DNA of 24,000 nucleotides from Alphaproteobacteria bacterium (GTDB lineage Bacteria; Pseudomonadota; Alphaproteobacteria; SP197): positions 3,040,072 through 3,064,071 of the forward strand of contig OY763008.1 in the NCBI GenBank assembly GCA_963666905.2, in the 5' to 3' direction. The stretch's first letter is position 1. Every line of letters begins with the position of its first letter. Positions 1-24,000 of this stretch are shown here, one piece after another. The translations under genes were made by a program, and so were the position numbers. The notes under the pieces were generated by a model. The model was not told where the DNA came from. It saw nothing but the letters and a program-made list of their open reading frames with translations, and did not search any database.

Positions 1-253
1 CCTCGACGAGGCGACGGCCAACCTCGATCCGAACTCCACCCTGGCGATCGAGAACCTGGTCCGCAGGGCGCGCGAACTCGGCACGCCCGTCCTCCTCGTC
101 ACCCACGACCTTGCCCAGGCGCGCCGCGTCGCCGAGCGCATCCTCTACCTCAACGACGGCGTCCTCGAGGCGGATTCCCGGGCCCCGGACTTCTTCACCG
201 CTCCCCCCACGAGGCGTGCCCGCGCCTTCGTCGAGGGCCGCCTGACCGACTGA
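1..253 (+). CDS. tupC: ABC transporter ATP-binding protein, C-terminal part (tungstate-type, TupC-like); the 5' end lies outside the window
   Basis: Frame 2 reads LDEATANLDPNSTLAIENLVRRARELGTPVLLVTHDLAQARRVAERILYLNDGVLEADSRAPDFFTAPPTRRARAFVEGRLTD*. This contains Walker B/D-loop (LDEAT..LD) and H-loop (VTHD) motifs. The TGA at 251-253 lies 9 nt upstream of the tupA-like gene. Confidence 0.8.
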   Translation, partial: LDEATANLDPNSTLAIENLVRRARELGTPVLLVTHDLAQARRVAERILYLNDGVLEADSRAPDFFTAPPTRRARAFVEGRLTD

Positions 254-490
254 GCCGGAGACATGCCCGCCATGATACGCCGATTCCTCTGCGCCATGAT
301 TGTCGCATGCGCCGTTGCCGGCAGTGCGGCCGCCGAGCGCTCCATCGTGGTGCAGTCCACCACCTCGACCCAGAACTCAGGGCTCTTCGACAACATCCTT
401 CCCCGGTTCACAAACGAGACCGGGATCGTCGTCAAGGTGGTCGCCGTCGGCACCGGACAGGCCCTGCGCAACTCGATGAACGGCGACGGC
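1..490 (+). repeat. Direct repeat copy A (tupC 3' end + tupA 5' end); extends left beyond the window
   Basis: My manual alignment to 3445-3934 gave 15 mismatches and no indels over 490 positions (about 97% identity). Confidence 0.9.
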
Positions 491-1090
491 GACGTCCTCC
501 TGGTCCACGCGCGTGACGCCGAGGAGGGGTTCGTGGCCCAGGGCTACGGCATCGAGCGGTTCGACCTCATGTACAACGACTTCGTGATCGTCGGGCCGAC
601 CGGCGACCCGGCCGCCGTCTCCGGCCTGCGCGACGCCGGCGAGGCCCTGCTGCGGATCGCCGGAGCCGAGGCCACGTTCGCCTCCCGCGGCGATGACTCC
701 GGCACCCACCACAAGGAGATGTCGCTGTGGCTGTCGACGGAGTTCGATCCCATGGCTCACAGCGGCTCCTGGTATCTCGAGACCGGTTCGGGCATGGGAG
801 CCACGCTCAACCTCGCCGCCAACACCGGCGCCTACACGCTCACCGACCGCGCCACCTGGATCGCCTTCCAGAACAAGGGCGACCTCATGCTCCACGTCGA
901 GGGCGACGAGAATCTCTTCAACCAGTACGGCGTCACCATCGTGAACCCCGAGCGCTTCCCCCACGTCAAGGCCGAGGACGCCCGAACCTTCGTAACCTGG
1001 CTCCTCTCCGAAACAGGCCAGGCCGCCATCGCCTCCTACCGGATCGACGGCAAGCAGCTCTTCTTCCCCAACGCATCACCCCCCGAGTAG
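263..1090 (+). CDS. tupA: Tungstate ABC transporter periplasmic substrate-binding protein (TupA family)
   Basis: 275 aa ORF with an N-terminal signal-like segment (MIVACAVAGSAAA). It has the TupA-type anion-binding motif TTSTQNSGL, followed by VVAVGTGQALRNSMNGDGDVLLVHA...MYNDFVIVGP, which matches the TupA family pattern. It sits directly after the ABC ATPase gene. Confidence 0.85.
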   Translation: MPAMIRRFLCAMIVACAVAGSAAAERSIVVQSTTSTQNSGLFDNILPRFTNETGIVVKVVAVGTGQALRNSMNGDGDVLLVHARDAEEGFVAQGYGIERFDLMYNDFVIVGPTGDPAAVSGLRDAGEALLRIAGAEATFASRGDDSGTHHKEMSLWLSTEFDPMAHSGSWYLETGSGMGATLNLAANTGAYTLTDRATWIAFQNKGDLMLHVEGDENLFNQYGVTIVNPERFPHVKAEDARTFVTWLLSETGQAAIASYRIDGKQLFFPNASPPE

Positions 1091-1607
1091 AGCTCAGGCC
1101 ATCGAAGCGGGTGATGCCGAACCACAGCACGGCATTGCCGTCATGGGAAGCGGCACGCCGCAGGCAGCGGCGGTGAACGCAGCCGGAGACGGCCGGCCTC
1201 ACCCGACGATGCCCGCCGGGACATCAGGGAAAGCCTGCCTGTTGCCGTGACCGGCACCCCCAGTCCCTCCCTCATGCGAGGGACGCGTCCTTCCCGCCTT
1301 CCGGACTTCGGCTTGAGACATTCCCGTGACGACCTCTTGGTTCAGGCGTCATCAACGTTCTGGTTCCGGCCTGGCGGGATTGGACGCATCTCTGCCTGGA
1401 ACACTGTGGGGAGCATCCGGAAACGCCGGGCCCGAGACACTTGTCAGCGCTCTCCCGGGGGACAATAATCGGCACCCCGGAAACAATGCGGAAATCTCAA
1501 GGAGCCATGGCCGCCGTTGCTGCAAGAGTCGCTATCGACCGGCACTGCCGCCGCACGGGGCGGAAGGCTTTCTGCAACCGCTGGCGGCTCAAGGCCCCCG
1601 GGTGGCC

Positions 1608-2027
1608 ATGTCGCTGAAGCGGGCTGCGGTACTGGCCGTCCTTGTTGCCGCCATCGGCGTGGCCGGATACCTGTATCCCGGTCAAGGTGAAGACGGCGGC
1701 GGCGGGTCGCCGATGGCGACGGTCAACCTGCCGGGCGCCCTGTCGGCGCAGGCGCAGCTGGGGCAGGAGGCCTACGAGGCCAACTGCGCATCCTGCCATG
1801 GCCGGAACGCTGCCGGACAGGAAGGGATCGCGCCACCTCTGGTTCACATCATCTACGAGTCCGCGCATCACGGCGACGAGTCGTTCCAGCGTGCGGTGGC
1901 CCGGGGCGTGCGGGCCCACCACTGGCCTTTCGGGGACATGCCGCCGGTCGAGGGCCTGTCCCGGGAGGATGTCGCCCTGATCATTGCGTATGTCCGGGAA
2001 CTCCAGCGGGCCAACGGCATCCGGTGA
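1608..2027 (+). CDS. Membrane-anchored monoheme c-type cytochrome
   Basis: Internal ATG of ORF 1326..2027. The N-terminus MSLKRAAVLAVLVAAIGVAGYLY is a signal/anchor helix. There is one CxxCH haem motif (CASCH) and a distal GDMPP Met ligand candidate. The upstream part of the ORF is Arg/Ser-rich and not protein-like. Confidence 0.8.
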   Translation: MSLKRAAVLAVLVAAIGVAGYLYPGQGEDGGGGSPMATVNLPGALSAQAQLGQEAYEANCASCHGRNAAGQEGIAPPLVHIIYESAHHGDESFQRAVARGVRAHHWPFGDMPPVEGLSREDVALIIAYVRELQRANGIR

Positions 2028-2443
2028 GAGGACGGCATCCAGCTCGACAACGCGAAGGACGAGATGCCGGACCCGACGCAGCCGGGGAAGCGTTCCGACG
2101 ACGTGTTCGATGTTCTCCCCGTTCTGGCACGGACCGGTCGCACGCCCACCGCCGGTCCCGGGAACGGGGCGCCGGGGGTCCCTGCGGCCCAGCGACCGTC
2201 GATGAGGCCGACCCGCCCGCCGCGTATCCGACAATCCCGGCAAATGGCCCCTGCACCGTCACACGCTCGGGCACCCGATATCAGGCATGAGGGCGTGCAT
2301 GGCGCGCCCCGCCGGTTGTCGCCCGACGACCGCAACTTCGGCAACGGGCAAGCGCACGGCCCGGGCGGCCACGCGAGCATCGCGACGGCGGCCAATCATC
2401 CCCACATCCCGGTCGCCAGCGAGAGCGTCAACGAACGCCGGCA

Positions 2444-2842
2444 TCAGCCCAGCGTGACGGCCAGCTCTGCCTCGACGATTCTGCGATCCCGGGTCAACAG
2501 CGTCGCGCCGAGCACCCGGGCGGTTGCCACCAGAATGCGGTCCGCGGGGTCGCGATGAAAGGAGTCCGGCAACGACGCCACCTCGGCAGCCACGGCCGGT
2601 GAAATGCCCTGGCGCCGCACCAGAGGCGGCGCAACCGCCTTCTCCAACCACTCGCGCAGGGGAATTGTCAGGCGAACACGCCCCAGACTGTGCAGCATGG
2701 CCACTTCCCAGAGCGATATGTCGGAGACCAGCAGGGGCGAATCGCCGTCGGCGGCCGCAATCGCATCCTGTTGACTGCGAGACAGCCGACCGCGGTCTCC
2801 GTGCCACCAGAGCAGGATGTGCGTATCGAGCAGGAACGTCAC
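2444..2842 (-). CDS. vapC: PIN-domain ribonuclease toxin (VapC family)
   Basis: Reads FLLDTHILLWW...SDISLWEV...DPADRILVATA...LLTRD, with PIN acidic residues in the usual order. The GTG at 2842 overlaps the antitoxin TGA as GTGA (4-nt coupling). The ORF track's alternative GTG is at 2860. Confidence 0.85.
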   Translation of the reverse strand: MTFLLDTHILLWWHGDRGRLSRSQQDAIAAADGDSPLLVSDISLWEVAMLHSLGRVRLTIPLREWLEKAVAPPLVRRQGISPAVAAEVASLPDSFHRDPADRILVATARVLGATLLTRDRRIVEAELAVTLG

Positions 2843-3078
2843 CGCTTCAGGCTGTCCCACTGCTCTTCCGGGAACACCGGTTCCATGACATCGCCGAGGA
2901 TAACGACCGTCCCGTCCAGTTCAGCCTGGGGATACCGGTTCTCCTCGCCGGTCGGCGGCGACAACTCGGCGACCGGCCGACCGCGTTTCAGAATCACGAC
3001 CCTTTCACCGGTCGCATGAACGCGGTCGAGGATGGCGAGGCACCTCGCCTTGAAGTCGGATGCGTTGATCCTTTCCAT
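2839..3078 (-). CDS. Phd/YefM-type (prevent-host-death family) antitoxin paired with VapC
   Basis: The 3' part of ORF 2839..3585 reads MERINASDFKARCLAILDRVHATGERVVILKRGRPVAELSPP... This is the typical Phd/YefM N-terminal pattern (..FK..L..V..GE.V.I.KRG.PVA.L.P). Alternative in-frame ATGs are at 3093 and 3108. The rest of the 248-aa ORF is Arg-rich shadow sequence. Confidence 0.8.
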   Translation of the reverse strand: MERINASDFKARCLAILDRVHATGERVVILKRGRPVAELSPPTGEENRYPQAELDGTVVILGDVMEPVFPEEQWDSLKR

Positions 3079-3109
3079 ATGACCAGTTTTCATGACCGGT
3101 CCGGTCATG
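3079..3109. promoter_or_regulatory. Candidate TA operator: perfect 9-bp inverted repeat plus one extra half-site immediately upstream of the antitoxin start
   Basis: CATGACCGG-T-CCGGTCATG lies at 3091-3109, and an additional ATGACC half-site lies at 3079-3084. Type II antitoxins commonly autoregulate through palindromes at their promoter. If the true start is 3093 or 3108, the site overlaps the coding sequence. Confidence 0.35.
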
Positions 3110-3229
3110 TCAAGGAGCCCATTGTCTTCGGGACCCGAATTCAAGTCCGGTTTCCGGTCGAACGGAACCTCGCACAGCCGGCCCGGGATGGTGAAGTGGA
3201 GCGGGGACTCAGTACAGGGCCGCGGCAGG

Positions 3230-3697
3230 AACCGCCGGAACGAGCCCCGGCCGGTCCTGCTCAGCAGGTCGGCGCTGGCCGCCGCCGGGGTGCCCCGCGG
3301 CCTGCAGCGCGAGCGGGCCATGGACGCCCTCGCCTCGGGCGGCCTCGAGGCCCTGGCGAGGGTTCCGGCGCGTGTGCTCTCCAGGGGAGAGCCGCAGCGG
3401 CTGGCCCTGGTGCGCGCCATGGCGACCCGACCCGACGCGCTTTTCCTCGACGAGGCGACGGCCAACCTCGATCCGAACTCCACCCTGGCGATCGAGAACC
3501 TGGTCCGCAGCGCGCGCGAGCTCGGCACGCCCGTCCTCCTCGTCACCCGCGACCTTGCCCAGGCGCGCCGCGTCGCCGAGCGCATCCTCTACCTCAACGA
3601 CGGCATCCTCGAGGCGGATTCCCGGGCTCCGGACTTCTTCACCGCTCCCCCCACGAGGCGTGCCCGCGCCTTCGTCGAGGGCCGCCTGACCGACTGA
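3230..3697 (+). pseudogene. 5'-truncated, decaying second copy of the tupC-like ABC ATPase gene (no Walker A region)
   Basis: 3445-3697 aligns base-for-base with 1-253. Upstream, the frame still reads ..LSRGEPQRLALVRAMATRPDALFLDEAT, so the signature LSGGE is degraded to LSRGE. The H-loop His is replaced (VTHD in copy 1, VTRD here). No P-loop is present anywhere upstream, and the 5' boundary is approximate. Confidence 0.7.
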
Positions 3698-3934
3698 GCC
3701 GGAGACATGCCCGCCATGACACGCCGATTCCTCTGCGCCCTGATTGCCGCATGCGCCGTTGCCGGCGGCGCCGCCGCCGAGCGCTCCATCGTGGTGCAGT
3801 CCACCACCTCGACCCAGAACTCAGGTCTCTTCGACAACATCCTTCCCCGGTTCACGGACGAGACCGGGATCGTCGTCAAGGTGGTCGCCGTCGGCACCGG
3901 ACAGGCCCTGCGCAACTCGATGAACGGCAACGGC
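3445..3934 (+). repeat. Direct repeat copy B (offset 3444 bp from copy A); homology probably continues upstream to about 3230
   Basis: Same alignment as copy A. The right breakpoint is sharp at 3934/3935. Confidence 0.9.
3707..3934 (+). pseudogene. 3'-truncated second copy of tupA (first ~76 codons only)
   Basis: 3707-3934 aligns with 263-490 of the intact tupA. Homology stops abruptly after ..NSMNG(N/D)G. The ORF then runs into unrelated sequence (LSSKRCLLLSCKG...) up to 4063. Confidence 0.8.
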
Positions 3935-4554
3935 CTCTCGAGTAAAAGATGCCTTTTGCTGTCCTGCAAAGGGCCGCCGGATGACGGCGGTGGGTCGCTC
4001 ACAAGCGACTGCCTGAAAACACCCTGCCTGGAAAGAAAACGTGACCGTCGCCCGGCACCATGAGGCCGTCCTTGCCACAGGGCAGAGGCGCCGGCCAAAC
4101 CAGCCGCCTCCAGACGGCGCGGCCCGGGGGAGCCCGGCCTGGCGGTCGGGGTGCCACTGAGAGGCCCGGAACGCGTGGCGGCCATGCCACAGTGAAGGTC
4201 CAGCTGCCGCGTTCACACGGTTGGACAGAAGGACTGCCCGCTCACTGCTGCCCTCCGGCCGGCAACCCAAACCAGCCGGCAGGGAGCGCTCCTGCAGATA
4301 CCCGGGAAAGAACAAGGGCACAACCTCAGCAGGGCGAGTCTCCCGAATCCACTACCACGTGTAGCCACGTTGCACCAAACTACACAATGCAGCCAGGTGG
4401 TGCTTCAGCCGAACTGGGCCGTTATCCTGCTGCGAGACAGGTTGTGCGGTCTTCAGGGGATGATGTACACTTTGAACGCGCCGGCGAGCAGGCATCGCTG
4501 CAACTCGTGCTTCTTCTGTTGTTCGTGGACCGGCGGAACGGAGAAGAGCCAGCA
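3935..4554. other. About 620 bp gene-free leader/junction region upstream of the low-GC cassette
   Basis: No frame is protein-like; all ORFs here are Arg/Pro/Gly-rich shadows. The region is GC-rich up to about 4350 and then GC falls. It contains hairpins (GTCGCT-CACA-AGCGAC at about 3995-4010; GCCGGC-N11-GCCGGC at about 4257-4279). The motif CCAAACCAGCCG occurs twice (about 4096 and about 4267). A CCACGT x2 direct repeat and a GTGTAG/CTACAC inverted repeat lie at 4355-4385. Confidence 0.5.
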
Positions 4555-5148
4555 ATGGAAATGATTCAGGGGGCCGAGTGGGTCGTGCTGGCGATCCTGG
4601 CAGTGGGTTTTCTGATCAGCATGTACCTCATAGTGTCCGTTCAGGGCGACCTCCGATTGCGAGAGGAATCTGGGCTGAATACGGACCAGCAAGCCACGGC
4701 TATGTTCATTGGGTTGCTGAACCAGACTCGTCGCCAGATCGACATTCATGATGACGGCAACGACTTTGAGGGTTCGATGTACAACAACCCGGAAGTCATT
4801 GCCGCATTGCAAGAGCGGATACGGAAACACAACATCAGGGTTCGATGTCTCTTCAATGATGCGGACCAGCCGCTAAAGCTGCTTGAGCTCGCACGCTCGG
4901 AGGAATTCCAAAGTCACGTCAAGATCTGGTACTTGAACGGCGGCAGACAGGAGCCGGACACCCACTACAAGATTGTGGACGGTGGGCGGCTCGTTCACCT
5001 TTCGCGGCACAGGCACGGAGCCAGCGAGCGAGGGTATCGACTCCGCAAGGCTTCGCGGTGGTGGGAATTCCGCACCCGCGATCGAATCAGCAAGCAGTAT
5101 CGGGATCACTTCGAACACGGTCTGATGAACGCCGTTCAGGTTGCTTAG
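4555..5148 (+). CDS. Membrane-anchored PLD-like (HxK motif) protein, function unknown
   Basis: The ATG at 4555 is preceded by GGAGAAG (4540-4546). The N-terminal TM helix is WVVLAILAVGFLISMYLIV. The soluble domain shows a PLD/Nuc-like layout: LLNQTRRQIDIH..., then PEVIAALQERIRKHNIRVRCLFND, then THYKIVDGGRLVHLS (HxK then D, with shorter spacing than canonical HxK(x)4D). GC is about 50%. An in-frame alternative ATG at 4387 lacks an RBS. Confidence 0.65.
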   Translation: MEMIQGAEWVVLAILAVGFLISMYLIVSVQGDLRLREESGLNTDQQATAMFIGLLNQTRRQIDIHDDGNDFEGSMYNNPEVIAALQERIRKHNIRVRCLFNDADQPLKLLELARSEEFQSHVKIWYLNGGRQEPDTHYKIVDGGRLVHLSRHRHGASERGYRLRKASRWWEFRTRDRISKQYRDHFEHGLMNAVQVA

Positions 5149-5151
5149 ACC

Positions 5152-5529
5152 ATGCAGGAAAGTATTGAAGCAGCGGCGTTGGCGCTGCCTGCAACGCCGC
5201 TGTACGTCGTCGTCGCCATCTTGGTGGCAGTCGCCGCAATGACGACAGCAGATGTTCGGGACAAGGCACGGCTGCTGCCCAATAGCGGCGTGAACGCCAT
5301 GGCCGTGACCCTGCTCGCAGGATCCTGGATCGCGGTATGGCATATCATTCTTGCGATGGTCGGTGGGAACGACTTCTACACACTATCCGCAGAGGCGGTC
5401 CTGGAGATGATCGCTCATTGTCTGGTGCTGGTTTTGCTGCTTATCGTCGTGTCTATCTGGTATTGGGCCGTGGCCATTTACAAGGAAACACCCGCAGGGA
5501 TGCCCACGAATCCGGCGGCCAGCCAATGA
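5152..5529 (+). CDS. Small integral membrane protein (about 3 TM helices), no recognisable family
   Basis: It starts 3 nt after the upstream stop. Three hydrophobic spans are present (LYVVVAILVAVAAM, AMAVTLLAGSWIAVWHIILAMVG, IAHCLVLVLLLIVVSIWYWAVAIY). It shares the low-GC composition of its neighbours. Confidence 0.6.
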   Translation: MQESIEAAALALPATPLYVVVAILVAVAAMTTADVRDKARLLPNSGVNAMAVTLLAGSWIAVWHIILAMVGGNDFYTLSAEAVLEMIAHCLVLVLLLIVVSIWYWAVAIYKETPAGMPTNPAASQ

Positions 5530-5864
5530 ACAGCCCGCAGGTCGTTTCGTGGGGTGGATACGACTTCACCAGCTACGACCCCACACAAACAAGCTGGAAC
5601 GAAGTACCCGGCGTCTACATCTTCGCGGGGACAAGCACAGATGGGCGATGGTGGCAAGCCAAGTATGTCGGACAAACCGTGTCGTTCAAAACACGTTTGG
5701 GTTCGGAGAACATCAAGCACGAGCGCTGGCCAGAGGCGCGTCGTCTGGGTGCGACTCACATTCATGCACGCGTGGTGCATGACGACATTGGGCGGAGATC
5801 ATTGGAAGTGATGCTGATCGAGACATACAACCCTCCGATGAATGCCACGCCTCTGCCGCCGTAA
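5526..5864 (+). CDS. Small stand-alone GIY-YIG nuclease-domain protein
   Basis: Its ATG overlaps the upstream TGA (ATGA at 5526-5529). Motifs appear in the right order: GVYIF (GIY), KYVGQT (YIG), FKTRL (Arg), and LEVMLIETYNPPMN (catalytic Glu and Asn). The protein is 112 aa with no extra domain. Confidence 0.75.
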   Translation: MNSPQVVSWGGYDFTSYDPTQTSWNEVPGVYIFAGTSTDGRWWQAKYVGQTVSFKTRLGSENIKHERWPEARRLGATHIHARVVHDDIGRRSLEVMLIETYNPPMNATPLPP

Positions 5865-6347
5865 GCCACTCACCCGCCTACCAGGCCTCCTCAACACTGA
5901 CTGTGCCTTCTGCGTACCGACCGTGAACTGACAGCCGAGCGCACGGAGCGCCATTTCGATCTGGCCGATGTGTGAACGGTGATCAAGGTCGATCAGCCAG
6001 TGTACCGCGCCTTCCGATAGGCCGAGCCGAAGAGCAAGTTCGGTCTTGCCAACACCTTGGGTGCGCATCGTGTCGTAGAGCGCCATCTTCGCGGCAACGA
6101 GCGCCGGCAGCGGGACCGCAGTCCGCCCGTGCGCCGGCGATGGCCGGGGTATGGCGCGCCCTGCGCCGACGTAGCCGCCGAGAGCGGCGGCAAGGCAGTC
6201 CGGGGCCTGCGCCAGCGCTTTGGCCTCCGTTTACTCTTCTGTCAACGCCTTCGGCACATCCGGAAAGGTAACGAGGATCGAACCGTCCTCCTGCGGCACC
6301 AGTTCCGCGGGCTGTATCGGCCCTCGTGTCGTCCCGCTTTCATCCAT
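5799..6347 (-). pseudogene. hicB: HicB-family antitoxin gene interrupted by an in-frame TAA; no hicA partner
   Basis: From the ATG at 6347 (AAGGGA RBS upstream), the minus strand reads MDESGTTRGPIQPAELVPQEDGSILVTFPDVPKALTEE*TEAKALAQAPDCLAAALGGYVGAGRAIPRPS...VPLPALVAAKMALYDTMRTQGVGKTELALRLGLSEGAVHWLIDLDHRSHIGQIEMALRALG. This is the HicB N-domain plus a C-terminal HTH. The stop is TAA, the complement of 6231-6233, in frame with ORF 5799..6086. The C-terminal about 35 codons run antisense into the GIY-YIG gene. Confidence 0.7.
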
Positions 6348-6430
6348 CGTCCCTTATCCCGGGTTCTCGCAGCCGGACTCAAGCCGCCGGTCGTCGCAGG
6401 AATTCGTCGTCGGTAACGAGGGCGGGCCGT

Positions 6431-8104
6431 TCACAGGGGCACAAGGGCGTCGGCGAGGCGGGGGAGCATGAGGGCGTCGAACGGTTTCTCGATGGCCGGG
6501 CTGTCGTGGCCGAAGCGGAAGCAGGTGATGCCGTTGGGGAGCGGCTGGATGACCTGGCCGCCGTATCCCCGCATGGTGGCGATGCGCATGTCGCGGCCCG
6601 AGCGCGTCGTCATGGGAAGCTGCCAGTAGGCCATCCGGTAGGTGACCTCGCGGCCGTCGGCGGTGAAGGTTCCCGTGGGCAGTCCTCCCGTCCACTCGCA
6701 CTTCAGGCAATGTTCGGCGAGCTGGCGGTCGAGCAGCTGCTCGCCCTCGTGGTTTCCGAGGTTGGACAGCAGCCGGCCGAGCTTCGCCACGTCGTCGAGA
6801 CCGAGAAACAGTCCGAAGGCGGTGAGCGGCAATCCCTGCCGTCCGTCCGCCTCGATGGTGCGGTTGATGTCCACCGTCTCCATGCCGATCGCCGAGAAGA
6901 CGTCTTCGGCGATCATGGCGAAGAGGTCCGCGCCGTCTCCCCGGTGGCGCTTCCACAGCGCGTCCATGGCCGCGCCGGCGACGAAGAGGTCCTGGTCCCT
7001 GTAGCGGGCCACCGTTCCCGGCCCCCAGGGATAGGAGGGCGCCGCGAAGGCCTCGGCGAGCTTGTCGGCCCGGGAGGGGGCGGCGTACCACCTCTGGTAG
7101 GCGCGGGTGCTCTCGCCCGTGAGAGCGCGGTCCGTCACGTTGTCGACGTGGATGTCCGGGGGCGAGGCGTTCCTCCCGGCGGTGCCGATGCCGGTCGCCA
7201 TGTCGAGGCAGTGGCGGATCGTGACGTCCCTCCAGCCGTCGTGGGCCGCCGTGACGTCGAGGACGTCCGCAATGCGCGTGTCGGCGATCCCGGGGCCGAG
7301 CAGGCGGGCGAGCCGCAGGAGCGCCGTGGTGCCGAACGCCGCCTTGGTGACCGACCAGACGCCGAAGCTCGCGGCGCGGGGGAAGGGCCACGGGCCGTGG
7401 CGCGTCCTTATCGGCGTGGCGTAGATCCGCCCGTCCACCGCGAGGCCGCTGACGATGCCGCCCGCCGGAGGATCGAGAAAGCTGTCGGGAACCAGGCCCT
7501 CGAGCTCCGCCATGGAATGAAGGGGCCACGGCTTGCCGCTCCGTGGCGTGATTGTCTGGCGGCGGGGATGGAAGGCGGCGTCGAGCGCGCCCCACAGATC
7601 GAGGTCCTCGGGGAGGTGGTCGGGCTGGGTCTCGGTCACCAGCTCGACGAAGAGCTCGCTCACCTGCTCTCCGTCCCAGGCGAAGCGGGCGAGCCCCAGG
7701 TGGCTCTCGTTCTCGCGCTCGCACGAGAGGCGGAAGGGAAAGCACGCCCTGTCGCGGCCGTCCGGCGACGACCAGAGCCGTCCCTCGAAGGCCCTGATGT
7801 CCCAGTAGCTCGCCGGATCCGGCCTGCGGTGGAAGACGTCCGCAGGGACGAGCGCGCCGCCTTGGGTGGCGAAGGCGAGGTCGACGCGCGGGAAGCGGTC
7901 CGGCCTGCCGTCCAGGGGGAAGTGCAGGCGCACCCGCCCGTCGGCGGCCTCGAGGACGGCACCCTCGATGGCGAGCACGCCGTCGAGCGGCCGGCGGGGC
8001 GGAGCGGCGTCGGCAGGCGGCATGAAGGCGGCGGCGGCGAGCGGGCCGCGGAGATGGCGCCTGCCGGTGTTGCCGTCACGGCCGTTCATGCTATCGGGTC
8101 GCAT
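6431..8104 (-). CDS. Secreted serine hydrolase of the beta-lactamase/transpeptidase-like superfamily, with an N-terminal domain of about 230 aa of unknown function
   Basis: 557 aa. The N-terminus is signal-like (GRRHLRGPLAAAAFMPPADA|AP). The SxxK motif is SVTK, within FGVWSVTKAAFGTTALLRLA. The frame is consistently protein-like. Confidence 0.8.
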   Translation of the reverse strand: MRPDSMNGRDGNTGRRHLRGPLAAAAFMPPADAAPPRRPLDGVLAIEGAVLEAADGRVRLHFPLDGRPDRFPRVDLAFATQGGALVPADVFHRRPDPASYWDIRAFEGRLWSSPDGRDRACFPFRLSCERENESHLGLARFAWDGEQVSELFVELVTETQPDHLPEDLDLWGALDAAFHPRRQTITPRSGKPWPLHSMAELEGLVPDSFLDPPAGGIVSGLAVDGRIYATPIRTRHGPWPFPRAASFGVWSVTKAAFGTTALLRLARLLGPGIADTRIADVLDVTAAHDGWRDVTIRHCLDMATGIGTAGRNASPPDIHVDNVTDRALTGESTRAYQRWYAAPSRADKLAEAFAAPSYPWGPGTVARYRDQDLFVAGAAMDALWKRHRGDGADLFAMIAEDVFSAIGMETVDINRTIEADGRQGLPLTAFGLFLGLDDVAKLGRLLSNLGNHEGEQLLDRQLAEHCLKCEWTGGLPTGTFTADGREVTYRMAYWQLPMTTRSGRDMRIATMRGYGGQVIQPLPNGITCFRFGHDSPAIEKPFDALMLPRLADALVPL

Positions 8105-8127
8105 CCCGGTCGCGAAAGGGGCCTGCC

Positions 8128-9132
8128 ATGTTCCGATCCTTCTTTGCCGATCGCCGCTGGATGCACTGGTCGCTGCTCGGCAGCGCCATCATCCTCGGCG
8201 TGACATGGTACAAGGTCCAGCTCGATGTCAGGATCAACGAGTGGTTCGGCGATTTCTACGACACCCTGCAGGTGGCGCTGGCCGAGCCGGGCGCGGTCAC
8301 ATTCCCCGATTTCCTGGCCAAGTGCCTCTCCTTCGCCGAGATCGCCGGCCTCTACATCGTCATCGCCGTGCTGCTCGAGTTCTTCGTGCGCCACTACGTG
8401 TTCCGCTGGCGCACGGCGATGAACGACTACTACATGTCCTACTGGGGCCAGGTGCGGCACATCGAGGGGGCCGCGCAGAGGGTCCAGGAGGACACCATGC
8501 GCTTCGCGCGCATCGTCGAGGGCCTCGGCGTGGCCTTCATGCGGTCCGTGATGACGCTCATCGCCTTCCTCCCGCTGCTGTGGTCCCTGAGCGAGCACGT
8601 CACGGAGCTGCCGTGGCTCGGCGCCATCGACCATTCCCTGGTGTGGCTCGCCATCGTTTCCGCGGCGGCCGGCACGGTGCTGCTCGCCGTCGTCGGCATC
8701 AAGCTCCCGGGGCTCGAGTTCAACAACCAGAAGGTCGAGGCCGCCTACCGCAAGGAACTGGTGTTCGGAGAGGACCACGAGGACCGGGCGCAGCCGGAGA
8801 CCGTCGGCGAGCTCTTCTTCAACGTGCGCAGGAACTACTTCCGCCTCTTCAAGCACTACCTCTACTTCGACATCGCCAAGTGGTCCTACCTGCAGTTCTC
8901 GGTGATCGTGCCCTACATCATGATGGGACCGACCATCGTCGCAGGCCTCATCACGCTCGGCGTGCTCCAGCAGATCCTGCGCGCCTTCGACCGCGTCGAA
9001 TCCTCCTTCCAGTTCCTCGTCAACTCCTGGGGCACGATCGTCGAGCTCATCTCGATCTACAAGCGCCTCAAGGCCTTCGAGAACCAGATCCGCATGGACC
9101 GCCCCGACCTGGCGCTGCCGGCCGCGGTCTAG
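8128..9132 (+). CDS. SbmA/BacA-like peptide transporter (short form, no ATPase domain)
   Basis: 334 aa. There are long collinear matches to E. coli SbmA as I recall it: MFRSFF..., VFRWRTAMNDYYM..W..RHIEGAAQRVQEDTMRFA, LLAVVGIKLPGLEFNNQKVEAAYRKELV.GED, YFRL..HY.YF.I, and ELISIYKRLKAFE. Confidence 0.85.
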   Translation: MFRSFFADRRWMHWSLLGSAIILGVTWYKVQLDVRINEWFGDFYDTLQVALAEPGAVTFPDFLAKCLSFAEIAGLYIVIAVLLEFFVRHYVFRWRTAMNDYYMSYWGQVRHIEGAAQRVQEDTMRFARIVEGLGVAFMRSVMTLIAFLPLLWSLSEHVTELPWLGAIDHSLVWLAIVSAAAGTVLLAVVGIKLPGLEFNNQKVEAAYRKELVFGEDHEDRAQPETVGELFFNVRRNYFRLFKHYLYFDIAKWSYLQFSVIVPYIMMGPTIVAGLITLGVLQQILRAFDRVESSFQFLVNSWGTIVELISIYKRLKAFENQIRMDRPDLALPAAV

Positions 9133-9569
9133 GGTGCCGCCGTCCCGAACTCCGTCACCCTCTCGAGGCCGTCGTCCGGTTCGAACCATCCGCAGCGGGA
9201 TTCCCAGAAGATGTGCCGCTCGCGCCCCTCGCGCCCGCCGGGATCGGCGCCGCCGTCGAGCGTGCCAACGGAGAAGGTGATCTCGTCGGGCACGTTGTCC
9301 ATCTCGCCGAAGACGTGCGATCCGCAGGTGCCGCAGAAGCGGCGGCGAAGGTCCGGCGACGTCCGGTAGGTGGCAAGCGCCTCCTCGCCCCGGAGCAGCC
9401 GGAAGGACGCGCGGGGGACCGTGGCATAGGCCAGATACAGGGCCCCCTGGCACTTGCGGCAGATGGAGCAGTGGCAATGGTAGACGTCGTGGGGTTCCGT
9501 CGTCAGCTCGTAGCGCACGGCGCCGCACAGGCAGCCTCCGGCAAGCGGGCGTTCCGGCGACGGCGTCAT
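9129..9569 (-). CDS. GFA-family (glutathione-dependent formaldehyde-activating / CENP-V-like) zinc protein, paralog 2
   Basis: MTPSPERPLAGGCLCGAVRYEL...HCHCSICRKCQGA...RRFCGTCGSHV shows the GFA Cys-rich pattern. Its ATG at 9569 overlaps the upstream gene's TGA (ATGA). Confidence 0.85.
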   Translation of the reverse strand: MTPSPERPLAGGCLCGAVRYELTTEPHDVYHCHCSICRKCQGALYLAYATVPRASFRLLRGEEALATYRTSPDLRRRFCGTCGSHVFGEMDNVPDEITFSVGTLDGGADPGGREGRERHIFWESRCGWFEPDDGLERVTEFGTAAP

Positions 9570-10000
9570 GACGGGCCTCCCTCTCCGTACCCCGTCACCC
9601 GGGGACCGGGGTGGCCGGGATCGTACCAGGTCACCCGCGACTCCCAGAAGATGTGCGGTTCGTGATCCGGATCGTGGTCCGGCGCCTCGCCGGGATCGAG
9701 ACTGCCGAGGCAGAGATAGAGCATGTCCGGGTCGCCGGAAACGGAGACCGCCAGCTGGCCGCCGCACGTGCCGCAGAAGCGGCGGTCGATGGCATCCGAA
9801 CTGCTGTAGACGCGCACGTGCTCCTCTCCGCTCCATGTCACGGCCTCCGGCGCGATCTCGCCGAAGGTGACGAAGAGCGCCCCGTGCAGCTGGCGGCACA
9901 TCGAACAGTGGCAGTGGGAGATCCTCCGCAACGGACCCGCCGCGGCATAGCGCACCGCGCCGCACTGGCACCCCCCTTTCAGGACACTGTCCGTCGCCAT
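9566..10000 (-). CDS. GFA-family zinc protein, paralog 1
   Basis: MATDSVLKGGCQCGAVRYAA...HCHCSMCRQLHGA...RRFCGTCGGQL shows the same GFA pattern. Confidence 0.85.
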   Translation of the reverse strand: MATDSVLKGGCQCGAVRYAAAGPLRRISHCHCSMCRQLHGALFVTFGEIAPEAVTWSGEEHVRVYSSSDAIDRRFCGTCGGQLAVSVSGDPDMLYLCLGSLDPGEAPDHDPDHEPHIFWESRVTWYDPGHPGPRVTGYGEGGPS

Positions 10001-10040
10001 CGGATGCCTCCCCGCCGTCGCCTTGAGGAAACTCTACGCC

Positions 10041-10742
10041 TCATCCGCGAGGCGGGGAAGGCGCGGCCCGGCGCTCCCGCCGGGCGGCGCGTAGCAGGGC
10101 GTGCATGGGACCCCGCGTCTGGCCGATCGAATCGAGGACGGCGACGGTGTTCTCGAGATAGTCGATGCAGGGCCCCAGGGGCCCCTCGGCGCGGCCGATG
10201 TGGCGGGCCTGGACGGCGAAGGGAACGCGGTGGGCGTAGCGCATGTAGGCCCGGTTGATGGCGAAGCTCACCGCCGGCACCGTGATATCGTCGAGTTCGG
10301 CCCGCACCCAGACGGGGACGTAGGCGCCGGCGAACATCTCGCGGCGCCACAGGATCCTCGTCTCGCTCTCGATCATGCCGGCCTCGATGCGCAGGGCCAT
10401 GCCCCTGACCGCGCCGCCGGGCTCGAGGCCCAGCGACAGGCCCGGGAAGTCCGGGCTGCCGCGGCCGAGATGGGTCCACAGGTTGAAGCGGCGGTGCCAG
10501 CCCCTCACCAGGGCCCGGTGGCGGCCGGCGACGCGGCAGGCCGGATTCCACATCAGCGAACCGAAGCCGAAGACGAAGAGGTCCTCGCCCGGAGGATGCG
10601 GGGCAAGGTGCCGCAGGCGCCCCTCCTCCCTCTCGTTCTCGGGCGTCATGACCACGAGACCCGCCTCGACCGCCTCCTCCATGTGGCGCGACAGCGTGCC
10701 TGCGACGAGGACCTCGCGCGTGATCTCGTAGCGCTCGTTCAC
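10041..10742 (-). CDS. chaC: ChaC-like gamma-glutamylcyclotransferase
   Basis: This is the C-terminal part of ORF 10041..12143. It carries VFGFGSLMWNP (the ChaC YGSL-type motif) and GGAVRGMALRI...E..ILWRREM. The proposed GTG start at 10742 overlaps the upstream TGA (GTGA). Later ATG starts are possible. Confidence 0.8.
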   Translation of the reverse strand: MNERYEITREVLVAGTLSRHMEEAVEAGLVVMTPENEREEGRLRHLAPHPPGEDLFVFGFGSLMWNPACRVAGRHRALVRGWHRRFNLWTHLGRGSPDFPGLSLGLEPGGAVRGMALRIEAGMIESETRILWRREMFAGAYVPVWVRAELDDITVPAVSFAINRAYMRYAHRVPFAVQARHIGRAEGPLGPCIDYLENTVAVLDSIGQTRGPMHALLRAARRERRAAPSPPRG

Positions 10743-12238
10743 CGGAAGGCGCTTTCGGGGTCCAGCGGGTAGATGGGCCGGCGGACGTTGCGGTAGGTGA
10801 AACGCGCCAGGTCCGGCGTCGCCAGGCCACCCGAATCGCAGACGATGACCCGCTCGGCGATGGGTTCGAAGGCCGCCCGGAAATGCTGCATCGACTTGAG
10901 CGCCACCGCCCTCTTCGACCGCGGATCGATGCCATGGGCGAGAAACTGCTGCACGTCGATGATCTGCATGAGATTGGAGACCACGAGCACGTCGACCCCG
11001 CCCGTGCGGAACACCGCGGTCGGCCCGAAGCTCTTGGTCATGCCGGCGAACATCGGACCGTCGAGGACCGTGGCGCCATCGCTCACCGCGATCACCTCGC
11101 CGGCGAGCAGGAGCGGCGGTCCCCCGAACGAGGGATCGGTCTTGCCGCCAAGAGTCAGCTCCAGCCTGCCGCCGACGCCGGTCTCCACGAGCTCCCCGGC
11201 GGCGGCGGGATCGTGGAGAGCGCCGAAGCAGGCGTCCTCGAGGCGCGCGTCGAGCATCGCCGCAAGAAGGTTGGTGGCGTCGCCGTAGGCGCCGGCGCCG
11301 GGATTGTCGGCGTAGTCGGCGATGACGAGCGGCTTGCCCCGCCAGTTGAAGCGCCGCGCCTCGTCCGCCGCCTCGGCCACCGCAAGATAGCGGTTGTTGA
11401 CGACGTCGCGGCTCTCCCAGATGTCGTCCATGAGGCTCTCGGCGACGTCCCGGAAGGCCGTGCCGGCGCCGTCGGCCGTCACCAGCACGCTCGGCCCGAC
11501 GTTGGCGATGTCCGCCTGGCTGAAACCGGCGTTGATCGAGATGTCGAGAATCCGCGGGTCCGCCGCCATGGCCCCGGCGGCCCGGCGCTGCAGCGAGATC
11601 ATCGGCTCGACGTCCGTGCGGCCGCCGTCGGCACCCTGGATCATGGGGCGCCGCGCCCATGCGACCGCGGGCCGGATCCCGCCCGCCATTGTCCGCTGCA
11701 GCAGGTCGCCGGCGCGCCGCGCCCGCTCCCTCATGTCGATGTGGGGGTAGGTCAGGTAGCTCAGCGCGATGTCCACCAGCCCGGCGAACTCCAGCCCGAC
11801 ATTGGCATGGAGATCGAGGGTGACGGCGAAGGGGACATCGGGTCCGGTGATCCGCCGCAGCCTGCGGACGAGCTCGGTCTCCGCATCCTCGTGGCTTTCG
11901 GTCACCATGGCGCCGTGCAGCGCCAGGGCGACGCCGTCCAGCGGTCCGGCGTCCCGCGCTCCGGCCTCGATGAGGCCGGCGATGTGCTCGAAGGCCTCGT
12001 CGGTCACCGGGCCCAGGGGGTTCGCCATGGCCGCGACGGTGAACACCAGGTCCCAGCCGTGCTCCGCCGCCGCGTCCATGATGCCGGCGGTCTCGGTGTT
12101 GGTGCCGCCGAGCCGGGCGGCGATGTCGCCGGCTCCGCGGCACAGCACCATGCGCTCGAAGGCGGCGAGATCGGTGCCGACTGCCGCAAAGGTGTTGGTC
12201 TCGTGCATGAACTGGGCCGTCAGCACCCGAAAGGACAT
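10739..12238 (-). CDS. M81-family metallopeptidase (MlrC-like)
   Basis: 499 aa. The N-terminus MSFRVLTAQFMHETNTFAA is the typical MlrC N-terminal domain signature (..F.HETNTF). The frame is protein-like over its full length. Confidence 0.85.
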   Translation of the reverse strand: MSFRVLTAQFMHETNTFAAVGTDLAAFERMVLCRGAGDIAARLGGTNTETAGIMDAAAEHGWDLVFTVAAMANPLGPVTDEAFEHIAGLIEAGARDAGPLDGVALALHGAMVTESHEDAETELVRRLRRITGPDVPFAVTLDLHANVGLEFAGLVDIALSYLTYPHIDMRERARRAGDLLQRTMAGGIRPAVAWARRPMIQGADGGRTDVEPMISLQRRAAGAMAADPRILDISINAGFSQADIANVGPSVLVTADGAGTAFRDVAESLMDDIWESRDVVNNRYLAVAEAADEARRFNWRGKPLVIADYADNPGAGAYGDATNLLAAMLDARLEDACFGALHDPAAAGELVETGVGGRLELTLGGKTDPSFGGPPLLLAGEVIAVSDGATVLDGPMFAGMTKSFGPTAVFRTGGVDVLVVSNLMQIIDVQQFLAHGIDPRSKRAVALKSMQHFRAAFEPIAERVIVCDSGGLATPDLARFTYRNVRRPIYPLDPESAFR

Positions 12239-12257
12239 GGCTCGCTCTCCAGGCAGG

Positions 12258-13166
12258 CTACGTCAGCGACGCCCAGTACTGCCGGACGAAGGCCGCGTAG
12301 CCGGGAATGATGTGGCCGTGGCGCGGGCGGACCCGGTCGAAGGCCCGGTGGAGATTGTGGAACGGCACCGAGGGAAAGACATGGTGCTCGGTATGGTACG
12401 ACATCTTCCAGCTGAGCCAGCGCACCACCGGGTTGGTGCGCATGGTCCGCGTGTTCAGGAGCATGTCGGGGCCGTGGGGCAGCAGGGTGTGCTCGGCCAG
12501 CAGGAAGAGGCGGAGCGACCATGCGGAGAGCGCCAGGGGAATGATCCAGTAGACGAGCGGCGCGAGGCTCGACGCCGCCACCGCGCCGGCGGCGATGGCA
12601 AGGTAGCCGGCAAGCTGGCAGCGCGCCTGCAGGATGCAGCTGCGCCGCGCCGCCTCGTCCGTCACGAAGCCGTCCGTCACGCGCCCCGCGGCGTGGCGCA
12701 CAATGGTGCCGAGACTGCCCCACCAGAACGAGCGGATGCCGGTGAGATAGAAGATGAAGCCCAGCCTCGTCGCGGGCTTGGGAAAGTCCAGCTCCGGATC
12801 GGCGCCCGGCAGGTGGGTCTTGCGGTGATGCTCGAAATGAAAGCAGCGAAACCAGAAGGAGGGCAGGAAGACCACGAAGCCCAGGACCCACGCCACCTGG
12901 TCGTTGAGCCGGCGCGTGCGGAAGACGGTCCGGTGAATCGTCTCGTGGAGCGGGCAGAAGAGGAAGGTGACGAGGATGCCCAGAACGACCTGCGCCGGGA
13001 GGAGAAGCCACCAGTGGCCGGACGCCAGCCAGACCAGCACGGCCGCCGCCCCGATAGCGGCCAGGTGCGAGGCGAGCTGAAGAAGCCCCCTGGCGTCCGA
13101 GCGCCTGGAGAGCTCGCGGACCTCGCGGAACGAACAGATGTCGCCTCTTGCGACAAACCCCTCCAT
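12258..13166 (-). CDS. Membrane fatty-acid desaturase/hydroxylase family protein (three His boxes)
   Basis: Internal ATG at 13166 of ORF 12258..13664. The His boxes are HETIH, HFEHHRKTH and HTEHH, flanked by hydrophobic helices. The upstream part of the ORF is Arg/Pro shadow sequence. Confidence 0.85.
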   Translation of the reverse strand: MEGFVARGDICSFREVRELSRRSDARGLLQLASHLAAIGAAAVLVWLASGHWWLLLPAQVVLGILVTFLFCPLHETIHRTVFRTRRLNDQVAWVLGFVVFLPSFWFRCFHFEHHRKTHLPGADPELDFPKPATRLGFIFYLTGIRSFWWGSLGTIVRHAAGRVTDGFVTDEAARRSCILQARCQLAGYLAIAAGAVAASSLAPLVYWIIPLALSAWSLRLFLLAEHTLLPHGPDMLLNTRTMRTNPVVRWLSWKMSYHTEHHVFPSVPFHNLHRAFDRVRPRHGHIIPGYAAFVRQYWASLT

Positions 13167-13171
13167 GGCCT

Positions 13172-13987
13172 TCAGCCCTTGCGCCCGTAGAAGCCGATGC
13201 GCTCCTCGTCGCTGAAGAGGACGTCCGGACGGTCGTAGTAGGAGTAGACCGCCACCAGGCGGTCGACCGCGCCGGCGACCGGCGTCACGCGGTGCACGGT
13301 GTCCCGGCCCCGGAAGACATTGAGGGTGCCCGCCTCGAGGACGAGCTCCTGCCTGGCGGGATCGTCGCCTTCGAGGAGGCGGGCGATGCCGTCGAGGTCG
13401 AAGCCGCCGTTGCGCAGGCCGCGGCGGTACTCGAAGACGCCGCCGGAATCGGGCTTGCGGATCAGCAGCGTCGTGGTGAACTCCGAGCGGTCGAAATGCC
13501 AGCCGAGCCCCTCGCCGTCGCGGTAGCTCATGACGTTGACCCGGGCGAGCGGGTCCGCCATGAGATGGAGGCGCTCGCGTCCCGTGACCCGGGCCAGGAA
13601 CTCCCTGAGCGGCGGCCACTCGTAGAGGGCGTGGACGAGGGACTGGCCGATCCGGTCGTCGCACACCGTCCGTCCGGAGGTCCGCTGGAGCGCCAGCGCG
13701 GGGTGGTCCCCGGCGATGCCGGCGGGGGAGTCCTCGAAGAAGACGTTGTGGGCGCGGCAGTGGTGGAACGACTGGTCGCGCACCGCGGCCCCGAGTTCGG
13801 CCGCGGCGTGTGCGATCGAGTCCGCCTTCACCAGCCCGGGAAGGCTGAACAGACCCCGGCGGTCGAGACCCTCACGGCACCGCTCGACGAGGCCGTCCAT
13901 GAGGTGCGGGCTGTCGAGGGGATAGCGCGCAAGGTCGAGATGGTCGTGGACGGCTGTCAAGCATCGGCTCCCCTGGGAAGACGGCAT
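13172..13987 (-). CDS. Putative 2-oxoglutarate/Fe(II)-dependent oxygenase superfamily protein
   Basis: This is the C-terminal 271 aa of ORF 13172..14923. It has an HxD...H arrangement (GWHFDRSE ... DTVHRVTPV) with beta-rich context. It ends 5 nt before the desaturase start. The start codon is uncertain (ATG at 13987 or a nearby TTG). Confidence 0.65.
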   Translation of the reverse strand: MPSSQGSRCLTAVHDHLDLARYPLDSPHLMDGLVERCREGLDRRGLFSLPGLVKADSIAHAAAELGAAVRDQSFHHCRAHNVFFEDSPAGIAGDHPALALQRTSGRTVCDDRIGQSLVHALYEWPPLREFLARVTGRERLHLMADPLARVNVMSYRDGEGLGWHFDRSEFTTTLLIRKPDSGGVFEYRRGLRNGGFDLDGIARLLEGDDPARQELVLEAGTLNVFRGRDTVHRVTPVAGAVDRLVAVYSYYDRPDVLFSDEERIGFYGRKG

Positions 13988-14095
13988 TTTCACGCAAGAG
14001 GGGTGAGGATGCCAGCGTTGCGCAGGCCCTTCGCGGGTTGTCGCAGGCCCGCCGGACACGCAAGATGCGGATCGAGGCGGGGGAAGTGGCAGGCG

Positions 14096-14938
14096 ATGGC
14101 CGAGAACGGCGAGAGGTCCGGTTCGCAAGGCGTCCTGCTCCCCAAGGATGTCGCGCTCAAGGCCGAGGATGTCGGCCTCGTCAAGGCGAGGATGGCGCCG
14201 GCCCGCCTCATCGTACTGGCGATCATGGCGGGGTCGTTCATCGGCCTTGGGGCCCTGGCGTCCATCACCATCTGGACGGGACTCGACGACGTGCCGTTCG
14301 GCCTGATGCGCATGGCGGGGGGCCTGGGGTTCACCCTGGGACTGATCCTGGTCGTGCTCGGCGGCGCGGAACTCTTCACCGGCAACGTTCTCATGGTGAT
14401 GGCGGTGGCGGGCGGGCGAATGAGCGTCTGGACGCTGGCGCGCGCCTGGAGCCTCGTGTGCGTCGGCAACATCGCCGGAGCGCTCGCTATCGCGGTGTTG
14501 GTGTTCCTCGCGGGCCACCACCTCCTCGACAACGGCGGAGCCGGCCGCGTCACCGTCGCCATTGCCGCGGCCAAGGCCGATCTGCCCGTCGTGCGGGCCT
14601 TCTTTCTCGGCGTGCTGTGCAACGCCCTGGTCTGCCTGGCGGTCTACCTGAGCTACGGCGCCGCGTCGACGACGGACAAGATCCTCGCCATCTTCCTGCC
14701 TGTCGCGACCTTCGTCGCCGCCGGGTTCGAGCACTCGATCGCCAATGTCTATTTTTTCGCCCACGCCGTGATGATCGACGTCCTGACCGAGGGCGTCGTC
14801 GACGCGGCGGCGCCGACGGCCGACGCCGGGGGCATTCTCCTCAACCTCGTGGCCGTGATCCTCGGCAACGTCTTCGGGGGCGGGGTTCTCGTCGGGCTCG
14901 TCTACTGGTTCGTCTACGTCCACAGCGTCCGCAAGTGA
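14096..14938 (+). CDS. Formate/nitrite transporter (FNT, FocA/NirC) family channel
   Basis: Internal ATG of ORF 13148..14938. FNT-type patterns are GGAELFTGN, FFLGVLCNALVCLAVY and AAGFEHSIANVYF, in a multi-TM profile. Confidence 0.85.
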   Translation: MAENGERSGSQGVLLPKDVALKAEDVGLVKARMAPARLIVLAIMAGSFIGLGALASITIWTGLDDVPFGLMRMAGGLGFTLGLILVVLGGAELFTGNVLMVMAVAGGRMSVWTLARAWSLVCVGNIAGALAIAVLVFLAGHHLLDNGGAGRVTVAIAAAKADLPVVRAFFLGVLCNALVCLAVYLSYGAASTTDKILAIFLPVATFVAAGFEHSIANVYFFAHAVMIDVLTEGVVDAAAPTADAGGILLNLVAVILGNVFGGGVLVGLVYWFVYVHSVRK

Positions 14939-14950
14939 GCGGCGCCGGCA

Positions 14951-17416
14951 TCAGGTCGCGGCGTGACCGGCATCCGCGCGGGGACGCCGGTTCGCCGGAT
15001 CGTGGACGGCCTCGCCGAGCACGACCGCGGCCCGCGGCCGCCCCATGATGACGACCTCGAGGCGGGTGCCCGGCTGCGAGACGCCGGGCCCGACATAGGC
15101 GAAGGCGAGAAGCCGGCCGGTCCAGTGGCCGAAGGCGATCGAGCTGACGGTTCCCACCGTGCGGCCGCCGCGGACCACGGCCTCGCCGCCGTGGCCGTCG
15201 CTGTCGCCGTCGCTCTCCACGGCAAGGTAGGCGCATGACCACCTCGGGGGACGCTCCAGGCACGCCGCGGTCGCCGCGCGGCCGAGGAACTCGCCCTTGT
15301 CGAGCTTCGCGAAACGCATCACCCCGGCCTCGGGCAGGGTCACCTCGTTGGTGAGTTCCGTCGCACCCCTGAACGCCTTCTCCATGCGCATCGCGTTCAT
15401 GGCGAAGGACCCGAAGGGGACGATCCGGTGGCGTTCGCCGGCGTCCATGAGCGCGTCGTGGACCGCCGCGAGGCGCTCCCGGGGTCCGTGGATCTCCCAG
15501 CCGAGCTCGCCGACGTAGGACATGCGCATCGCCCACACGGCCTGACCGGCAACCGCCGTCCTGCGTGCCGCCATCCAGGGCCAGGAGGCGTTGTCGAGGG
15601 CCGCGCCGGTGGCGGCGGCGAGCACCTCGCGCGACCGCGGCCCCTGGAGGGAGAGCGACGCCCAGTCGTCGGAGCGGTTGACGATCTCGACCGCGTGCGC
15701 TCGCCGATGCGCCGCCAGGTGGTCGAGAAGGCGCCGCTCGAAGAAGGCCGCGGCCATGAGGCAGAAGCGCTCCGCCGTCATCCGCACCACGGTGAGCTCG
15801 AGCTCGATGCGCCCCCGGTGGTTGAGCATGTGGGCGAGGACGATGCCCCCGTCGCGGCGGGGCAGGCGGTTGGCGACGAGGCCGTCGAGCCACGCCATGG
15901 CGTCCGCTCCCCGGACCTCGACCCTGGCGAAGGCGGTGATGTCCATGAGGCCGGCGCGTTCCCGTACGCCGCGGACCTCCGCGGCGACGAGGCCGTCGAC
16001 GGCGGTCCTCCTGAAGGAGTAGTGGTCGCGCGCCGCGACGCCGCCGCGGGCGAACCAGCGGGGCCTCTCGTGGCCGCAGACCTCCTCGAACACGGCCCCG
16101 GCCCCGCTGTTGCGCCCGTGGAGCGGCGACGGCCTCAGCGGCCGTCCCGCCGGCCTGTTGTAGTGCGGAAAGGGAGTCTCGTGGCGCAGGCAGTAGTCCT
16201 CCTTCGCCTTGATCACCTGCCAGGCCGGCGACGCCCAGGCGCCGAACCGCCGCGGGTCGAACTCGCGCATCGAGAGGTCGGCGGCGCCATGGACGATCCA
16301 GCGCGCCAGCTCCCGCGCCAGTCCCGGCCCCCAGCCGATGCCGATCTGCGTGCCGCAGCAGCACCAGTAGTTCTGCGCCCCGGGCGCAGGCCCGATCAGC
16401 GGGTTGCCGTCCGGCGGATGGGAGATGGCGCCGTGGACGACGCGCCGGATGCCGGCGTCGCGCAGCACCGGCATGCGCTCCATGGCCCTGTCGAGCCATG
16501 GCATGATCCGTTCCCAGTCGGGCGCGAAGAGCTCGTTCTCCGCCTCCCAGGGGCAGTGATCGACCCAGACCGCGTTCGGATTCTCCTTCTCGTAGATGCC
16601 GATGAGCCCGGACTGCTGTTCCATCCTGACGTAGCCGGAGACCTCCCGGTCGTCGCGGACCACGGGCAGCTCGCGATCGAGGGCGCGGAACCCGGGCACG
16701 GGCTCTGTGACGAGATAGTGGTGGGTCATCGACGTCATCGGCAGCTCGAGGCCGGTCCACGCGCCGACCTGCCGGGCATAGGTCCCGGCGGCGTTGACGA
16801 CGTGTTCGCAGACGACGTCTCCGCGTTCGCTCGCGACCAGCCACTCGCCGCCGGGGCGCCGGCGGATGTCGGTCACGCGGCAGCGGCGCACGATGGCGAC
16901 GCCGGCGCGTCGCGCCACGGCGGCGAAGGCCTGGACGACGCCCGACGGGTCGACATGGCCGTCGTCGGGTGTATGGAGGGCGCCCCGGACGCCGTCGAGA
17001 ACGTAGAAGGGATGGAGCTCGGCGATGCGCCCGGGGCCGACGATCTCCATGGCGAAGCCCAGCGCCGCGCCCACGCTCAGGGTGTGCCGCAGCCAGTCCA
17101 TCTCGTCGCCCGTGTAGGCCAGGCGCAGCGATCCGCAACCGTGCCAGGTCACGGGCTGCCCGGACTCCTTCTCCAGCGCGCCGGAATAGAGGCCGATGTT
17201 GTAGCCGACACACCTGCCGAGAGCGAAGTTCGATGTCGAGTGGGTGATCTGCCCGGCGGCGTGCCAGGTCGAGCCGGAGGTCAGTTCCGCCTTTTCGAAG
17301 AGGACGACGTCGCGGCAACCCTCGGCGACGAGGCCGTGGGCGAGGCCGGTGCCCATGATGCCGCCGCCGACGATGACGACGCGCGCGGCGGCGGGAACGC
17401 CGCCGTCATCGGCCAT
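14951..17416 (-). CDS. FAD-dependent oxidoreductase fused to a GcvT-like (aminomethyltransferase) domain, dimethylglycine/sarcosine dehydrogenase-like
   Basis: 821 aa. The N-terminal dinucleotide fold is VVIVGGGIMGTGLAHGL, and STWHAAG lies in the region where DMGDH-type enzymes carry the covalent-FAD histidine. The C-terminal half has folate-binding GcvT-like character. The size is typical of DMGDH/SardH-like enzymes. Confidence 0.85.
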   Translation of the reverse strand: MADDGGVPAAARVVIVGGGIMGTGLAHGLVAEGCRDVVLFEKAELTSGSTWHAAGQITHSTSNFALGRCVGYNIGLYSGALEKESGQPVTWHGCGSLRLAYTGDEMDWLRHTLSVGAALGFAMEIVGPGRIAELHPFYVLDGVRGALHTPDDGHVDPSGVVQAFAAVARRAGVAIVRRCRVTDIRRRPGGEWLVASERGDVVCEHVVNAAGTYARQVGAWTGLELPMTSMTHHYLVTEPVPGFRALDRELPVVRDDREVSGYVRMEQQSGLIGIYEKENPNAVWVDHCPWEAENELFAPDWERIMPWLDRAMERMPVLRDAGIRRVVHGAISHPPDGNPLIGPAPGAQNYWCCCGTQIGIGWGPGLARELARWIVHGAADLSMREFDPRRFGAWASPAWQVIKAKEDYCLRHETPFPHYNRPAGRPLRPSPLHGRNSGAGAVFEEVCGHERPRWFARGGVAARDHYSFRRTAVDGLVAAEVRGVRERAGLMDITAFARVEVRGADAMAWLDGLVANRLPRRDGGIVLAHMLNHRGRIELELTVVRMTAERFCLMAAAFFERRLLDHLAAHRRAHAVEIVNRSDDWASLSLQGPRSREVLAAATGAALDNASWPWMAARRTAVAGQAVWAMRMSYVGELGWEIHGPRERLAAVHDALMDAGERHRIVPFGSFAMNAMRMEKAFRGATELTNEVTLPEAGVMRFAKLDKGEFLGRAATAACLERPPRWSCAYLAVESDGDSDGHGGEAVVRGGRTVGTVSSIAFGHWTGRLLAFAYVGPGVSQPGTRLEVVIMGRPRAAVVLGEAVHDPANRRPRADAGHAAT

Positions 17417-18080
17417 CGACGGAAAGGGCGAGGATCATGGAAAGCTGGCACAGCGGGCGGCCCGTCCCGGCGGCCCAGGCGTTGAAGGCCGCCTGGACCC
17501 GGAGGCGCGCCGCCTTGCCCGAGGGCGCGCGGTCGACGATGCCGAGATCGATCAGCCCGTGCACGACGTCGCCGGTGGGCACGAAGGTATCCTTGCCGAC
17601 CATCCTCAGGAACGACGGCGCCGAGTTGCCGCCCATCTGGCTGAAGTCCCTCGCCAGGCATCCCCACAGGGAGACGATGTCGTCGACGGGCCAGTCGGCC
17701 AGCCAGCGCGCGAAGCTGCCGTGTTCCCGCGCCTTGCCGCACATGACGGTGGCGTTGCCGCGCACCGCCTGGATCTTGCCCCAGTGGCGGATGAGGGCCC
17801 GGTTGGCCATGCAGGCGTCGAGGTCCTCGTCGCTCATCATGGCCACCTTCCGGGGCGCGAAGCCGAAGAAGGCGTCCTCGAAGGCGGGCCACCTGGCGTC
17901 GACGAGGGAGTGCTTCAGGCCCGCGCGGAAGATCCGCAGGCACATGGCCGAAAGAAGGCGGTCGTCGCCGGTGGCGGCGAGATCGGCGGCGTTCCTCGGC
18001 ACCGGGAGGCGGGCTTCGAGAGCCTCGGCGCCGCCGGTCCGCCTCAGCGCCCGCTCGAGAACCGGGCGGAAATCCGCCAT
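17406..18080 (-). CDS. Tag-like (DNA-3-methyladenine glycosylase I family) protein lacking the zinc-ligand residues
   Basis: LLSAMCLRIFRAGLKHSLVDARWPAFEDAFFGFAPRKVAMMSDEDLDACMANRALIRHWGKIQAVRGNA aligns with the E. coli Tag core (..LSW..V..KR..F...F..FD...VA.M.EEDV..L......IRHRGKIQA.I.NA). Its ATG shares one base with the aldolase TGA, and its 3' end overlaps the DMGDH-like start by 11 nt. Confidence 0.7.
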   Translation of the reverse strand: MADFRPVLERALRRTGGAEALEARLPVPRNAADLAATGDDRLLSAMCLRIFRAGLKHSLVDARWPAFEDAFFGFAPRKVAMMSDEDLDACMANRALIRHWGKIQAVRGNATVMCGKAREHGSFARWLADWPVDDIVSLWGCLARDFSQMGGNSAPSFLRMVGKDTFVPTGDVVHGLIDLGIVDRAPSGKAARLRVQAAFNAWAAGTGRPLCQLSMILALSVDGR

Positions 18081-18853
18081 CAGCGGTCCTTCAGCGAAGC
18101 CACCGCCGCCAGGGCGCCGTCGCGCAGCAGCGCATGATCGGCCACCGCGATCACGAGGTCGTAGCCGCGCTCGAACATCGCCGCCGCACTGTCGAATGGA
18201 GCCGGAATGCCCCCCAGCAGGCGGCCGGATTCCCTGATCCGCCGCTCCGCATCGCCGAGCAGCTCCGCGGCCTCCGGCGAGGTCTGGTCGTGCAAGCGGC
18301 CGATGCTGCTCGAAAGGTCGTTGCGCCCGATGAACAGCATGTCGATCCCGTCCGTCGCGCCGATGTCGCCGAGGTTGGCGACCGTCGCCTCGGTCTCGAC
18401 CTGGGTGATGACGAGGACGTCGAGCCCGCGGTTCTCGATGAACGCGTCCTTCTCGTAGCCGTAGCGCGCCGCGCGGACGTTGCCCGGCGCCACGCCGCGC
18501 GCGCCGTGCGGCGGCAGCCGGCAGGCGTCGACGACCGAACGGGCCGCCTCCGCCGTCTCGACGAGCGGCACCATGAGCCCGTCGATGCCGGTATCGAGAG
18601 CCTTCTTGATGAGCTGGGCGTCGTTGTCCCAGACGCGCAGCATGGCGATATCGGTGCCGCCGGCACGGATGGCCTGCTGCTGCGCGATCGCCGTCATCGC
18701 GTTGCCGGGACCGTGCTCCTGGTCGATCATGATGAAGTCGAACCCGGCGCCGGCCATGATCTCGGTGGCGATCGGGCTTTCCATGTTGACCCACGCGCCG
18801 AGCTGTTTCCTGCCGCGCCGCATGGCGCTGCGTATCTCGTTTCCTCGCGGCAT
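18080..18853 (-). CDS. HpcH/HpaI-family aldolase (2-keto-3-deoxy-acid aldolase type)
   Basis: 257 aa. The sequence GAWVNMESPIATEIMAGAGFDFIMIDQEHGP...LMVPLVETAEAARSVVDACRLPPHGARG...ITQVETEATVANL...GIDMLFIGRNDLS is the typical HpcH/HpaI pattern. Confidence 0.85.
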   Translation of the reverse strand: MPRGNEIRSAMRRGRKQLGAWVNMESPIATEIMAGAGFDFIMIDQEHGPGNAMTAIAQQQAIRAGGTDIAMLRVWDNDAQLIKKALDTGIDGLMVPLVETAEAARSVVDACRLPPHGARGVAPGNVRAARYGYEKDAFIENRGLDVLVITQVETEATVANLGDIGATDGIDMLFIGRNDLSSSIGRLHDQTSPEAAELLGDAERRIRESGRLLGGIPAPFDSAAAMFERGYDLVIAVADHALLRDGALAAVASLKDR

Positions 18854-18881
18854 TACTCCTGCATCCCCCCTCGATCCGGCC

Positions 18882-20213
18882 TTACTCGGAGCGCTCCCCG
18901 GCGGTCACCGGGCGAAGCAGGAAAGCCGGCACGAACGGTCCCTCGCCGAACGGCAGGCCGTCGGCATCCTGCACGATTTCGTCGGGTTCTTCGGCGCGCT
19001 GCGGGGGAGCGGCGGCGTCCTTTTGCGGCGTCCGCCCGGAGCGCCGGCGCCTGGTCTTCCTCTCCGGCGAGTCGCCCATGGCCGCATGGCGGATGCCCTC
19101 GATCTCGAAGAGCGGCAGCTTGCGCGCGATGAGCCGGGTGACGGCGTCGAGCGCCTCCCGGTCCGCCGGTGTCGCGAACATGTAGGAGCATCCCCGCATG
19201 CCGGCACGTCCGGTCCGGCCGATGCGGTGGACGTAGTCCTCCGCGTTGACCGGAACGTCGTAGCAGATGACGTGGCTGACGCCGAAGACGTCGATGCCGC
19301 GTCCCGCCACGTCCGTGCACACCAGGGTGCTCGACGTGCCGTCCCTGAAGGCGGCGAGCGCCTGCTCGCGCTCGCGCTGCGACATGTCGCCCTGCATGCG
19401 CACGGCGTCGATGCCGTGGCGGCCGAGGTACCCGTGGAGGCTGTCGACATCCTTCTTGCGGTTGGCGAAGACCATCGAGCTCCTGACCGCCTCCATGGCG
19501 AGCAGGCGGCGCAGGGCCCGCTCCTTTTCCCTGTGGTCCTCGACCATGACGAGGGACTGGTCCACGGTGTCCGCCGGCGAGGCCGGCGGCGTCACGGTGA
19601 CCTCCTTGGGGTTGTGGAGGAACCGGTCGGCGAGCTTGCGGATCTCCCTGGGCATGGTCGCCGAGAACATCAGCGTGTGACGCAGCTTCGGCAGCATGTC
19701 GCAGATGCGCTCGACGTCCGGGATGAACCCCATGTCCAGCATCCTGTCCGATTCGTCGATGACGAGGTGCTTCACGCCCACCATAAGGACCTTGCCCCGC
19801 TCGACCATGTCGATGAGGCGGCCGGGCGTGGCGATCAGGATGTCGACATTGCCGGAGAGCGCCTGCTCCTGCTGCCTGAAGTCGCTTCCGCCGATCAGAA
19901 GCGCCGCGTTGAGATCGGTGAACTGGGCATAGATGCGGAAGTTCTCCAGGGTCTGCTGCGCCAGCTCGCGGGTCGGCGAGAGGATGAGGGCCCGCGGCAT
20001 GCGCGCCTTGGCCTTGCCTCCGATGAGGATGTCCACCAGAGGCAGAACGAACGCGGCGGTCTTGCCCGTGCCGGTCTGGGCGCACCCGAGAAGATCCCGC
20101 CCCTGGAGGGCGATGGGGATGGCCTGCTTCTGGATCGGTGTGGCCTCGCGGTAGCCGGCCCTGGCGATTGCCGACAGGACTTCCTGGCCCAGTCCGAGGT
20201 CTTCGAATGTCAT
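18882..20213 (-). CDS. DEAD-box ATP-dependent RNA helicase (motif II reads DESD) with a basic C-terminal tail
   Basis: Internal ATG at 20213 of ORF 18882..20789. It has a Q motif (TPIQ), motif I AQTGTGKT, Ia PTRELA, II DESD, III SAT and VI HRIGRTGRAG. The C-terminal tail is Arg/Lys-rich. Confidence 0.9.
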   Translation of the reverse strand: MTFEDLGLGQEVLSAIARAGYREATPIQKQAIPIALQGRDLLGCAQTGTGKTAAFVLPLVDILIGGKAKARMPRALILSPTRELAQQTLENFRIYAQFTDLNAALLIGGSDFRQQEQALSGNVDILIATPGRLIDMVERGKVLMVGVKHLVIDESDRMLDMGFIPDVERICDMLPKLRHTLMFSATMPREIRKLADRFLHNPKEVTVTPPASPADTVDQSLVMVEDHREKERALRRLLAMEAVRSSMVFANRKKDVDSLHGYLGRHGIDAVRMQGDMSQREREQALAAFRDGTSSTLVCTDVAGRGIDVFGVSHVICYDVPVNAEDYVHRIGRTGRAGMRGCSYMFATPADREALDAVTRLIARKLPLFEIEGIRHAAMGDSPERKTRRRRSGRTPQKDAAAPPQRAEEPDEIVQDADGLPFGEGPFVPAFLLRPVTAGERSE

Positions 20214-20281
20214 GCGCGTGATGGTTTCCGTCTCCGGCCCCGTGGGCCGATGGGGGCTGATACCCCCGGACACCGGCAAGG

Positions 20282-22814
<2,533 letters not shown>

Positions 22815-22931
22815 CTATAAGAGGAACATCGCCCGGTCCGCAAGCTGCGGGACGACGGCGCCCGTCCGCGGAATCGCACACCGGTAGCCGGGTCTGCTAG
22901 GCTGCGGCAAATCCGGGGCCGGGACCGCGCC

Positions 22932-23741
22932 ATGAACCAAGTTCAGATCAATCCGCTGACCCTGACGGGGCTCGCCCTCCGGCAGACCTGGAAGGGCCTC
23001 GACACGATCCTGCGCCTGGCCTGGTTCCCGGTGCTGATCATCGCCGTCGCGGCGCATCTGGCCGCGCCGGCACCGGTCGAGGGCGACGGCGCGGTCATCG
23101 CTCCGGGAGGCATGATGCGGCTGGCGCTCCTCGGCATGGCCGGGCTCATGGTCCAGGCGATGATCGCCGTGGCCTGGCACCGCGTCCTGCTGACCGGTTT
23201 CGATCCGGCGAAGCGCCGCATCTACATCCGTTTCGGCCTCGCCGAGTTCCTCTACGCGGTCATCAGCGTGTTCCTGGCGATCCTCGTGGTCATGGGCCTC
23301 TACGTGCTGACCGGCGTCGTCGCCACGGTGCTCGCCTCGGCTCTCGGCATCTCGGGCCTTCTCCTGCAGACGGTCGCCTTCCTTGCCGGCATGCTGCCCG
23401 CCATCATCATCGTGGCCCGCTCCGTGCTGGTCCTGCCGGCCATCGCCGTGGGCAGGGGAGCCGACCTCATCATGAGCTGGCGCGCCACGCGGGGCAACGG
23501 CATCCGCATATCGGCGTCCCTGATCCTGGTCTCCGTTCCTCTCGTCGTCGCCGGCGTCGTCCTGCTCCAGCTGAGCACCGCGATCGCCCAGCGCGAGCTC
23601 GGCGCCGCCGTCTCGATCGTCGTGGGTTACGTCAACATGATCATCAACATCGTCCTGATGTGCCTCGTCGTCTCGGCGCTCAGCCTTCTCTACACCCGCC
23701 TGGGCGCAGACCGGGAGGCCGGCGGGGGAGACGGCGGGTGA
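22932..23741 (+). CDS. Hypothetical polytopic membrane protein
   Basis: 269 aa with about 6 hydrophobic spans. It is divergent from parE and is coupled by GTGA to the downstream gene. Confidence 0.55.
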   Translation: MNQVQINPLTLTGLALRQTWKGLDTILRLAWFPVLIIAVAAHLAAPAPVEGDGAVIAPGGMMRLALLGMAGLMVQAMIAVAWHRVLLTGFDPAKRRIYIRFGLAEFLYAVISVFLAILVVMGLYVLTGVVATVLASALGISGLLLQTVAFLAGMLPAIIIVARSVLVLPAIAVGRGADLIMSWRATRGNGIRISASLILVSVPLVVAGVVLLQLSTAIAQRELGAAVSIVVGYVNMIINIVLMCLVVSALSLLYTRLGADREAGGGDGG

Positions 23742-24000
23742 TCGACAATCCTCCACCCTGGCCCGGCGGCGCCCGCTGCGCCGTCGCCTTCACGTTCGAC
23801 ATGGACGCCGACTCCATCCTCCACCTGGCGTACCACCGCACCGCGGATACCCGTGTCGCCGCCCTGTCGGCCCTGCGCTACGGCCCCGAGGTCGCCGTGC
23901 CGCGGCTCGTCGCCCTCTACCGCGAGTTCGCCATGCGCCAGACCTTCTTCCTGCCGGCATGGTGTATCGAGCGCTACCCGGCGGCCGTGGCGGCCATCCT
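23738..24000 (+). CDS. Polysaccharide deacetylase (NodB-homology) family protein, N-terminal part; continues beyond the window
   Basis: It is not in the ORF track because it is open-ended. My translation from the GTG at 23738 is VIDNPPPWPGGARCAVAFTFDMDADSILHL...RYGPEVAVPRLVALYREFAMRQTFFLPAWCIERYPAAVAAI. The FDxD and RxTFF.P patterns are typical of the family. Confidence 0.7.
   Translation, partial: MIDNPPPWPGGARCAVAFTFDMDADSILHLAYHRTADTRVAALSALRYGPEVAVPRLVALYREFAMRQTFFLPAWCIERYPAAVAAI

Follow-up and report, generated by a model that had tools for sequence, protein, structure and literature searches.

The window analysed here, a single stretch of 24,000 nucleotides, contains three genes on the forward strand that form an operon in the order gene 1 (4555-5148), gene 2 (5152-5529) and gene 3 (5526-5864). 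The reading frame of gene 1 runs from the ATG at 4555 to a TAG at 5146-5148 and encodes 197 amino acids. After a gap of 3 nt (ACC), gene 2 starts with the ATG at 5152 and ends with the TGA at 5527-5529 (125 amino acids), and the ATG of gene 3 at 5526 lies in an ATGA overlap with the end of gene 2, its frame stopping at 5864 (112 amino acids). The three genes are thus translationally coupled. An earlier sequence-only reading of this DNA had described three tightly coupled open reading frames separated by a 3-nt gap and then an ATGA overlap, and its coordinates were confirmed. It had also placed the cassette about 20 GC points below its flanks. The two 60-nt counts on which that figure was based are exact (53.3% and 46.7%), but over the whole cassette (4378-5876) the GC content is 57.3% compared to 69.7% in the remaining window, a contrast of about 12 points.

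When the window was compared by blastn with its closest relatives (L001/L004, 86% DNA identity), the shared DNA spanned positions 4378-5876 only. In addition to the three genes, this segment comprises an upstream leader (4378-4554, forward strand) that is conserved along with the cassette and a short 3' border (5865-5876, forward strand) at the end of which the alignment stops. The leader contains the promoter-like boxes TTGTGC (4442-4447) and TGTACA (4464-4469) separated by a 16-nt spacer, downstream of which come some 85 nt of 5' UTR and, at 4540-4546, the ribosome-binding site GGAGAAG. A generic promoter scan did not call this promoter; the aligned leaders of relatives show TTGaca-N16/17-TAtAcA at the same position, and each copy of the cassette is predicted to carry its own promoter. 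No terminator-like site was found 3' of gene 3. The possibility that the leader contains a regulatory RNA was also considered and dropped, RNAalifold giving -3.1 kcal/mol with almost no covariation; the single Rfam match over 4200-6100 was Lambda_thermo at 4226-4295, a chance-level match (E=0.99) located outside the leader. It should be noted that the frame upstream of gene 1 is open from position 4060. An in-frame upstream extension of gene 1 was rejected and the region treated as non-coding, because indels break this frame in relatives and the ribosome-binding site and ATG are conserved at 4555.

Gene 1 encodes a protein with an N-terminal transmembrane (TM) helix followed by a single domain of the phospholipase D type (PLD/HKD). 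Hydropathy analysis revealed one TM segment at about residues 9-29 (nt 4579-4641). The N-terminus preceding it is short, acidic and devoid of positive charge, the helix is flanked by acidic residues on both sides, and neither a signal peptide nor a positively charged signal-anchor N-region is present. In Pfam, gene 1 belongs to DUF7931 (PF25559; 32.9 bits against a gathering threshold of 27, E=6e-8, residues 45-153), a label that is also the precomputed annotation of most gene 1 homologues and for which no literature was found. The homologue search returned 117 clusters, and at 50% identity the whole family falls into about 300 clusters, with proteins that almost all measure 180-215 amino acids and are usually followed by a small multi-TM gene.

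The assignment of the gene 1 domain comes from its structure. The AlphaFold2 (AF2) model of gene 1 (pLDDT 87.5) was compared with the PDB using Foldseek, and the top 40 or so matches were PLD-fold proteins throughout, with NucT at E=6e-8 and Nuc at E=4.6e-7 (TMt 0.70), together with PLD3, Zucchini, the phosphatidylserine synthase PssA, PLD1/2, bacterial PLDs, SauUSI and NgoAVII. A library of viral structures likewise returned PLD-fold proteins, including a poxvirus envelope lipase. The model therefore indicates that the gene 1 domain adopts the PLD/HKD fold, and the description of gene 1 as a TM-anchored PLD-like protein, made previously from the letters alone, agrees with both the hydropathy profile and the Foldseek results. 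At the sequence level, the Pfam PLDc and PLDc_2 models did not match gene 1 at E<=1, a sequence-profile search of the PDB gave only noise and no PLD chain, and aligning the gene 1 family to Nuc of R46 with hhalign yielded a probability of 1.9% with a mis-registered alignment. Since these sequence-profile comparisons gave no match, the relationship to PLD proteins is a structural one.

A putative active-site motif was located at 4963-5010 (forward strand) and reads H137-Y-K139-I-V-D142-G-G-x3-H-L-S150-R-H152, then E158/R159. It is shorter by two residues than the canonical HxK(x)4D(x)6G(S/T)xN motif, the N of which is replaced by H. The pattern H137-x-K139-x2-D142-x7-S150-x-H152 is near-invariant in 149 diverse representatives of the family, where H137 is found in 142 of 146 sequences, D142 in 146 of 146, K139 in 135 (plus 7 with R), S150 in 135 (plus 8 with T), H152 in 138 and R159 in 136; additional invariant DDG, Y and FN motifs were also identified. 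The HxK..D motif reported earlier is hence present and strongly conserved, as a shortened variant of HKD. In the model it sits on a beta-hairpin (E137-141/E146-151), and from the order of secondary-structure elements we infer that it corresponds to H94/K96/S109/N111 of Nuc. The histidine of HxK is lost in about 7 of some 110 close homologues, and one variant, P0053, lacks both H and K.

Gene 2 (forward strand) encodes an integral membrane protein in which three TM helices were recognised by hydropathy, as had been proposed for this 125-residue protein. No significant match to Pfam, NCBIfam, PHROGs or PADLOC was obtained, the one PADLOC result being '2TM effector' at E=0.056. Alignment of the homologues revealed a conserved C-terminal tail, YKETPAGMPTNP.

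Gene 3 (forward strand) encodes a stand-alone GIY-YIG domain preceded by a short N-terminal beta-hairpin in which W9 and F14 are invariant. Its core reads G29-V-Y31 ... Y47-V-G49 ... R57 ... E94 ... N106, and 37 homologue clusters were found. Y31, Y47, G49, E94 and N106 do not vary among 21 homologues, at least 90% of which also have R57. The family profile matched the GIY-YIG domain of UvrC (1ycz; E=1.8e-5), and in this alignment the catalytic residues pair with Y19/Y29/R39/E76/N88 of UvrC. Foldseek with the AF2 model (pLDDT 88) returned UvrC N-terminal domains only (probability 1.0, TMt 0.70, about 28% identity). The Pfam search, GIY-YIG models included, gave no family at E<=1, and NCBIfam gave weak Cho/UvrC matches (E 0.006-0.01). 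Neither a TM segment (by hydropathy) nor an export signal was detected. Taken together, the profile and the model bear out the view of gene 3 as a minimal GIY-YIG protein with all core motifs: it is predicted to adopt this fold with a complete set of catalytic residues and would be a nuclease by homology.

About 20 further loci carry the trio with equal spacing, and all of these are in metagenome-assembled genomes (MAGs) of several bacterial classes; the layout with the 3-nt gap and the 4-nt overlap is identical in L001-L003, L038 and others. Using tblastn, the trio was complete in about 21 of the 29 loci having a close, full-length gene 1 (approximately three quarters), and the divergence of the three genes is correlated across loci (r = 0.88-0.95), so that the co-conservation of the trio looked for in other genomes was indeed observed. 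The dN/dS ratios of 0.10-0.18 for gene 1, 0.13-0.39 for gene 2 and 0.06-0.39 for gene 3, all below 0.4, indicate that the three genes are under purifying selection. Incomplete copies with gene 1 alone or genes 1 and 2 occur at L006, L007, L011, L012, L022 and L030, gene 3 being the member lost most often while genes 1 and 2 persist. The distant relatives retain only gene 1 and a small TM gene, which places the GIY-YIG protein outside the ancestral core; one distant gene 1 homologue, L035, stands alone among metabolic genes.

Hosts of the cassette are Alpha- and Gammaproteobacteria, distant versions being found in Latescibacterota, and cultured hosts are absent among the genome matches. A search of 241 million metagenome records gave two matches only, both in sponge metagenomes (Sarcotragus foetidus and Aplysina aerophoba), and sponge origin is verified for these two metagenome contigs only. 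Neither a tblastn search for gene 1 in 72,556 plasmids and 50,697 phage genomes nor a pattern scan of IMG/VR returned any match. Cassette GC stays at about 55% across hosts with flanks of 47% to 70%, and the cassette occupies unrelated sites with flanks that differ between loci. These comparisons show that the trio is a self-contained operon that has been transferred horizontally between bacterial classes. No recombinase is common to the cassette loci, and no direct or inverted repeats bounding the cassette and no attC site were found. Only 3 of 28 loci have a tRNA gene in the 1 kb upstream. An identity as integron cassette, transposon or tRNA island was rejected on these grounds.

In the window, the cassette is preceded by a PIN/Phd toxin-antitoxin pair (2444-3105, reverse strand), a truncated ABC ATPase (3092-3697) and a 76-residue fragment of a TupA-like binding protein (3707-3934) that is 92% identical to the start of an intact gene at 263-1090. 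Downstream of gene 3 lies a 'TA-like' open reading frame (5799-6086, reverse strand) without family match. Toxin-antitoxin genes (PIN/Phd, BrnT/BrnA or MazE-type) are found near the copies in the window, L006, L007 and L030. The neighbours at other loci are rich in defence genes, as had been anticipated: HinfI-type restriction-modification, Eco57I-like restriction-modification, nSTAND, RES toxin and integrases, PsyrT/PsyrA (E=8e-298 and 4e-150) and Druantia DruE/DruD (E=0 and 1e-127). In L001 a full-length PDC-S14 protein is encoded near the trio (E=3e-112), and a TIR-domain protein adjoins one distant version. The cassette thus lands in defence and toxin-antitoxin islands, this association being a descriptive count of about 8 contexts.

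The proteins were then set against known systems. Gene 1 has the same alpha/beta PLD fold as Nuc (pKM101/R46), NucT of Helicobacter pylori and Zucchini/MitoPLD (TMt 0.65-0.70, E 6e-8 to 5e-7). In all of these proteins, gene 1 included, each chain bears one motif of the HxK type, implying that the active site is dimeric. An N-terminal membrane anchor ahead of one HKD domain is likewise present in Zucchini/MitoPLD. Gene 1 differs from these proteins by its shorter HxKxxD..SxH motif, by a sequence relationship that is undetectable and by the small multi-TM gene with which it is usually paired. Gene 3 has in common with the N-terminal domain of UvrC/Cho the fold and the catalytic residues (Y, Y, R, E, N). 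Unlike UvrC, however, it is a stand-alone protein of 108-112 amino acids without UvrB-binding, RNase H-like and HhH domains, has its own N-terminal beta-hairpin, and is encoded in a mobile cassette and not by a repair gene.

PLD nucleases are established defence effectors (PMC12191111). BfiI, NgoAVII, SauUSI, the END nucleases and DISARM DrmC all direct PLD/HxK nuclease domains against foreign DNA; these proteins are soluble and their nuclease domains are joined to others for DNA recognition, helicase activity or the sensing of modifications, whereas gene 1 carries a TM helix only. No model of PADLOC-DB 2.0 (2023), DrmC included, matched gene 1. For gene 3 the best PADLOC result was PDC-S14 at E=1.3e-5, a partial match in which some 50 residues align with the GIY...YIG core of a profile of 280-320 amino acids. 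PDC-S14 is a PADLOC single-gene candidate made of GIY-YIG and DUF4357, and gene 3 lacks the remainder of that protein. Because the match covers the GIY...YIG core only, we regard it as superfamily similarity and not as membership. Accordingly, genes 1 and 2 matched no named system in PADLOC 2.0 and gene 3 gave this weak match only.

A parallel is provided by SNIPE (Saxton et al., Nature 2026; PMC13190303), a GIY-YIG nuclease bound to the membrane that cleaves the DNA of phages as it is injected and becomes toxic once released from its tether. SNIPE consists of one polypeptide of architecture TM - DUF4041 - GIY-YIG, in which DUF4041 is the domain binding DNA and the tape measure, and its topology has been demonstrated, with the N-terminus outside and the C-terminus inside (PMC13190303). 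Both SNIPE and the cassette combine an N-terminal helix as membrane anchor with GIY-YIG chemistry, the topology being only predicted for the cassette. By contrast with SNIPE, the anchored enzyme of the cassette is a PLD-fold protein, the GIY-YIG domain forms a soluble protein of its own and a three-TM protein is present in addition. Pfam detected no DUF4041 in the three cassette proteins, and Pfam and PADLOC detected no homology to SNIPE beyond the GIY-YIG superfamily. The cassette is therefore best read as analogous, and not homologous, to SNIPE. The earlier reading had not recognised the architecture from named systems; with SNIPE published, the concept of defence by a membrane-bound nuclease is less unprecedented than it assumed (PMC13190303).

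The most likely reading of these observations is that the cassette encodes an inner-membrane-tethered two-nuclease defence module directed against phage or mobile DNA, a function that we infer with a probability of about 0.5. In such a module, gene 1, with its short acidic N-terminus devoid of positive charge, would insert with the N-terminus outside and the C-terminus inside. Like the single-HKD proteins Nuc and Zucchini it would then dimerise, the two chains sharing one active site on the cytoplasmic side of the membrane. Gene 2 could act as a scaffold or gate that recruits the soluble GIY-YIG protein encoded by gene 3, and the complex would cleave DNA entering through the membrane during phage injection or conjugation. 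By the logic of SNIPE, the membrane tether would keep the nucleases off the chromosome. Several observations count against this reading: the charge distribution, acidic on both helix flanks, leaves the topology of gene 1 unsettled, some gene 1 homologues lack the histidine, and incomplete copies persist. No recognisable sensor domain was found in the cassette proteins. A wider proposal, which we offer tentatively, is that the gene 1 clade represents a new class of envelope-resident nucleases destroying incoming DNA at its entry, to which the GIY-YIG protein was added in a clade of sponge symbionts. This would amount to an independent invention of the SNIPE strategy, in which self and non-self are told apart by location, shared horizontally among unrelated sponge bacteria.

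As the PLD fold includes lipid enzymes, the substrate of gene 1 could be a phospholipid and not DNA. The cassette might also be an abortive-infection or addiction toxin, in which gene 1 attacks a phospholipid such as cardiolipin, or gene 3 the host DNA, leading to cell death or arrest and not to the direct cleavage of incoming DNA, with gene 2 as immunity protein or gate. The presence of phosphatidylserine synthase, PLD1/2, bacterial PLDs and poxvirus envelope lipases among the fold matches of gene 1, its active site predicted to lie beside the membrane, the toxin-antitoxin pairs surrounding the cassette at the four loci named above, and a persistence and spread without recombinase that fit addiction would all agree with a toxin. 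We nevertheless consider it rather unlikely, as the best structural matches of gene 1 are the single-HKD nucleases NucT and Nuc, L006 carries gene 1 alone with an intact HYK motif and without gene 2, which is not expected if gene 2 were an essential antidote, and there is no autoregulatory DNA-binding antitoxin. Indeed, Pfam and NCBIfam revealed no DNA-binding domain in the three proteins.

Less probable still is an accessory role in sponge life unrelated to defence, for example in breaking down or recycling DNA outside the cell or in the periplasm (a role proposed for NucT and Nuc), in taking up DNA or in remodelling membrane lipids. Both metagenome matches come from sponges and the genome matches are all MAGs, the nearest folds of gene 1, NucT and Nuc, are envelope-associated nucleases, and the distant homologue L035 lies among metabolic genes. 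However, gene 1 has no signal peptide or positive N-region and gene 3 no export signal, the variable flanks are rich in defence and mobile-element genes and are not metabolic operons, and the copies decay frequently. Finally, a selfish cassette whose spread is driven by gene 3 as a homing-type endonuclease, with genes 1 and 2 as cargo, would account for sharp borders without integrase, transposase or flanking repeats and for the occupation of unrelated sites in many genomes, GIY-YIG being a classical homing-endonuclease fold, but appears highly improbable given that gene 3 consists of the catalytic domain only, lacks any domain for binding or targeting DNA, has UvrC and not a homing enzyme as its nearest relative, is the gene most often lost and is absent from distant relatives, and that no conserved target site is evident.

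The tethered two-nuclease reading provides a first functional hypothesis for DUF7931, together with a candidate active site (H137, K139, S150 and H152). Being 1.5 kb long with its own predicted promoter, the cassette should be easy to synthesise and assay. Since it is confined to uncultured MAGs, the two traceable samples being sponges, and is spread across classes, it may serve as a marker for the exchange of genes in sponge microbiomes, communities known for their enrichment in defence genes (PMC5099237). If the cassette is a defence system, its architecture, in which a PLD-fold enzyme anchored in the membrane is combined with a three-TM partner and a free GIY-YIG nuclease, would be new, and the cassette would join the very few immune systems that work at the membrane while DNA is entering, a mode of defence for which experimental proof came only in 2026 with SNIPE (PMC13190303).

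The three ORFs of the cassette are all carried by the forward strand: gene 1 (4555-5148, 197 aa), preceded by a GGAGAAG ribosome-binding site, gene 2 (5152-5529, 125 aa), three bases after gene 1, and gene 3 (5526-5864, 112 aa), whose start lies within an ATGA overlap with gene 2. The positions, the 3-base gap and the overlap reported by the sequence-only reading were all verified, and its two hand counts of GC content (53.3% and 46.7%) proved exact. By contrast, its claim of a 20-point GC contrast was overstated, as the cassette has a GC content of 57% compared to 70% in the rest of the window, about 12 points lower. Hydropathy analysis predicted one TM segment in gene 1 and three in gene 2, as had been proposed, and none in gene 3.

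DUF7931 was the sole Pfam match of gene 1, above the curated threshold, and searches of PADLOC, NCBIfam and PHROGs gave no significant match. The AlphaFold model, built from 26 homologues, was confident (pLDDT 87.5), and its best PDB structural matches were all PLD-fold proteins, with NucT (6e-8) and Nuc (4.6e-7, TM-score 0.70) at the top, followed by BJ-TSA-9, PLD3, Zucchini, PssA, PLD1/2, SauUSI and NgoAVII. PLD-fold proteins were also matched in a viral structure library. The relationship to PLD proteins was undetectable by sequence or profile comparison, and gene 1 falls outside PLDc in the sequence-profile membership test. The putative active-site signature, H137-x-K139-x2-D142-x7-S150-x-H152...R159, includes THYKIVDGG and lies in the model on a β-hairpin whose position would correspond, by the order of secondary-structure elements, to that of HxK...GSxN in Nuc; it is two residues shorter and non-canonical. 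Among 149 representatives of the wider family this signature is near-invariant (H 142/146, K 135, D 146/146, S 135, H 138, R 136), as are a DDG motif (residues 66-68), Y76 and F100-N101. The His of the motif is replaced in about seven close homologues; one of them, P0050, with QYK at this position, is a lone gene 1 with a PIN/Phd pair in place of the partners. The homologues form 117 clusters at 90% identity, almost all of 194-200 aa; at 50% identity the entire family falls into 304 clusters, with very few outside 180-215 aa. The PLD-like organisation proposed in the sequence-only reading is supported by the predicted fold. Gene 1 is a DUF7931 member and, in its predicted structure, has a PLD fold.

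Relatives of gene 2 were absent from every library searched; members of its family have three TM helices and share a tail that looks cytoplasmic, YKETPAGMPTNP. Gene 3 had no Pfam match. Nevertheless, its family profile retrieved the UvrC GIY-YIG domain 1ycz (E=1.8e-5) with the GIY, YIG, Arg, Glu and Asn residues aligned, and these are invariant or nearly so across the family. The gene 3 model (pLDDT 88) matched UvrC N-terminal domains only (probability 1.0, TMt 0.70). Profile, residue conservation and predicted fold agree that gene 3 is a GIY-YIG domain with all core motifs and catalytic residues, as first proposed.

The cassette encodes two predicted phosphodiesterases with complete and conserved active sites, one of them membrane-anchored, accompanied by a third membrane protein; the three genes are coupled and inherited together. 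Gene 1 would probably insert with its N-terminus outside and its PLD domain facing the cytoplasm, because its N-terminal region has no positive charge, and, as a single-HKD protein, would dimerise to form the active site. For gene 2, a role as scaffold or gate of the complex is possible, in which it would bring in gene 3. PLD nucleases are proven defence effectors (PMC12191111), and SNIPE, a single protein combining TM, DUF4041 and GIY-YIG regions, is an inner-membrane nuclease that cuts phage DNA at injection and is toxic once untethered (PMC13190303). By analogy with SNIPE, which the cassette would resemble in its working, a role in membrane-bound nuclease defence is the best available model, to which we give a probability of about one half. 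The cassette is not a SNIPE member, however, since it lacks DUF4041 and carries GIY-YIG on a separate protein, and a check against named systems placed it outside all those of PADLOC 2.0.

Four other loci (L001, L002, L003 and L038), whose gene 1 is 45-88% identical to that of the window, carry a trio of 197/198, 125 and 106-108 aa with, according to the gene calls, the identical 3-nt gap and 4-nt overlap. Of the 29 genome and metagenome loci whose gene 1 is close and full-length, about 21 contain all three genes by tblastn, and frameshifts affect a few of these. Genes 1 and 2 occur without gene 3 in L007, L011 and L012, and gene 1 alone in L006, L022 and L030. The place of the missing genes is taken, in several of the partial loci, by toxin-antitoxin genes or an IS element. 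Over 17 loci, identities to the window copies are correlated among the three proteins (r = 0.95, 0.92 and 0.88), and dN/dS values were 0.10-0.18 for gene 1, 0.13-0.39 for gene 2 and 0.06-0.39 for gene 3. The co-conservation check came out in favour of the trio. Because distant relatives of gene 1 (31-39% identity; L026, L029 and L036) are followed by a small multi-TM gene with no GIY-YIG gene, the anchored PLD-fold protein and a TM partner appear to form the conserved core, to which GIY-YIG is an addition in the clade including the window. In L035, a distant relative stands alone. At L036 (7001-8388), the gene 1 homologue, which has 225 aa and an HLK motif, and the small TM protein precede an 89-aa protein (MNRTYVVSYDL...), without Pfam or NCBIfam match, whose pattern is reminiscent of Cas2-like small nucleases; the third operon position may be variable. 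One Gammaproteobacteria MAG (L020) has two gene 1 paralogues 2 kb apart (7538-8026 and 10001-10444; 37% and 66% identical to window gene 1), with genes 2 and 3 not detected nearby by tblastn.

A type II toxin-antitoxin pair (2444-3105, reverse strand) lies upstream of the cassette at a distance of about 1.3 kb. Its PIN-domain toxin (138 aa, Pfam E=3e-13) looks intact and overlaps a Phd/YefM antitoxin gene. It is followed by a truncated ABC ATPase (3092-3697) and a 76-aa fragment of a TupA-like binding protein (3707-3934) duplicating the beginning of a gene found intact at 263-1090. A segmental direct repeat is present here: window 1-300 recurs at 3445-3744 (98% identity), and the two copies reach to about 490 and 3934. 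The repeat comprises the end of an ABC-transporter ATPase gene and the initial 76 codons for a TupA-like tungstate-binding protein; the copy at 263-1090 is intact and that at 3092-3934 truncated. The repeat may be longer, since it starts at the window edge. Downstream, an unclassified 95-aa ORF (5799-6086, reverse strand; no Pfam or NCBIfam match) runs into the cassette end, its last 25 codons or so being antisense to the gene 3 3' end across the border at 5876, and the insertion probably replaced its original end. By eye, it resembles the HTH half of an antitoxin. Ordinary chromosomal genes lie beyond; an ORF at 6431-8104 (reverse strand, 557 aa) has a strong coding signal (GC3 0.92) but matches neither Pfam nor NCBIfam families at E<=0.01.

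At other loci, the genes found near the cassette are those of restriction-modification (a HinfI-type system and an Eco57I-like enzyme), an nSTAND protein, a RES toxin, integrases, full-length PsyrT/PsyrA, Druantia DruD with a split DruE, the PADLOC candidate PDC-S14, BrnT/BrnA and MazE-type antitoxin genes and a DNA methylase. A Pfam 'DruA' match in L003 was not confirmed by PADLOC. In related assemblies (L031, L032/L033 and L034), identical cassettes with the same gene 1 protein, P0072, precede three different neighbourhoods (an nSTAND protein; integrases and a RES toxin; Druantia DruD/DruE), and this island turns over very quickly. At L026 (9950-13308), the distant gene 1 and three-TM pair adjoins a TIR_2-domain protein (E=1e-15) and a Mob_Pre/relaxase protein, which suggests carriage on a mobilisable element. 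In the loci listed, the neighbourhood looks like that expected for a defence gene. An abortive-infection or addiction module acting on lipid or host DNA, set among these toxin and antitoxin genes, is a less likely reading than membrane-bound nuclease defence.

All 26 genome matches were MAGs (Gammaproteobacteria, Pseudomonadales, Alphaproteobacteria, Paracoccaceae and one Latescibacterota), several with isolate labels resembling those of what we take to be sponge-microbiome projects; plasmid, phage and IMG/VR collections gave no match. Among 241 million metagenome records, only LXNI01 and MKWU01 matched, two sponge metagenomes that come from Sarcotragus foetidus and Aplysina aerophoba (Horn et al., PMC5099237). 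An envelope nuclease or lipid function outside defence, tied to sponge symbiosis, would fit these hosts and seems improbable.

In the closest relative, which is an Alphaproteobacteria MAG, only 4378-5876 has similar DNA (86%). Each cassette has a promoter-like TTGaca-N16/17-TAtAcA about 95-110 nt before the gene 1 start codon, located in the window, from the aligned leaders of relatives, at 4442-4469 on the forward strand (TTGTGC-16-TGTACA). A 5' UTR of about 85 nt between this element and gene 1 is conserved (window 4470-4554; L001, L005, L007-L013 and L030), with complementarity GAGAGCAGG ... CTTCTGTTCTC and weak RNAalifold support (-3.1 kcal/mol). The single Rfam match in window 4200-6100 is at chance level (E=0.99) and outside the leader. 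Genes for tRNA, which are common near genomic islands, lie 340-1000 nt upstream of gene 1 in L005 (9585-9659, Thr), L011 (9570-9659, Ser) and L015 (6105-6180, Thr); the other 25 scanned loci have none near gene 1, that of L023 (tRNA-Pro) being about 2.2 kb upstream. Neither bounding repeats nor a recombinase travelling with the cassette was found across the loci compared. A selfish cassette driven by GIY-YIG is a very unlikely reading. The GC content of the cassette stays near 55% throughout, in host flanks of 47% to 70%, and is below that of the flanks in 19 of 21 loci. Known effector folds are here found in an undescribed, co-evolving and mobile three-gene architecture.
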